Shown here one piece after another: positions 1 through 58,397 of a stretch of DNA of 58,397 bases (positions are counted from its first letter, which is position 1; each line of letters opens with the position of its first letter). This stretch comes from Betaproteobacteria bacterium RIFCSPLOWO2_02_FULL_67_26 (GTDB taxonomy: Bacteria > Pseudomonadota > Gammaproteobacteria > Burkholderiales > SG8-41), in NCBI GenBank assembly GCA_001771935.1, contig MERD01000040.1:48058-106454 (forward strand). Direction: 5' to 3'. Both the position numbers and the translations under genes were made by a program. Below the pieces are notes generated by a model, which worked only from the letters and a program-made list of their open reading frames with translations, was not told the origin of the DNA and did not search any database.

Positions 1-219
1 TACACCGGCAACGTGCACGACTCCGAAGGCGGCACGACCTGCTGCCCCGGCTGCAAGTCGCCGCTCATCGTGCGCGACTGGTACCGCATCGACGACTACC
101 GCGTCACGCCGGAAGGGAAATGCCCCGACTGCCACGCCACGATCGCGGGGCGCTATGAAGTCTTCGAGCGCGCCTTCGGCCCGAAGCGCATCCCCATCGC
201 GATCCATCGCCCAGCGTGA
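1..219 (+). CDS. amrS: 3' end of AmmeMemoRadiSam-system radical SAM enzyme (partial)
   Basis: Frame from base 1 reads YTGNVHDSEGGTTCCPGC...LIVRDWY...GKCPDC...IAGR, the typical C-terminal Zn-ribbon of this family. Confidence 0.8.
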   Translation, partial: YTGNVHDSEGGTTCCPGCKSPLIVRDWYRIDDYRVTPEGKCPDCHATIAGRYEVFERAFGPKRIPIAIHRPA

Positions 220-399
220 AAAGCAAAACTGAACCGCCGAGCCGCCGAGAGAATCGAAATAAAGCCTAATCGAACCGCCAAGATCGCCAAGCACGCCGAG
301 AAAATCGATCGAAAATATAAAAGCAAAAAGCTACGAGCAAGTCGGTTGATGACGAGACCTGCCCGCTGCGGGCCGTTCCCGGTAGTAGAATCCATCGCC

Positions 400-1050
400 A
401 TGGACCCGTTCATGCGGCGCACCGCTCGTAGCTGGTGCGCCATCGCCGCGCTCGTCGCCGCGCCGGCTTGCGCGGACATCTACGGTTACGTGGACGAGCG
501 GGGCGTGTCGCACCTGAGCAATACGCCGCTCGATCACCGCTATTACCTGTTCAAGAAAGAGCGCACGGCAACGGTGCTGCCGGGCTCGAACGCGGTGATC
601 ACCAGCGTGCCCGCGCCGCGGCGTACGACCCACGTCAATCCGGCGAGCCGCAGGCAGTTCGCGCCGCTGGTTTCATCGGTCGCCAGGGAATACCGGCTCG
701 AGCCGGCGCTGCTGCACGCGGTGGTCACGGTGGAATCGGGCTACAACCCCGGCGCGCGCTCGCCCAAGGGCGCGGCCGGGTTGATGCAGCTCATGCCGGA
801 TACGGCGAGGCGCTACGCGGTGCGCGACATCTGGGATCCGCGCCAGAACCTCGACGGCGGCGCGCGTTACCTGCGGGACCTGATCGGGCTGTTCGACGGC
901 AACCTGTCGCTCGCGCTCGCCGCCTACAACGCGGGCGAGGCCGCGGTTATCCAGCACGGCAACCGCATCCCGCCCTACCCGGAAACCCGCGGCTACGTGC
1001 CGCGCGTGCTGCAGCAATATCACTTCTACTCGAGCGTCGGCAGGTGGTAG
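400..1050 (+). CDS. Lytic transglycosylase (SLT domain) with signal peptide and DUF4124-like N-terminus
   Basis: VESGYNP.ARSPKGAAGLMQLMP and ALAAYNAGE motifs; start codon uncertain (400 or 412). Confidence 0.9.
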   Translation: MDPFMRRTARSWCAIAALVAAPACADIYGYVDERGVSHLSNTPLDHRYYLFKKERTATVLPGSNAVITSVPAPRRTTHVNPASRRQFAPLVSSVAREYRLEPALLHAVVTVESGYNPGARSPKGAAGLMQLMPDTARRYAVRDIWDPRQNLDGGARYLRDLIGLFDGNLSLALAAYNAGEAAVIQHGNRIPPYPETRGYVPRVLQQYHFYSSVGRW

Positions 1051-1062
1051 GCGCGCGGCCGG

Positions 1063-1908
1063 TCACGGCACGCGGGTAGCGCTCCAGCGCGCGATCACCA
1101 TCTCGCCTTCCCGCACCTCGCCCAGGATCTGGTCCCGGTCCACGGTGCCGGTGAACATCTCGCGGCGGCCGTTCCCGGCCGGAACGGAGAAGCTCAAGCG
1201 GGCGCCCTCCAGGTGGCCATCCTTCAGCTCGACCGTGCGGTCGCCGCTCGAGAACCTGCCCTTGAAGTGCTGGAAGCCCTGCCGGATGTCGAGCCGGCCG
1301 CCGCCCTTCTCCCCCACGCGCGTGATGCGCCAGGCGCCCTGCACCGTGGCCGGCACGATCCACAGGTGGACGTCCGAGGTCCAGATCCCGGTGATCTCGT
1401 ACTTTTCCTCGGTCTCCACCGTCACCGTCCGGTCCGGCTTCCACAGGTCGAAGGTGAAATCGTGCGATACGATCCGCGTGCCGGGCTTCAAGTCGGCGAG
1501 GAGTTTCGGCCGCAGGCTCTGCATCATGCCCGGCAGGAGATAGAGCGTGAGCACCGTCGTGCGGCTCAGGTCGGCGGCAAACACATCCTGCTGGACAAAC
1601 CGCACGCGGTCCGCGATCCCGAGCTTCCGGGCCGAGGCGTTGGCCAGGTCCACCAGATCCGGATCGATGTCCACCCCCATGCCGCTCGCCTTGTGCTTCG
1701 TCGCCGCCGTGAGCACGATGCGGCCGTCGCCCGAGCCGAGGTCGACGACGAAATCCTCCGGGCCGACGCTCGCGACCTCCAGCATCGCGTCCACCACGGA
1801 CTGCGGCGTCGGCACGTACGGCCCGCCGGTGCGGTCCACGTCCGCCGCCAGCGCGATCTGCGCGCAGAGCGCCATCGCGCCCGCCACCGTTCCGATCGGG
1901 AATTTCAC
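1063..1908 (-). CDS. Exported class I SAM-dependent methyltransferase
   Basis: PYVPTP, VDLGSGDGRI, LTLYLLP, GTRIVSHDF motifs; N-terminal signal-like segment. Confidence 0.85.
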   Translation of the reverse strand: MKFPIGTVAGAMALCAQIALAADVDRTGGPYVPTPQSVVDAMLEVASVGPEDFVVDLGSGDGRIVLTAATKHKASGMGVDIDPDLVDLANASARKLGIADRVRFVQQDVFAADLSRTTVLTLYLLPGMMQSLRPKLLADLKPGTRIVSHDFTFDLWKPDRTVTVETEEKYEITGIWTSDVHLWIVPATVQGAWRITRVGEKGGGRLDIRQGFQHFKGRFSSGDRTVELKDGHLEGARLSFSVPAGNGRREMFTGTVDRDQILGEVREGEMVIARWSATRVP

Positions 1909-1950
1909 CAGGCGAATGCTACCGTAAAAAACAACATGGGGGTCGGAGTA

Positions 1951-2280
1951 TCAACGCCCCTCATACGTCGAATCGTGGTCGACCGGCAGCGTCAGAAATC
2001 GCATGAAATCTCCCTTGCGGGTTACGACCGCCCGGCGGGACTGCGACACGCGAATCGAATAGGCGTTTTCACCGGCCTCCAATTTCACCGGCGGGGATTC
2101 GATCTTCTCCCACTTCAGTCCGGGATTCTGGTACACCTGCGACCAGGTCATTCCAAAAAGCTTCCTCAGCGTCTCGATAACACGATTGCGTTCGGCTTTA
2201 TCGAGCTTGAACAGCTTTTCTTGAAACTCTGGATTGTTGAGGTCCAGCCTTACCCTGCGATCGTCTGGTGCTTGGCTCAT
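1951..2280 (-). CDS. Putative RelE/ParE-like type II toxin
   Basis: 109 aa; GLKWEKI...YSIRVSQSRRAV...DHDSTY pattern; directly downstream of and overlapping an AbrB-like gene. Confidence 0.6.
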   Translation of the reverse strand: MSQAPDDRRVRLDLNNPEFQEKLFKLDKAERNRVIETLRKLFGMTWSQVYQNPGLKWEKIESPPVKLEAGENAYSIRVSQSRRAVVTRKGDFMRFLTLPVDHDSTYEGR

Positions 2281-2533
2281 CGTCTAGTTCTTTCTGAAGC
2301 CTGGCCAGATTCGTCTCGGCGGGCGGATTGCGCCGGTCCCAGTCCAGCGCCCTTTCGAGCGACTCAGCCATGTCCGGAGTGTGCAGCCATTTCTCGTTGT
2401 CCGGGATGACCGTAGCCGTCCGGACCCGCCATTCTCCGGGTCCGACCTGCTCGATAAGGACTTGACGCCCCGCATGTTCCTTGCCGAATGAAACCTGCCC
2501 ACTTTTACCAATGACTTTTACTAGATTTTTCAT
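2198..2533 (-). CDS. Putative AbrB/MazE-like antitoxin
   Basis: VKVIGKSGQVSFGK swapped-hairpin-like start; VIPDNEKWLHTP motif; paired with a toxin-like gene. Confidence 0.6.
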   Translation of the reverse strand: MKNLVKVIGKSGQVSFGKEHAGRQVLIEQVGPGEWRVRTATVIPDNEKWLHTPDMAESLERALDWDRRNPPAETNLARLQKELDDEPSTRRSQGKAGPQQSRVSRKAVQAR

Positions 2534-2686
2534 ACGCTTGTCAGTTGTCTAGAAATACAGAACCGTCCTGCATCGTCCAGCATTAATGCATGACGGCATG
2601 AATGTAGGATAGCACGAAACTGAACAAGTTCCCACCGAGCCTCGGGCTAATAGACGCGCGGAAGGCCGGCGGATTCAGCTGCACAA

Positions 2687-2863
2687 CTACCTGCGGGGGA
2701 CAGCAGACGTTTTACTTGATGGAATTGGTACTCCGGCCCCTCGCGGATTGTTCAAAAACAGCTCCCGGTCCGAGTCGTGCATGAAGATCGAGGCGCGCGC
2801 ATTGCCACGCGAGGTCACGTGGTAGACCGCACCAGGAAATTCAATCCGCAATGGACGCGTCAT
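2687..2863 (-). pseudogene. Truncated REP-associated (RAYT)/IS200-like Y1 transposase N-terminus
   Basis: Manual translation MTRPLRIEFPGAVYHVTSRGNARASIFMHDSDRELFL; similarity is lost after ~37 aa and a TAG follows at 2687-2689; not in ORF track (58 aa). Confidence 0.8.
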
Positions 2864-3079
2864 AGCCCGTTTTCTCTCAGACCAAAAACTGATATTTCAA
2901 GGCCCTTTATTTCCCGATTTATCCGTTCTTATGACCCCTTTACTGTTCTTAGCGGGCCCTTTTCGACCCTGAAATCGTGCGTCTAAGGCTTTTTATCGAG
3001 GCTTTTTCGCCGTCTACTGCTTATCGATCAAATCGTTGCGTTGGTCCGACCCTGTTCCTGTTCTCTGGCTCGTCAGTCG

Positions 3080-4597
3080 TCACTGCTTCTCGAGGCCGAC
3101 CTGATCGCGCCAGTCCTTGCCCTTGAACACGAGCGGCTTCAGCGCGAACAGGAACAGGACCACTCCCAGCGCGAGCATGGTGGTCGCGATCGGGCGATCG
3201 AGGAAGATGCCGTAGTCGCCGGCGCTCATGGCGAGCGACTGGCGCAGCGAGAGCTCGAGCATCGGCGCGAGCACCAGCCCGAGCGCCACCGGCGCGAGGT
3301 CGTAACCGAGCTTGCGCAGCACGTAGCCGAGGCCCCCCATGACGAGCAGGATCCAGACATCCACCAGGCTGTTGGAAACCGAGTAGGTGCCGAGTATGCA
3401 GAAGCAGAGGATGCACGGGTACAGGTAGGCGTAGGGTATGCGCAGCAGGTTGACGAACAGCCCCACCATGGGGAGGTTCAGGATCAGCAGCACGACGTTG
3501 CCGACGTACATGCTGGCCACGAATCCCCAGAAGAGCTCCGGCTGCTGCTGGATCAGCATCGGCCCCGGCAGGATGCCGTGCACCATGATGGCGGCGATCA
3601 TCACCGCGGTCACCGGGCTCGTCGGGATCCCGAGCGCCATCATCGGCACGAAAGCGCCGGTCGCGGCCGCGTTATTGGCCGATTCCGGCCCGGCCACGCC
3701 CTCGATTGCGCCTTGCCCGAAGCGCTCGGGATGCTTCGACAGGCGCCGCTCGATGCCGTACGACACGAACGACGAGATGATGTGCGCCGAGCCGGGGATG
3801 ATGCCGATCATGAAGCCGAGCAGGCTGCCGCGCGCGATCGGGCCCGCCGACAACCGGAACTCCTCGCGCGACGGGATCAGCTCGCGCAGCTTCGGCCTCT
3901 GCACCGGGAGCGCCGCCGTCGCGCCGGCGGCGAGCAGGATCTCCGACACGCCGAACAGGCCCACCGCGACCGGCACGATACCGACGCCGTCGCCGAGCTC
4001 GACGATGCCGAGGCTGAAGCGGGTGTAACCGCTCATGACGTCGATCCCGATCATGCCCAGCATCAGGCCGAGCGCCGCCATCGCCAGGGTCTTCAGCATC
4101 GAGCCGCCGCTCATGTAGGCGAGGATGAACAATCCCATCAGCAGCAGCGCCGTGTACTCGGGGGGGCCGAAGCGCAGCGCGAACTCCGCGAGCGTCGGCG
4201 CCAGCAGCATCAGCCCGATCACGCCCAGCGTGCCGGCGACGAAGGAGCCGATCGCGGCGATGGCGAGCGCCGGCCCCGCGCGCCCGCGCTGCGTCATCGC
4301 GTAGCCGTCCACGCACGTCATCACCGACGCGGCTTCCCCGGGTATGCGGAGCAGGATCGAGGTGGTGGACCCGCCGTACATCGCGCCGTAATAGACGCCC
4401 GCGAGCAGCACGATGGCGATGATGGGATTGAGCCCGAAGGTCGCCGGCAGCAGCAGGCTGATGCCCGCGAGCGGGCCCAACCCCGGCATCATGCCGACCA
4501 GCGTGCCGATCAGACAGCCGACGAACGCGTAGACCAGGATCGAGGGCTGCAGCGCCACGGAAAAGCCCAGCAGCAAATTCTGAAACGTCTCTGCCAT
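3080..4597 (-). CDS. tctA: Tripartite tricarboxylate transporter large permease
   Basis: GTLVGMMPGLG, YYGAMYGGSTTSIL, GPESANNA motifs; start reassigned to MAETFQ. Confidence 0.92.
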   Translation of the reverse strand: MAETFQNLLLGFSVALQPSILVYAFVGCLIGTLVGMMPGLGPLAGISLLLPATFGLNPIIAIVLLAGVYYGAMYGGSTTSILLRIPGEAASVMTCVDGYAMTQRGRAGPALAIAAIGSFVAGTLGVIGLMLLAPTLAEFALRFGPPEYTALLLMGLFILAYMSGGSMLKTLAMAALGLMLGMIGIDVMSGYTRFSLGIVELGDGVGIVPVAVGLFGVSEILLAAGATAALPVQRPKLRELIPSREEFRLSAGPIARGSLLGFMIGIIPGSAHIISSFVSYGIERRLSKHPERFGQGAIEGVAGPESANNAAATGAFVPMMALGIPTSPVTAVMIAAIMVHGILPGPMLIQQQPELFWGFVASMYVGNVVLLILNLPMVGLFVNLLRIPYAYLYPCILCFCILGTYSVSNSLVDVWILLVMGGLGYVLRKLGYDLAPVALGLVLAPMLELSLRQSLAMSAGDYGIFLDRPIATTMLALGVVLFLFALKPLVFKGKDWRDQVGLEKQ

Positions 4598-4604
4598 GGG
4601 GCGC

Positions 4605-5081
4605 TTAGAAGCCCCACGGACTGCGCGGCAGCGGCACGTGCAGCAGGTCGCCGATGACATAGAAGGAGGCGAAGCTGAAGCCGACCGAAACCAGCGCCAC
4701 CGGCAGCGGCCGCTTGCGCTCGAGCGCCCCCAGGAAAAAGATCAACAGCGCGATCATCGTGATCCTGTAGCCGATGCGCTCCAGAGCGAACGTGGCCACT
4801 GCGCAGGCGACGAGGATCACCACCGCGCGCGTCGCCTCGGTCCATTTCATCGAGGCCAGTGGCGCGGACTTTATCCCCCACAGCGCGATCAGTAATCCCA
4901 TCGCGCCGAGAAAGATCACCAGCAGCAGCGGCATGTAGCCGGGCCCGGGCTCCTGCAGCGAGCCGAGCGGGTAGGCGCGGTTCTCCCAGCCGACGTAGAG
5001 CGCCAGCGCGAGCAGCATCAACCCGGAAAACTGGTCGCTGCGCAATCCGCCGCGCGTTTGCCCCCGGTCAGTCTCGTTCAT
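4605..5081 (-). CDS. tctB: Tripartite tricarboxylate transporter small permease
   Basis: PGPGYMP motif, four hydrophobic segments, C-terminal LHVPLPRSPWGF; between tctC and tctA. Confidence 0.88.
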   Translation of the reverse strand: MNETDRGQTRGGLRSDQFSGLMLLALALYVGWENRAYPLGSLQEPGPGYMPLLLVIFLGAMGLLIALWGIKSAPLASMKWTEATRAVVILVACAVATFALERIGYRITMIALLIFFLGALERKRPLPVALVSVGFSFASFYVIGDLLHVPLPRSPWGF

Positions 5082-5121
5082 CTCCCATCCAGGAACGTGG
5101 GTTGTGGGTCGACCCACGGTT

Positions 5122-6096
5122 CTACTTCTTGGCCTCGACCTTGCCGACGATCCGGACCAGCCCGGCCAGACGCTTGGCGTCAGCCATCCAGTACTGCTGG
5201 AACTCCGGAGCATCCTTGTACTGCACCAGCGAGTCGACGGCGGCCATCGCCTTCCTGAAGTCCGGGTCCGCGACCGTCTTGCGCGCCGTATCGCGCAGCA
5301 CCTTCATCACGGCGTCCGGCGTGGCCTTCGGGGCGAACATGCCGGCCCAGATGTAGTATTCGACGTTCTTGTAGCCCATCTCCATGAAGGTGGGCACGTT
5401 CGGGTAGGACGCGTGCCGCGTGGCGCCCCAGCTCGCGAGCGGGCGCATCTTCCCGGCCTTGACATGGCCGCTGATCGCAGCCGGGCCCCCGGCGGTCAGC
5501 GCAACGTGTCCGCCGAGGATCGCGTTGATCGCGGGGCCGCCGCCGGTGGTCGGCACGTGCCGCATCTTGAGCTTGGTCGCGTGCATGAAGATCTCCATCG
5601 GCATGTGCAGCGCCCCGTAGACCCCCGACGAGGAGTACGAGAGCTCGCCCGGCCGCGCGCGCGCGAGCGCCACCAGGTCCTTCAGCGTCTTGACCGGCAG
5701 CGAGGGATGCGAGACCAGGATGGTCGGGTCGGCGGAGATCAGCGCGATCGGGGCGAACTGGTCGAGCGCGTAGGCGGGCCTGCGATTGAACAGCTCATCC
5801 GCGGCCGGGATCACCGAAATGCTGGAAAGCGCCATCAGGATGGTGTAGCCATCGGGCTTGGCGTTCGCGACCGCCGCATTGCCCACCGCCCCTGCCGCCC
5901 CGGGGCGGTTGGTCACGCTAACCGGCTGCTTGAGGATTTTCTCCATCGCGGCGGCGGTCGGACGGGCGGTGATATCGGCGACCCCACCCGGCGGAAATGC
6001 CACGATCATCGTGATCGGGCGCGCGGGAAACGCGCCCTGGGCGAATGCGCCTGTCGAGGCCAAAAGCACCCCTGCTGCCAGTATCGATCGAATCAT
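5122..6096 (-). CDS. tctC: Tripartite tricarboxylate transporter substrate-binding protein (Bug/TctC)
   Basis: FPARPITMIVAFPPGGVAD, NRPGAAG, PDGYTIL; signal peptide. Confidence 0.92.
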   Translation of the reverse strand: MIRSILAAGVLLASTGAFAQGAFPARPITMIVAFPPGGVADITARPTAAAMEKILKQPVSVTNRPGAAGAVGNAAVANAKPDGYTILMALSSISVIPAADELFNRRPAYALDQFAPIALISADPTILVSHPSLPVKTLKDLVALARARPGELSYSSSGVYGALHMPMEIFMHATKLKMRHVPTTGGGPAINAILGGHVALTAGGPAAISGHVKAGKMRPLASWGATRHASYPNVPTFMEMGYKNVEYYIWAGMFAPKATPDAVMKVLRDTARKTVADPDFRKAMAAVDSLVQYKDAPEFQQYWMADAKRLAGLVRIVGKVEAKK

Positions 6097-6294
6097 GTTG
6101 CCCTCCTCCGAATGTGGGACCCGGCGGGCGTCATCGACATCGGCTCGCGCGCCTGCCCGGGTAAAGGCGCCCCGTGAGTACGTGTTTTCGGAGCGCGGCA
6201 GCGGGGAGTATCCAATCCCCCGCGCGCCGCGTCAACCGTGGGCGCCTGGCGACGCGTGATGCGAGCCCCGTGGATATTCGCTATATTGGCAGCC

Positions 6295-7629
6295 ATGAAC
6301 GAAGCGGCGCTTCACCGGTGGCTGGCGCGCGTCGTCAACGTCAGGCCGGGCGAAGCGCGCGCGCTGTGCTGGTCGTTCGCCTACTTCTTCTGCCTGCTCG
6401 CCGGCTATTACGTCCTGCGGCCGCTGCGCGACGAGATGGGCATCGCCGGCGGCGTCCGCAATCTCCCGTGGCTGTTCACCGCCACTTTTTTCGTGATGCT
6501 CGCGGTGGTGCCGGTGTTCGGCGCCGTCGTGGCGCGGCTGGCGCGCCGCATTTTCATTCCGCTGGTCTACCACTTCTTCGTCGCCAATATCGCGATCTTC
6601 TGGCTGCTGCTGACGCTCGACCTCGGCACGGTCCACGTCGCGCGCGTGTTCTTCGTCTGGATCAGCGTTTTCAACCTGTTTGCCGTTTCCGTGTTCTGGT
6701 CGTTCATGGCCGACCTGTACGCCTCCGAGCAGGGCAAGCGGCTGTTCGGCTTCATCGCCGCCGGCGGCTCCGCGGGCGCGCTGCTGGGCCCGGCGTTGAC
6801 GGTATGGCTCGCGGTCCCGCTGGGCCCCGTCAACCTTCTCGTGGTCGCCGCGCTACTGCTGGAAGTCGCCGTGCTGTGCGCGGCGCGGCTGGAAGCGAGC
6901 GCGGCGCGGCTCAAGCCGGAGAGCCCGGCGCCGGCCGGCGCGGTGAACGCGCCGCCCGATGCGGGTCTGGGCGGCGGCTGGCTCGCCGGCATCGTCATGG
7001 TGCTGCGCTCGCCCTACCTCGCGGGCATCGCGTTGTGGGTGGCGTTGCTGTCGCTCGCCGGCACGTTTCTCTATTTTCAGCAGGCGAACATCGTGGCCGC
7101 CGCTTCGGACGATCCGGCGGTGCGCACGCGGATTTTCGCGACGATCGACCTCGCGATCGGCGTGCTGACCCTCATCGTGCAGTTTGTCGCGACCGGCAGG
7201 CTGATCACGCGCTTTGGCGCCGGCCCGGCGGCGGCGTTTCTCCCGCTCGTGTTCGGCCTCGGCTTTCTCGCGCTCTGGGCGAGTCCCGCGCTGTGGGTGG
7301 TGATCGCGTTCCAGGCCGTCCAGCGCGCCGCCAATTTCGCCCTCTCCAACCCGGCGCGCGAGGTGCTGTTCACGGTTCTCGCCCGCGAGGAGAAGTACAA
7401 GGCCAAGAACGTGATCGACATCGTTGTGTTCCGCGGGGCCGACGCGCTGAGCGGCTGGCTGTTCGCTCTGCTCCGCGGCGCCGGCCTGGAACCGGGCGCG
7501 ATCTCGCTCGCCACGGTGCCCGTCACCGCCGCCTGGCTCGCGCTGGCGCTGGTGCTCGGGCGCGCGCACGAACGCCGCACCCGCGACTCCGCGGCACCCG
7601 CCGCTACCCCCACCACGCAAGGAGCCTGA
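6295..7629 (+). CDS. MFS-type transporter (NTT/ADP-ATP carrier-like)
   Basis: YYVLRPLRDEMG, FWSFMADL, KYKAKNVID..VFRGAD motifs; about 12 hydrophobic segments. Confidence 0.8.
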   Translation: MNEAALHRWLARVVNVRPGEARALCWSFAYFFCLLAGYYVLRPLRDEMGIAGGVRNLPWLFTATFFVMLAVVPVFGAVVARLARRIFIPLVYHFFVANIAIFWLLLTLDLGTVHVARVFFVWISVFNLFAVSVFWSFMADLYASEQGKRLFGFIAAGGSAGALLGPALTVWLAVPLGPVNLLVVAALLLEVAVLCAARLEASAARLKPESPAPAGAVNAPPDAGLGGGWLAGIVMVLRSPYLAGIALWVALLSLAGTFLYFQQANIVAAASDDPAVRTRIFATIDLAIGVLTLIVQFVATGRLITRFGAGPAAAFLPLVFGLGFLALWASPALWVVIAFQAVQRAANFALSNPAREVLFTVLAREEKYKAKNVIDIVVFRGADALSGWLFALLRGAGLEPGAISLATVPVTAAWLALALVLGRAHERRTRDSAAPAATPTTQGA

Positions 7630-7630
7630 C

Positions 7631-8602
7631 GTGACCTGCTACGATGAGTCTGATCCCCGTCTCTACTCGCGCCGCGAGGTGCTGGCGCTCGGCGCCGCGC
7701 TCGGTGCCGCCGCGCTTGGAATCGGTCCCGCCCGGGCGGCGGCCGCGAAACCGGTGCTGGCGCGGAAGATTCCGCGCACCGGCGAGCCGCTGCCGGTGAT
7801 CGGCCTCGGCACGGCAATCATCTTCGACATCGGCGGCGACACGGCGCAGCGCGCCGAGCGCAGCCAGGTCATCCGGATCCTGCTCGAAGGCGGCGCCCGG
7901 CTGATCGACACCGCGCCCTCCTACGGCACCGCGGAGTCCGTGCTCGGGGACCTGATGGCGGAGATGAAGGTGCGCGACAGGATATTTCTCGCCACCAAGT
8001 TCCGCGCGCGCGGGCGCGACGGCGCCATCGCGGAGATGAAGGAATCGCTGCGCCGCCTGCGCACCGGCAAGGTCGATCTGATGCTGAGGCACAACATCGG
8101 CTTCGTGGAGCGCGGCGCGGCGACGGAGCACCTTGCGCTCGCCCGCGAATGGAAGGCGGCCGGCATCTGCCGCTACTTCGGCGTCACGCACTCCCAGAAC
8201 CAGGCGAAGGCCAACGACCGCCTGATCGAGATCCTGCGGCAGGAGAAGCTGGACTTCATCCAGGTCAACTACTCGCTGGCCGAGCGCAGCGCCGAGCACA
8301 AGCTGCTCGCCGTGGCCGCGGAGACCGGCACGGCGGTGATGGTCAACCTGCCGTTCGCGCGCGCGCGGCTGTTCCGGGCCGTGAAGGGCCGGCAAGTGCC
8401 CGAATGGGCGAAGGAATTCGACGCGCCGACCTGGGGCCAGTTCTTCCTCAAGTACATCCTGGCGAGCGACGCGGTGAACGTCGTCCTGCCCGGCACGGAC
8501 AAGCCCGAATACATGCTGGACAACCTCGACGCCGGCCGCGGCCGGCTGCCCAACGCCGCGCAACGCGAACGGATGGTGGAGTTTATCGAGCCGCTGCTTT
8601 AA
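7631..8602 (+). CDS. Aldo/keto reductase with Tat-like signal
   Basis: SRREVL twin-arginine leader; IGLGT, IDTAPSYG, FLATK, QVNYSL. Confidence 0.88.
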   Translation: MTCYDESDPRLYSRREVLALGAALGAAALGIGPARAAAAKPVLARKIPRTGEPLPVIGLGTAIIFDIGGDTAQRAERSQVIRILLEGGARLIDTAPSYGTAESVLGDLMAEMKVRDRIFLATKFRARGRDGAIAEMKESLRRLRTGKVDLMLRHNIGFVERGAATEHLALAREWKAAGICRYFGVTHSQNQAKANDRLIEILRQEKLDFIQVNYSLAERSAEHKLLAVAAETGTAVMVNLPFARARLFRAVKGRQVPEWAKEFDAPTWGQFFLKYILASDAVNVVLPGTDKPEYMLDNLDAGRGRLPNAAQRERMVEFIEPLL

Positions 8603-8621
8603 TGCAGTGATGCAGTGACGA

Positions 8622-9137
8622 TCACGGGGACGCGGTGAGCATCCGCAAGGCCCGCTCCGCCGCCTCGTCCGCGATCCGGTCGAGCTCCTCCGCCGTGCGG
8701 TTCTGGATCGGGTGCGGCACGTAGAGGACCGCCGGCTCGAAGCCGAGCGCTTTCGATTGCGTCTCCACCGCGTCGGTGAAGCCGGTGGTGACGACCGAAA
8801 CGCCGGGGATGCCGCGGCTGTCGAAGTTCATGAGGTCGTGCAGACTGCACGACGTGCACGACCCTCAGTCGGACAGCCCGATCAGGACGACGTCCACCTC
8901 CGACGCGATCTTCTGGAGATTTTCGGGCGTCGCGACCTTGGCGTTGGTCGGCTTGCCGACGCGCTTCGTCTTCAATCCCTTTTCGTTGAAGCGCTTCTCG
9001 ACCCGGTCGAGAAACTCGGGGGTGCGCGTCTTGCCGATGTCGAAGAGCCCGATGGTCAGCCCCACGAGCGATTTCGGCGGAGTGCGCCGCGCGCGCTTCA
9101 CGGCGGAAGTCTCTGCAGTCGGATCACGCATCCACAT
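8622..9137 (-). CDS. UGSC-motif (seleno)protein with in-frame UGA at 8865-8867
   Basis: ORFs 8865..9137 and 8622..8831 join in frame through TGA as GLSD-U-GSCTSCSLHDLMN; a stem-loop lies 11 nt downstream of the UGA. Confidence 0.85.
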
Positions 9138-9148
9138 AGTGCCTCCTG

Positions 9149-10594
9149 TCAGTCGTCACGGATCTGCCGGGTGACCGGCTGGAGCTCCAGCCGGTTGCGT
9201 CCTGCGAGCCACCCCGGAAGGATAGCCGAAAACAGCCCGGCCTTGCCGCCGGCGCGCACCACCATCAACCCGTCCTCGTGGAACTTGGGCACCATTTCGT
9301 TCGCGCGGCTCGCCGGGACGCCCTCGCCCACGCCGCCGGCGCCGGCCACCAGTTCCGCCCCGGGCCGGATGGTCGCCTCGTACAGGGCGCGTTCGATGCG
9401 CTTGCGGTTCCAGCCCGCCTCCCGGTAGACCGCGTAGTGCTCCGGCGACAGCACCAGCACCGCGCGCGCGGACTGCACCAGCTTGGGATGCCCGATCTTC
9501 ACGAGCGACATCGCGAGCGAGCGCGTAAGCGCCTCCGGCGTGCGCGACTTCTGGTCCACGAACGCCTCCGGCCCGTGCCCCTGGAACAGCGTCACCGTCG
9601 AGGCTCCGCGCGGGAAGCCGCGCGCGACCGACAGCGGCTCCCACTCCGGGTCGGACTCGTCCTCGGCGAAGCACAGCGTGTACTTGCTCGGCGCGCCGAG
9701 CGTGGAGCGGTCGGCCTCGCCGGGCCGCCCGCCGCCCACGTTGAGCACGATCAGGTTCAGCGCCCGCCCGATGGTCGCGTTCGCGCGGTTGCCCTGCCCC
9801 AGCGCGTTGATGCCGCTGTTCATGCCGATGCGCTTCGCCACCGGTCCGTTGACGATGAGAACAGGGCTCGAAAAATAGGTCGTGGCGAGCACGCCGTGCA
9901 GCGTGAACAGGGGCTCGAGCGCCGCTTCCAGCGCGGCCAGCAGCACCGGCATGTACTCCGGCTTGCAGCCCGCCATCACCGCGTTGATCGCGACCTTCTC
10001 GACGGTGCAGTCGGCGAGGTACGGGGGAATCCTGCCGATCACCTCGTCGGGACGCCGCCTCGTGCCCTTCAACATCGCGAGCACGCGCTCGTCGGTGGGC
10101 GGGGTCACCGGCAGGCCGTCGGTCCAGCCGCGGTCGTAGCAGACCTCCACGGGATCGGCGCTCTCGGGATACTCGACCTTGCGCGCGGCAAGGAGGGCCT
10201 TTCCGCTGTGCTTCGCTTCCAGCCGCTCGGCCACCCCGGGCTCGAGTGAGCGCGAGCCTCAACCCGGCTGAAACGCCGGCAGCCCTTCCCCCAGGTCGCG
10301 GATTCCGGTCAGCCGGCGCCAGCCGTCGCGGTCCCAGCCGACGATGCGCTCGGCCTCGCGGCCGCGTTCGAATCGAACCAGGGTGGGCGTGGCCTCGATG
10401 TTGTTGAGCCACGAATGGTCGAGCTCGCGGTCGTCCAGGAGATGGGCGACGCCGCCCGGGAACTTCGGGTCGTCCTGGGAGACCACCTGGAACGCGGGCA
10501 CCGATCGGGACGCCCGCTGCATCACCGGCTCGATCAGCGTGCAGGTCGGACAGGCGCGCTTGGAGAATACGACGAGTCCGTCGGGGATTAACAT
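9149..10594 (-). CDS. Thioredoxin-fold-fused protein, probable selenoprotein with UGA at 10259-10261
   Basis: CPTC thioredoxin-like N-terminal ORF joins the 361-aa ORF in frame through TGA: FQPG-U-GSRSLEPGVAERL; C-terminal part has WTDGLPVTPPT, AINAVMAGC, GNRANATIGRA. Confidence 0.8.
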
Positions 10595-10640
10595 GGGACG
10601 CGTTGAACCGAAATGTTTTCGACGCGTTATATTAGCTCAA

Positions 10641-10973
10641 ATGATCCGCTTCTATCTGCGTTTATCCGCGGTTGCCGTTGCTTTGCACGCCGCCGGCTGT
10701 GCTGATCTGCGCTGGCACAAGCAAGGTGTCGACGCGGCGGCGCTGGACCGGGACCTCGGCGAATGCCAGCTGCAGGCGCGCGCGCAAGCCCGCCACGAGA
10801 TTGGGGCGTTCGCGCCCGACACGCCGCGCGTGGTGGGCGTGGACGCGCAGGGTCGGCCGCTCGCGGGCGCAGCGAACCGGCTCGGCACGGATCGCATGCT
10901 GCTCGAGCACGATCTCCTGGGAATCTGCATGCGGGGGAAAGGGTACGAGCTCGTGCCCGTCGAGAAGCGGTGA
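10641..10973 (+). CDS. Small lipoprotein, hypothetical
   Basis: Lipobox-like AAGC; W.K.G...D..EC...CM..KGY pattern. Confidence 0.65.
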   Translation: MIRFYLRLSAVAVALHAAGCADLRWHKQGVDAAALDRDLGECQLQARAQARHEIGAFAPDTPRVVGVDAQGRPLAGAANRLGTDRMLLEHDLLGICMRGKGYELVPVEKR

Positions 10974-10976
10974 TGA

Positions 10977-11909
10977 GTGATGAGTGAGGAACCGTTTGCT
11001 TCACGGCGGCGCGCCTTGCGGCTGATCGCGGGATGCGGCACTCTGGCTGCCATGGGTCAACCAGCATCCGCGCAGCCCCCCGCGTTGCTGAAGCGCGCCA
11101 TTCCACGCTCCGGCGAGGCGCTCCCGGCCGTCGGCGTGGGCACGTGGCAGACGTTCGACGTCGGCGCGAAAGCCCCCGAGCGCGCCGAGCTGAAGGAGGT
11201 GCTGCGCCTGCTCGTCGCATCGGGCGGGTCCGTGGTGGACTCCTCCCCGATGTACGGCAAGGCCGAGGGCGTGGCCGGCGACCTCGCTGCCGAGCTCGGC
11301 CTGCGCAAGAAGCTTTTCTTCGCCACCAAGGTCTGGACCAGCGGGCGCGAAGCCGGCGTCCGCCAGATGGAGCAGTCCTTCAAGCTGATGCGCACTCGGC
11401 GCATGGACCTCATGCAGGTGCACAACCTGCAGGACGTCTCCATTCACGCGAAGACGCTGCGCGAGTGGAAGGCCGCGGGCCGTATCCGCTATCTCGGCAT
11501 CACCCATTACCATTCCGGCGCCTATCCCGGGCTCGAGCGCCTGGTGAAGACGCGCGAATGGGACTTCGTGCAGTTCAATTATTCGATGGCGGAACGGGAG
11601 GCCGAGGCGCGCCTGCTGCCGGCGTGCGCCGAATCGGGCACGGCGGTGCTCGTCAACCGCCCGTTCTCGCAGGGGCACCTGTTTCCCAGGGTGAAAGGCA
11701 GGGAACTCCCGGCGTGGGCGGCGGAATTCGATTGCGCGAGCTGGGCGCAGTTTTTCATCAAGTACATCCTCGCGCATCCGGCCGTCACCTGCGCGATACC
11801 CGGCACCCGCCGCGTCTCGCATCTCAGGGACAACCTGCAAGCGGGAGCCGGCCGGCTGCCGGACGCGGCCACGCGGCGGCGGATGGTGGAATACCTGGAG
11901 CAGCTTTGA
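10977..11909 (+). CDS. Aldo/keto reductase with Tat-like signal
   Basis: SRRRAL leader; VGVGTWQTFD, DSSPMYG, FATKVW, DLMQVHNL. Confidence 0.9.
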   Translation: MMSEEPFASRRRALRLIAGCGTLAAMGQPASAQPPALLKRAIPRSGEALPAVGVGTWQTFDVGAKAPERAELKEVLRLLVASGGSVVDSSPMYGKAEGVAGDLAAELGLRKKLFFATKVWTSGREAGVRQMEQSFKLMRTRRMDLMQVHNLQDVSIHAKTLREWKAAGRIRYLGITHYHSGAYPGLERLVKTREWDFVQFNYSMAEREAEARLLPACAESGTAVLVNRPFSQGHLFPRVKGRELPAWAAEFDCASWAQFFIKYILAHPAVTCAIPGTRRVSHLRDNLQAGAGRLPDAATRRRMVEYLEQL

Positions 11910-12826
11910 CGATTGCCTGGTCGATATCCGTAAAGCGCGGCAAGCGAGCGGATTCATCCTGGCGGGCGATCCTGGCGGTGCTTCTGCTCGCCACGCTTCC
12001 GGGCTGCAGCCTGCTGCGGGTGGGCTACGGCCATTTCGACACCTACGCTGCCTGGACCGCGGACCGCTACTTCGATCTCGACCCCGGCCAGCGGCAGGAA
12101 TTCCTCCGGCGCTTCGACCGGCTGCACGCATGGCATCGCTACGAGCAGCTGCCGGACTACGTCGCTTTCCTGGGCGAGACGAGCACCCGGGTGCAAAGGG
12201 GCATCGCGCGCGAGGACGTCGCCTGGGTGACCGGGGGGGCCAAGGCGCGTTACCGCGCCATCGTGCGGCGCATGGCGGATGACGCCGCGGCAATGCTGGT
12301 GACCGTCACGCCGGCGCAGCTCGAGGCGCTGCAGCGGCGCTGGGACTACGACAACCGCCGTTTCATCCGGGAATACCGCCTCGAGGACGGGCTCGACGAG
12401 CAGCGCCAGGCGCGCGCGGAGCGCATGCTTTCGCGCATCCAGGACTGGACCGGCAGCCTGAGCGCCGGGCAGGAGAACCGGATCGCCGCCATGGCGAAGC
12501 AACTGCCCCTGATCCATGCCCTGCGCCACAAGGACCGCCTGCGGCGCCAGCGTGAATTCCTGGAGCTGATGGCGCAGCGCAGAAAATCCCGCGGCTTCGC
12601 CGTCGAGCTGCGCGATTGGCTGCTCAACTGGGAAAAGGGGCGCGACCCCGAGTACGACAGGCTGTTCGACGAATGGGAACGCCAGCAGGCTGACTTCTAC
12701 GTCGCGGTGGACCGTATGCTGACGCCGCAACAGCGGGCGAACGTGCTCGCCCGCCTGCGGACCTACATGGACGATTTCACGCGGCTCGCGCAGCGGCCCA
12801 AGCCGCAGCCCGCCGCTGCTCGTTGA
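11906..12826 (+). CDS. Lipoprotein (DUF6279-like)
   Basis: LPGC lipobox followed by GY...W..DRYFDL...WHR..QLPDY; TTG start overlaps the upstream stop. Confidence 0.65.
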   Translation: MTIAWSISVKRGKRADSSWRAILAVLLLATLPGCSLLRVGYGHFDTYAAWTADRYFDLDPGQRQEFLRRFDRLHAWHRYEQLPDYVAFLGETSTRVQRGIAREDVAWVTGGAKARYRAIVRRMADDAAAMLVTVTPAQLEALQRRWDYDNRRFIREYRLEDGLDEQRQARAERMLSRIQDWTGSLSAGQENRIAAMAKQLPLIHALRHKDRLRRQREFLELMAQRRKSRGFAVELRDWLLNWEKGRDPEYDRLFDEWERQQADFYVAVDRMLTPQQRANVLARLRTYMDDFTRLAQRPKPQPAAAR

Positions 12827-12845
12827 GGGATGAGGATATAGCTCG

Positions 12846-13844
12846 TCACTTCTTCTTCGCGGCCAGCGCGCGGAGCTGGTCGTAGACGGCGCGGTCGACG
12901 GGTATCCCCTCCTTCCGCCGCCGCTTGCGCTCGCGAAACGCCCGTTCCGAGGGGATACGCACCGGTTCGTCCCGGTCGAGCGGCGGCACCGCGCGCACCG
13001 CCTCGATAAGCTTTTTCAGCTGCGCCCTGAATTGCCGCGGCGGCATCAGGATGGCAGGATCGAACACGACGAACAGGAAGGCAAAATCCTGCACGCTGCC
13101 GCGCGCGAGCGCCGCCCCCGCGAGCAGGCACATGGCCTGGATGCCGAAGGCAAGCGCGGAGCCGCGATGGCCGCCAAAAGTGAAGATGCCGCCCTTCAGC
13201 GCCTCGGCGGGATCGGTGGTCGGCAGGCCGTGCGCATCGATCGCCGTGCCTTCGGGCAGGGGCAGCCCGAGCCGCGAGCGCAGAATCACCTCGCCCCGCA
13301 TCATCGCCGCGGTGCCCAGGTCCACGATGAAAGGATCGCCGCCGGTCGGGAACCCGAACCCGATCGGGTTGGTGCCGAACGCGGCCTTCGCCCCGCCATG
13401 CGGCAGCACGACCGGCGCGGCGCTCGCGACGTGTATGCCGACCAGTCCCGCCCGCGCGATCATCTCCAGATAGTACGCATTGCGGCCGCTCAGGTGGCTG
13501 CGGTACAGTCCGACCACCGCAATGCGGTGCTTGCGCGCCTTCCTGATCGCGAGCTGCGCCGCCCGGTGCACGGCGTAGTAGCCGACGTGATTGCCGCCGT
13601 CCACCAGCGCGGACACATCCGTCTCGTGCACCACCTTGATCGGACTGCGCGGCTCGCGCGTGCGCGGGTCCTCGTTGATGGTCAGTATCCGCGGCAGCCC
13701 GGCGAAGCGGTGTCCGCAGAGCGCGGCATCCACGAGGTGCGCGGTGATGACCTTCGACTGGCTTGCGTCGAAGCCGATCGCACGCAGCGCCCGCTCGCCG
13801 AGCCCGGTAGCTTCCGCAACGCTCAATTGGACTTCGTCACGCAT
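12846..13844 (-). CDS. Ldh_2 family (malate/L-lactate/ureidoglycolate-type) dehydrogenase
   Basis: FGTNPIGFGFP, DLGTA, GGHRGSAL, VRIPSER. Confidence 0.85.
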   Translation of the reverse strand: MRDEVQLSVAEATGLGERALRAIGFDASQSKVITAHLVDAALCGHRFAGLPRILTINEDPRTREPRSPIKVVHETDVSALVDGGNHVGYYAVHRAAQLAIRKARKHRIAVVGLYRSHLSGRNAYYLEMIARAGLVGIHVASAAPVVLPHGGAKAAFGTNPIGFGFPTGGDPFIVDLGTAAMMRGEVILRSRLGLPLPEGTAIDAHGLPTTDPAEALKGGIFTFGGHRGSALAFGIQAMCLLAGAALARGSVQDFAFLFVVFDPAILMPPRQFRAQLKKLIEAVRAVPPLDRDEPVRIPSERAFRERKRRRKEGIPVDRAVYDQLRALAAKKK

Positions 13845-13945
13845 CCCGTATCGCCACGCGCCTGTTACCCCCGCATCGAGTATAAGCGAGCAGGGAGGTC
13901 CGCGAACACACTGATAGAATACGGCGTTCCCGGGGATTCATCGCC

Positions 13946-15103
13946 ATGCCGTCGTTTCCACATCCGATCGCGTCCAAGCTGCCCCACGTCGGCACCACGA
14001 TCTTCACCGTGATGTCGAATCTGGCCGAGCAGCACAACGCGATCAACCTGTCGCAGGGCTTCCCCGACTTCGACTGCGCGAAGGCGTTGCGCGACCTGGT
14101 CACGAAGTACATCAACGCGGGGCTCAATCAGTACCCGCCGATGGCCGGCGTGATGCGGCTGCGCGAGCGTATCGCGGAGAAAACGGAGACGCTGTACGGC
14201 GCGAAATACGATCCCGAGCACGAAGTGACGGTCACGCCGGGCGCCACCTACGGCATTTTCACCGCGATTGCGACTATGGTGCGGCCGGGCGACGAAGTCC
14301 TCCTGTTCGAGCCGGCCTACGACTGCTATGCGCCCTCGGTCGAGGTCAACGGCGGCGTCCCGGTGTACGTTCAGCTGAAGTACCCCGACTACGGCATAGA
14401 CTGGAACGCGGTACAGCGCGCGATCACGCCGAAGACGCGCATGGTCCTGCTGAATACGCCCAACAACCCCACGGCGAGCGTGCTCTCCGGGGAGGACATG
14501 CGGATGCTCGAGGGCATTCTGCGCGGCACGGACATCGTGGTGGTGAGCGACGAAGTCTACGAGCACATCGTGTTCGATGGACACCGGCACCAGAGCGTGG
14601 CGCGCTTCCCGGGGCTCGCCGAGCGCAGCTTCGTCGTGTCCTCCTTCGGCAAGACCTATCACGTCACGGGCTGGAAGATGGGCTACGTGCTGGCGCCGCG
14701 GGAGCTGACCGCGGAATTCCGCAAGGTGCACCAGTTCAACGTGTTCGTCACCAACGGCCCGCTCCAGCACGCGCTCGCAGCATACATGGAGAACCAGGAC
14801 GCCTATCTCTCGCTCGCGGCGTTCTACCAGAAGAAGCGCGACTTTTTCCTCCAGGGCGTCCGGGCCTCGCGCTTCAAGCCACTGCCATCGCGCGGCACGT
14901 TTTTCCAGAACCTGGCCTACGACGCGATCAGCGACGAGCCCGACCGGGATCTCGCGATACGGCTCACGAAAGAGCGCCGCGTCGCGGCAATCCCCATATC
15001 GGTCTTTTACCGCGAGCCGCCGCCGCACAAGGTGCTGCGCTTCTGCTTCGCCAAGTCGGAAGAAACGCTCGCGCGCGGCGCGGAAATCCTGTGCAGGATC
15101 TGA
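13946..15103 (+). CDS. PLP-dependent class I aminotransferase (YbdL/methionine aminotransferase-like)
   Basis: SKLPHVGTTIFTVMS, NLSQGFPDF, SDEVYEH, SSFGKTYHVTGWK. Confidence 0.9.
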   Translation: MPSFPHPIASKLPHVGTTIFTVMSNLAEQHNAINLSQGFPDFDCAKALRDLVTKYINAGLNQYPPMAGVMRLRERIAEKTETLYGAKYDPEHEVTVTPGATYGIFTAIATMVRPGDEVLLFEPAYDCYAPSVEVNGGVPVYVQLKYPDYGIDWNAVQRAITPKTRMVLLNTPNNPTASVLSGEDMRMLEGILRGTDIVVVSDEVYEHIVFDGHRHQSVARFPGLAERSFVVSSFGKTYHVTGWKMGYVLAPRELTAEFRKVHQFNVFVTNGPLQHALAAYMENQDAYLSLAAFYQKKRDFFLQGVRASRFKPLPSRGTFFQNLAYDAISDEPDRDLAIRLTKERRVAAIPISVFYREPPPHKVLRFCFAKSEETLARGAEILCRI

Positions 15104-15137
15104 GCAACGGTAATTTTATTGTCAGGGGAGAATCCGA

Positions 15138-15977
15138 GTGAAATTGTGGTACCAGAGCATGTCCCGCCAGAAGGCGTGGGGCGACTACAACAAGACGCTG
15201 CGGCGCATCCTCGATACGGTCAAGGACCCGGACACCGAGATCGAGGTGCACGGCATCACGAAAATCGGCGGAGTCGCGGACCAGTTCCACTACCTCGATT
15301 ATCTCGAAAGCGGCGAGGTGCTCACCAACGTCCAGGTCGCGATGCGCAAGGGGTTCGACGCGTTTCTCATCGGCAATATCGGCGACCCGGGGCTGCACGC
15401 CGCGCGCGAAATCGCGAACATCCCGGTGCTGGCGCTGTGCGAGACGAGCCTGCATCTCGCCTGCATGATGGGGCGCAATTTCTCGCTCGTCACCATCAAC
15501 GAGAAATTCACGCCGCGCATCATCGACAACGTCAACCGCTACGGCCTGGCGGGGCGGCTGGCCGCGGTCAACCGGATGAAGGTGGACCGCATCCTCCATC
15601 TCGATGCGGGTTTTTCCGATCCGAAGGCGCGCAAGGAGATCTTCCGGCAGTTTCTCAAGGCGGCCAACGCCAACGTCGAAGCGGGCGCCGAAGTGATCGT
15701 TCCGGCGGGCGGCGTGGTGATGGCGCTGCTGGCGGACGCGGGCCTGTTCCAGGCGGCGAAGGGCACGCCGATACTGAACGGCATCCCCGCGCTGGTGAAG
15801 ACGGCGGAGGCCGTGGTGAAGCTGAACCGCATCATGGGCGGCGGCTTCCTGAGCAAGCGCCTGTACTACGCGCCGCCCACGCCGGACCAGATCGACGAGA
15901 TCCGCAAGTACTACGGCAACATCTACCCGACCGTTATCAGCCCCAGCCTCAAGCGGAAAGCCGGGGGAAAAAAATGA
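15138..15977 (+). CDS. Asp/Glu/hydantoin racemase family protein
   Basis: GFDAFLIGNIGDPGLHAAREIANIPV; GAEVIVPAGG. Confidence 0.8.
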   Translation: MKLWYQSMSRQKAWGDYNKTLRRILDTVKDPDTEIEVHGITKIGGVADQFHYLDYLESGEVLTNVQVAMRKGFDAFLIGNIGDPGLHAAREIANIPVLALCETSLHLACMMGRNFSLVTINEKFTPRIIDNVNRYGLAGRLAAVNRMKVDRILHLDAGFSDPKARKEIFRQFLKAANANVEAGAEVIVPAGGVVMALLADAGLFQAAKGTPILNGIPALVKTAEAVVKLNRIMGGGFLSKRLYYAPPTPDQIDEIRKYYGNIYPTVISPSLKRKAGGKK

Positions 15978-15981
15978 GAGC

Positions 15982-16980
15982 GTGACGAGTATCGCAGTGT
16001 ATCCTCAACGAGATCGAGGAAATTCAGTGACACGCAACCTCGTCGTTCTCGTAGCGCTGCTTGCAGCGAGCGGCGGTTGGGCCCAGCCCTACCCGGTGAA
16101 GCCGATCCGCTTCGTCGCGCCGTTCGCGCCGGGTGGCGGCACCGACTTTATCGGGCGCGTCGCGGCCCACAGGCTGACCGAGGCCCTGAAACAGCAGGTA
16201 CTCGTGGAAAATCGCCCCGGCGCGGGTGGCACGCTCGGCGCCGGGATCGGCGCCAAGGCAGCGCCTGACGGCTATACGTTCACCGTGATCGCGGGCAGCT
16301 ACGCCGTGAATCCCAGCCTCTACAAGCTGGCCTTCGATCCGGTCAACGACATCACGCCGGTGATCCAGTTCTCGCAGGGGCCGCTGCTCGTCGTGGCCAA
16401 CCCGTCGCTGCCCATCAAGAGCATGAAGGACCTGATCGCGCTGGCCAGGACCAGGCCCGGGGGGCTGAGCTATGCCACCAGCGGCCAGGGCAGCATCGTG
16501 CACCTTTCGACCGAGCTGTTCCTGTTCATGGCGAAGATCAAGGCGGTGCACGTCCCGTACAATGGCACCGGCCCGGCGATCACCGACACCATGGCGGGTC
16601 GGACGCAGTTCCTGTTCGGAAGCATTGCTGCGGTGCTGCCCATCGTCAAGCAGGGGCGGCTGCGCGGGATCGCCGTAACCACGTCAAAGCGCCTCCCTGC
16701 CCTCCCCGACGTTCCCACCCTCGCGGAGTCCGGGGTCAAGGGCTATGACGTAACGTTGTGGCACGGGCTGGTCGGCCCCAAGGGGTTGCCGCGTCCGATC
16801 GTCGACCGCGTGAACGGTGCGCTCAACGAGGCGCTGAAGGCGAAGGACATGGAGGAGAAGCTCGCCACCGATGGCGTGTCCGCGGCTGGTGGCACGCCCG
16901 AGCAGTTCGGCGCTATCATCAAGCGCGACATCGAGGTCTGGCGCAAGGTCGTGAAAATGGCCGGCGTCAAAGCCTTTTAA
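15982..16980 (+). CDS. Bug/TctC substrate-binding protein
   Basis: YPVKPIRFVAPFAPGGGTD, ENRPGAGG, PDVPTLAESG. Confidence 0.9.
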   Translation: MTSIAVYPQRDRGNSVTRNLVVLVALLAASGGWAQPYPVKPIRFVAPFAPGGGTDFIGRVAAHRLTEALKQQVLVENRPGAGGTLGAGIGAKAAPDGYTFTVIAGSYAVNPSLYKLAFDPVNDITPVIQFSQGPLLVVANPSLPIKSMKDLIALARTRPGGLSYATSGQGSIVHLSTELFLFMAKIKAVHVPYNGTGPAITDTMAGRTQFLFGSIAAVLPIVKQGRLRGIAVTTSKRLPALPDVPTLAESGVKGYDVTLWHGLVGPKGLPRPIVDRVNGALNEALKAKDMEEKLATDGVSAAGGTPEQFGAIIKRDIEVWRKVVKMAGVKAF

Positions 16981-16992
16981 TCCGGAGGAAAA

Positions 16993-17700
16993 ATGCCGGT
17001 CCGCTGGGACACAGTACAGGTAAACGGCCAGCCGATGCGCATCTACATGGGCGTGCCGGAAGGCGAGCCGCGGCGCGTGGGCCTCCTGATCGCGCAGCAC
17101 GGCCCGGGGGTGGACGCGTTCATCCAGGACGTGGTGCACCGCCTGTTCCGCGAGGGCTACATCGCCGCCGCGCCGGAGCTCTACCACCGGCAGCCGGCCC
17201 AGGTCCCGGAAGGCACCACCCGAGTCGGCTTGCTGAAGGACGACGAGATCATCGCCGACATGAACGCGACGCTCGCGCACATGAAGGCGCTCAAGGACCC
17301 GGCCGTCGGGCCGGTCGGCATCACCGGGTTCTGCATGGGCGGGCGCGTGTCGTACCTGATGGCGGCGGCGAACAGCGAGATCAAGGCGTGCTCGGTGTTC
17401 TACGGTGGCAACATGTTCAAGCAGTGGGGCAGCCTGCCTTCACCCTTCCAGCGCACCCAGGACATCCACTGCCCGGTGATCGGCTTCTACGGCAACGAGG
17501 ACACCAACCCGAGCCCGGACGATGTAAACAAGATCGACGCCGAGCTGACGCGCCTCGGCAAGCCGCACGAGTTCCACCGCTACAACGGCGCCGCGCACGC
17601 GTTCCAGAACTTCCTCGACGGCTCGCGCTACCGCGAGCGCCCGGCGCGCGGCTCGTGGAGCGAGATGCTGGCGTTCTTTGCCCAGCACCTGAAGCCCTGA
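16993..17700 (+). CDS. Dienelactone hydrolase family protein
   Basis: GFCMGG nucleophile motif, catalytic D and AAHAF. Confidence 0.9.
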   Translation: MPVRWDTVQVNGQPMRIYMGVPEGEPRRVGLLIAQHGPGVDAFIQDVVHRLFREGYIAAAPELYHRQPAQVPEGTTRVGLLKDDEIIADMNATLAHMKALKDPAVGPVGITGFCMGGRVSYLMAAANSEIKACSVFYGGNMFKQWGSLPSPFQRTQDIHCPVIGFYGNEDTNPSPDDVNKIDAELTRLGKPHEFHRYNGAAHAFQNFLDGSRYRERPARGSWSEMLAFFAQHLKP

Positions 17701-17706
17701 CGGGCT

Positions 17707-17798
17707 AGGGATGAGGGCGGAGGGCGGAGGGATGATCTAAAACCGCTTTTCGATTTCTGCTGTTTCCCTCATCCCTCATCCTTCATCCCTCATCCCTC
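17707..17798. repeat. Inverted arrays of heptamer repeats (gggatga/tcatccc) between convergent genes
   Basis: gggatgagggcggagggcggagggatga ... ccctcatccctcatccttcatccctcatccctca. Confidence 0.75.
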
Positions 17799-18573
17799 AG
17801 AGGACTCCGGAGAGTCCGCCGTCGACGTTGATGCAGGTGCCGGTGACGTAGCTCGCCGCGTCGGAGGCGAGGAACGCGATCACGGTCGCGACTTCCTCGG
17901 ACTCGCCCATGCGCCCCATGGGGATGGTCTTCCCGGTCTGCTGGTAGTGCTCATCCACGCTCAGGCCGCGGCGGGTGCCGGCGCGCTCCTGCCCTTTCGA
18001 CTTGATCTTGCCGACCGCGACGGCGTTCACCAGGATGTTGAACGGCGCCAGCTCCTTGGACAGCGCCTTGGTGAGGGCGAGGCCCGCCGCGCGCGTGATC
18101 GTGGTCGGGAAGCCGCCGGCGAACGGCTGCTTGGCGCCCACCATGTTGAGGTTGATGATGCGCCCTCCGCCCTGCTTCTTCATGTGCGGGATCGCGGCGC
18201 GCGCGGTGCGGATCTGCCCGAACACCTTGATGTCCATGTCGTGCTGCCACGCCTTGTCGTCCACCGCGTCGAACGGCGACTGGCCGGAGCCGCCGGCATT
18301 GTTGACCACGGCATCGATGCGGCCGTAGCGCTTGACCGTCTCCTCGATGAAGCGCGGCAGGTCGTCCGGCTTGGCGGCGTCGGCCACCATCGTCATCACC
18401 TCCGCGCCGGTCGCCTTCCGGATCTCCTCCGCCGCGCCTTCCATCACGTCCGCGCGCCGGGCACAGATGGCGAGCTTCGCGCCCTCCTGTCCGAGCCGCA
18501 TCGCCGTCGCGCGCCCGATGCCTTCGCTGGCGCCGGTGATGGCGATTACTTTTCCCTTGAGTCCGAGCTCCAC
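17797..18573 (-). CDS. Short-chain dehydrogenase/reductase
   Basis: TGASEGIG, VNNAG, ASYVTG..INVDGG. Confidence 0.9.
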   Translation of the reverse strand: MELGLKGKVIAITGASEGIGRATAMRLGQEGAKLAICARRADVMEGAAEEIRKATGAEVMTMVADAAKPDDLPRFIEETVKRYGRIDAVVNNAGGSGQSPFDAVDDKAWQHDMDIKVFGQIRTARAAIPHMKKQGGGRIINLNMVGAKQPFAGGFPTTITRAAGLALTKALSKELAPFNILVNAVAVGKIKSKGQERAGTRRGLSVDEHYQQTGKTIPMGRMGESEEVATVIAFLASDAASYVTGTCINVDGGLSGVL

Positions 18574-18692
18574 GGTTATCTCCTGCGATAGTGGGAAGGA
18601 GGCGATTGTGACACAAATGAACCCGGGAGATCGGGAGAGCGGGAGGTGGAGAAAAGCGTGACCCGTAATTATCTCCGGTTACAATTGCAAAC

Positions 18693-19679
18693 ATGGTTAT
18701 TGCTATTCCCGACGACTACCACGGCGTCGTATCCAGGCTCGATTGCCTCGCAAGGCTGTCCGCGCACGACATCCGTATCTTCCAGGACGTTGCGCCCGCC
18801 AATGACCGGCTGCTCGCCAACCTGCGCGAGGCGGAGATCATCGTCCCCATCCGTGAGCGCACCCGCTACACGCGCGAGATCATCGGGCACCTGCCCCGGC
18901 TGAAGCTGTTCAGCCAGACCGGGCGCAGCACGCACCATATAGATATCGCCGCGTGCACGGAACGCGGCATCGCGGTGGCCGCCGGAACCAACGCTTCGCC
19001 GTATACCGTCGCCGAACACACCTGGGCGCTCATCCTCGCCGCATTGCGGCGCATTCCCGATGAGACCGCCCTGATGAAACGCGGCGAACTGCGCCGGTCG
19101 TTCAGCGGGACGCTGCACGGGCGCACGCTCGGCGTATTCGGCCTGGGCAAGATCGGCAAGCTCGTCGCGGCAACGGGCGCGAGCTTCGGCATGCGCGTGC
19201 TCGTGTGGGGACAGGACGCCTCGCAGGCGGCGGCGATGGCCGCGGGCTACGACATCGCGGGGTCCCAGCGCGAGCTGTTCGAGCGCTCGGACGTGCTGGC
19301 CCTGCTGGCGCGTCTCTCCGCCGCCACGCGCGGCATCGTGACCGCCGGCGACCTCGCGCGCATGAAGCCGACGGCGCTGCTCGTCAACACCGCGCGCGCC
19401 GAGCTGGTCGCGCCCGGGGCCCTGGTCGACGCGCTGAAGCAGGGCCGGCCGGGGCTCGCCGCCGTGGACGTGTACGAGAACGAGCCGGTGGTGAACGGCA
19501 GCCATCCCCTGCTCCAGCTCGACGCGGCGCTGTGCACGCCGCACACGGCGTGGCTCGAGCCGGGCACCTACGAGCTCTACTTCGGCGAGGCCTTTGACAA
19601 CATCAAGGCGTTTCTTGCCGGGAAGCCCGTCAATCTGGTGAATCCCGGGGTGCTTTCCAGACTCAATTCACGCCCTTGA
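18693..19679 (+). CDS. D-2-hydroxyacid dehydrogenase family protein
   Basis: GVFGLGKIG, VNTARAELV, DVYENEP, TPHTAW. Confidence 0.9.
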   Translation: MVIAIPDDYHGVVSRLDCLARLSAHDIRIFQDVAPANDRLLANLREAEIIVPIRERTRYTREIIGHLPRLKLFSQTGRSTHHIDIAACTERGIAVAAGTNASPYTVAEHTWALILAALRRIPDETALMKRGELRRSFSGTLHGRTLGVFGLGKIGKLVAATGASFGMRVLVWGQDASQAAAMAAGYDIAGSQRELFERSDVLALLARLSAATRGIVTAGDLARMKPTALLVNTARAELVAPGALVDALKQGRPGLAAVDVYENEPVVNGSHPLLQLDAALCTPHTAWLEPGTYELYFGEAFDNIKAFLAGKPVNLVNPGVLSRLNSRP

Positions 19680-19690
19680 GGCATGCGGAA

Positions 19691-19948
19691 ATGAATACCC
19701 TGTTCGATAAGGAAACGCTCGAAGCACTCCGGCAGCTGTGCGACGAGACCGGGGAGGCCATGCAGCTCGCCCGGAAGAGCCCCGACCTGGACGATTTCTC
19801 GGCCTGCCTCGCGGTGGCCTTGCTCAAGATCGGGCTCGCCACCGGCTTCGTCGAGCAGCGCTATCCCGGCTTCGCCAAGGAGATCGAGGCCAAGCGCCAG
19901 CGCGTGATCACGGCGCTCACCGAGGAACAGAAGCAGCAGAAGCACTGA
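19691..19948 (+). CDS. Hypothetical helical protein
   Basis: Host-like codon usage; fills the gap between genes. Confidence 0.55.
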   Translation: MNTLFDKETLEALRQLCDETGEAMQLARKSPDLDDFSACLAVALLKIGLATGFVEQRYPGFAKEIEAKRQRVITALTEEQKQQKH

Positions 19949-20001
19949 AGCGTGACTCGCGGATCGCGGAAACCCACTCACGAGCCGCGAACCGCGAGTC
20001 A

Positions 20002-20532
20002 CTACTTACTGCTGGAGGCTTCCTGCACGTTGACGAAGCTGTGGTCGCAGAAGCCGGGATCCGAGCTGTCCTTCAGCGCTTCGTACACCGCATCCGGATC
20101 CGACAGCACGCGCGGATCGAAGTGGCGGGACTGGACGGCGCCGTAGGTCACGCAGGCGCCGCCGCGCGCGTCCCGGTCGAGACAGCCGTACACCGTGGTG
20201 AGGACGTACATCCCCGCCATGTGATCCACGAAGTGCAGGTACTTGCCGCCGTGCAGCACCCGCACGTTGCGCGCCCCCGCGACCCGCGTGGAGATCTGGC
20301 GCGCGCGCCCGTCGCGTATCGCCTGGAAGTGGGTCAACGACTGGGAACGGCCCTCGACCATGATCCGGTCGCCGGTCGCCGGGTCCACGTCGTACGACTT
20401 GTAGAACGCGCAGTGGACGTAGCGGGATTGCGCGAGGTTGTCGAACGGCGACGCGTCCGCCGCCAGTCCCGCGCCCGGGGCGAGCAGCGCGGCCAGGATC
20501 AGCCCGAACGAGCGAGGCGCGGACCGTATCAT
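20002..20532 (-). CDS. Secreted hypothetical protein
   Basis: Signal peptide, several Cys, host-like codon usage. Confidence 0.6.
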   Translation of the reverse strand: MIRSAPRSFGLILAALLAPGAGLAADASPFDNLAQSRYVHCAFYKSYDVDPATGDRIMVEGRSQSLTHFQAIRDGRARQISTRVAGARNVRVLHGGKYLHFVDHMAGMYVLTTVYGCLDRDARGGACVTYGAVQSRHFDPRVLSDPDAVYEALKDSSDPGFCDHSFVNVQEASSSK

Positions 20533-20638
20533 CGAATGCAGTTTGCCACCTTAGGCGGCGCGGTGTCCACCGCCTTGACGGGCGTTCGGCCTGCCGCTAC
20601 GCTCCCCGCCCTGATGCGTGACGAGTGACGGTTGACGA

Positions 20639-21592
20639 GTGATGAAGAGCGGGACGACAGGCACCATTGCGGCCGGGCTGGCGGCCGCGATTTTTCTGGG
20701 CGCGGCGGTCTCGCACGCGCAATCCACGCCCGACTCGGAGCGCTGCGTGTCCATCACCGGCAACCCGGACCTGGCGATCCACCATTGCACGCGGGCGATC
20801 GAGTCCGGGAAATTTTCCGGCGAGCCCCTCGCGCGGCTGTATTTCAATCGCGGCGTTGAATGGGCGGCCAAGGGCGATTTCGACCGCGCTATCGCCGACT
20901 ACGATGCCGCCATCAAGCTCCAGCCGCGTTCCGCCGACACGCACTTCAATCGCGCCACCGCATGGGCCAGCAAGGGCGATCCCGACCGCGCCATCGCCGA
21001 TTACGATGCCGCCATCAAGCTCGACCCGAAGGAGCCCGCTGCATACGGCGGCCGCGCGGTCGAGTGGGCGGTGAAGGGCGACTACGCGCGCGCGATCGCC
21101 GACTACGACGCCGCGATCAAGCTCGAACCGAAATCCTCCAGCGCGCTGCTCGGCCGCGGCCGGGCACGGCTCTACGGCGGCGACTTCCAGCGCGCGGTGC
21201 TCGACCTGGAGCAGGCGATGAAATCCGAGCCCAACGAGTACACCGCGCTGTGGCTCTACCTCGCGCGCAAGCGCGGCGGCGGCGCCGACGCGGAAGAAGC
21301 GCTCGATCGCGACACGCGCGCCACGCGGAGCGGCTGGCCCGGGCCGGTCATCGTGCTCTATCTCGGCCGCACCGACGCCGCTTCCGTCCTCGCGGCGTCC
21401 ACGGATCCCGATGCGAATCGGCAGCGCGAGCAGCGGTGCGAGGCGAACTTCTACCTCGCCCACTGGCACCTGCTGCGCAACGAGCGCGAACGCGCGCTGG
21501 CCCTGCTGAAGGAAGCGCAGGACGGCTGCCCGAAGGATTTCCTGGAATACGAGGGCACGCTGGCGGAGTTGCGCCGCCTCCAGAAACCGTGA
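20639..21592 (+). CDS. TPR protein (NlpI-like)
   Basis: Three near-identical KGD.DRAIADYDAAIKL.P repeats; C-terminal CEANFYL. Confidence 0.85.
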   Translation: MMKSGTTGTIAAGLAAAIFLGAAVSHAQSTPDSERCVSITGNPDLAIHHCTRAIESGKFSGEPLARLYFNRGVEWAAKGDFDRAIADYDAAIKLQPRSADTHFNRATAWASKGDPDRAIADYDAAIKLDPKEPAAYGGRAVEWAVKGDYARAIADYDAAIKLEPKSSSALLGRGRARLYGGDFQRAVLDLEQAMKSEPNEYTALWLYLARKRGGGADAEEALDRDTRATRSGWPGPVIVLYLGRTDAASVLAASTDPDANRQREQRCEANFYLAHWHLLRNERERALALLKEAQDGCPKDFLEYEGTLAELRRLQKP

Positions 21593-21689
21593 GAGCGTAA
21601 GATCGGGAGAGCGAAGTACCCCTCTCACGATCTCCCGATCTCCCGAACAATTCGATCCACGACCCACGAACCACGATCCACCCTGATAA

Positions 21690-22418
21690 GTGGCCTCCAC
21701 TTATTACAATGAGCTGGGGCAGCCGATCGGGGCGCCGCTACCGGGATGGAAGCCGGTCGCGCCCCCGCCGCGCACGGCGATGGCCGGCCATTTCTGCCGC
21801 GTCGAGCCGATCGACCCCGCGCGCCACGCCGAGGAACTCCATCGCGCCAACGCGATCGACCCCAGCAAGCGCAACTTCACCTATCTCTCGATCGGGCCGT
21901 TCGGCACCTTCGACGCTTACCGCGATTGGATGGCCTCGGCCCGCGCGAGTGACGACCCGCTGTTTCACGCCATCATCGACGCGACCACGGGCAAGGCGGG
22001 CGGCATCGCCAGCTTCATGCGCATCGACTGCGGGAACGGCGTCATGGAGGTGGGGCACCTCAACTACTCGCCGCTGCTCCAGCGCAAGCCCGCCGCGACC
22101 GAAGCGATGTACCTCATGATGAAGCGCGCCTTCGAGCTCGGCTACCGGCGCTACGAATGGAAGTGCGACTCGCTGAATGCCGCCTCCCGGGCCGCCGCCC
22201 GGCGATTGGGGTTCTCGTACGAGGGGGTGTTCCGCCAGGCCAGCCTCTACAAGGGCCGCAACCGCGACACGGCATGGTACGCGATGATCGACAGCGAGTG
22301 GCCGGAGCTCGATCGGGCGTTCCGGCGCTGGCTCGATCCGTCGAACTTCGACGCGCAGGGCAGCCAGCGCGAGCGCCTCTCCGACCTGACAGCCCCGATC
22401 CTCAAGCAGCGCGGCTAG
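21690..22418 (+). CDS. GNAT N-acetyltransferase (RimJ/RimL-like)
   Basis: GYRRYEWKCDSLN, GFSYEGVFRQ, KGRNRDTAW. Confidence 0.9.
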   Translation: MASTYYNELGQPIGAPLPGWKPVAPPPRTAMAGHFCRVEPIDPARHAEELHRANAIDPSKRNFTYLSIGPFGTFDAYRDWMASARASDDPLFHAIIDATTGKAGGIASFMRIDCGNGVMEVGHLNYSPLLQRKPAATEAMYLMMKRAFELGYRRYEWKCDSLNAASRAAARRLGFSYEGVFRQASLYKGRNRDTAWYAMIDSEWPELDRAFRRWLDPSNFDAQGSQRERLSDLTAPILKQRG

Positions 22419-22424
22419 ACGGGT

Positions 22425-22814
22425 TCAGTTGGGCGGGCCCGGCACCCCGGGCACGACCGCCAGCCAGCCCGCAGGACACTCTCTTACCTCGGGGTAGTAC
22501 CGCTTGCTGTCGGGACAGAAATACGCGTAGCCGGAAGCATCGATCGCGTAACCCGGACCTGACATCGGCGCCGGGACTGTAAAAAACGGCGAGTACCCGG
22601 AAAACCAGGAAGGCGGATAAGTGTAATACCGCGGCACCAGTGCGGGAACGACCACGATGCCGGTCGCGGGACGAATAACCTTCGGGTGGTGGTGGCGAGT
22701 CTGGGTCTGGCGATGCGGGCGGGAGGCTTCCGCACGCTCACGGCGCGCCTCGGCTTCCGGGGCCATACCGCCCAGCGCAGCGGTCATCATCGCCATCGTG
22801 GCCCAGCGTCTCAC
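22425..22814 (-). CDS. Proline-rich secreted hypothetical protein
   Basis: Signal-like start; C-terminal YFCPDS..YYP.V.ECPAGW motif. Confidence 0.6.
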   Translation of the reverse strand: MRRWATMAMMTAALGGMAPEAEARRERAEASRPHRQTQTRHHHPKVIRPATGIVVVPALVPRYYTYPPSWFSGYSPFFTVPAPMSGPGYAIDASGYAYFCPDSKRYYPEVRECPAGWLAVVPGVPGPPN

Positions 22815-22927
22815 GGCGCACCCTCCTCGATGTGCCTGCCGGGCTATCCTAGCGCCGCATCCTGGGATTGATAGCTACGTTACAAATCGTTACTTGGAGC
22901 CCGATATCCGCGCCCTTCATCCCTGCG

Positions 22928-24169
22928 TCAGCCCACCCGGAAAAGCCCCCGCTTCGCGCGGTGCAGCCGCTCCCAACCGGTTCGAGTAATGCGGATCAGC
23001 TCGCCGACCTGCACTCCCGCCTTGTGGTCCCGGGTGATCACATTCGGCTGCACCACCACCGTCATGTTCTCTTCCAGCGTCATGTCGGGCAGCGGCCCGG
23101 CCATGCGGCTCCTGGAGCCGAGGATGGGCTGGAAGTAGCCGCCGCCAAAGCCGTGCATGAGGTCGTCGCAGATCGTGAAGCCGTTGTTCTCGATCACGCC
23201 GGTGGCGTCGAGAATCTCCTGCATCGTCGCGCCGTGCCGCGCGACCCCGGTGACGGCGTCGAAGGCGGCCTCGGCCGTCTCGTACAAGTCGCGGTACAGC
23301 GGCGTCGCGTCGGCACCCACCGTGAAGGTGCGCAACACCTGGCCGGCGTAGTCCCACCAGTAGACCGACAACTCGCAGAACACCACATCGCCCTTCTTCA
23401 CTTTCCGGGGCGAATGGTGCTGCGGCGGCACGTAGAGGTGCGGCTTCGCCATCGAGGTCACGCCCATGTAGTGAATCATGGTCGTGCCGCCGTGCCTGAT
23501 GTAGGCGCTCTCGCAGATCGCGCCCAGCTCGCGCTCGGTAAGACCGGGCTTCGTGCCAGCCAGCAGCGCGGCAAGCCCCGCGTCGGACAGCGCCGCGCCG
23601 ATGCGCAGCCAGTCGAGCTCCTCCTCCGACTTGATCGTGCGCAGCCGGATGTATTCGGCGTCGAGCCCGACCACCTGGAAGTGCTGCTCCAGTTGCCGGT
23701 ACTTGGCGACCACCAGCGGCCCGATGATTCCGACGCGCTTCGCGCCGCGGCGCTGCAGCTCGTGGATCATCTGCTGCAGGCCGTGGTGCGCGCCCCAGTG
23801 CACCTCCATGCGCGGGCACATCTTCCTCGCCAGCGGAAAGTGGTTGACCCACTCCACCGACATCCACATCTTGTCGCCCGGCTTGAAGATGACGTAGGCC
23901 TCGACCGTCCCCGGCCAGCCGGTCACCCACTGCGGCGCATTGCCGGCGCGGTGGTCGGTGATGACAAGCAGGTGGTCGAGCCCATGCTTCTCCATCAACG
24001 CCGCGAGCGCCTTGTGCCGGCGTGCGTACTCCGCGTCCGAGAAACGGGGGTACTCCTGCGCCATGATCGACTTCAGGCGCGGCGCGAGCTTGAGAGGCGC
24101 AAACGGTGAACGGTGAACGGTGAACGGTTTCCGCTCATGCGTTTTCGATCGGCGTTTAGCGGCGTTCAT
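22928..24169 (-). CDS. M24 (Xaa-Pro peptidase/creatinase-like) family protein
   Basis: YPRFSDAEYARR, IKSEEE, HGFGGG, VVQPNVIT; start reassigned (ATGA overlap with upstream stop). Confidence 0.8.
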   Translation of the reverse strand: MNAAKRRSKTHERKPFTVHRSPFAPLKLAPRLKSIMAQEYPRFSDAEYARRHKALAALMEKHGLDHLLVITDHRAGNAPQWVTGWPGTVEAYVIFKPGDKMWMSVEWVNHFPLARKMCPRMEVHWGAHHGLQQMIHELQRRGAKRVGIIGPLVVAKYRQLEQHFQVVGLDAEYIRLRTIKSEEELDWLRIGAALSDAGLAALLAGTKPGLTERELGAICESAYIRHGGTTMIHYMGVTSMAKPHLYVPPQHHSPRKVKKGDVVFCELSVYWWDYAGQVLRTFTVGADATPLYRDLYETAEAAFDAVTGVARHGATMQEILDATGVIENNGFTICDDLMHGFGGGYFQPILGSRSRMAGPLPDMTLEENMTVVVQPNVITRDHKAGVQVGELIRITRTGWERLHRAKRGLFRVG

Positions 24170-25332
24170 CGGCGGTTCCCCTTCTTGTTCTGCTCCTCGA
24201 ACCAGGGGTAGGCATTCGTCTGCGTCGCCGGGCGCACCGGAGCGGCCGGGCGGACCCAGGAGGGATTGAGCTGGGAGAGCGAGGTGACACCCATCAATCC
24301 CATCGCGGTGCGAATCTCGACGTCCATCAATTCGAGCATGCGCTTGAGGCCCGCCTCGCCCGCCGCGGCGAGCGCCCAGCCGAGCAGCTTGCCGACCCCC
24401 ACCGCCCGCGCGCCGAGGCAGAGCGCCTTCACGACGTCGGTGCCGCGCAGCACGCCGCCGTCCCACAGGATCTCGGCGCGGCCGTCCACCGCCGCCACCA
24501 CTTCCGGCAGCACCTCGATGGTGCCCTGCGCGTGGTCGAGCTGGCGCCCGCCGTGGTTGGAGACGTAGACCACGTCGGCGCCGTGCTCGACCGAGAGCCG
24601 CGCATCCTCGGCGGTGGCGACGCCCTTCACGATCAGCGGAACCTTCCAGTGCTGCTTCATCCAGACGAGATCCTTCCACTGCAACCCCATCTGGAATGAT
24701 GGATCGCCGAAGCCCTCGCGCACGTTGGCGCGGGAAATGATGTCGCGCTCGCGCCGCCCGTAGTAGTTGCGGTCCACGCACACGCAGAGCGCCCGGTAAC
24801 CGGCCGCCTTCGCGCGGTCGAGGATGTCCTCCACCCACTTGCGGTCGGCCCTCACGTAGAGCTGGAAAATCAACGGCTCCTTCACCGCCGCCGCAGCTTC
24901 CTCCAGTCCCGGCTTGGCCGCGGTGCTAACGAAAGCGGTGGTGCCGTGCGCGACGGCCGCGCGGGTGACATTACAGACACCCTGGGGGTGCGCAAAGCCG
25001 ACGAAACCGCCCACAGGCGCGAGGAAAACCGGGCTGGAAAGCTTCTGCCCGAGCAGCGTCGTGGAGATGTCGATCTTGCGCACGTCCACCAGCACGCGCT
25101 GGCGCAGAGCGAGGCTGTCGAGCGCCTGCCGGTTGCGCAGCAGCGTGGTCTCCGAATCGGAGCCGCCCGACAAGTGGTCCCACAGATCCCGCGGCAGGTT
25201 CTTGCGCGCGGTCGCGACGACCTCCTGCAGCGAGACGAAACCCGCAGCCGCGCGCTCGTCGATGCGCGGGTACTTCCGCTGCACTTCGGCCTTCTGCCGT
25301 CTGCCTTCTGCCTTGGGTTTCCTCGCCCTCAT
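24166..25332 (-). CDS. FMN-dependent alpha-hydroxy-acid oxidase
   Basis: VSNHGGRQLD, DGGVLRGTDVVKAL. Confidence 0.92.
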   Translation of the reverse strand: MRARKPKAEGRRQKAEVQRKYPRIDERAAAGFVSLQEVVATARKNLPRDLWDHLSGGSDSETTLLRNRQALDSLALRQRVLVDVRKIDISTTLLGQKLSSPVFLAPVGGFVGFAHPQGVCNVTRAAVAHGTTAFVSTAAKPGLEEAAAAVKEPLIFQLYVRADRKWVEDILDRAKAAGYRALCVCVDRNYYGRRERDIISRANVREGFGDPSFQMGLQWKDLVWMKQHWKVPLIVKGVATAEDARLSVEHGADVVYVSNHGGRQLDHAQGTIEVLPEVVAAVDGRAEILWDGGVLRGTDVVKALCLGARAVGVGKLLGWALAAAGEAGLKRMLELMDVEIRTAMGLMGVTSLSQLNPSWVRPAAPVRPATQTNAYPWFEEQNKKGNRR

Positions 25333-25347
25333 CCCTCATCCCTGCAG

Positions 25348-26334
25348 TTAGATGCCGACGCCCTTCAATACCCTGTCGTGATAGCGTTTGCCGGCGCCGG
25401 CGCCGATCGCGAAGATCTCGTTCAACCGCGCGAGCTTCTCCGCCGACAGGCGGATGTCCGCCGCCGCGGCGTTCAGCTCCAGGTTCTTGACGTGGTTGGT
25501 GCCCGGGATCGGCACGATATCGTCGCCCTGCGCGAGGATCCACGCCAGCGCAAGCTGAGCGGCCGTCGCGCCCTGGCCCTGCGCCATTCGCTCCAGTTCC
25601 TCGACCAGCTTGACGTTGCGCGCGAGGTTTTCCGGGGCAAAGCGCGGGTGGACGCGCCTGCGGTCGTTCGGCGCCAGGTCGTCCACCGTCCTGATGCGGC
25701 CGGTGAGCAGCCCCCGCCCGAGCGGCGCGTAGGCGACGTAGCCGATGCCCAGCTCGCGGCACGTGGGGATCACGTCACGCTCGACCTCGCGGAACCACAG
25801 CGAGTACTCGGTCTGGAGCGCGGCGATCGGGTGCGCCGCCTGCGCGCGCCGGAGCGTCGCGGGCCCCGCCTCGCACAGCCCGATGTAGCGGACCTTGCCC
25901 TGCTCGATCAGCCCGGCCATCGCGCCAACCGTCTCCTCGATCGGCACGTTCGGATCCACGCGGTGCAGGTAGTAGACGTCGATCACGTCCACGTCCATGC
26001 GCTTCAGGCTCGCGATGCAGCACTGGTGGACGTACTCGGGCCGGCCGTTGGTCCCCTTCCTGCCGTCGGGCAGGTCGATGTTGCCGAACTTGCTCGAGAT
26101 CAGGACCTGGTCGCGAAAACCCTTGATCGCGCGCCCCAGCAGCACCTCGTGGCGCGTGCCCCAGTAGGCGTCGGACGAGTCGAAGAAGTTGATGCCGAGC
26201 TCGATGGCGCGGCGGATGGTCGCGTTGAACGCCTCCACCCCGGGCGCGTCGTCGAGCTTGATCCCCTGGCTGCCGCGGCCCATGCTGATCGCGGAGACCG
26301 TCGGGCCGTTGCGCCCGAGCTTGCGGTATCTCAC
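25348..26334 (-). CDS. Aldo/keto reductase
   Basis: YYLHRVDPNVPIEETVGAM, QTEYSLW, PIPGT. Confidence 0.92.
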   Translation of the reverse strand: MRYRKLGRNGPTVSAISMGRGSQGIKLDDAPGVEAFNATIRRAIELGINFFDSSDAYWGTRHEVLLGRAIKGFRDQVLISSKFGNIDLPDGRKGTNGRPEYVHQCCIASLKRMDVDVIDVYYLHRVDPNVPIEETVGAMAGLIEQGKVRYIGLCEAGPATLRRAQAAHPIAALQTEYSLWFREVERDVIPTCRELGIGYVAYAPLGRGLLTGRIRTVDDLAPNDRRRVHPRFAPENLARNVKLVEELERMAQGQGATAAQLALAWILAQGDDIVPIPGTNHVKNLELNAAAADIRLSAEKLARLNEIFAIGAGAGKRYHDRVLKGVGI

Positions 26335-27248
26335 AACCCGTCGCCGACTTCCACGTGCTCGGGCTTCAGCTCGATGCCGCAGGCCTTTGCCTGCAACAGC
26401 AGCAGCGCGGAAAAGTCCTGGTCAGTATAGCCGTTGCCGATCAAGGTTTGCACCAGGTCGCGGGCGATGGAGGTGACCGGCATCGGCACCCCGAACTGGC
26501 GCCCCGCGGCGAGGCCGAGGTCGATGTCCTTGCGCAGCAGCTCGGGCGTGAACGTGACGTGGAAGTCGAGGTTGACCAGGGCCGGGGTCTTGTAGCGCGT
26601 GAACATCGAGCCCATCACGCTCTTGTTGAGGAAGTCGAGGAAGGCGTGGCGCTTCATGCCGGCGCGCTCGGCCAGCACCGTGATCTCGCACAGGTTCTGG
26701 ATCACCACGCCGAGCATCACGTTGTGGCAGATCTTGGCGATGCGCGAGAGCTCGCCGTCGCCGACGTAGGACACGCCCTGCCCGATCGCCTGCAGGTACG
26801 GCGCCACGGCGTCGAACGCGTCCCGCGGGCCGGAGGCGACGACGGTGAGCTTGCCGGCCTTGATCACCTTGGCATTGCCGGACACCGGTGCGGCGAGGAG
26901 CTTCACGCCGAGCCTGGCGAGCTTCTCCCGGATTTCCGCCGACTCCTCGAGCGAGATCGACGTGCTGTCCACGACGATCTTTGGCGCCTTGCCTTTCGCG
27001 GTCACGCCGTTCGGGCCGAACAGCACTTCCTTCACGTCCTTGCCGGCCGAGACCATCGTGAACACGATATCGCACGCGGCGAGGTCGGCCAGGTTATCCA
27101 CCACTTTCGCGCCGGATTTCGCGAGCGGCTCGGCCTTGGCGCGGGTGCGGTTCCACACCGAGATGTCGCAGCCCGCCTTCGCCAGCCGCTCCGCCATCGC
27201 GTAGCCCATGCGGCCGATGCCGATCCAGCCCAAGCGGTGCGCTTTCAT
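26331..27248 (-). CDS. NAD(P)-dependent oxidoreductase (3-hydroxyisobutyrate dehydrogenase family)
   Basis: GWIGIGRMG, APVSG, AKICHN; start uncertain (27248-27299). Confidence 0.88.
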   Translation of the reverse strand: MKAHRLGWIGIGRMGYAMAERLAKAGCDISVWNRTRAKAEPLAKSGAKVVDNLADLAACDIVFTMVSAGKDVKEVLFGPNGVTAKGKAPKIVVDSTSISLEESAEIREKLARLGVKLLAAPVSGNAKVIKAGKLTVVASGPRDAFDAVAPYLQAIGQGVSYVGDGELSRIAKICHNVMLGVVIQNLCEITVLAERAGMKRHAFLDFLNKSVMGSMFTRYKTPALVNLDFHVTFTPELLRKDIDLGLAAGRQFGVPMPVTSIARDLVQTLIGNGYTDQDFSALLLLQAKACGIELKPEHVEVGDGL

Positions 27249-27302
27249 GTTTGCAATTGCCATTCGCAGATTCTCCGCAATCAATTCATCCAATGTCATC
27301 CC

Positions 27303-28139
27303 TCAACGTTCCACCGGAACGTTGACGAGGTTGCCCCACTCCGTCCACGAGCCGTCGTAGATCTTCACCTTCTTGTAGCCCAGAAGCTCCGTCAACGCGA
27401 AATACAGCACCGTGGCGCGGTGGCTCATGCGGCAGTAGGCGATGATGTCCCGCTCCGGGTTCGTGCCGCGCGCCCCGACGAGCTGCTGCAGCTCGGCCGC
27501 CGGCCTGAAAGCCTGGTTGCCGTCGAGCAAGTCTTCGAAGTAGAGATGTTTTGCGCCCGGTATCCGGCCATAACGCAGCGCGCCCACGTCCGGGCCTTCG
27601 GGGCCACCGACGCGCTGGCCGCTGTATTCCTCGGGGGAGCGCGCGTCCAGAAGCAGCGCGCTGTTCCGCTCCAGCGCGGCCAGCACCCTGTCGCGGTGTA
27701 TCCGCATCCTTTCGACGCGCTTGCCGGGGGTGTAGCTCACCCGGGGCGCCGGAGGAGGCTCCTCCGTGACCAGCGGCCGGCCTTCGGCCGCCCAGCGGTA
27801 GCGCGCTCCGTCCAGCATCTTGACCCGCTTGTGGCCGCAATACCGGAACGTCCACCACGCGTAGAAACCGAACTGCACGCCCTCGCCATAGAACACGACC
27901 GTGGTGTCGTTGCCGATGCCGGCCTCTCCGCAGCGGCGCGCGAATTCTTCCGGGGACGGAAAATCGCGCCGCTGCGAGTCCCACAGCGTGTCCTTCCACT
28001 TCCAGCACACCGCGCCCGGCACGTGTCCCGCGCGATAGGCCTGCAGGTCGTCCTGGGTCGTGCCCGCGATCTCGATCAACCGGACCTTGGGATCGTTTCG
28101 CCGCCGGTGGACCCACGCCGGATCTACCAAGGCGCTCAT
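27303..28139 (-). CDS. Tandem-domain rhodanese/sulfurtransferase
   Basis: GHVPGA, LDARSPEEY, YCRMSHRA, YDGSWTEW. Confidence 0.92.
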   Translation of the reverse strand: MSALVDPAWVHRRRNDPKVRLIEIAGTTQDDLQAYRAGHVPGAVCWKWKDTLWDSQRRDFPSPEEFARRCGEAGIGNDTTVVFYGEGVQFGFYAWWTFRYCGHKRVKMLDGARYRWAAEGRPLVTEEPPPAPRVSYTPGKRVERMRIHRDRVLAALERNSALLLDARSPEEYSGQRVGGPEGPDVGALRYGRIPGAKHLYFEDLLDGNQAFRPAAELQQLVGARGTNPERDIIAYCRMSHRATVLYFALTELLGYKKVKIYDGSWTEWGNLVNVPVER

Positions 28140-28163
28140 TCCTTGCCTCTCATCCCTTGGCCC

Positions 28164-29399
28164 TCATCCCTGCAGCTCCTGCGCCCAGTCGCGCGTCTCG
28201 ATGGCCGTTTTCACCTCGTTCAGGAAAGCCGCGGCATAGGCGCCGTCCACCGCGCGGTGGTCGAACGCCTGCGCCAGCATCCCCACCGGCCGCACCGCGA
28301 CGGTATCGCCCTGGGCGGATTCCACCACTACCGCGCGCTTGCGCACGGCGTCGGTGGACAGGATCGCGACCTGCGGCGGGCTGATGACGGGCGCGGTGAT
28401 GAGCGTGCCGTAGGCCCCGTTGTTGGTGATGGTGTAGGTGCATTCCGTCACGTCGTCGGGCTTCAGCCGGTTGCCCCGCGCGCGGACCGCCAGGTCGTTG
28501 ATGGCGCGCGCGAGGTCGGACAGCGACTTCGCCGCCGCGTCCTTCACCACGGGCACCAGCAGCCCCTCGAAATTGAGATCCACCGCGATGCCGAGATGGA
28601 CGCGCCGGTGCAGTGCAAGCGAGTCGCCGCTGAAACTTGCGTTGAGCCGCGGGTACTTGGCGAGCCCGCGCGTCACGGCCCACGCGACGAACGGGAGGTA
28701 GGTGAGCGAAAAGCCTTCACGCGACTTCCACTGCGCGGCGGCGGCGCGACGCGCCCGGTCCACGCCGGAAAAATCGGCCTCCACCACCTGCAGCACGTGC
28801 GGCACCGTGGTCCACGACTTCGCCATGTGTTCCGCGGTGCGCTTGCGGATCGTGTTGAGCGGAATCGCTTCCGTGCCGGCGGCCGCATACGGTGCGCGCT
28901 CCTCCGTCCTGGCCACCTGCGGGGCGCCGCGCCCGGCAACGTGCGCCAGCACATCCTCGCGCGTGATGCGCCCGTCGCGGCCCGTGCCCGCGATCTTCCT
29001 CGCGTCGAGGCCGTGCTCGGCGATGAGACGGCTGACCACCGGCGACAATCGCCCCGCGGCCCCGCCGGCGCCGGTTCCCCCCGCCGGCGCTGCTGCAGCC
29101 GCCCGGGCCGGTGCCGCGGATGCGGCCGGTCGCGCCGGTGCCGCCGCCTGCCCGCCGCTCTCGCCGCTTTTTTCATGAATGACCGCCAGCCGCGTCCCAA
29201 CCTTCGCCGTGACGCCCTCCGCGACCAGGATCTCTGCAAGCACTCCGCTTGCCGGCGCGGGAATCTCGGTGCTGACCTTGTCGGTCTCGACGTCGAACAG
29301 CGCCTCATCGGCCTTGACCGCGTCGCCGGCCTTCTTGTGCCACTTGGTGACCGTGCCCTCGGCGACCGTCTCGCCGAGCTGCGGCATGATGACGTCCAT
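28164..29399 (-). CDS. 2-oxo acid dehydrogenase E2 (dihydrolipoamide acyltransferase)
   Basis: MPQLGETVAEG, lipoyl ETDKVS, GTGRDGRIT, catalytic DHRAVDG; start reassigned to MDVIMPQ. Confidence 0.92.
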   Translation of the reverse strand: MDVIMPQLGETVAEGTVTKWHKKAGDAVKADEALFDVETDKVSTEIPAPASGVLAEILVAEGVTAKVGTRLAVIHEKSGESGGQAAAPARPAASAAPARAAAAAPAGGTGAGGAAGRLSPVVSRLIAEHGLDARKIAGTGRDGRITREDVLAHVAGRGAPQVARTEERAPYAAAGTEAIPLNTIRKRTAEHMAKSWTTVPHVLQVVEADFSGVDRARRAAAAQWKSREGFSLTYLPFVAWAVTRGLAKYPRLNASFSGDSLALHRRVHLGIAVDLNFEGLLVPVVKDAAAKSLSDLARAINDLAVRARGNRLKPDDVTECTYTITNNGAYGTLITAPVISPPQVAILSTDAVRKRAVVVESAQGDTVAVRPVGMLAQAFDHRAVDGAYAAAFLNEVKTAIETRDWAQELQG

Positions 29400-30376
29400 C
29401 AGTCGATTCTCTCCCGGATCTCGCGCACGATGCGTTCGACCGACGGAATGGTGTTGTCCTCCAGCTGGTCCGCCGAGGGCAGCGGCACGTGCGGGGTGGC
29501 GATGCGCATGATCGGGCCGTCGAGGTCCCAGAAGCACTCGTCGGCGACGATCGAGGCGATTTCGGCGCCCCAGCCGCACAGCCGCGGGTTCTCCTCCACC
29601 GTGACGAGGCGCCCGGTCTTCGACACCTCGGACAGGATGGTCTGCGTGTCGAGCGGCACCAGCGAGCGCACGTCGACCACCGTGCAAGAGATGCCGTGCT
29701 CCTTCTCCAGGACCTCCGCCGCCTCGAGCGCGCGGTGCACCATCAGCGCCAGCGCGACCACGGTGCAGTCCTTGCCCTGGCGCCGGACCTTTGCCCTGCC
29801 GAGCTGGTCCACGTGCTCGCCGTCCGGGACCTCTCCCTTCATCGAGTACAGCGATTTCTGCTCGAACACGATGACCGGGTCCGGGTCGCGCACCGCGGCG
29901 GCGATCAGCCCCTTCACGTCGGCCGGCGTGGCCGGCGCCACCACCTTCAGCCCCGGCACCGCCATCGCCCAGTTCTCGACCGCCTGCGAATGCTGCGCGC
30001 CAAAGCGCGAGCCGGCGCCGTTGGCGGTGCGGATCACCAGCGGCAGCGCGATCTGGCCGTTGGTCATGTAGCGCGTCTTGGCAATCTCGTTGGCGACCAT
30101 GTCCCAGCACACGGCGAGGAAGTCGGAAAACATGATCTCGGCGATCGGCCGCAGGCCGGTCATCGCGGCGCCCATCGCCGCGCCGATGATCGCCTGCTCC
30201 GATATCGGGCAGTCCCGCACCCGCCTCGGGCCGAATTTCTCGAGCAGGCCGACGGTCGCCTTGAACACGCCGCCGGCGGCGGCCACGTCCTCGCCCAGGA
30301 ACACCACGCGCTCGTCGCGCGCCATCTCCTGCGCGATGCCGGCGGCGACCGCGTCGCGATAGGTCAGTTCCGCCAA
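29399..30376 (-). CDS. 2-oxo acid/acetoin dehydrogenase E1 beta
   Basis: GEDVAAAGGVF, PISEQAI, AEIMFSDF, AQHSQ. Confidence 0.93.
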   Translation of the reverse strand: MAELTYRDAVAAGIAQEMARDERVVFLGEDVAAAGGVFKATVGLLEKFGPRRVRDCPISEQAIIGAAMGAAMTGLRPIAEIMFSDFLAVCWDMVANEIAKTRYMTNGQIALPLVIRTANGAGSRFGAQHSQAVENWAMAVPGLKVVAPATPADVKGLIAAAVRDPDPVIVFEQKSLYSMKGEVPDGEHVDQLGRAKVRRQGKDCTVVALALMVHRALEAAEVLEKEHGISCTVVDVRSLVPLDTQTILSEVSKTGRLVTVEENPRLCGWGAEIASIVADECFWDLDGPIMRIATPHVPLPSADQLEDNTIPSVERIVREIRERID

Positions 30377-31356
30377 GCCGCGCCTCCGTCCGCCCAGACG
30401 TTCTTCTCGATGCCGTCCAGCGACGGCGGGGACGAAGCCCTGGCCGCCGCGGTCGCCTCGTCCACCTTGCGCAGCGCGTCGCTCTCCAGGTCCTTCAGCG
30501 TCGCCTCGGCGACACCGAGCTGCGCCAGCCGCCCCCGGTACCTATTGACCGGGTCGCGCTGCAGCCATTGTTCCAGCTCGCCCTCGGGCCGGTATTTCGC
30601 CGGGTCGGCGCGCGAATGTCCGCTGTGGCGGTAGGTCATGGCCTCGATCAGCGCGGGGCCCCCGCCCTTGCGGGCGCGGTTCATGTATTTCACCGCCGTA
30701 AGGTAGACCTCGTCCGCGTCGTTGCCGTCCACCACCACCTTTTCCAGGCCATAGGCGCTCGCGCGGTCCGCCGCCGGATGCTCGACCGCGGTCACGGAGC
30801 CGATCGGCGTGTATTCCATGTAGAGGTTGTTCTCGCAGACGAAGATCACCGGCAGCTTCCACACCACGGCGAAATTGAGCGCCTCGTGGAACGCGCCGAT
30901 GTTGGCGGTGCCGTCGCCGAAAAAGCACACCGCGACCTGCTCGGTGCCGCGGTACTGGGCGCTCCAGGCGGCCCCGGCCGCCACGGGAAGATGAGCACCG
31001 ATGATCGCGTACGAGCCCATCGCGCCCTTGGCGACGTCGGTGAGGTGCATCGAGCCGCCCTTGCCGCCGAGCAGCCCGCACTCGCGCCCCATCAGCTCGC
31101 CCAGCACGCCCGTCATCGAGGCGCCGCGCGCCAGCGTGTGCGCATGGCCGCGGTAGGTGCAGAAGGTCCAGTCGTCCGGCCGCATCGCCACGCCGAAGCC
31201 CGCGGCGATCGCCTCCTGCCCCAGCGACAGGTGGCTCGTGCCCTTGACCAGGTTCTGCAGGAACAGATCGTAGGCGCGTTTCTCGCAGTAGCGCAGCTCC
31301 AGCTGCAGCCGGTAGAGCTCGAGCCGCGTCTCGCGCCCGATGCTGTTAGTACTCAT
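30364..31356 (-). CDS. 2-oxo acid/acetoin dehydrogenase E1 alpha
   Basis: TPP motif GDG...N (FFGDGTANIGAFHEALN), GKGGSMH, TYRHSGHS. Confidence 0.93.
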   Translation of the reverse strand: MSTNSIGRETRLELYRLQLELRYCEKRAYDLFLQNLVKGTSHLSLGQEAIAAGFGVAMRPDDWTFCTYRGHAHTLARGASMTGVLGELMGRECGLLGGKGGSMHLTDVAKGAMGSYAIIGAHLPVAAGAAWSAQYRGTEQVAVCFFGDGTANIGAFHEALNFAVVWKLPVIFVCENNLYMEYTPIGSVTAVEHPAADRASAYGLEKVVVDGNDADEVYLTAVKYMNRARKGGGPALIEAMTYRHSGHSRADPAKYRPEGELEQWLQRDPVNRYRGRLAQLGVAEATLKDLESDALRKVDEATAAARASSPPSLDGIEKNVWADGGAAWRN

Positions 31357-32710
31357 TGGCGATGGGCAGCTCCTGCGCCGGGAACAGCGTGATCACCTTC
31401 GCGCCCTCCGGCGTCAGCACCACCTCCTCCTCGATCCGGGCGGCGGAGATACCGTCCTGCGCCGGGCAGAAGGTCTCGACCGCGAACACCATCCCGGCCT
31501 TGAGCTCGTACGGGTCCTTGAACGAATTCAACCGCGAGATCAGCGGCCGCTCGTGCAGCCCCAGGCCGAGCCCATGGCAGAAGTTGAGCCCGAACGCCGC
31601 CATCTCGGTCTCGAATCCGATCTCCTGCGCCTTGGGAAACGCCTGCACGACGCGGTCCGTGGAGACCCCCGGCTTCAGCGAGTCGATGGCGCTGTCCATC
31701 CATTCGCGCGCCTTGCGGTAGGCGTCGTGCTGCGCATCGGTCGCCGAGCCCACCGTGAACGTCCGGTAGTAGCAGGTCTTGTAGCCCATGTAGGTCTGGA
31801 TGATGTCGAAATACGCCTGGTCGCCCGGGCGGATCATGCGGTCCGTGAAATTGTGCGGGTGCGGGCTGCAGCGCTCGCCGGCGATCGCGTTGATCGCCTC
31901 GACGCAGTCGGAACCCATCTCGTAGAGACGCTTGGTCGCCATCGCGACGATCTCGTTCTCCCGGATGCCGGGCTTGAGCGCCTCGAAGATGTCCTGGTAG
32001 ACGCCATCGCCCATCGCCGCCGCGATGTTGAGCAGCGTGATCTCGTCGTGGCTCTTGATCTCGCGCGCATCGAGCATCGTCTGCTGGCAGTCCCGCACCT
32101 CGATCCCGAGCTTCTGCAGCGCGAACAGGAACAGCGGCTCGACGATGTCGACGCCGAGCGGCATGTCGGCCACGCCCTCCTCGACGAGAATCGCCTTGAT
32201 CTCCTTTGCGGCCGCCTCGAACAGGCCGACCCGCGGATGGATTGCGCCGCGCATGCCGGGATTGCCGGCGCGCCAGTGATTCGTCGGCAGCCACGGGCAG
32301 TAGAGCCGGTGGTGCCGCGCGGCCGAGCCGAAGTCCCAGACGTACGGTTCGCCGTTGCCGGTCAACAGGCCGTAGCGGATCAGCTTGTCGCGCGCCCATT
32401 CCCCGATGACCGTCGAAGAGATGTAACGGATGTTGTACTGGTCGAACACGAGCAGCGCGCCCAGGCCCGAGCCGGCGAGGGCCTTCCGCGTGCGCGCGAG
32501 GCGGTACTCGTGCAGCCGGCGGAAATCCACCCGCTCCTCGAAATCCACCTGCATGCGCCCCGGCGCCTGCAGCGGCCGGTCCCAGCGGTGGCCGGGGTTG
32601 GCGGGATCGTACAGGCCGTCCGGCGCTTCCTTCGGCCGGCGCTTCGGGTCTATGCCCGACGCCTTCACGATCTTCGGTTCAACCTGCTTTCTCTTGCTAG
32701 CCATAAGCAA
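31346..32710 (-). CDS. M24 family metallopeptidase-like protein
   Basis: AREIKSHDE, HGLGLGLHERP, ETFCP, RIEEEVV. Confidence 0.88.
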   Translation of the reverse strand: MLMASKRKQVEPKIVKASGIDPKRRPKEAPDGLYDPANPGHRWDRPLQAPGRMQVDFEERVDFRRLHEYRLARTRKALAGSGLGALLVFDQYNIRYISSTVIGEWARDKLIRYGLLTGNGEPYVWDFGSAARHHRLYCPWLPTNHWRAGNPGMRGAIHPRVGLFEAAAKEIKAILVEEGVADMPLGVDIVEPLFLFALQKLGIEVRDCQQTMLDAREIKSHDEITLLNIAAAMGDGVYQDIFEALKPGIRENEIVAMATKRLYEMGSDCVEAINAIAGERCSPHPHNFTDRMIRPGDQAYFDIIQTYMGYKTCYYRTFTVGSATDAQHDAYRKAREWMDSAIDSLKPGVSTDRVVQAFPKAQEIGFETEMAAFGLNFCHGLGLGLHERPLISRLNSFKDPYELKAGMVFAVETFCPAQDGISAARIEEEVVLTPEGAKVITLFPAQELPIANEY

Positions 32711-32798
32711 TCATTCCGATCAGTGATTCGTTGCTCGTTGCTCGTCGCCCGATTTCCCCTGATAGGGAATCGAGGTGAGCGGCACGCCGCACCCATGA

Positions 32799-33767
32799 TC
32801 ACATCGGCTTGAGGCCGACCTCCTTGATCAGCTTCTGGAAACCGGTGTATTCGGCTTGCATCCGCTTCGTGAACTTCTCCGGCGTCGAATCGACGGCCGG
32901 CTCGGCCCCCTGCAGGGCGAAGCGCTTCACCAGCTTCGGGTCGCGCAGGAGCCGCGCGACGTCCCGGCTCACCTGCGCCAGGATTTTGCGCGGCGCTCCG
33001 GCCGGAGCGACGATCCCGAACCAGCCGTCGGACCGGGCGCCGGGGAAGCCCGCTTCCGCCATCGTGGGCACGTCGGGCAAGGCGATGCTGCGCTTGGCCG
33101 TGGTCACGGCGAGCGCGCGCAGCCTTCCATCCTTGATCATGGGCAGCGTCGACGGCACCGTGAATATGAAGTAGTGCACGTTGCCGGCCACGGTTTCGGC
33201 GAACACGTCCCCCAGCACCTTGAACGGCACGTGCACCGCGTCGATCCCCGTGGCGTGGTTGAAGATCGCCGCGCCGATGTGAGCGATGGTGCCCACCCCG
33301 ACTGAAGCATAGTTCATCTGCCCCGGTTTCGACTTCGCCAGCGCGACGAGTTCCCGCACGCTCTTCGCCGGCACGCGCGGCGAGACCATCAGGACGTTCG
33401 CGATCATCGCGACTTCGGTGACCGCCGAGACGTCCTTGAGCGGGTGGTAGGGCGGGTCCTTGCGCAGCATCGGCCCCACCACGTGGGGCGGCGCGATCAT
33501 CGCGAACGTGTAGCCGTCGGCGGTCGCCTTGGTCAGCAGGCTGCTGCCGATCAGGCCGCCCGCGCCGGGACGGTTGTCCACCACCATCTGTTGCTTGTAG
33601 GCGCCCGCCAGCTGCTCGCCGATTACGCGCGCGAGAAAGTCACTCGCCGTGCCTGGCGGCAGGGGCACGATCATGCGGATCGGCTTGGTCGGGTACTGCT
33701 CCGCCGCCCCCGCCGCGCCTACCGCCAACATCGCCGTCAATACCGCAGAACCGAGCTTGAGTAACAT
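32799..33767 (-). CDS. Bug/TctC substrate-binding protein
   Basis: YPTKPIRMIVP, DNRPGAGG, PDVPTMAEAG. Confidence 0.9.
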   Translation of the reverse strand: MLLKLGSAVLTAMLAVGAAGAAEQYPTKPIRMIVPLPPGTASDFLARVIGEQLAGAYKQQMVVDNRPGAGGLIGSSLLTKATADGYTFAMIAPPHVVGPMLRKDPPYHPLKDVSAVTEVAMIANVLMVSPRVPAKSVRELVALAKSKPGQMNYASVGVGTIAHIGAAIFNHATGIDAVHVPFKVLGDVFAETVAGNVHYFIFTVPSTLPMIKDGRLRALAVTTAKRSIALPDVPTMAEAGFPGARSDGWFGIVAPAGAPRKILAQVSRDVARLLRDPKLVKRFALQGAEPAVDSTPEKFTKRMQAEYTGFQKLIKEVGLKPM

Positions 33768-33791
33768 GGCCTCCTCCCTTTGATTGTGCTT

Positions 33792-34886
33792 CTAGACTGC
33801 CGCTATCCCGAGCTGGCGCGCCATCCAGTCCGCCGACTGGGAACGATAGCGGTAAACCCGGTTGTTCGCGACGTGATTCCCGTCCTCGATGAAGAACCGC
33901 ACCACGGGGCCGGAAGCGGACGCGGCTAGGCGCTCGCTTTCCTGCCACGGCACGATGCCGTCCTGTTTGCCCGCGACGACGAACAACGGGCAGGTGATGT
34001 TACCCGCAACGTCCTTGAGGGTGAGTGTCGCCGCGTGCCTGCGGGCCTCGTCATCGGTGCGGCTCCTGGAGCGCACCCGGAACGTGTGGCGCGTGAGCTC
34101 GGGCAACCGGTCGAAGCATTCCACCCACTCGAACGGCCCCGACAGCGCGATGCACGCCTTGATCCGTTTCTCGAACGCCGCCGCGCGCGGGGCATAGTAG
34201 CCCCCGAGCGAGACGCCCCATACGCCCGCACGCGATGCGTCCACGTCGCTGCGGGTCTCCAGAAAATCGAGCACCGCCTTGACCACCGCCTCGTAGTCGC
34301 CGCGGATCGCGAAATCGTACTCGCCCTCGCCCTGCCCCGGGCCATCGAAGGCGAGGGTCGCCATGCCGCGAGCGAGGAAGGCGCTCTCGTTGGCGTCCAT
34401 CTCTTCCTTGGCCGAGTCGAGGCCCATGCACATCACCACGACCGGCGGCCGCGCCACCGAAGGGCGCATTCCCTCCTGGACGCCCGCCGGCCTGCGAAGG
34501 TTGCCCGCCAGGTGCTTGCCTTCGTAAGGGACCAGCAAGCGCTCGCCGGGCGGCCGCAGGTGGGGCAGCGCCAGGTTGCGGCATTCGACCGCCTTCCCGT
34601 GCGCCCGCTTCATCTGCTCGACGTCCACGACGAACACGAACTTGGAGAAGTGAAAGCATAACGCCGCCCGCGTCAGATGCTCGCCGGCGGACAGCCGGAA
34701 GCCATCGGCCAACGCCGTGCGGCCGAGCTCCTCGTGAACGGCGGCCCGCGCGCTCCAGGCGCGGCACCAGTCCTCCCAGCGCTCGACCCCCGCCGTCACT
34801 TCCTCGAAATCGGTCAATGGAACGCCGTTCGACACGAAACGCGGCGCCCAATGCGCGATCGCGGACTGAACCCTGGCATCCGGCAT
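33792..34886 (-). CDS. Alpha/beta hydrolase (2,6-dihydroxypseudooxynicotine hydrolase-like)
   Basis: GLDSAKEE, DGPGQGE, GVSLGGYY, GNHVANN. Confidence 0.82.
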   Translation of the reverse strand: MPDARVQSAIAHWAPRFVSNGVPLTDFEEVTAGVERWEDWCRAWSARAAVHEELGRTALADGFRLSAGEHLTRAALCFHFSKFVFVVDVEQMKRAHGKAVECRNLALPHLRPPGERLLVPYEGKHLAGNLRRPAGVQEGMRPSVARPPVVVMCMGLDSAKEEMDANESAFLARGMATLAFDGPGQGEGEYDFAIRGDYEAVVKAVLDFLETRSDVDASRAGVWGVSLGGYYAPRAAAFEKRIKACIALSGPFEWVECFDRLPELTRHTFRVRSRSRTDDEARRHAATLTLKDVAGNITCPLFVVAGKQDGIVPWQESERLAASASGPVVRFFIEDGNHVANNRVYRYRSQSADWMARQLGIAAV

Positions 34887-34941
34887 GGCGGAATGTTATC
34901 AACAATCCGTCTGTTATGCGCGAAAACGGGTGGGGCCGACC

Positions 34942-35004
34942 TTCACCACGGTCGCGGTGGAGATGCTGCTGCGGGGGATCGAGGCCTTCGTCCGCCAGGT
35001 CTGA
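34942..35004 (+). pseudogene. Isolated 3' remnant resembling a MarC-family gene end
   Basis: FTTVAVEMLLRGIEAFVRQV-stop with host-like codons and no upstream gene body. Confidence 0.45.
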
Positions 35005-35155
35005 GAACCGTGATCAGTGACAGTGACCGGCCTTCGTCCCTGTTCAAAATCGGAAGCAGAATAGTATGTTCAGCACCAGCAATTCATGACCCGACAGCCG
35101 GTCCCGAGTCTCGTCGAACGCCGCGGCACGAACAAACCATTCACCCTGAGAAAGC

Positions 35156-35470
35156 TTATCCGTCCATGCCGAAGCTGACGATCTGGCAGGTGAATGCTGC
35201 CTGATCGTAGAAATAGTAAACAAATATGGCTCTCTGAGTTAACTTGGCCACTGTCACCAGCGCCCAGAATCGATTCTTATCCGCAACGGTCGCCGTGCTA
35301 GGGAAACTGAGTTGGCCGGAAGGACAAGGAGAAGACGTGAAATAAACCGCAACACCATCGCCAGGGTAGTTTTCCAGCCTCCAAGCCGTTGGCACCACGT
35401 TCATGCTAGCAACTTCCGCGTGTGCTTGGGGTAGAAAGCTAATCAACAGCACGAACAAGACCTTCTTCAT
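35156..35470 (-). CDS. Small secreted two-Cys protein (AB5 B-subunit-like family, copy A)
   Basis: SD ggagg; signal MKKVLF...AHA; C...KNRFWALVTVAKLTQRAIFVY...C. Confidence 0.8.
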   Translation of the reverse strand: MKKVLFVLLISFLPQAHAEVASMNVVPTAWRLENYPGDGVAVYFTSSPCPSGQLSFPSTATVADKNRFWALVTVAKLTQRAIFVYYFYDQAAFTCQIVSFGMDG

Positions 35471-35520
35471 CCCGCCTCCCTGAGCTACGTGGTTCAAGGA
35501 AAGACCGCGAAATTATTCAT

Positions 35521-35865
35521 CTATGGCACGCCAACGGTTACGGCGTAGACCCGGCAAAAGGCACTGCCGCTGCCCGGCCAGAGCGAATCGTCATATGCGT
35601 GCACCCCGATCACCTTTTCGGCAAGGGACGCTCCGATCACTATCGCCAAATTCTGCTTGAATCCAGGGTCGGAGGAGCGCAACCAGAATCCTGCACCGCA
35701 ACCCGGTGCGGAATTCGATAGCCGAAAAACGACATCGCCATTTCCGTATTCAGAATAGCTTTGGGGCCCCCACACGATTTGGCCGCTAACCGTGACTATG
35801 GCGGCCTTGGCGGCAGTTACTATCATAAAAGCAGCTATGGCGAATCCAATTACGAACGTTTTCAT
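35521..35865 (-). CDS. Small secreted two-Cys protein (copy B)
   Basis: SD ggaggg; signal MKTFVI...AKA; C...KQNLAIVIGASLAEKVIGVH...C. Confidence 0.8.
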   Translation of the reverse strand: MKTFVIGFAIAAFMIVTAAKAAIVTVSGQIVWGPQSYSEYGNGDVVFRLSNSAPGCGAGFWLRSSDPGFKQNLAIVIGASLAEKVIGVHAYDDSLWPGSGSAFCRVYAVTVGVP

Positions 35866-35929
35866 GTGGGTTCCCTCCCGAATGGAAAGGTGGTCCGCCC
35901 GATTGGCGCGTGGTCTGACGAAACCACTC

Positions 35930-36253
35930 TCAGGGCAACAGCACCACACCGTCAATTTCATTCTGAGAACCTACGCATCCCAACGTATAGATATTCACGC
36001 TTCTATTTGTTGAATAGGCAAGAATCAACGTACTCAAAATGCCTTTATAACCGGACCGTGTAGATGGAATAACTAACGAATGAATGCTCGGGTTTGCGCA
36101 ATTGTCGGGATTTCCATTTCCCGTGGCCAGCTTGACATGGGCTCCAACGTCATTGACGACCAGTTCACTGATGGTGGCGGGTCCGGTATTAGCGGCGAAT
36201 ACGTTACCCGTCAAAACGAAACAGGCGGCAATCGCAGTCGTTAGCTTTTTCAT
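35930..36253 (-). CDS. Small secreted two-Cys protein (copy C)
   Basis: Signal MKKLTT...VFA; C...KGILSTLILAYSTNRSVNIYTLGC. Confidence 0.82.
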   Translation of the reverse strand: MKKLTTAIAACFVLTGNVFAANTGPATISELVVNDVGAHVKLATGNGNPDNCANPSIHSLVIPSTRSGYKGILSTLILAYSTNRSVNIYTLGCVGSQNEIDGVVLLP

Positions 36254-36321
36254 CTAATTTCCTCTTCCAGTCTCCACGCCAGTTCTTTGTGTGCTTGATT
36301 GGCAGCCGGGTTGTACATAGC

Positions 36322-36660
36322 TCATGGAATATAAAACCAATCAACGCTTTCGGTGTCGCCGAGGTGGGAGCATTCTCCCGTTCCGTATATCACTAGCGAC
36401 TTATTTGTCGAAAACGCAGTTAGCACTGCCGCAGCCTGGAGCCTCCCCGCAGCCGTGGCCCCATTGAATGCGAATCGACCGGTATTCGTCGCACATGGCG
36501 GCGCGTTGTTGTGCGTGGACGACGTATAGAAAACGACCCTGCCATCAGGAAGGACGTGGAAGTTCGAAATGTTCCCGCCTCCCGTGCCCGCGCTCACGGC
36601 GGTTGGCGCGAGCCAAAGGATCGCCGCAACTGCCGCCATCAAGCGCCGCACGACGGTCAT
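36322..36660 (-). CDS. Small secreted two-Cys protein (copy D)
   Basis: Start reassigned; signal ...AVSA; C...RLQAAAVLTAFSTNKSLVIYGTGEC. Confidence 0.8.
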   Translation of the reverse strand: MTVVRRLMAAVAAILWLAPTAVSAGTGGGNISNFHVLPDGRVVFYTSSTHNNAPPCATNTGRFAFNGATAAGRLQAAAVLTAFSTNKSLVIYGTGECSHLGDTESVDWFYIP

Positions 36661-36770
36661 CCTTTGACGCAGCGATCCCAAACAAACAAAGTTCACGAGA
36701 CAGCTCATCGGCGTGCTCCTCCGCTCAAGTAAAGGGGTCGAATTAGTCGAACCTTGCGCCTTTAATTCCC

Positions 36771-37094
36771 TCATGGGATATAGCAGTTTTCCATTTGGCA
36801 AACGCCTGAACTCGTGTGGTACACATAACAAGCGAATCCTTTATTCAATGCATATGCAGTGAGCGCCAGACTGTAGTAAATCTTGTGCGCTGAATCGGTG
36901 GCCGGGCTGAATAAGGTTCCGTAGAAACCATTGTGATTGGTACACGAGTATCCCGTCGGGTTCGTCCCCCGGACATATACTTGGTCATTGAAAACCGTAA
37001 CTTGCGTCACTTGTTCCAAGTAGTGCCAGCCCGCAATGCAGGGGGTTGATACCAACAACAATGCGGATACCACTGCGAGAATGTAGATCCTCAT
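36771..37094 (-). CDS. Small secreted Cys-containing protein (copy E)
   Basis: SD ggagg; signal MRIYIL...CIA; C...KIYYSLALTAYALNKGFACYV...C. Confidence 0.8.
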   Translation of the reverse strand: MRIYILAVVSALLLVSTPCIAGWHYLEQVTQVTVFNDQVYVRGTNPTGYSCTNHNGFYGTLFSPATDSAHKIYYSLALTAYALNKGFACYVYHTSSGVCQMENCYIP

Positions 37095-37159
37095 TGCAGC
37101 CTCCCTATCAAGTTATTGGTGATTCCTACTGAATGTTCGACGCCGTTGTCGCAGTAAAT

Positions 37160-37573
37160 TTACACTGACCCTACTAACCTTTTCTTCGATCGATAAATGG
37201 ACATCGTTTTAGCATCCCCATCAACCAGCCTTTCAAAAAATAAGTCATCCATTGCCCACTCCGGAAAGCTCATCCATTTAAAAATCATAGTTCCTTTAAC
37301 CTTCTTGATTCCCACACACCATCCCTGAGGAACCGACCGCTCCTGCAACTCAAACATTTCTGCGGGGTAAGGATATGGATAATCACTGTCCTTAGATGTG
37401 TGCAAATACCACCACAAGCCGTCGTCTCGTTTCTCAAGTGCTTGGACCAAATATTCTTTGCCAACCGAAAGATCTCGAATGGGCCCCTCAATATGAATGG
37501 ATTGCCCAAGACGCGCTCGCACTTCAACGTCACCGATCTCAGCTAAATCATTGCATATACACTTCACACGCAT
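37160..37573 (-). CDS. Putative immunity protein for cassette 5
   Basis: Directly downstream of toxin; low GC; no signal peptide; LSVGKEYLV...YPYPAEMF...FPEW...FFERLVDGD. Confidence 0.7.
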   Translation of the reverse strand: MRVKCICNDLAEIGDVEVRARLGQSIHIEGPIRDLSVGKEYLVQALEKRDDGLWWYLHTSKDSDYPYPYPAEMFELQERSVPQGWCVGIKKVKGTMIFKWMSFPEWAMDDLFFERLVDGDAKTMSIYRSKKRLVGSV

Positions 37574-37610
37574 ATCTTTTCGATCCACAAGGGTTATCTT
37601 CCTCTGCTGC

Positions 37611-38540
37611 TTACTCCGCGTGCTTTGTAAATTTAAAATCCGTCAAGCTGCCAGTTTTTGGGTCTCTAACATAATGAACTGTAGAAGTCTTGCCAGCAGT
37701 AGATGTTTCAGTGTACTGCCATTTTTCCATCCCCTTGAATTTCGGATCACCGAGATTCTCAATGATCTTCGTTCCCTTCCCTTCCTTAGCCGCATCTAAA
37801 ACCATCTTATCCATTACACTTCTTGGCTCGCGGCTAAATTTGTCTGCTACCCTTGCAGTGATTTTCCCCTCCCTTTGTGCAGTAGCGGCAGTACTTGCGC
37901 TACGTTCTATCTGGCTTAATGTCTTCGCCGCGCCAATATTTAGACCACTTAATAAACCAGTTGCACCTCCCGCAATTGCTGCATCTGAACTTGCCGCGAT
38001 GGACCAATTGACCTGCCCAAACGCAGCTGCCTGGCTTATAGCGTCGGCAGCAACACCCAGGCCGTAACCAATACCTGTCAGCTTCGCAACCTCCACCAGA
38101 AAAACGGAGAGCGGCGAGTTTCCGTCTGGGTCCACAAACTTGTACGGGTTATTGTTCCCATACGCATACCGGTTGAAGCTGTGGAGGTTTTCCTCTCTAA
38201 ACCCAACCGCATCCACCCCCATAAACCGCCCCACCACCGGGTCGTAGTAGCGCGCCCCGAAGTAGGAGAGGCCCGTGTCCGCGTCAAACGCCTTGCCGTG
38301 GAAAAACTGCCTATTACCCGCCGCGGCGGACTCGTTTTTGGTCCGTTCCCCGTACGGCCGGTAACCCTCGCGCCAGACGATATTGCCGTCGATATCGGTG
38401 GCGGCGACGGGACTGCCCGCGACATCGGTGTGGATAAAGATGAGCGCTTCAGTCGCCTCTGCCGGGGCAGGTACGATGAGCAGCGCTATGGCAAGCGCCA
38501 TCCAGACTGGATAGAACCACTTGATGGATTTGGGTGTCAT
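37611..38540 (-). CDS. Signal peptide + Rhs core + toxin tip, cassette 5 (putative BECR-like RNase)
   Basis: Signal ...PAEA/TE; FIHTDVAGSP; ARYYDP..GRF; NNPYKFVDPDG; tip ends HYVRDPKTGSLTDFKF. Confidence 0.85.
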   Translation of the reverse strand: MTPKSIKWFYPVWMALAIALLIVPAPAEATEALIFIHTDVAGSPVAATDIDGNIVWREGYRPYGERTKNESAAAGNRQFFHGKAFDADTGLSYFGARYYDPVVGRFMGVDAVGFREENLHSFNRYAYGNNNPYKFVDPDGNSPLSVFLVEVAKLTGIGYGLGVAADAISQAAAFGQVNWSIAASSDAAIAGGATGLLSGLNIGAAKTLSQIERSASTAATAQREGKITARVADKFSREPRSVMDKMVLDAAKEGKGTKIIENLGDPKFKGMEKWQYTETSTAGKTSTVHYVRDPKTGSLTDFKFTKHAE

Positions 38541-38589
38541 CGAAAAATCGAGCCTGGCCTGAATTCCTAATTCGAATCCGCCCCCTCTC

Positions 38590-38790
38590 TTAGTCAAGCT
38601 TGGACTCCCAGTCCGGATCAATTTCATACAAAGCATCGCCGATATCACGCTGATGACAACCTTGCGCTTCCAACTGGTCGATCAGCTGCCGTAGTGGAAG
38701 TGGTGCGCTTAATCTCCACGGTTTTCTTGAATGAGGCGGTGTGGCCTCAGCCTCGTATTTATCACCGAGCTTCTTGATTGACAGAGTCAT
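38590..38790 (-). CDS. Putative immunity protein for cassette 4
   Basis: 66 aa; starts 1 nt after the toxin stop. Confidence 0.7.
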   Translation of the reverse strand: MTLSIKKLGDKYEAEATPPHSRKPWRLSAPLPLRQLIDQLEAQGCHQRDIGDALYEIDPDWESKLD

Positions 38791-38791
38791 G

Positions 38792-39757
38792 CTATTCGCC
38801 TACAGCTTTTATTCGTTCGTAGTTCTGATAGCCACGCTGATTAATCTGCTCTAGTTCCGTCTTGTAATATGGGCTCGTCGGATTGGGATAATTAGCCCGG
38901 CCAGGTGCCGGACCACAGTCAAGAATTCGACATCCTTGATCCATTTTTTCATTAATCCATCTGCGGTTATTTTCCATCCATTTCTCAGGAGGAGTCTTCG
39001 TTGGGTTATACCAGCTTGCGCCACGGGCCTGTGCAGTTGGAATGACTCGATCCGCCATTCCCTCTCCAATCACTATTGCCTCTTGGGCACCTTTTGACGC
39101 TTGACGTGCCGCCCAAGCAACTGCTGCTCCCCCACCAATTGCCCCGCCGACTGCTCCTGCCGCTGCTGAGGGTGCAGCCTCCTGTGCCGCTCCCCTCAAA
39201 CTTACATCAGCGAAGTTTCCAAACGCAGCCCACTGGCTTACGGTATCCGCCGCAAGAGCGAGTCCGCCAGCTGTGGCAGCACCCGCAATCATGCCCTTGA
39301 CCACGGGAATCAAGAAAATCAGGAATGCCGCATTACCATCGGAATCCAGATATTTGTAGGGGTTGTTATTCCCGTAGGCATAGCGATTGAAGGAGTGTAG
39401 ATTCTTCTCATCGAATCCCTGCGCATCCACCCCCATAAACCGCCCCACCACGGGGTCGTAGTACCGCGCCCCGAAGTAGCTCAACCCCGTGTCCGCATCA
39501 AACGCCTTGCCGTGGAAAAACTGCCTATTACCCGCCGCGGCGGACTCGTTCCTGGTCCGCTCCCCGTAGGGACGGTAGCCCTCGCGCCAGACGATATTGC
39601 CGTTGATGTCGGTGGCGGCGACCGGGCTGCCTGCCACATCGGTGTGGATGAAGGTCAGCGTCTCAGTTGCCTGAACCGGAGAAGCGGCAACGATAAGCAA
39701 CGCGATAGCGAGTGCTGACCAGACCCGATGCAACCACTTGATGGATTTGGATGTCAT
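38792..39757 (-). CDS. Signal peptide + Rhs core + toxin tip, cassette 4 (unknown activity)
   Basis: Signal ...PVQA/TE; Rhs core; NNPYKYLDSDG; tip VIGEGM.DRV...N.RWI...DCGP...SPYY..E. Confidence 0.85.
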   Translation of the reverse strand: MTSKSIKWLHRVWSALAIALLIVAASPVQATETLTFIHTDVAGSPVAATDINGNIVWREGYRPYGERTRNESAAAGNRQFFHGKAFDADTGLSYFGARYYDPVVGRFMGVDAQGFDEKNLHSFNRYAYGNNNPYKYLDSDGNAAFLIFLIPVVKGMIAGAATAGGLALAADTVSQWAAFGNFADVSLRGAAQEAAPSAAAGAVGGAIGGGAAVAWAARQASKGAQEAIVIGEGMADRVIPTAQARGASWYNPTKTPPEKWMENNRRWINEKMDQGCRILDCGPAPGRANYPNPTSPYYKTELEQINQRGYQNYERIKAVGE

Positions 39758-39779
39758 CGAAAAATCTAGCTTGGCCCAA

Positions 39780-40190
39780 TTAACTGTCGTTTGAGAAATT
39801 AAACTTTCTCGCCGAGTCAATTAATTCATCTGTTGCACTCTTCAAGTGTTCTAGAAATTCAGAAACAGCCTGCGATTCACGAACAGGGAACCGTACAAGC
39901 AAATCCTGTCCTTTTTGATGAATCATCCGAACTGACGACTCTACGGTCCACACAGATTGTTCCCATCGTGCGTCTAACCACCACGAATAAGCTTTGCCTG
40001 AGCGCGTTTCAACATCAACAAATGCTTCTAAGACTGGGCCAGTCTTATAGCGTCGTATATCAAAACCACGCTTCGCACCACTCACGCCGGGTTTATCGCG
40101 AAGCGAATGCGCTAGCTCAAGCAAAGCTTCGTTTATTAAGCTAATACCGTCCAAGAGGGATCGCCCGATGATGTTATTTGGGTCCTGCAT
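39780..40190 (-). CDS. Putative immunity protein for cassette 3
   Basis: 136 aa; starts 6 nt after the toxin stop; low GC; no signal peptide. Confidence 0.7.
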   Translation of the reverse strand: MQDPNNIIGRSLLDGISLINEALLELAHSLRDKPGVSGAKRGFDIRRYKTGPVLEAFVDVETRSGKAYSWWLDARWEQSVWTVESSVRMIHQKGQDLLVRFPVRESQAVSEFLEHLKSATDELIDSARKFNFSNDS

Positions 40191-40196
40191 AACATC

Positions 40197-41153
40197 TCAT
40201 TTCGGAAACTTACCACGCTCAGATACAGCTTCCTTCAGCGTTTCAGGAGAAATGTTGCGTACGCTTACGTGTCCCGGAGGGAACTTATCAATCGTTACTG
40301 AGCCGGGTGGAAGTTTTGACGTGTCTACACCGAAGTAGTTTTCTCCAGGCCTAAGCACCGGGCGTTCACCTTTTGGCAATGGGTTAGAGAGAGAATCTCG
40401 AAAAGAAATTGCCTCTTCGCCTGGCCTGACTTTGAGGTTTGAAGGAGATGGATTTCCTTCTCGATAAATGACTTTTGGAGAGCTGCCAGTTCTCGCAGCG
40501 TTTGCCACACCGGCTAGTGCTCCCCCTTGCGCGCCCCCAGCAAAACCCAGCAGCGCGCCGACAAAGGCACCATCGCCAGCAGCATCTACTACACCGCCTA
40601 CACCCCATATGTTGGCAACGGTGCCAGTTTGATAGTACTGAATTCCCGCGTTGAATACGGCCGCTGATCCTCCCCCAATGGCTGCTCCACCTCCAACCCA
40701 TGCCAAGATTGGAATAATTATGGTCGGCGAATTGCCATCCGGATCCTTGAATTTGTAGGGATTGTTATTCCCGTAGGCGTAGCGGTTGAAGGAGTGCAGG
40801 TTTTTCTCATCGAAATGCTGTGGGTCCACCCCCATAAACCGCCCCACCACCGGGTCGTAGTAGCGCGCCCCGAAGTAGGAGAGGCCCGTGTCCGCGTCAA
40901 ACGCCTTGCCGTGGAAAAACTGCCTATTACCCGCCGCGGCGGACTCGTTCCGGGTGCGCTCCCCGTAGGGCCGGTAGCCTTCCCGCCAGATCACGTCGCC
41001 ATTGATGTCCGTGGCGGCGACGGGACTGCCCGCGACATCGGTGTGGATGAAAGTCAGCGTCTCGGTCGCCCGAGCTGGAGCGGCAGCGATGAGCAACGCC
41101 ATGGCGAGCGCTGCCCAGACCTGATAGAACCACTTGATGGATTTGGGTGTCAT
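40197..41153 (-). CDS. Signal peptide + Rhs core + toxin tip, cassette 3 (possible ART-like fold)
   Basis: Signal ...PARA/TE; Rhs core; NNPYKFKDPDG; tip IYREG...NLKVRP..AISF...PPGHVSV. Confidence 0.85.
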   Translation of the reverse strand: MTPKSIKWFYQVWAALAMALLIAAAPARATETLTFIHTDVAGSPVAATDINGDVIWREGYRPYGERTRNESAAAGNRQFFHGKAFDADTGLSYFGARYYDPVVGRFMGVDPQHFDEKNLHSFNRYAYGNNNPYKFKDPDGNSPTIIIPILAWVGGGAAIGGGSAAVFNAGIQYYQTGTVANIWGVGGVVDAAGDGAFVGALLGFAGGAQGGALAGVANAARTGSSPKVIYREGNPSPSNLKVRPGEEAISFRDSLSNPLPKGERPVLRPGENYFGVDTSKLPPGSVTIDKFPPGHVSVRNISPETLKEAVSERGKFPK

Positions 41154-41195
41154 TGAAAAATTGGTCACTTTAACCTTGACACCTTTAGCCCCTAA

Positions 41196-41474
41196 TCATG
41201 CCGATGGCTTGGAATATGGCAACGAGATTCGACGCGCCGCACAGACTGCCTCGTAGTGCGTGAGTGCTTCCGATAGTTGCTCTCGCACATCTTCGATTTC
41301 CGCCGCCAGATCCACTACTTGGTTAGCCTCCAAGAGCTTGGCCATCCGTTCCATGCTTCGTACCAGCGCATTCAAAGTATCGCCTTGAACGACAACACCG
41401 GGATAGTTTCGCTCTGGAAGCTGGACTATCGCGAAGTTGGTCTGACGGCTCAAAAGCTCAACATGCCCACTCAT
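41196..41474 (-). CDS. Putative immunity protein for cassette 2 (DUF6959-like)
   Basis: N.AIVQLPERNYPGVVVQGDTL motif; starts 2 nt after the toxin stop. Confidence 0.7.
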   Translation of the reverse strand: MSGHVELLSRQTNFAIVQLPERNYPGVVVQGDTLNALVRSMERMAKLLEANQVVDLAAEIEDVREQLSEALTHYEAVCAARRISLPYSKPSA

Positions 41475-41476
41475 AC

Positions 41477-42406
41477 TTACCTCGGTGTCGGTGTGAACGT
41501 GATGTATGGTTTATTGGGATCGACAGTCCCGCGCAAGAAGTCCTGATTGCGTGGCTCACCCAAACCACGCTGGCCTTCGGGAAGCGAACTTTTCATACTG
41601 TGCGCGGTTGATCCCCGTGTGCTCTCTGGAATAACATAGTCCCAATCAGATGTGGGGCCTGCCGTTCCTTTGGCCCTGCTACCGACAACCGAGATCTCGG
41701 TGCCGGTTCTATCGGCCGCGTTCTGGATACGAGCGATCTCGCTGGTAGTCAGGTTCTCAAGCTTTGCCCCCCCGCCTGCTACTGGCCCTACACTCTTGGC
41801 AACACTCGCCCCTATTCCAATAGCCTTGATAACGCCTAATCCCGCAGCCGTTACACCAAGATCGGGAAACGATGTAGGTATCACTTGCCCCGAGCCCGCC
41901 GGTACCGCAGGCATGGGCGCTAACGCGTCGAATCCCAACCATAATCCCACGCCTACGATCATCGGGAGGATGGCTTGGCCTGCCCTCCCGTCCGGATCCA
42001 CGAATTTGTACGGATTGTTATTGCCGTAAGCGTAGCGATTGAAGGAGTGCAGGTTCTTCTCATCGAATCCCTGCGCATCCACCCCCATAAACCGCCCCAC
42101 CACAGGGTCGTAGTAGCGCGCCCCGAAGTAGGAGAGCCCCGTATCCGTATCAAACGCCTTGCCGTGAAAAAACTGCCGGTTACCCGCCGCGGCGGACTCG
42201 TTCCGGGTCCGCTCCCCGTACGGCCGGTAGCCCTCGCGCCAGATCACGTTGCCGTTGATGTCCGTGGCGGCGACCGGGCTGCCCGCCACATCGGTGTGGA
42301 TGAAGGTCAGCGTCTCGGTCGCCCGAGCTGGAGCGGCAGCGATGAGCAACGCCATGGCGAGCGCTGCCCAGACCTGATAGAACCACTTGATGGATCTGAG
42401 TTTCAT
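41477..42406 (-). CDS. Signal peptide + Rhs core + nucleotidyltransferase-like toxin tip, cassette 2
   Basis: Signal ...PARA/TE; Rhs core; NNPYKFVDPDG; tip VVGSRAKGTAGPTSDWDY (pol-beta GS...DxD motif). Confidence 0.85.
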   Translation of the reverse strand: MKLRSIKWFYQVWAALAMALLIAAAPARATETLTFIHTDVAGSPVAATDINGNVIWREGYRPYGERTRNESAAAGNRQFFHGKAFDTDTGLSYFGARYYDPVVGRFMGVDAQGFDEKNLHSFNRYAYGNNNPYKFVDPDGRAGQAILPMIVGVGLWLGFDALAPMPAVPAGSGQVIPTSFPDLGVTAAGLGVIKAIGIGASVAKSVGPVAGGGAKLENLTTSEIARIQNAADRTGTEISVVGSRAKGTAGPTSDWDYVIPESTRGSTAHSMKSSLPEGQRGLGEPRNQDFLRGTVDPNKPYITFTPTPR

Positions 42407-42426
42407 CGAAAAACAGAGCCTGGCCG

Positions 42427-42720
42427 CTATTTTTTAGCCCACATGAGAAAAGTTTGAAGAATCTCCTTCAAATTCCGCGGGCCACAGTCTCCTTTAAAGA
42501 CGCCATTCTCAATCCGACAGAGAATCCAGTCATTCTCGTCTTCGCGCTGAATTTTGATCGTATCGAAGCTACGAGAATACAAGGGCGTGTCTGTCAATTC
42601 GATAGTGATTGCCCAACCCGGGTTGTCAAGGGTTTCAATCGTTATCCCATATGTGTGCTCCCAGTCTCCATTGCACATGGAGACATACCACTCTTGAAGA
42701 CTATCAAGCGTGTCGATCAT
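42427..42720 (-). CDS. Immunity protein Imm53-like
   Basis: WY..MCNGDWEHTYGI.IETLDNPGW signature; ATGA overlap with the toxin stop. Confidence 0.85.
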   Translation of the reverse strand: MIDTLDSLQEWYVSMCNGDWEHTYGITIETLDNPGWAITIELTDTPLYSRSFDTIKIQREDENDWILCRIENGVFKGDCGPRNLKEILQTFLMWAKK

Positions 42721-43640
42721 TGCTGTCTCGACCCAGGAATTTCATCTGGGGTTGCGGGGCGCACTCCTCCGGGAATACTTTTCCCTTGCGTGTGAGGCGT
42801 CGAAACGCGCTCGCCCGTATCCTTATTCGTATGAGGACGGCCAACGACATCTGTACTTTGCTTTGAATCCCAGCCGCTTGGATTCCTAGGATTTGGTGTC
42901 CAAGTCTCATGCCGGGTAATTTCTCCAGTCCTAGGGTCAGTCTTCCAAGTTGTATGCTCTGCATCCGCGTCTTTGGCTGGCTCTACTTTATTGCCTCGGC
43001 TAAAGATTAGATTCCCAATTTTGTCCGCTAATTCCGAGAAGCCCGGCAATTGGTTTCCCGAAACCGCTGACCCTGGTGTCGTCAGAATAGTCAAACCGGA
43101 ATCATTGCTGGCCGGGAATCCCTGTAACCCCGGCTGTGGTTTTGCCGCTTGATAACCCCCAAGATATACATACGTACCTACGGCAATTCCGATAAATAAA
43201 ATCTTATCCGCATACCTTCCATCAGAATCTATGTACTTGTATGGGTTGTTATTCCCATATGCATATCGGTTGAAGCTGTGGATGTTGTCTTCCCTGAATC
43301 CAACCGCATCCACCCCCATAAACCGCCCAACCAGGGGATCGTAGTAACGGGCGCCGAAGTAGCTCAGGCCTGTATCCGCGTCAAAGGCTTTGCCATGAAA
43401 AAACTGCCGATTACCCGCCGCGGCGGACTCGTTCTTAGTCCGCTCCCCGTAGGGCCGGTAGCCTTCCCGCCAGATCACGTCGCCATTGATGTCCGTGGCG
43501 GCGACGGGACTGCCCGCGACATCGGTGTGGATGAAAGTCAGCGTCTCAGTTGCCTGAACCGGAGAAGCGGCAACGATAAGCAACGCGATAGCGAGTGCTG
43601 ACCAGACCCGATGCAACCACTTGGCCGATTTGCTTGTCAT
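42717..43640 (-). CDS. Signal peptide + Rhs core + Ntox24-like toxin tip, cassette 1
   Basis: SD ggagggg; signal ...PVQA/TE; Rhs core; NNPYKYIDSDG; tip PNPRNPSGWD...H.NK.TG..V.TPH...PGGVRPA.PDEIP. Confidence 0.88.
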   Translation of the reverse strand: MTSKSAKWLHRVWSALAIALLIVAASPVQATETLTFIHTDVAGSPVAATDINGDVIWREGYRPYGERTKNESAAAGNRQFFHGKAFDADTGLSYFGARYYDPLVGRFMGVDAVGFREDNIHSFNRYAYGNNNPYKYIDSDGRYADKILFIGIAVGTYVYLGGYQAAKPQPGLQGFPASNDSGLTILTTPGSAVSGNQLPGFSELADKIGNLIFSRGNKVEPAKDADAEHTTWKTDPRTGEITRHETWTPNPRNPSGWDSKQSTDVVGRPHTNKDTGERVSTPHTQGKSIPGGVRPATPDEIPGSRQQ

Positions 43641-43712
43641 GGTTTTCCCCTCCACAGCAACCTTTTGCTTGAGAATCTCATCTGCGTTCATCTGCGTTTA
43701 TCGGCGGCTAAT

Positions 43713-46700
43713 CTAGTCATCGAGCAGCAGTTGAAGGATCGCCGGCAGCCAACTGAGGTTGTAGATCGTGACCTGGAACGTGGTCGAGCTTTGCGCGTTG
43801 TTCGCGTCGCCCGAGTAGTCCGCCGTGATGGTGTGGCTACCCACTGAAAGACTGGAGAGCGTAATACTCGCCGAGCCATTGGTGACAGTCACCGGTGAGC
43901 CAAAAGGTACACCGCCCTCCTTGAAAGTCACCGTTCCGGTCGGCGAGCTACCGGAAACGTTGACCGTCAACGTGACATTCCCGCCGATTAGTGAAGATAT
44001 CGAACCGGTTGATGTCGTGGTCGCTGTCCCGACTCGGGTAATGGCCTTGACGCCGACCAGCTTGCCCTGGAGATAGACGTACTCCTTGAGGTCGGATCCC
44101 CAACTCGAAGTCGTGGGCGTGTCCTCCAGCAGGAGCTGACCGTCGAGGCCGTACATGAAGTAAGTCTTTATGCCTCCCTTCTCCGTGCGCACGCGCATGT
44201 TGAGTCCGTCGTACGCGTAGTTCACCGGGTCAGTCTGGCCACATCTGAAGCAAGTCATTTGTAAAGCGTCGTTATAGGTGAACATCGGCGTGCTCGCCGT
44301 GCCGTTGTTAACGACATTTCCATAGAGGTCGTAGGCAAACTGGTATGGCCTGTTGGAAATGCTGGCAAGCCGGTTCGAGCCATCGTAGCCGTAGTTCAAT
44401 ATCTGGCCGCCTTTGGTCTGCGAAAGAAGGTTTCCGGCACCGTCATAGCTGAATGCCCGCGCCTCGCCGGAGGTGGTGTTGGCCAACACTAGACGGTCAA
44501 TAGCATCGTACTGCAGGTCCGGCATCGAGTTGAGCCCATCCACGATATCGTCAACTCGCGTCTCAAGGCTCTTTACGTTGCCCGTGCCGTCATAGGTGTA
44601 GGTATGCTTTAGATCAACCAGCGGGGGCGTGCTGCGGAGAGAGGCCAACTGCTGAGGCCATAGCCGGTTATTGAGTGCAATCGACGTGGTGACGCCATTC
44701 GCATACTCGACGGTTTTCAGTTCTCCCGACGGATGGAAGTCAATGTTTCCGGCGAATGGAGTTGCAGCCCTGGGCCGCCCGAACCCGTTCGGGTTGAAGC
44801 TAACCACTGTCCCTGACGGGAAAGTAGTTGTGCTTCTTCCGTCGTTACCGGAGTAGGAATGGCCGAGCGAATATATCCGGCCATCGACCGTCAGCCGATC
44901 CAGCGTCAGGTTCTTGTTCGCGTCGTACTCGAAGTGCCGTAACGCCGCTGTGCCATATTCCACATCCTTCAACAGTCCGTCGCCGTAATAGCTCCGGATT
45001 ACAGTGGGCAGTCCGCCCGGGTAATTAATTTGAGTTAGGCGATTGAGCGCGTCGTAGATAAAGCCAGTGGTTGGTGTCCCGTTCACGGAACGCGAGGTCA
45101 TGTTGCCGACCTGGTCTCGTCCAAAGGTCGTCGTATCGGTTTCGGGATCAATGATTGACGTCAGGAAATTGCCGGCGGGAACTTGGCCAACTGCGTTGTA
45201 CACATAGGCCCGCGTCTTGTCCCCCTGAGCTACCGTGAGAATCCGCCCGATCGGATTGCGCGTAATGGTCACGTTTGCTCCAGGCTCAGGAACAGAGATG
45301 CTCATCAACTCACGCTTGTCGGGGTCGCCATAGGCACGGTACGAATAGGTATGCGTGATATTCCGCTCGTTCGTGATCGCTACGGTCGTGGCACCATAGT
45401 TGTACGTTCGCGTCGCGGGCCCAGGGTGCTTCACTGTCTTTATCCGGTCGAGCATGTCGTAATCCATGCAAGTTCCCGCCGGCGGATTGCCCGGGCAAGG
45501 AACCCCCGATCCGGCGTTCGGATAGGATACGTAGATACGCTGGCCGACGGCATTATGAGCCAAGTTAATGGTTGAGTTCTGGCTCGGAGACGCACTGTCT
45601 GTCTTGACGACCGAAGCCATTCTCCCAAACCCATCGTAGTTGACGGTTTGAGTAAGCGTGCCTCGGGCCACAACCATTTGGCTGGCGGAAGGATAAGTGA
45701 TGGATACGGGATTCCCGAATGGATAGGTAATCGCGTAAGACCCAGGCTGATTCCCTTGAAGACGATTCAGTCCATCGTAACGGTATTGAATCGTGTCACC
45801 TTTTCCGTCCATCTCAGTGGTCACGTTGCCCTCGTTGCTTATTACTCGAGTTACGTTATTACCGGGAACCGGGCGAATTTCCGTTTGGGGAATGCCGCGC
45901 TTATGGTTGCTGAACTCGGTCGTGAAGCCTGCTCCCCTCGCATCTGTGCGGGTGAGCAGGTTCCCATTGCCAGGGTCGTAGGTGTAATTGGTAGGCACCC
46001 CGAAGCGATTTTCCTGCGTCACATTTCCGCGGGTATCTATGATGCGAGTGATCGAGAAGTTGGGAACACCCAAAATCGTTTCGTCCTTTACCTGGTGGAT
46101 GATCCACGGACCACTGATACTGTTCTGATACTGATACGTCAGGTTAATTGTGCGTGAAAAACCGGAGGAGCTTTCGGTAACAGTTAAGGGATTACCATAG
46201 GCATCGAAATTATTCGAATAATCGGTTGTGTATGTGTTGCCATCCCGAGAAATTACTTTTGTCTGGAGAACGGGAGCACGAGTATCCAAATCGTTTGCAA
46301 GCGTGCTTCCCGGACGTCGATTATCCTGATTGGAGATGAGCTGGCTCGTCCAGGTATAGGTTTCAGTCTGTACTGGTGACTGCCCCGGATCAGTCTGCTG
46401 CTTTGACAGCAAGAGCCCGACGCGCCAATAGGTTCCCGTCTCAACGGTGCCATATCCCACGTGCTGATAGGTAGTAGTACCATTGAGTGCTGTGACGGTT
46501 GTCGTATCGGGATCGTTGAATGCGATCGATGGAATGTACGAAAATGTCCATGCGCCACCGTCTGAAGTGGTCTTCCCGGATACGACCGTGTTTTGCACTC
46601 CGACTGCAAAAATCGTTTGAATATATGAATAGTTGATCGTTCCGCCTTGCGGATAAGTCACACTCGTCATGGACTTGAGACCCGGACTACCGCCGGTCGA

Positions 46701-47567
46701 CTTGTATGTGTAATGCCATGCCCCACCGGCTGGCGGTGTCACGGTTTGGAGGAACAAGCCAACGGAAGGAACGACTGCAACCTCGTACTGCCATGTTCGG
46801 GTTCCGTCGCTTATGGAAGTGAGACGCACTCCGTTAGCGTCGCTGGTGTACGAGTACGTGACCGTGCGCCCATCAGACGTGATCAACGTGCCTGGCACCA
46901 TAAAGCCACTGAAAGATTGGTAGCTGATCGTCATGTAATTGCCGTTCCGGTCCACGATACGTGTGGTATACCAAGCCTGCTGTCCAAACGGCGCATTCGC
47001 ATCAGCACGCTGCGTCATCTCGTAGCGTGTTCCATCCGGCGAGTAGACAAGCAGCCCTGTAGGACTGCTCATACACTCCGCGCGCCATCTGTTGGTAGTG
47101 ACAAAACGTGATTGGGCGAGAAAATAAGTATCGTCCCGAAAAAGAATCTGCCTGCTGCCGTCGGGAAGTTCCAATACAGGCATCCGAAAGCCGTCTTCAA
47201 AGTCTGCGAAGCAAATATCAACAGAGGCTTTTCGAAGCACCCGGCCGAAATGCATGGTCCAGCCAACTCCGAAGGGGGTCGGTTCTGCGACACCGGACTC
47301 GTCCACGTTGGTATACGACCGTTGAATCTTGAGATCGAAGCCTCCGTTCCCCGGAATGTAAAGGTCGACGTAGTGATGTTGTAGCCGCCCGGTGTGAGGA
47401 TCAATGTGCTCGTTGAAATGCTGGTTTAGATAGGAGCGCGTGGGATACAGCCCCGGCTCTTTGTAATAATCGAAGTTCGGGTCTGTGTCCTGTGCCCTTG
47501 CGTGCTGAGCAATACCGAACGTGAAGCTCAGCATGACGATCGCGCGTAGTATCGTCCACGTTTTCAT
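43713..47567 (-). CDS. Secreted Rhs/YD-repeat shell protein lacking the Rhs core, with C-terminal Ig-like domain (1284 aa)
   Basis: SD aaggggag; signal MKTWTIL...HARA/Q; DUF6531-like EHIDPHTG.L...DLYIPG.GG.DL..QRSY; many YD repeats; ends EYVYLQGKLVG, then Ig-like PTGTVTF...GSHTITADYSGD, then WLPAILQLLLDD. Confidence 0.9.
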   Translation of the reverse strand: MKTWTILRAIVMLSFTFGIAQHARAQDTDPNFDYYKEPGLYPTRSYLNQHFNEHIDPHTGRLQHHYVDLYIPGNGGFDLKIQRSYTNVDESGVAEPTPFGVGWTMHFGRVLRKASVDICFADFEDGFRMPVLELPDGSRQILFRDDTYFLAQSRFVTTNRWRAECMSSPTGLLVYSPDGTRYEMTQRADANAPFGQQAWYTTRIVDRNGNYMTISYQSFSGFMVPGTLITSDGRTVTYSYTSDANGVRLTSISDGTRTWQYEVAVVPSVGLFLQTVTPPAGGAWHYTYKSTGGSPGLKSMTSVTYPQGGTINYSYIQTIFAVGVQNTVVSGKTTSDGGAWTFSYIPSIAFNDPDTTTVTALNGTTTYQHVGYGTVETGTYWRVGLLLSKQQTDPGQSPVQTETYTWTSQLISNQDNRRPGSTLANDLDTRAPVLQTKVISRDGNTYTTDYSNNFDAYGNPLTVTESSSGFSRTINLTYQYQNSISGPWIIHQVKDETILGVPNFSITRIIDTRGNVTQENRFGVPTNYTYDPGNGNLLTRTDARGAGFTTEFSNHKRGIPQTEIRPVPGNNVTRVISNEGNVTTEMDGKGDTIQYRYDGLNRLQGNQPGSYAITYPFGNPVSITYPSASQMVVARGTLTQTVNYDGFGRMASVVKTDSASPSQNSTINLAHNAVGQRIYVSYPNAGSGVPCPGNPPAGTCMDYDMLDRIKTVKHPGPATRTYNYGATTVAITNERNITHTYSYRAYGDPDKRELMSISVPEPGANVTITRNPIGRILTVAQGDKTRAYVYNAVGQVPAGNFLTSIIDPETDTTTFGRDQVGNMTSRSVNGTPTTGFIYDALNRLTQINYPGGLPTVIRSYYGDGLLKDVEYGTAALRHFEYDANKNLTLDRLTVDGRIYSLGHSYSGNDGRSTTTFPSGTVVSFNPNGFGRPRAATPFAGNIDFHPSGELKTVEYANGVTTSIALNNRLWPQQLASLRSTPPLVDLKHTYTYDGTGNVKSLETRVDDIVDGLNSMPDLQYDAIDRLVLANTTSGEARAFSYDGAGNLLSQTKGGQILNYGYDGSNRLASISNRPYQFAYDLYGNVVNNGTASTPMFTYNDALQMTCFRCGQTDPVNYAYDGLNMRVRTEKGGIKTYFMYGLDGQLLLEDTPTTSSWGSDLKEYVYLQGKLVGVKAITRVGTATTTSTGSISSLIGGNVTLTVNVSGSSPTGTVTFKEGGVPFGSPVTVTNGSASITLSSLSVGSHTITADYSGDANNAQSSTTFQVTIYNLSWLPAILQLLLDD

Positions 47568-47668
47568 TGTGACTTCTCCCCTTACCTTCAGCGTGGCACA
47601 AGCGTTGCGGTTAATTGCAGACGCAAAAAGCAGTTCATGTTTACAGCGTGTTCCTTCTGAAGCGCAAA

Positions 47669-47980
47669 TCAAGAGTTAGGATCGACCTGATTGACGATAC
47701 AGAATCCTGAACCATCGATTCCGTCGGTGTAAACCGTCACCCCTGAGTTCTGAATTTTTGCTATCAGAGTGACGGCAATCATGGTTTTCGCGCTTTCCGG
47801 TATCTTCATCCAGCCAGCAATGGTTCCCGCACAGTTATCCGGCAAACCTGAGTCAAGCATGATCAATAGCCCGCTTGTAAGCGAAGTCGTATTGTAAATA
47901 TTGCCGGATTGATAATGGGGTCCCGAAAATGCAGACGAGGCGAAAACGATTCCACAAAGCACGAGAAGGGCTCTTGTCAT
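47669..47980 (-). CDS. Small secreted two-Cys protein (copy F)
   Basis: SD gggag; signal ...SAFS; PDNC...KTMIAVTLIAKIQNSGVTVYTDG...C. Confidence 0.8.
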   Translation of the reverse strand: MTRALLVLCGIVFASSAFSGPHYQSGNIYNTTSLTSGLLIMLDSGLPDNCAGTIAGWMKIPESAKTMIAVTLIAKIQNSGVTVYTDGIDGSGFCIVNQVDPNS

Positions 47981-48153
47981 AGTAACTCCCAGCGTACGCC
48001 CAAGGTCTGTCTATATATTGCAGTAGCTGACGTTCACCGCGCTACCGGCGCTGCGACTCCGATCTGTGCCGCGAATCCTTACTTATAGTGCTGAATATCG
48101 GACGCGCAATTGCAAACGTCTAACTTACAGTCATAGGAATAGCCCATTCACAG

Positions 48154-48486
48154 CTACTTCTGTAACCAAATATGTACAGCCCGAATGCAGGAATCTGGTT
48201 CATAGGTAGCCACACGCACCTTTAGGCCAGTCGCCAGTGCCATCAGCGCGGTCGCATATGCCTTGTCGTGCAGCTTCTGCGTACCAGCAGCATCGCGTGG
48301 AAACGTAATCTGTCCGGCAGTACTGCAGAGCCCCGATCCACCCGTCACAAGGACGACAAAGTCGTCGGTATTGCCGCTGGTATTAGTAACGCCCGTGATC
48401 TCCCCATCCCAAAGGACATAACCAGCGCTTGCATTCAACGACATTGCAAGAAGCAACGCGCCGATCAAGCAAATCATCTTTCTCAT
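48154..48486 (-). CDS. Small secreted two-Cys protein (copy G)
   Basis: Start reassigned to MRKMIC; signal ...ASA; C...KAYATALMALATGLKVRVATY...C. Confidence 0.8.
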   Translation of the reverse strand: MRKMICLIGALLLAMSLNASAGYVLWDGEITGVTNTSGNTDDFVVLVTGGSGLCSTAGQITFPRDAAGTQKLHDKAYATALMALATGLKVRVATYEPDSCIRAVHIWLQK

Positions 48487-48641
48487 AGCGATTCCCTTCT
48501 GGGACCAAAAGCCTTCCGCGGAAGCACGAAACCCAATCGCGTCACTAGATTCGTCATTAGATTTATTGTTTGTTACAAAGCTGCGGTCGGCCCCTTGTAC
48601 GTTTCCACAGGGATAGTCTAGTGTGCCCGAGCCCATTGTTC

Positions 48642-48684
48642 TGTCAGGATTGCCCTGACAGATTCTGTAGGGTTTTGCCTGACA
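48642..48684. promoter_or_regulatory. Tandem 19-bp palindromic operator-like sites upstream of the island operon
   Basis: tgtcagg-attgc-cctgaca (48642-48660) and tgtaggg-ttttg-cctgaca (48666-48684). Confidence 0.5.
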
Positions 48685-48769
48685 TCCTCCCCCCTCCGCA
48701 CTCACGACTGTATGTGCAAGGAGCTCACCCGACCGGGGAAGAGAGAATCCAGCTCATTGGTTATACGAA

Positions 48770-49510
48770 TCATTTTTCGTCAGGGAAGTAGGAGGGCGGT
48801 ATGGGCCGCCGCCAGTACGGCGTGAAGTCCACTTCGCCGGGCGGGATCACCAGGGGCGGCGGGGCGGCTAGCCACGCCAGCAGCCGCTCGCGCAGGCCGG
48901 CGTCGTGAAAGCGGATCAGCCCCTGGCGCTCGTAATCCTCGATCAGGGCCAGGCGCGCGCCCTGGGGATCGGGGCCGAAGCGGGTGAGCGCGACCACCCC
49001 GCCGTACTGCTCGTAGATCGCCCGGTTCGTCTTCCAGAACTCGATCCAGGGGCCGGACAGCGCTGCCTGCTCCTCGGCATCGGGCCCGGTCAAGCCTTCG
49101 TTGCTGGCGTCGTGCCGCGCGAGGCGCGTGAGTACCGCGCGGAATTCCTCCAGCCACTCGCGCTGCTTGGCATCGAGGTCCAGGGCGGCAAGCCGCTGGT
49201 TCAACTCCTCGAGCTTGCGCGCCCGCTGCGCGCGGTCCTTGCGCTCGAATTCGCGGTGATAAGTCGCAAGCTCAGCAACTTCCCCGGCTGTGGCGTCGAG
49301 CCCATTGTGCTCGACGTAGTGCCTGGCCGCGCGGCGCCACACGAGGTCGAAAAGCCGTTTCAGCTCCGCCGCCTTCGTGCCCGGGCCGGCAAGCTCAGAC
49401 CGGCTGATACCTTCTCCCAGGATCGTCACCGCGTTCTCCGCGCCGCGCGTGCTCAGGGGACCCAGCGTGATCGCGGCGAACAGGATCACCAGTGCATGGC
49501 GGAGTTTCAC
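48770..49510 (-). CDS. Secreted hypothetical protein, weakly SurA-N-like
   Basis: GTG start giving MKLRHALVILFAAITL signal; helical region VTILGEGISRSEL...GLDAT.GEV. Confidence 0.6.
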   Translation of the reverse strand: MKLRHALVILFAAITLGPLSTRGAENAVTILGEGISRSELAGPGTKAAELKRLFDLVWRRAARHYVEHNGLDATAGEVAELATYHREFERKDRAQRARKLEELNQRLAALDLDAKQREWLEEFRAVLTRLARHDASNEGLTGPDAEEQAALSGPWIEFWKTNRAIYEQYGGVVALTRFGPDPQGARLALIEDYERQGLIRFHDAGLRERLLAWLAAPPPLVIPPGEVDFTPYWRRPIPPSYFPDEK

Positions 49511-49909
49511 CGAAACATTGTAGCCCTGTGTTCGCGGCATCCCCCGCGAGCCGCGCCGGACGGGCGTTCCCGGCGACGTCCGCCGCCCCATAGGGGCCCT
49601 CGCGCACCGTGTTGATATCCCGCCTCTGCGCTGCCGGTATTTCCCGGCTCCAGGCCGCACTTTGCACCTGGCCTTGGGCCCGGCGCTTCGTCGAAGGAAC
49701 TGCGTTCACCCCCGGGCCCCGCAAGCGTCGCCTTGCCCCGGTCAGCCAGGAGTTCGCGCATGGCAGTTAACGCCTTGAAGTCAAAACGTATTACGGGAGA
49801 CTGGCCGCGAAACCGCGCGCTGTGTGCAACGCTTTCAAAATTTCCCCGTGGGGCGCCCGAATGCCGTCTGCCACGCCGCCGCACGGTGGCTGCCCGGCAC
49901 TGTTACAAA

Positions 49910-49944
49910 TAATTCACAATTTTTGTGGATAACTTTGTGGGTAA
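49910..49944. promoter_or_regulatory. Cluster of three DnaA-box-like 9-mers
   Basis: tgtggataa (49924-49932, perfect), tgtgggtaa (49936-49944), taattcaca (49910-49918). Confidence 0.5.
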
Positions 49945-50040
49945 CCGGCATGGACGGGCGCGAATCAGGCGAATTGACGGGCTCGCGTCTGGATTGCACA
50001 AAAATTCAGCAAAGCGCCGGCAAGGATCACCGATCTCGGG

Positions 50041-52056
50041 TCACTGCTTCAATATGCGCAGCAGGTTATAGAAATCGTCGGTCCACACGCGGAAGTCAGG
50101 GCGCGGCGCGAGCGGCTCCGCCACGGAGCGGATTGCCTCGGCGGCGAGCAGCTGCTTGTTCTTCGTGACGAGGATCTGGTCCGTGGGCGAGATCCAGTAA
50201 TCGGCGCCCTCGGTGTTGTCCGGGACGTCGGTCACCAGCACCGCGGTCAGTCCGAACTCGGCCGCCAGGCGCTCCACGACCGGCGAGATGTCCACGAAGC
50301 GGTTGGTCGCCTGGAATACGATCACCCCCTCGGGCTTGAGGTGGCGCAGGTAGATCGCCATCGCCTCGCGCGTGATGAGGTGCATCGGTATCGAGTCCCC
50401 CGAAAAGGCGTCGATCGCGAGGAGGTCGTAGCCCTGGTCCTGCTCGCGTTCGAGCGAGAGGCGCCCGTCGCCGAGGACGACGTCCACCTGGGCCTTGCTG
50501 TCGCGCAGGAAGGTGAATTCGGTGACCGCGACCGCGGCCACCTGGGGATCGATTTCGTAGAAGCGGAACAGGTCCCCCTGCCGCGAATACGCCGCAATGG
50601 CGCCCGCGCCGAGGCCGAGCACGCCCACGCGCCGCGGTCCGTCGGGGAGGCTCGCGAACGCGCGCCCGTAACCGCTCGTCGGGGCGAAATAGCTGGTGGG
50701 CCGGGCGCGCGATTCCGGGTCCAGCAGCTGGCCGCCATGGTTGATGCCACCGTGGTACATCACGCGGAACGGCACCGGCGTCGGGTAATCGCGCGTGCGC
50801 ACGACGCCGTAGAAATTGCGCATCTTGATGCGCGTGTTCGAGAGATAGTCGCTGATGTTGATCACCGCGAAGGTGGCGCTCGCCATCACCACCGCGAGCG
50901 AGGCGCCGGCGACCCACCAGCGGCTCGCGAGCGTGCGGTAATAGAGCAGCACCGCGCACGCGACCACCGCGACCTGCAGCTCGTAATAGCCCGACATCAG
51001 GTACGGCGCGGCGACTCCCACCAGCAACGCGCCCAGGGCGCCGCCCACCGCTACCATCACGTAGAAGGTCGTCAGGTAGCGCGGACCGGGCCGGAGCAGG
51101 GTCAGCTCGCCGTGGCAGAACATGCAGCAGGCGAACAGGCCCGCCGCGTACAGCGGCGCGGCAGTCCACAGGTCGAGCGAGTCGCTGTACCAGGCCATCG
51201 CCGGCAGCAACAATGCCGTGGCCGTCAGGAATACACCGCGGTGGTACCAGCGCGGGTGATCGAAGCACAGGATGAAGGTCAAGAGGTAGAGCGACAGCGG
51301 CACCACCCACAGGAACGGGATCGAGGCGACGTTCTGGGTCAGCTGGTTGGTGACCGCGAGCAGCAGGCACGAGCCCACGGCGGAAAGCGCGACCCATGCC
51401 AGGTAATCGCTGATGGCAGGCGGCTTCCCGGCATGATCACCCGCCCGGGCCGCCGGCGCTTGCGCCGCCGCTGGCGCGCGGGTGCTGACGAACGCCGTCA
51501 CCCCGCACAGCAGCACGAACGCGCAATAGGCGATCGACCAGACCCACGACTGCGCGGCGAGCGGCAGGAACGGCTCGATCAGCACCGGGTACGACAGGAG
51601 GGCGAGCAGCGACGCCAGGTTCGACAGCGCGAACAGGCGGTACGGCACGGCATGCCGGAAGCTTTGCCAGAACCACGCCTGCACCAGGGGGCTGGTGGCC
51701 GAGAGCAGGAAGTACGGCAAGCCGATCGTGGCGCCGAGCAGCCCCAGTATGATCAGCGAGGGCTCGCCGCTTTCCGCGCCGGGCTTCCAGTGCGCATCCG
51801 GGATAATCGGTATTACCAACAGGCTCGTGGCCAGCAGCGCGATGTGCAGCCAGGCCTGCCTGCGCGGCGCGAGCAGCCGCGTGGTCCAGTCGGAATAGGC
51901 GTAGCCGACGAGCAGCACCGACTGGAAGAACACCAGGCACGTCGCCCACACCGCCGCCGCGCCGCCGAACCACGGCAGGATCTGCTTCGCGATGACCGGC
52001 TGGACCAGGAACAGCAGAAAGGCGCTGAGGAATATCGTGCCGGCGTGCAGGAGCAT
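50041..52056 (-). CDS. Fused membrane protein/spermidine-synthase-like methyltransferase
   Basis: Multi-TM N-terminus; GVLGLGAG, YEIDP, GDGRLSL, DAFSGDSIP, WTDDF. Confidence 0.88.
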   Translation of the reverse strand: MLLHAGTIFLSAFLLFLVQPVIAKQILPWFGGAAAVWATCLVFFQSVLLVGYAYSDWTTRLLAPRRQAWLHIALLATSLLVIPIIPDAHWKPGAESGEPSLIILGLLGATIGLPYFLLSATSPLVQAWFWQSFRHAVPYRLFALSNLASLLALLSYPVLIEPFLPLAAQSWVWSIAYCAFVLLCGVTAFVSTRAPAAAQAPAARAGDHAGKPPAISDYLAWVALSAVGSCLLLAVTNQLTQNVASIPFLWVVPLSLYLLTFILCFDHPRWYHRGVFLTATALLLPAMAWYSDSLDLWTAAPLYAAGLFACCMFCHGELTLLRPGPRYLTTFYVMVAVGGALGALLVGVAAPYLMSGYYELQVAVVACAVLLYYRTLASRWWVAGASLAVVMASATFAVINISDYLSNTRIKMRNFYGVVRTRDYPTPVPFRVMYHGGINHGGQLLDPESRARPTSYFAPTSGYGRAFASLPDGPRRVGVLGLGAGAIAAYSRQGDLFRFYEIDPQVAAVAVTEFTFLRDSKAQVDVVLGDGRLSLEREQDQGYDLLAIDAFSGDSIPMHLITREAMAIYLRHLKPEGVIVFQATNRFVDISPVVERLAAEFGLTAVLVTDVPDNTEGADYWISPTDQILVTKNKQLLAAEAIRSVAEPLAPRPDFRVWTDDFYNLLRILKQ

Positions 52057-52193
52057 GGGGCCGCTAACGGGTCAAAAGCGCGCTAGTGTACCGCATCACC
52101 CCCGGCACCGGCAGGAAACGGGCCTGCGGCTAACTTGTGAAGCCCGGTGACGCAGTGACGAAGTGAAGGCGCCGCCCCCGGCCGGAGGCGAAA

Positions 52194-52412
52194 CTAGCGC
52201 CGCGGAAGGGCGCGCGCGGCGAGCTCGCCGTAGAATCGCTCGCACAGCCTGAATCGTCGTTCAACCGGATCGAGGCCCTCCGGCATCGAAGCCTCCGCCA
52301 GGGCAAAGGCCGTATCGAACATCTCCGTGCAGATACGGACGCGCTCCTCCGGCTCCATGGAGGCGTAGCCCTCCTCCACCAGCTTCCGAAACTCAGGTGT
52401 CGTGTCCTGCAT
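52194..52412 (-). CDS. Small partner of nucleotidyltransferase (putative TA component)
   Basis: DT.PE...MEPEER....EMF pattern; overlaps the upstream NTase gene. Confidence 0.55.
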   Translation of the reverse strand: MQDTTPEFRKLVEEGYASMEPEERVRICTEMFDTAFALAEASMPEGLDPVERRFRLCERFYGELAARALPRR

Positions 52413-52947
52413 CGAGGCTTTTCCGCAGCAATTCCGTTACCGAGAGTTCTTCCGCCCAGCGCTCAAGATACTTGCGATCCGCGCCGCCCGCAAGGAGCGC
52501 CCGCACATCGCGCATCTGCATTTCCGAGCCCGAATCCCCGGCCCAGGCAAGCTTGGACAGGATCAGGTCTTCGCGGCTCACGATCCAGGCCTCGAAGCCC
52601 GGCATACGGACACGCTGACGGCGCCCGAATTCGTGCCGCCGGTAAGGCGTGTCCTTGCGAACGATGAAGTCGAGCTTGACGAGCTGGCCGAGGTGCAGCA
52701 CGTTGAACATGCCGCCGCCGGCGATGGCGCGGGCGATGTCCGCCTCCGAAGCGTAGTAATCCGGCGCAAACAGCGCCGCCACCGGCTGCGCCAGGCGCCC
52801 CGCAAGCTCCACGACCAGATCGATGTCGCGCGTCATGCGCGGCTGCGCGTAGTAGCTCAGCGCGATCGAGCCGGTGAGCATGTAGGCGATTCCCGCGCGC
52901 TCGAGCCGCGTCGCGGCGTCCTGCAGAACTTCAAGCTCGGCCGTCAT
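52393..52947 (-). CDS. Nucleotidyltransferase-fold protein (putative TA/Abi component)
   Basis: YMLTGS.A...Y..PRMTRDIDLVV; EDLILSKL.W. Confidence 0.75.
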   Translation of the reverse strand: MTAELEVLQDAATRLERAGIAYMLTGSIALSYYAQPRMTRDIDLVVELAGRLAQPVAALFAPDYYASEADIARAIAGGGMFNVLHLGQLVKLDFIVRKDTPYRRHEFGRRQRVRMPGFEAWIVSREDLILSKLAWAGDSGSEMQMRDVRALLAGGADRKYLERWAEELSVTELLRKSLDAGHDT

Positions 52948-53015
52948 GTTGACGACTATACTGCCGAAACCCGGTGACGGCTGGCGACTGACGGGGCGAA
53001 ATCACCCATCACTCA

Positions 53016-54239
53016 TCACCCATCACTCATCACCTCAGGGCGCGGCACGGCCCGCGCCAGCGCGATGAACAGCAATCCCGCGGCGACCCATAGCACGAAG
53101 GGAGTCCATTCCAGGGCCGGGGCGATGCCCTGGACCTTGTTGATCTCCAGCGCAACCACAGCGATCCGCCCGAGCGCGGCGGCCGCCAGCACTGCGAAGA
53201 GCAGCCCCAGCGCCAGGCCCTCGCGCCCGGTGCGGCCGTACTCCAGCGCGGCGGTGAAGCTCGCCATCAGGATGCAGCCCCAGGCGCCGCCCGCCACGAA
53301 CTGCACAGCGAGGAGCGTGTCGAGATCACGGACGAACGCGCCCGCGAGCGAGGCGCCGCCGCCGATCAATGCCGCAATCGCGATCACGGGCAGTGTCCCG
53401 TGGCGGCCCGCAAGCACCGCCCCCGGGAACATCGCGAGATTGAACCCGATCCAGAACACCGGCATCAGCCAGGGCAGGCGCTCGGGCGCGGCGACGCGCA
53501 GGTACTGCCCGGCGCTGTTGAGCGAAAAATGAATCTGGAAGCCCAGCGCGAGCAGCAGGCAGCCCGCGATGAACATCCACGAGCCCGCGGTGAGGCGCGC
53601 CGGCGCCCTTGCCGGCGGCGCGGCGGGCGCCGGTTGCCGGGCCAATGCCCGCTCGACCCAGATCAGTCCGGCGGTGGTGGCCAGCAACGTCAGGCTGGAG
53701 ACGGCGAACGGCAGGCGCGGATCGAGGTTTTTCAGCGTGATGCCCAGGTACGGCGCGATCGCCCCGCCAATGGCAAGGCCGCTCAGCATCAGGGCATTCA
53801 TCCACGGCACGCTGGGCGCTGCGGCGTGGCGTGACAGCAGGACCCAGGGGGGAGCACGCAAGGCCGAGGAAGTCACCGTCCACACCAGGATCAACCCGAG
53901 CGATGCGGCAGGTGCGAGCGCGCCCCAGGCGGTGACCTGCGGAATCAGCAGAAACGCAATACATGAAACCGTTGTCAGGCCGACGATGAGTGGGCCGATA
54001 CGCCCCAGCGCCCGCCCCGCCCGGTCCGCCGCCACGCCGGTCACCACGTCCATCACCACGAAGGTGAGCTGGTCGAGCAGCAGTATCCACGGCGCGTAGC
54101 GCCTGGGCAGCCCGGCGGCCTCCAGCAACCCGGGAAGGAAGATGACGTAGATCGTCCAGCACGTGACGAACAGGAACTGGACGACGGCGAGATAGAGCGC
54201 CGCGCCGTTGGGCGAGCGGGGGGTGGCGGTGTCAGGCAT
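53016..54239 (-). CDS. MFS-like membrane protein
   Basis: About 12 hydrophobic segments; GVAADR loop motif. Confidence 0.75.
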   Translation of the reverse strand: MPDTATPRSPNGAALYLAVVQFLFVTCWTIYVIFLPGLLEAAGLPRRYAPWILLLDQLTFVVMDVVTGVAADRAGRALGRIGPLIVGLTTVSCIAFLLIPQVTAWGALAPAASLGLILVWTVTSSALRAPPWVLLSRHAAAPSVPWMNALMLSGLAIGGAIAPYLGITLKNLDPRLPFAVSSLTLLATTAGLIWVERALARQPAPAAPPARAPARLTAGSWMFIAGCLLLALGFQIHFSLNSAGQYLRVAAPERLPWLMPVFWIGFNLAMFPGAVLAGRHGTLPVIAIAALIGGGASLAGAFVRDLDTLLAVQFVAGGAWGCILMASFTAALEYGRTGREGLALGLLFAVLAAAALGRIAVVALEINKVQGIAPALEWTPFVLWVAAGLLFIALARAVPRPEVMSDG

Positions 54240-54409
54240 AGGTTGTGCGGTATTTCACAGTGTCTGACCCGCCGCTGTCGAGATTTCGATCATGCATCGT
54301 CGAATGCGCGGACTGTCGTCCAGCCTTCGACATCATCCCGAATCCCTTCCCGTCACCAGGCAAAAGTATAAATAACGTCAAAAACAAATAGTTACAATCA
54401 TGAGCGCTC

Positions 54410-54709
54410 ATGACCCGGCCATTGGCATGGAACCTGCAGGAGTATGCGGCAGGAAACAAGACTGCTGCTCTGGAGAATGCCATGGTGATCCATCTGAACG
54501 ACTACCGCAAAGCGAAAACGGTGAAGCCGGCCGTGCAGGCCGGCATCGACGAAGAGGTGCTGTGCGTGAACTGGAACCCGGTGTTCAGCGTGGTTGCCCT
54601 GTCCTGCTACCAGACACCGCAGGAGCTGAGCCCGAACCTGCCCGAGGATTACGCAGCGGTGGAGCCGGCCTTCATCGACCGGGTCTACGCGCTCGCCAGC
54701 CAGATCTGA
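54410..54709 (+). CDS. Hypothetical protein
   Basis: Host-like codons from about VIHLNDYRK onward; followed by a terminator; start uncertain. Confidence 0.55.
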   Translation: MTRPLAWNLQEYAAGNKTAALENAMVIHLNDYRKAKTVKPAVQAGIDEEVLCVNWNPVFSVVALSCYQTPQELSPNLPEDYAAVEPAFIDRVYALASQI

Positions 54710-54728
54710 ATTCTCGTCTCCCCCGGAG

Positions 54729-54765
54729 GCGGGCCGGTGCCTGATTGGCCGGTCCGCTTTTTTTT
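54729..54765 (+). terminator. Rho-independent terminator
   Basis: gcgggccgg...ccggtccgc stem followed by T8. Confidence 0.7.
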
Positions 54766-56891
54766 CAGGCCAGCGCCGCCAGCACGCGATCCCGCGTGAA
54801 CGGCATGTCCCGCAGCCTGACCCCCAGCGCATTGTGGATCGCGTTGGCGATCGCCGCCGCGGTGGGCCCCTGGGTCCCCTCGCCCGCGCCCAGCGGCGGC
54901 AGTTCGGGCCGGTTGACGATGGTCACTTCCACCTGCGGCGACTCCTCGAAGGTCAGTATCGGGTAGTCGTCCCAGTTGCTGGTCAGGATGCGGCTGCGGT
55001 CGTAGCGGACCGCCTCCTTGAGCGCCCAGCTCACGGTCTGGATGATGCCGCCTTCCGTCTGGTTGATGATGCCGTCCGGGTTGATCACGAGGCCGGCGTC
55101 GATCGCCGCCCACGCGCGCCTGACGGAGAGTTCGTTGCCGGCCTCGATTTCGACGATCACCGCGACGTAGCAGGCGCCATTCTTGTAGCGCGCGAAACCG
55201 ATGCCGCGGCCGCGCGCGCCGTCACCCTTTTCGCCCTTGCGCCACCCCGCTTTCGCGGCGACGGTCTCGATCACGGCCCGCGCGCGCGCATCCTTCAGGT
55301 GGCGCAGGCGGAACTCGACCGGGTCGGCGCCTGCGGCAGCGGCCAGCTCGTCCATGAACGATTCGATGGCGAATACGTTGGCCGTGGCGCCCAGCGCGCG
55401 CAGTGCCGAGACCCGCACCGGCATGCGCTTCACCAGCCGGTTGGTGACCCGCTCATTCGGGAATTCGTAGATCGGGATGGCATTACGGTGGCTGCCGCCG
55501 CCGGGCAGCGGCGGATTGCGCGGGGGCGATGGCGGATGCGGTCGCGCGAGGTGCCATGCCGCGAGCAGGTTGACGCCGCCCAGCCCGTTGGGACGCGTGC
55601 TGTGCGAGTTGCTCCAGATATCCTCGGTCCAGTTGACGACGTTGCCCTGCGTGTCGAGGCCGGCCTTGAGCTTCACCACCATTGCCGGGCCGTACGGCTC
55701 CCAGTTGAATTCGTCCTCCCGCGTCCATTGGACCCGCACCGGCCGCCCGGGGACGGCGCGCGCGAGCAGCACGGCGTCGAGCGCGGCGTCGTCCGCCCCG
55801 TTGTGGCCATAGCAGCCCGCGCCATCCATATGAATTGCAGTGATGCAATTCTCCTCGACACCCAGCACACCGGCCAGGTCGCGGCGCAGCGGAAAGATGC
55901 CCTGACTGTGCGTCCACACCGTGCAACGATCCGGGTCGAAGCGCGCCACGGCGCAAGACGGCCCGATGGAAGCGTGGGCGATATAGGGCCGCGTATATTC
56001 CGCGTCGAGCGTCTTCGCGGCGCGTGCCCCGGCTGCCGCATCCTGTTTCTCGCTGATAACCTGGTCCTCGGTCACCTCCCGCAGCAGGAAACGCGGGTCG
56101 GGCGTCTCCGGCAGGACGGTGGATTCCTCCCAGCGCGCGATGCGCTTGAGGCGCGTGAGCGCCCGTATGGCCTGCTCCTCCCGCCCGGCGATGACCCCGA
56201 GGAAGCTGCCGTCGCGCACCACGGCGACCACGCCCGGCAGCGCGCGCACCTCGGCTTCGTCGAGCCCGGCGAGCCGCGCGTCGTAGCTTGGTGGGCGGGC
56301 GACACGGCCATGCAGCATGCCCGGCAAGTCGAGGTCGTGGACGTAGATCGGCGCCCCGCTCACCTTGGCCGGAATGTCGCGCCGCGGAGCGGGGCTGCCG
56401 ATAATGGTGTGGAGCGAAGCGGGCTTGGGCGCGATGTCGCCGGTCGCCTCGCGCGCGAGGAGATCGTCGGTCGCGATTTCCCAGTACGTGACGCTGCCGC
56501 CGGAGCGGGCCTTCACCACGCCGTCGGCCACCGAGAGCTGCTCGAGCGATACGCCGAGGCGAGCGGCGGCGCGCTGCAGGAGCAGGTCCCGCGCCTCAGC
56601 CGCCGCGTAGCGCAGCGCGGCGCCGCCGTCGGTGATGGACTGGCTGCCGGAAGTCATCCCCTCGTCCGGGCTGTAGGTGGTATCGGCCGGCGCGAGCCGG
56701 ATGCGCTCGAGGGCAACGTCGAGCTCCTCGGCCACGATCTGCGCGAGCGCGGTCAGGATCCCCTGCCCGATCTCGACCTTGCCCGGAAACGCCGTGACCG
56801 TTCCGTCGCGGTTGATCTTCAGCCAGCGATCGAGCCGGCGGTTGGTGTTGAGGTTGCCGGGCAGCTTGCGGGGTGCTGGGGTTTGACTCAT
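54765..56891 (-). CDS. Xanthine dehydrogenase-family molybdopterin-binding subunit (nicotinate dehydrogenase B-like)
   Basis: GKVEIGQGI, TSGSQS, GAGCYGHNGADD, LRALGA, GAGE...AAAIANAI; start reassigned to MSQTP. Confidence 0.9.
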   Translation of the reverse strand: MSQTPAPRKLPGNLNTNRRLDRWLKINRDGTVTAFPGKVEIGQGILTALAQIVAEELDVALERIRLAPADTTYSPDEGMTSGSQSITDGGAALRYAAAEARDLLLQRAAARLGVSLEQLSVADGVVKARSGGSVTYWEIATDDLLAREATGDIAPKPASLHTIIGSPAPRRDIPAKVSGAPIYVHDLDLPGMLHGRVARPPSYDARLAGLDEAEVRALPGVVAVVRDGSFLGVIAGREEQAIRALTRLKRIARWEESTVLPETPDPRFLLREVTEDQVISEKQDAAAGARAAKTLDAEYTRPYIAHASIGPSCAVARFDPDRCTVWTHSQGIFPLRRDLAGVLGVEENCITAIHMDGAGCYGHNGADDAALDAVLLARAVPGRPVRVQWTREDEFNWEPYGPAMVVKLKAGLDTQGNVVNWTEDIWSNSHSTRPNGLGGVNLLAAWHLARPHPPSPPRNPPLPGGGSHRNAIPIYEFPNERVTNRLVKRMPVRVSALRALGATANVFAIESFMDELAAAAGADPVEFRLRHLKDARARAVIETVAAKAGWRKGEKGDGARGRGIGFARYKNGACYVAVIVEIEAGNELSVRRAWAAIDAGLVINPDGIINQTEGGIIQTVSWALKEAVRYDRSRILTSNWDDYPILTFEESPQVEVTIVNRPELPPLGAGEGTQGPTAAAIANAIHNALGVRLRDMPFTRDRVLAALA

Positions 56892-57358
56892 TTCGCGATT
56901 TCCTTCGCCGCGCGGTGGATGGCGCGCAGGATTCTCTGGTGCGTGCCGCACCGGCACAGGTTGCCCTTGAGGGCGGTGCGAATTTCCGCGTCCGAGGGGC
57001 GGGAATGGGTGTCGAGCAGGGCCTTGGCGGCCATGATGATCCCGGTCACGCAATAGCCGCACTGCGCCGCCTGCTCGTCGATGAAGGCCTGCTGCAACGG
57101 GTGCAGCTTGCCGTCCGGCGCGAGCCCCTCGATCGTGGTTACCGCCTTGCCCGCCGCCGCCGACAGCGGGAAGTCGCACGACTGGACCGGCTTTCCATCC
57201 ACCAGCACCGTGCACGCGCCGCACTGGCCGAGGCCGCAGCCGAAGCGGGCGCCCTTCAGCTTGAGATCGTTGCGCAGGATGTAGAGCAGCGGTGTGTCGG
57301 GCTCCGCCGCGACCGAGTGGCTCTTTCCATTTACCTGGATCGTCGTCGTCACACTCAT
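56888..57358 (-). CDS. 2Fe-2S subunit of Mo-hydroxylase
   Basis: GCGLGQCGACTV, QCGYC, NLCRCG. Confidence 0.93.
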   Translation of the reverse strand: MSVTTTIQVNGKSHSVAAEPDTPLLYILRNDLKLKGARFGCGLGQCGACTVLVDGKPVQSCDFPLSAAAGKAVTTIEGLAPDGKLHPLQQAFIDEQAAQCGYCVTGIIMAAKALLDTHSRPSDAEIRTALKGNLCRCGTHQRILRAIHRAAKEIAK

Positions 57359-57524
57359 CCTTCAGTCCGGCGCGTGCCGGGCTTATCAAGAAAAAACAGC
57401 AGCTTATTTATTTGCCTCTGTAACCGGGACGGTCCCATGCGGCGACGCCCGGCTCCAGGCTCGTTTTTTTAAATGTTTAGGTCTATACTAAAACGCGTCT
57501 ACGTTGGCATGGAGGAAGCCGCCC

Positions 57525-57734
57525 ATGATACATACCGCCGACGTCGAGGGTCTCAAGCAAAAGATTCACCAGTTGCATATAGAGCACCGAGACCTCGATG
57601 ACGTCATCTCCCGCTTGTCGCACAGCCACGCCCAGGACCAGATCCAGTTGCAGCGCCTCAAGAAACGCAAGCTCTTCCTGAAAGACCAGATCGCGATGCT
57701 CGAGCGCCAGCTCGAGCCCGATATCCCCGCCTAG
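57525..57734 (+). CDS. YdcH/DUF465 family protein
   Basis: EHRDLD...LQRLKKRKL.LKDQI; SD ggagg. Confidence 0.85.
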   Translation: MIHTADVEGLKQKIHQLHIEHRDLDDVISRLSHSHAQDQIQLQRLKKRKLFLKDQIAMLERQLEPDIPA

Positions 57735-57764
57735 CCCCGTTCCGGGATTCCACGTCCCGGAACC

Positions 57765-58292
57765 TCATGCCCCGGCCCGCGCGCGCTGCAGGCCCAGCAC
57801 GATAAGGTACACGGAGAAGGCACCCAGCAACACGAACCATACCAGCGACCAGCCGGCGATGGTGAGTCCCAGGAACTTCCAGCCGGCCTCGGCGCACTGC
57901 CCGCTGCCGGCCAGGATCTTCTCGAGCGCCTGCCCCAGCGGAAACTTTCTGAACGTGAATTCCAGCCCGGGCCCGCATTCCGGCACCCGGTCTGGCGGCA
58001 GGTGCTGCAGCCAGACGTGGCGGCCGGCGATTGCCGCGCCGATTCCCGCCGTCGCCGTCAGTAGCCCACCGTAGACCAGTGCACCCACGCGTCCCGGCCC
58101 GTGCAAAGCCGCAACCAGGAACCAGGCCATCAGCGCCAGGTATACCGTGCGCTGCAGGATGCACAGCGGGCACGGGTCCTGGTACTCGTAGTACTGAAGG
58201 TAAAGGGCGAACCCGATCAGCCCGGCGCAGGCGAGGAAGCCGAGCGCGTAGCCCAGTCGCGGCATCAAAGGTAGGCCGGCAATCGTCCGCAT
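57765..58292 (-). CDS. dsbB: Disulfide bond formation protein B
   Basis: PCPLCILQR, CGPGL, GSGQC; four TM segments. Confidence 0.92.
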   Translation of the reverse strand: MRTIAGLPLMPRLGYALGFLACAGLIGFALYLQYYEYQDPCPLCILQRTVYLALMAWFLVAALHGPGRVGALVYGGLLTATAGIGAAIAGRHVWLQHLPPDRVPECGPGLEFTFRKFPLGQALEKILAGSGQCAEAGWKFLGLTIAGWSLVWFVLLGAFSVYLIVLGLQRARAGA

Positions 58293-58352
58293 GCGGCGTA
58301 AGTTTACCCAATCCCGGTTGTGCGGCGCGATAGCGCGCCGTACACTCGGTTC

Positions 58353-58397
58353 ATGATCACCGTGGCGCCCGGCGTCGCGCTCGACGAGAGCGAGATC
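58353..58397 (+). CDS. 5' end of probable alternative ribosome-rescue factor ArfB/YaeJ (partial)
   Basis: MITVAPGVALDESEI resembles the ArfB N-terminus; only 15 codons are visible. Confidence 0.45.
   Translation, partial: MITVAPGVALDESEI

Follow-up and report, generated by a model that had tools for sequence, protein, structure and literature searches.

The window analyzed here, a 58,397-nt stretch of DNA from a betaproteobacterial draft genome (126 contigs, 94% complete), contains an array of Rhs-related genes, all located on the minus strand at coordinates that agree with the first-pass annotation (Table 1). The array begins with a core-less YD-repeat protein (the shell), followed by five genes (cartridges C1-C5), each with an immunity gene behind it. 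Seven small secreted paralogs (S1-S7) surround the array on both sides (35156-37094 and 47669-48477), and the whole block forms a low-GC island, with a GC content of ~0.46-0.57 against ~0.63-0.71 in the flanks.

Table 1 Features of the split Rhs array and its flanks, in order of window position.
Feature	Position	Strand	Basis or remark
S1	35156-35470	minus	profile match
S2	35521-35865	minus	profile match
S3	35930-36253	minus	profile match
S4	36322-36660	minus	profile match
S5	36771-37094	minus	profile match
Presumed immunity gene 5, 142 aa	37160..37588	minus	assigned by position only
Cartridge C5, 309 aa: signal peptide, Rhs core, tip without known family	37611..38540	minus	
Presumed immunity gene 4, 66 aa	38590..38790	minus	assigned by position only
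Cartridge C4: signal peptide, Rhs core, tip without known family	38792..39757	minus	
Presumed immunity gene 3, 136 aa, no family	39780..40190	minus	assigned by position only
Cartridge C3: signal peptide, Rhs core, tip without known family	40197..41153	minus	
Immunity gene 2 (DUF6959)	41196..41474	minus	Pfam E 3.3e-20; behind C2
Cartridge C2, 309 aa: signal peptide, Rhs core, tip	41477..42406	minus	weak NTP_transf_2 (nucleotidyltransferase) match
Immunity gene 1 (Imm53)	42427..42720	minus	Pfam E 3.5e-37; behind C1
Cartridge C1, 307 aa: signal peptide, Rhs core, Ntox24-like tip	42717..43640	minus	Pfam, NCBIfam
Core-less YD (Rhs) shell, 1284 aa	43713..47567	minus	DUF6531, RHS_repeat, Big_3_5, TIGR01643
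Shell C-terminal tail, 14 aa	43716..43757	minus	motif recurring at shell C-ends
Shell Big_3_5 Ig-like domain, aa 1191-1267	43767..43997	minus	Pfam E 7.2e-17
Shell last YD strand LKEYVYLQGKLVGVK, aa 1160-1174	44046..44090	minus	pairs with the cartridge's first mature strand in the predicted complex
S6, small secreted OB-fold protein, 103 aa	47669..47980	minus	immediately upstream of shell
S7, small secreted paralog, DUF5992	48154..48477	minus	E 1.7e-25

From the N-terminus onward, the shell has a signal peptide (aa 1-25), a plug resembling DUF6531 (Pfam match at aa 53-122), the YD repeats, then an Ig domain and a tail at the C-terminus; homologous shells possess the same N-terminus. Its YD-repeat cage is recognized by RHS_repeat (E 6e-15) and TIGR01643 (E 1.5e-11), the YD repeat being the only NCBIfam match. 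Neither Pfam nor NCBIfam gave a match to TIGR03696, PAAR, VgrG or toxin families in the shell, in line with the first-pass annotation, which had described it as devoid of PAAR/VgrG, Rhs core and toxin. Beyond the last YD strand, the chain runs on into the Ig-like domain and then into the tail LSWLPAILQLLLDD, whose motif recurs on shell C-ends where the locus also has small OB-fold genes. The Ig domain, the tail and the seven flanking paralogs were absent from the earlier annotation.

The Rhs core is located on five separate ORFs, not at the C-terminus of the YD-repeat polypeptide. PF03527 and TIGR03696 match all five cartridges (E 1.6e-20 to 3.5e-18), and the signal peptides were called by a hydrophobicity heuristic together with an AxA-type motif immediately before the core. 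The mature N-terminus reads TE(T/A)L(T/I)FIHTDVAGSPVAATD, and C1 carries a GGAGGGG ribosome-binding site ahead of its ATG. D110 and D137 are invariant in 18 aligned core sequences and correspond in the alignment to both Asp of TccC3 (6suf), the residue numbers of which are presumed; the cores thus harbor the Asp pair of the autoprotease as well as its DPxG cleavage motif, here D(P/S)DG with R or N instead of L as the next residue. Every tip opens with a 15-25-aa hydrophobic, Gly/Pro-rich stretch. The tips of C1-C5 are mutually different, those of C3-C5 giving no family match in domain searches, and each variable C-terminal toxin is followed by an immunity gene, pairs 3-5 being matched by position only. 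Ntox24 and Imm53, found at the first pair, are listed together (PMC3482391). By eye, all five immunity proteins lack a signal peptide. The Pfam and NCBIfam searches and the ORF coordinates thus bear out the annotated plan of a core-less secreted shell and five signal-peptide/core/toxin genes, including the TE.L. start, unique tip and immunity gene of each cartridge, with signal peptides as called by the heuristic.

Canonical single-chain Rhs proteins (T6SS-linked) and the Sec-dependent WapA share with the window the YD cage, the DUF6531-like N-terminal plug, the two-Asp TIGR03696 core, the variable C-terminal toxin and the downstream immunity gene. Unlike in canonical Rhs, core and toxin form a separate, second chain in the window that bears a signal peptide of its own, and PAAR/VgrG is lacking. 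A PAAR or VgrG-binding N-terminus had no Pfam match in the shell or window and TssC had none in the 94%-complete genome, which rules against a T6SS-delivered Rhs effector.

The cartridges also resemble rhs orphan modules in their tandem alternative tips, immunity genes and shared homology block; such modules, as described in the available part of Jamet and Nassif (2015, PMC4436062), have no start or trafficking part and recombine with a main gene. Because the tandem array has a homology block of ~460 nt, starting ~25 nt ahead of the ATG, with variants in a mosaic pattern, gene conversion is suggested, and the five genes could be read as ordinary silent modules kept for recombination, the shell being the decayed main gene. 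Similarly, a recent preprint (10.1101/2025.05.08.652813), in its available text, sorts sequences by length and files all Rhs of <=350 aa as orphans. This reading is very improbable, since the frame of each cartridge is intact and starts with an ATG and a signal peptide, the homology begins before the ATG, the same split occurs in many genera, and the shell offers no core region (NCBIfam, Pfam) with which to recombine. The start, the signal peptide and the missing recombination partner likewise place the cartridges outside the orphan-module class. Moreover, dN/dS is 0.06-0.15 at dS 0.44-1.05 in all ten cartridge pairs; judged by these ratios, purifying selection acts on all five cores.

That the split is an assembly artefact, or a single disruption of a fused gene, is almost certainly wrong. 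The genome is a draft, and the cartridge order is not independently proven because public-run contigs break inside the repeated core. Against an artefact, a contig of run X1 spans 43594-47800 without differences, joining the shell stop to the C1 start, and other contigs join each immunity gene to the next cartridge start (4 runs from 4 studies, one of which may be the source sample). The split is also present in complete genomes. No RNA run contained the locus.

A protein search for signal peptide plus core (E<=1e-3) retrieved 2167 proteins with lengths of 169-541 aa; the 120 best of these are mostly ~280-350 aa (172-480 overall) and have diverse toxin families. The signal peptide lies directly before the core in 44 of 80 fetched loci, a count that leaves out the heuristic false positives L014 and L087. 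Among the 33 informative loci, defined as those with >=4.5 kb of upstream sequence and from named genomes, the signal-peptide-core gene is in 23 immediately preceded by a core-less YD frame, which in 21 of these 23 ends within -177..+30 nt of the cartridge frame. Thirteen shells stop 5 to 21 aa past the point where their match to the YD region of the window ends, which by eye is 2 to 6 aa after a EYIYLGGKRIAQ-type strand. In another order, shell and cartridge are paired in 14 of 20 regions hand-picked for short frames. These two sets contain the neighboring core-less YD and signal-peptide-core genes for which the first-pass annotation had proposed a search, and the architecture is found in dozens of genomes from several orders and many genera, so that the relatives show a recurring split and not a one-off disruption unique to the window. 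In the fused relatives L075, L081 and L087, ...EYIYLGNKLIAE continues directly as ...YQHTDHLG. RHS_repeat is found in 13 of the 120 best longer relatives, at 53-64% identity.

The complementary break is consistent with the predicted complex of shell residues 330-1180 and the core without its toxin. The prediction scores 0.86 against 0.00 for the best of three controls, a mark to which 58 of 80 solved complexes came up, as did 2 of 110 mismatched pairs; the pass may stem in part from the resemblance of the split gene to the solved single-chain Rhs cages. Contacts agree to >=98% between runs, with a partner pLDDT of >=83. In the model, cartridge residues 28-40 touch shell residues 1168-1179 (shell:cartridge contacts 1173:34, 1170:36 and 1175:32), and the first mature strand of the cartridge is set against the last strand of the shell, as the first-pass annotation had predicted. 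The best solved matches to the cartridge core are the Tc toxin TcB-TcC structures 6suf, 4igl and 9c4k (E 1e-15 to 1e-9). There, too, a single YD cocoon is built from two proteins and encloses the toxin at the C-terminus of the second one. The chain break of Tc toxins, however, falls within the shell, TcC contributing a large part of the cage, and TcB comes with a beta-propeller and a TcA partner. SpvB, beta-propeller and TcA had no Pfam match in the shell or the window ORFs, and a Tc toxin BC pair was ruled against by this lack of TcB-type parts and of a TcA partner.

The nearest known counterpart is the bacteriocin Bcn-A of Xanthomonas perforans which, according to the available part of Marutani-Hert et al. 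(2020, PMC7259588), requires ORFA (a YD protein), the small ORF2 and ORF4, the latter having 290 aa, a signal peptide and two predicted membrane helices at aa 148-198. Its activity, >100 kDa, is found in the supernatant and is abolished in the type II secretion mutant xpsD (PMC7259588, same part). As far as described there, the locus has the layout found in the window: a ~1400-aa YD/RHS protein, small ORFs of ~100-125 aa, a ~300-aa signal-peptide ORF with hydrophobic helices just past aa 145, and a ~145-aa immunity ORF. The window differs in its five cartridges, its seven small genes, an Ig instead of an FN3-like domain, and no TamB neighbor. Locus L140 (TamB, a 1401-aa shell, small genes of 105 and 126 aa, a 330-aa cartridge and a 146-aa ORF) matches the Bcn-A locus in gene order and sizes; its YD gene is without a core, and its 330-aa gene encodes signal peptide, core and toxin. 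In addition, primer A3 of the Bcn-A paper, as given in its available part, encodes the tail motif LYQLLL in reverse complement, and peptide and primer look-ups found no match among the fetched loci and proteins. Bcn-A is probably a two-piece Rhs system whose parts were read differently, the link running via L140 and, for ORF4, via its published description only. In the accessible text, its authors regard ORFA as the toxin and ORF4 as accessory, and the split is undescribed. The preprint cited above reports, in its available text, type II secretion-linked Rhs families of Xanthomonas and Ralstonia with loci beside gsp genes, and predicts contact-independent release for them; the term 'signal peptide' occurs 0 times in that text. 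The first-pass annotation knew of no description of the architecture, while allowing that one might exist; this stands for the split itself, unrecognized in the available parts of both sources, but not for the systems, which both touch.

The cartridges might instead act alone, the Rhs core serving as a self-cleaving carrier of a Sec-exported toxin and the shell having an adhesive or other role or being merely co-regulated. Consistent with this, 10 of the 33 informative loci have no intact shell within the flank, including arrays of 3-5 cartridges (L037, L038, L051), a Xanthomonadales subfamily has shell-less arrays in L124, L125, L132 and L138, and short forms far outnumber longer ones in protein searches (2167 vs 424). 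We consider this unlikely: shell and cartridge are close neighbors in 23 and 14 loci of the two sets, the shell stops at precisely the point at which a core would be expected to start, the complex prediction passes, and Bcn-A requires ORFA as well as ORF4 (PMC7259588, available part). The shell of the long arrays may also lie past the fetched flank.

The small paralogs S1-S5 match the profile with E values of 7e-19 to 3e-26. The AF2 model of S6 (pLDDT 92.3) is an OB fold with a central helix and resembles five AB5 B subunits (Z 8.0-9.1): pertussis toxin S5 (Z 9.1, rmsd 1.8 over 72 residues), PltB (8.6), LT-IIb B (8.4), ArtB (8.3) and Stx2 B (8.0); the prodomain of pro-protein-glutaminase scores equally high (Z 9.4). 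Foldseek with this model gave no match at E <= 1e-3. A signal peptide, a ~85-aa mature OB fold and one Cys pair are common to the small paralogs and AB5 B subunits, although there is no sequence similarity between them. The predicted model of a five-domain protein, P0246, has a pLDDT of 30.8.

As for the export route, GspD/E/F/G/J genes adjoin split loci in eight cases (seven by Pfam, L055 by GspF and clustering). The window's own genome, 94% complete, has 6 secretin matches and 10 GspF-domain matches in 6 open frames, and no match to T2SSG.

The hydrophobic, Gly-rich opening of the tips could also act as a stop-transfer anchor that keeps the toxin cytoplasmic. The cartridges would then be inner-membrane proteins in which, once the signal peptide has been cleaved, the stretch behind D(P/S)DG stops transfer. 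This would leave the core on the periplasmic side, while the toxin would remain cytoplasmic, together with its immunity protein, and would not be caged as proposed below. Such a stretch opens all tips, and the immunity proteins are without signal peptides. Hydrophobic pre-toxin segments are, on the other hand, common in exported polymorphic toxins, and those of the window are Gly-/Pro-rich and of moderate hydrophobicity only. The membrane helices of Bcn-A ORF4 fit an anchor, and the activity of Bcn-A in the supernatant argues against one (PMC7259588, available part). Overall, a membrane-anchored cartridge seems quite unlikely.

We favor, as the likely reading, a Sec-exported, T6SS-independent Rhs bacteriocin assembled from separate polypeptides. 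The first-pass proposal of separate shell and core-toxin chains with a complementary break is supported because the split recurs, the cores are under purifying selection, the strands pair in the predicted complex, and Bcn-A needs both genes. The shell and each cartridge would cross the inner membrane via their own signal peptides; in the periplasm, the first mature strand of the cartridge (T32-I36) would add onto the last strand of the shell (aa 1169-1175), the Rhs core would then close the cage with the toxin inside, and its conserved aspartyl autoprotease would cleave behind D(P/S)DG. The cores of the five cartridges are nearly identical, and the cartridges may therefore be alternative loads of one cage, each with a cytoplasmic immunity protein; binding, encapsulation and loading are predicted for all five toxins. 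The need for a 160-aa toxin to enter the cage, or be enclosed by it, in trans weighs against the proposal. The particle would leave the cell probably by a type II secretion-like pathway, and the OB-fold paralogs are probably a third component, docking on the C-terminal tail of the shell.

More tentatively, and less likely than not, the system may be an A-B type Rhs bacteriocin, in which a cage loaded in trans in the periplasm with interchangeable cartridges would plug, by an LPxxLQLLLD-like hydrophobic tail at the shell-core junction, into a target-choosing AB5-B-like OB-fold ring, the diffusible particle exiting by type II secretion. The split into shell and cartridge is a real, widespread and largely unrecognized variant of Rhs toxins.

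The split Rhs system in the window is genuine and extends beyond the span first annotated. A core-less YD-repeat protein (the shell) and five cartridges (C1 to C5, each a signal peptide followed by an Rhs core and a toxin) are encoded as separate polypeptides. Family profile scans of the 1284-aa shell gave no match to Rhs core, PAAR, VgrG or toxin families, which bears out the first-pass annotation, and TIGR03696 matches the cartridges at about aa 35-145 (E 1.6e-20 to 3.5e-18). A basic-hydrophobic-AxA stretch directly precedes each core (in one case ALLIAAAPARA followed by TETLTFIHTD), and the N-terminus of the shell has the same form. By this heuristic, which is not a dedicated predictor, all six proteins have their own signal peptide, as had been proposed. 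In the fused relative of locus L075, the strand-to-core passage reads ...EYIYLGNKLIAEKR followed directly by DQTIIYQHTDHLG. Because the equivalent strand in fused relatives enters the core within a few residues, the break between shell and cartridge is complementary, in line with the earlier claim. A small gene lies after every cartridge. The claim that each is an immunity gene found family support for C1, whose Ntox24-like tip (the variable toxin part) is followed by an Imm53 gene, and for C2, which is followed by a DUF6959 gene; the small genes behind C3 to C5 matched no family.

Features of the split Rhs locus in the window
Feature	Position	Strand	Description
Shell	43713-47567	minus	1284 aa; DUF6531, RHS_repeat and TIGR01643 matches
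Last YD strand of shell	aa 1160-1174	minus	LKEYVYLQGKLVGVK
Big_3_5 Ig-like domain of shell	aa 1191-1267	minus	after last strand; E 7.2e-17
C-terminal tail of shell	43716-43757	minus	14 aa, LSWLPAILQLLLDD
Five cartridges	downstream of shell	minus	307-321 aa; PF03527 and TIGR03696 in each
Seven small secreted paralogs	five at 35156-37094, two at 47669-48477	minus	~100 aa; all seven align, one matches DUF5992
Intergenic stretch between shell and C1	43679-43711		31-33 nt

Contigs from four public metagenome runs, one of which may be the source sample, match the locus without differences. One contig spans 43594-47800, covering the shell, its stop and the start of C1, and difference-free contigs of this kind make an assembly artefact very unlikely. 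Other contigs bridge each immunity gene to the next cartridge; contigs end within the repeated core, so the cartridge order lacks independent confirmation. We reject a frameshift or read-through fusion, since the signal peptide would then fall mid-chain, and the recurrence of the split in many loci rules out a one-off disruption of a fused gene. The five cartridges have ~460 nt in common, in a block that starts ~25 nt upstream of the ATG and ends at the codons for D(P/S)DG, and the variants within this block form a mosaic. Decay of the copies is made very unlikely by dN/dS values of 0.06-0.15 (dS 0.44-1.05; 111 mature core codons) in all 10 cartridge pairs, which indicate that each copy is maintained as a protein.

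The block lying at about 35-49 kb of the window has a GC content of 0.46-0.57 vs 0.63-0.71 in the flanks, which hold metabolic genes. Among 60 relatives, the signal-peptide part of the query is unmatched (no match starts before residue 16, most at residue 24 or later), and the nearest core has 57% identity and lies within 1672- and 1669-aa frames. The island looks acquired. There are no tRNA genes in the window, promoter and terminator scans gave fewer sites than in shuffled sequence, and no listed RNA run contains the locus. The intergenic stretch between shell and C1 reaches a contig depth of 45-163 vs about 2-10 alongside in three metagenome runs and 9.2 vs about 1-2 in the fourth; it has many different loose contig ends in all four runs and is common to unrelated contigs. 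The window's own genome encodes another Rhs protein, which is fused, exceeds 1900 aa and is cut off by the end of its contig (L141, G000:C98, 4965-10673), with Ig-like repeats ahead of the YD part and an adjoining transposase-like gene, both judged by eye.

Searching with signal peptide plus core retrieved 2167 proteins of 169-541 aa at E<=1e-3, and the best 120 of these, mostly of about 280-350 aa (overall 172-480), carry many different toxin families. Among 18 inspected sequences with the N-terminus present, 17 start with a hydrophobic signal-like stretch (the exception is protein P0099), which directly precedes (E/T)x(I/L)(T/I)(Y/F)xHxD in 14 and is separated from the core motif by Ig domains in three. 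In 80 fetched loci from named genomes, mostly Beta- and Gammaproteobacteria, a signal peptide stands directly before the core in 44, a count made after removal of L014 and L087 as heuristic false positives. A core-less YD frame lies directly upstream in 23 of the 33 loci having at least 4.5 kb upstream, and its end falls within -177..+30 nt of the cartridge frame in 21 of these 23. The remaining 10 comprise two fragmentary YD frames, three arrays of 3-5 cartridges and five with none in the flank. The homologous shells carry signal-peptide-like N-termini of their own and share the start IPDFYxxPGLxPNR. Many of them stop 5 to 21 aa past the final residue that aligns with the YD region of the window, or, by eye, 2 to 6 aa after ...EYIYLGGKRIAQ; the Ig domain of the shell is thus optional, because many shells end just after the last strand.

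In a second class, Ig, FN3 or lectin arrays are inserted between signal peptide and core, with a core-less shell adjoining (Pfam scan in L016, L022, L026, L030, L043 and L090; residues preceding the core in L017, L028 and L035). The longer relatives number 424 at E<=1e-3; most of the best 120 belong to this second class, and RHS_repeat occurs in only 13 of them (53-64% identity). Of 401 genomes in the order to which the L090 genome belongs, 246 match at 1e-10, and 107 of the 150 best matches fall in open frames <550 aa. Shell and cartridge were found together in 14 of 20 regions from this order, all picked for short frames. The genome search suggested at the outset, for core-less YD proteins beside signal-peptide-core genes, was productive in both samples (23/33 and 14/20 loci).

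Three further arrangements were observed. A Xanthomonadales subfamily of core-toxin genes (L124, L125, L132, L137:10547-11668 and L138) carries ~100 additional residues ahead of the hydrophobic stretch (...GFEDRIRKLGA...) and forms arrays without a shell in the 20 kb fetched. The core-less shell L014:1616-5734 has the C-terminus ...VPIPPWALLLLAAGLLG...HRRSR, which resembles a PEP-CTERM-type sorting signal. In Hahella sp. (L055:1-9912), 4 nt separate a signal-peptide-core-toxin gene from the end of a frame for a 3304-aa protein that has beta-propeller, TSP3 and Ig domains but lacks a YD match; GspE/F genes lie downstream.

Among solved chains, the cartridge core best matches TcdB2-TccC3 (E 1.1e-15), and also YenC2 and RhsA. 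The two catalytic Asp of TccC3 align with D110 and D137, which are invariant in 18 family members. The complex of shell residues 330-1180 with cartridge residues 27-145, which leaves out the toxin and the shell's first third, was predicted with a score of 0.86 vs 0.00 for the best of three controls. Of 80 solved complexes 58 attained this mark, as did 2 of 110 mismatched pairs. Contacts agree between runs to 98% or more, partner pLDDT is 83 or higher, and the lowest-error pairs join shell 1170-1175 with cartridge 32-36. In the model, the cartridge's first mature strand lies on the shell's last strand, as the first-pass annotation had expected. Such a pass can also arise through likeness to solved single-chain Rhs cages.

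No signal peptide was seen by eye on the five immunity proteins, so the toxin targets are probably cytoplasmic. A hydrophobic, Gly-rich stretch opens every tip and may aid entry into the target; alternatively, the same stretch may anchor the cartridge in the producer's membrane. GspD, E, F, G or J genes adjoin split loci in 8 loci, and all-against-all clustering of 4921 frames gave no further conserved neighbours. The window's own genome has no match to T2SSG or TssC (T6SS sheath), and contains elsewhere 6 secretin matches and 10 GspF-domain matches in 6 open frames. Assembly in trans and encapsulation are predicted, as are the route of export and the part played by the small proteins.

A profile built on the seven small paralogs matches 31 frames, spread over the window and 12 other loci and often immediately preceding the shell, as well as 11,699 cluster representatives at E<=1e-3. 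For S6, the paralog directly upstream of the shell (model pLDDT 92.3), Foldseek returned nothing at E<=1e-3, with AB5 B subunits in the top rows. A wider structural aligner matched S6 to pertussis toxin S5 (Z 9.1, rmsd 1.8, 72 aligned), PltB (Z 8.6), LT-IIb B (8.4), ArtB (8.3), Stx2 B (8.0) and a glutaminase prodomain (Z 9.4). B subunits of AB5 toxins are the nearest folds to the predicted OB fold of the small paralogs; the likeness is moderate and shows no function. Tandem small OB-like domains follow one signal peptide in the proteins P0246 (516 aa, five), P0318 (three) and P0249 (two). The five copies in P0246, whose model built without an alignment is unusable (pLDDT 30.8), hint at a five-part ring.

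The shell tail carries a hydrophobic motif, (L/I/V)PxxL(Q/H/M)LL(L/F/E)(D/E), at the shell-cartridge junction, which recurs at the shell C-ends of L012, L023, L031, L045, L062 and L140. This motif, defined post hoc and counted in related, non-independent genomes, ends 6 of 52 core-less shells, with small genes in 6/6 loci vs 4 loci among the 46 shells without it. A slightly wider form gave 10 matches in 5612 frames, seven at shell C-ends and one at aa 49 of an Ig-core-toxin protein (L035:9056-10957) whose shell has no tail; both positions correspond to the predicted shell-core junction. We propose that the tail would dock an oligomer of the small subunits, because the motif and the small genes co-occur and the motif sits at the junction.

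The closest known system is the bacteriocin locus Bcn-A of Xanthomonas perforans. Its published description lists TamB upstream of ORFA (1398 aa, RHS family), ORF2 (124 aa), ORF3 (100 aa), ORF4 (290 aa, signal peptide, helices at 148-198) and the immunity gene ORF5 (145 aa); ORFA, ORF2 and ORF4 are required, and the activity, in the supernatant and >100 kDa, is gone in an xpsD mutant (PMC7259588). ORFA is the toxin according to its authors (PMC7259588). In locus L140, TamB (E 1.5e-62) accompanies a core-less shell of 1401 aa, whose C-terminus reads ...VPLLYQLLLNG; two small genes encode 105 and 126 aa, a further gene encodes signal peptide, core and toxin in 330 aa, and there is an ORF of 146 aa. 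A protein identical to L140's is labelled Xanthomonas sacchari. Both loci thus contain TamB, a ~1400-aa RHS gene, two small ORFs, a signal-peptide ORF and a ~145-aa ORF, and the reverse complement of primer A3 (PMC7259588) encodes LYQLLL. The peptide motifs of the Bcn-A paper (PMC7259588) are absent from the 120 loci and 240 proteins examined, a degenerate pattern for ORF4 gave 0/401 genomes and 0/22 in a second search, and the paper's primers have no meaningful match in any fetched locus. By analogy through L140, strong but indirect evidence places Bcn-A in the split architecture, and the published genetics fit assembly in trans.

Other sources describe rhs orphan modules without trafficking parts (PMC4436062), tabulate RHS toxins exported by Sec together with the pairing of Ntox24 and Imm53 (PMC3482391), and connect gspG with large Rhs families of Xanthomonas and Ralstonia, predicting type II secretion and terming all Rhs sequences <=350 aa orphan modules (10.1101/2025.05.08.652813). 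"Signal peptide" has no occurrence in the text of this preprint, whose supplementary gene maps may show the split (10.1101/2025.05.08.652813). The earlier statement that no description was known holds for the split itself, of which literature searches on Rhs toxins, including Sec-dependent and T2SS-linked ones, found no account, and needs amending in that the Bcn-A report (PMC7259588) and the preprint (10.1101/2025.05.08.652813) touch what are likely the same systems. The window system is a member of a large family whose architecture appears to be unrecognised in print.

An Rhs toxin is usually regarded as one chain, with a cage that encloses the chain's own C-terminal toxin, and genes for a short Rhs core are customarily labelled silent orphans. 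Should the cage and the core-toxin be secreted as separate proteins, thousands of supposed orphans would be active genes, one cage could serve several toxins per cell without recombination, and encapsulation would have to be possible in trans, outside the cytoplasm. Bcn-A gains a concrete, testable reading, with the toxin on ORF4, not ORFA. The architecture also opens a way into the study of contact-independent Rhs delivery, in which a receptor-binding subunit may take part.
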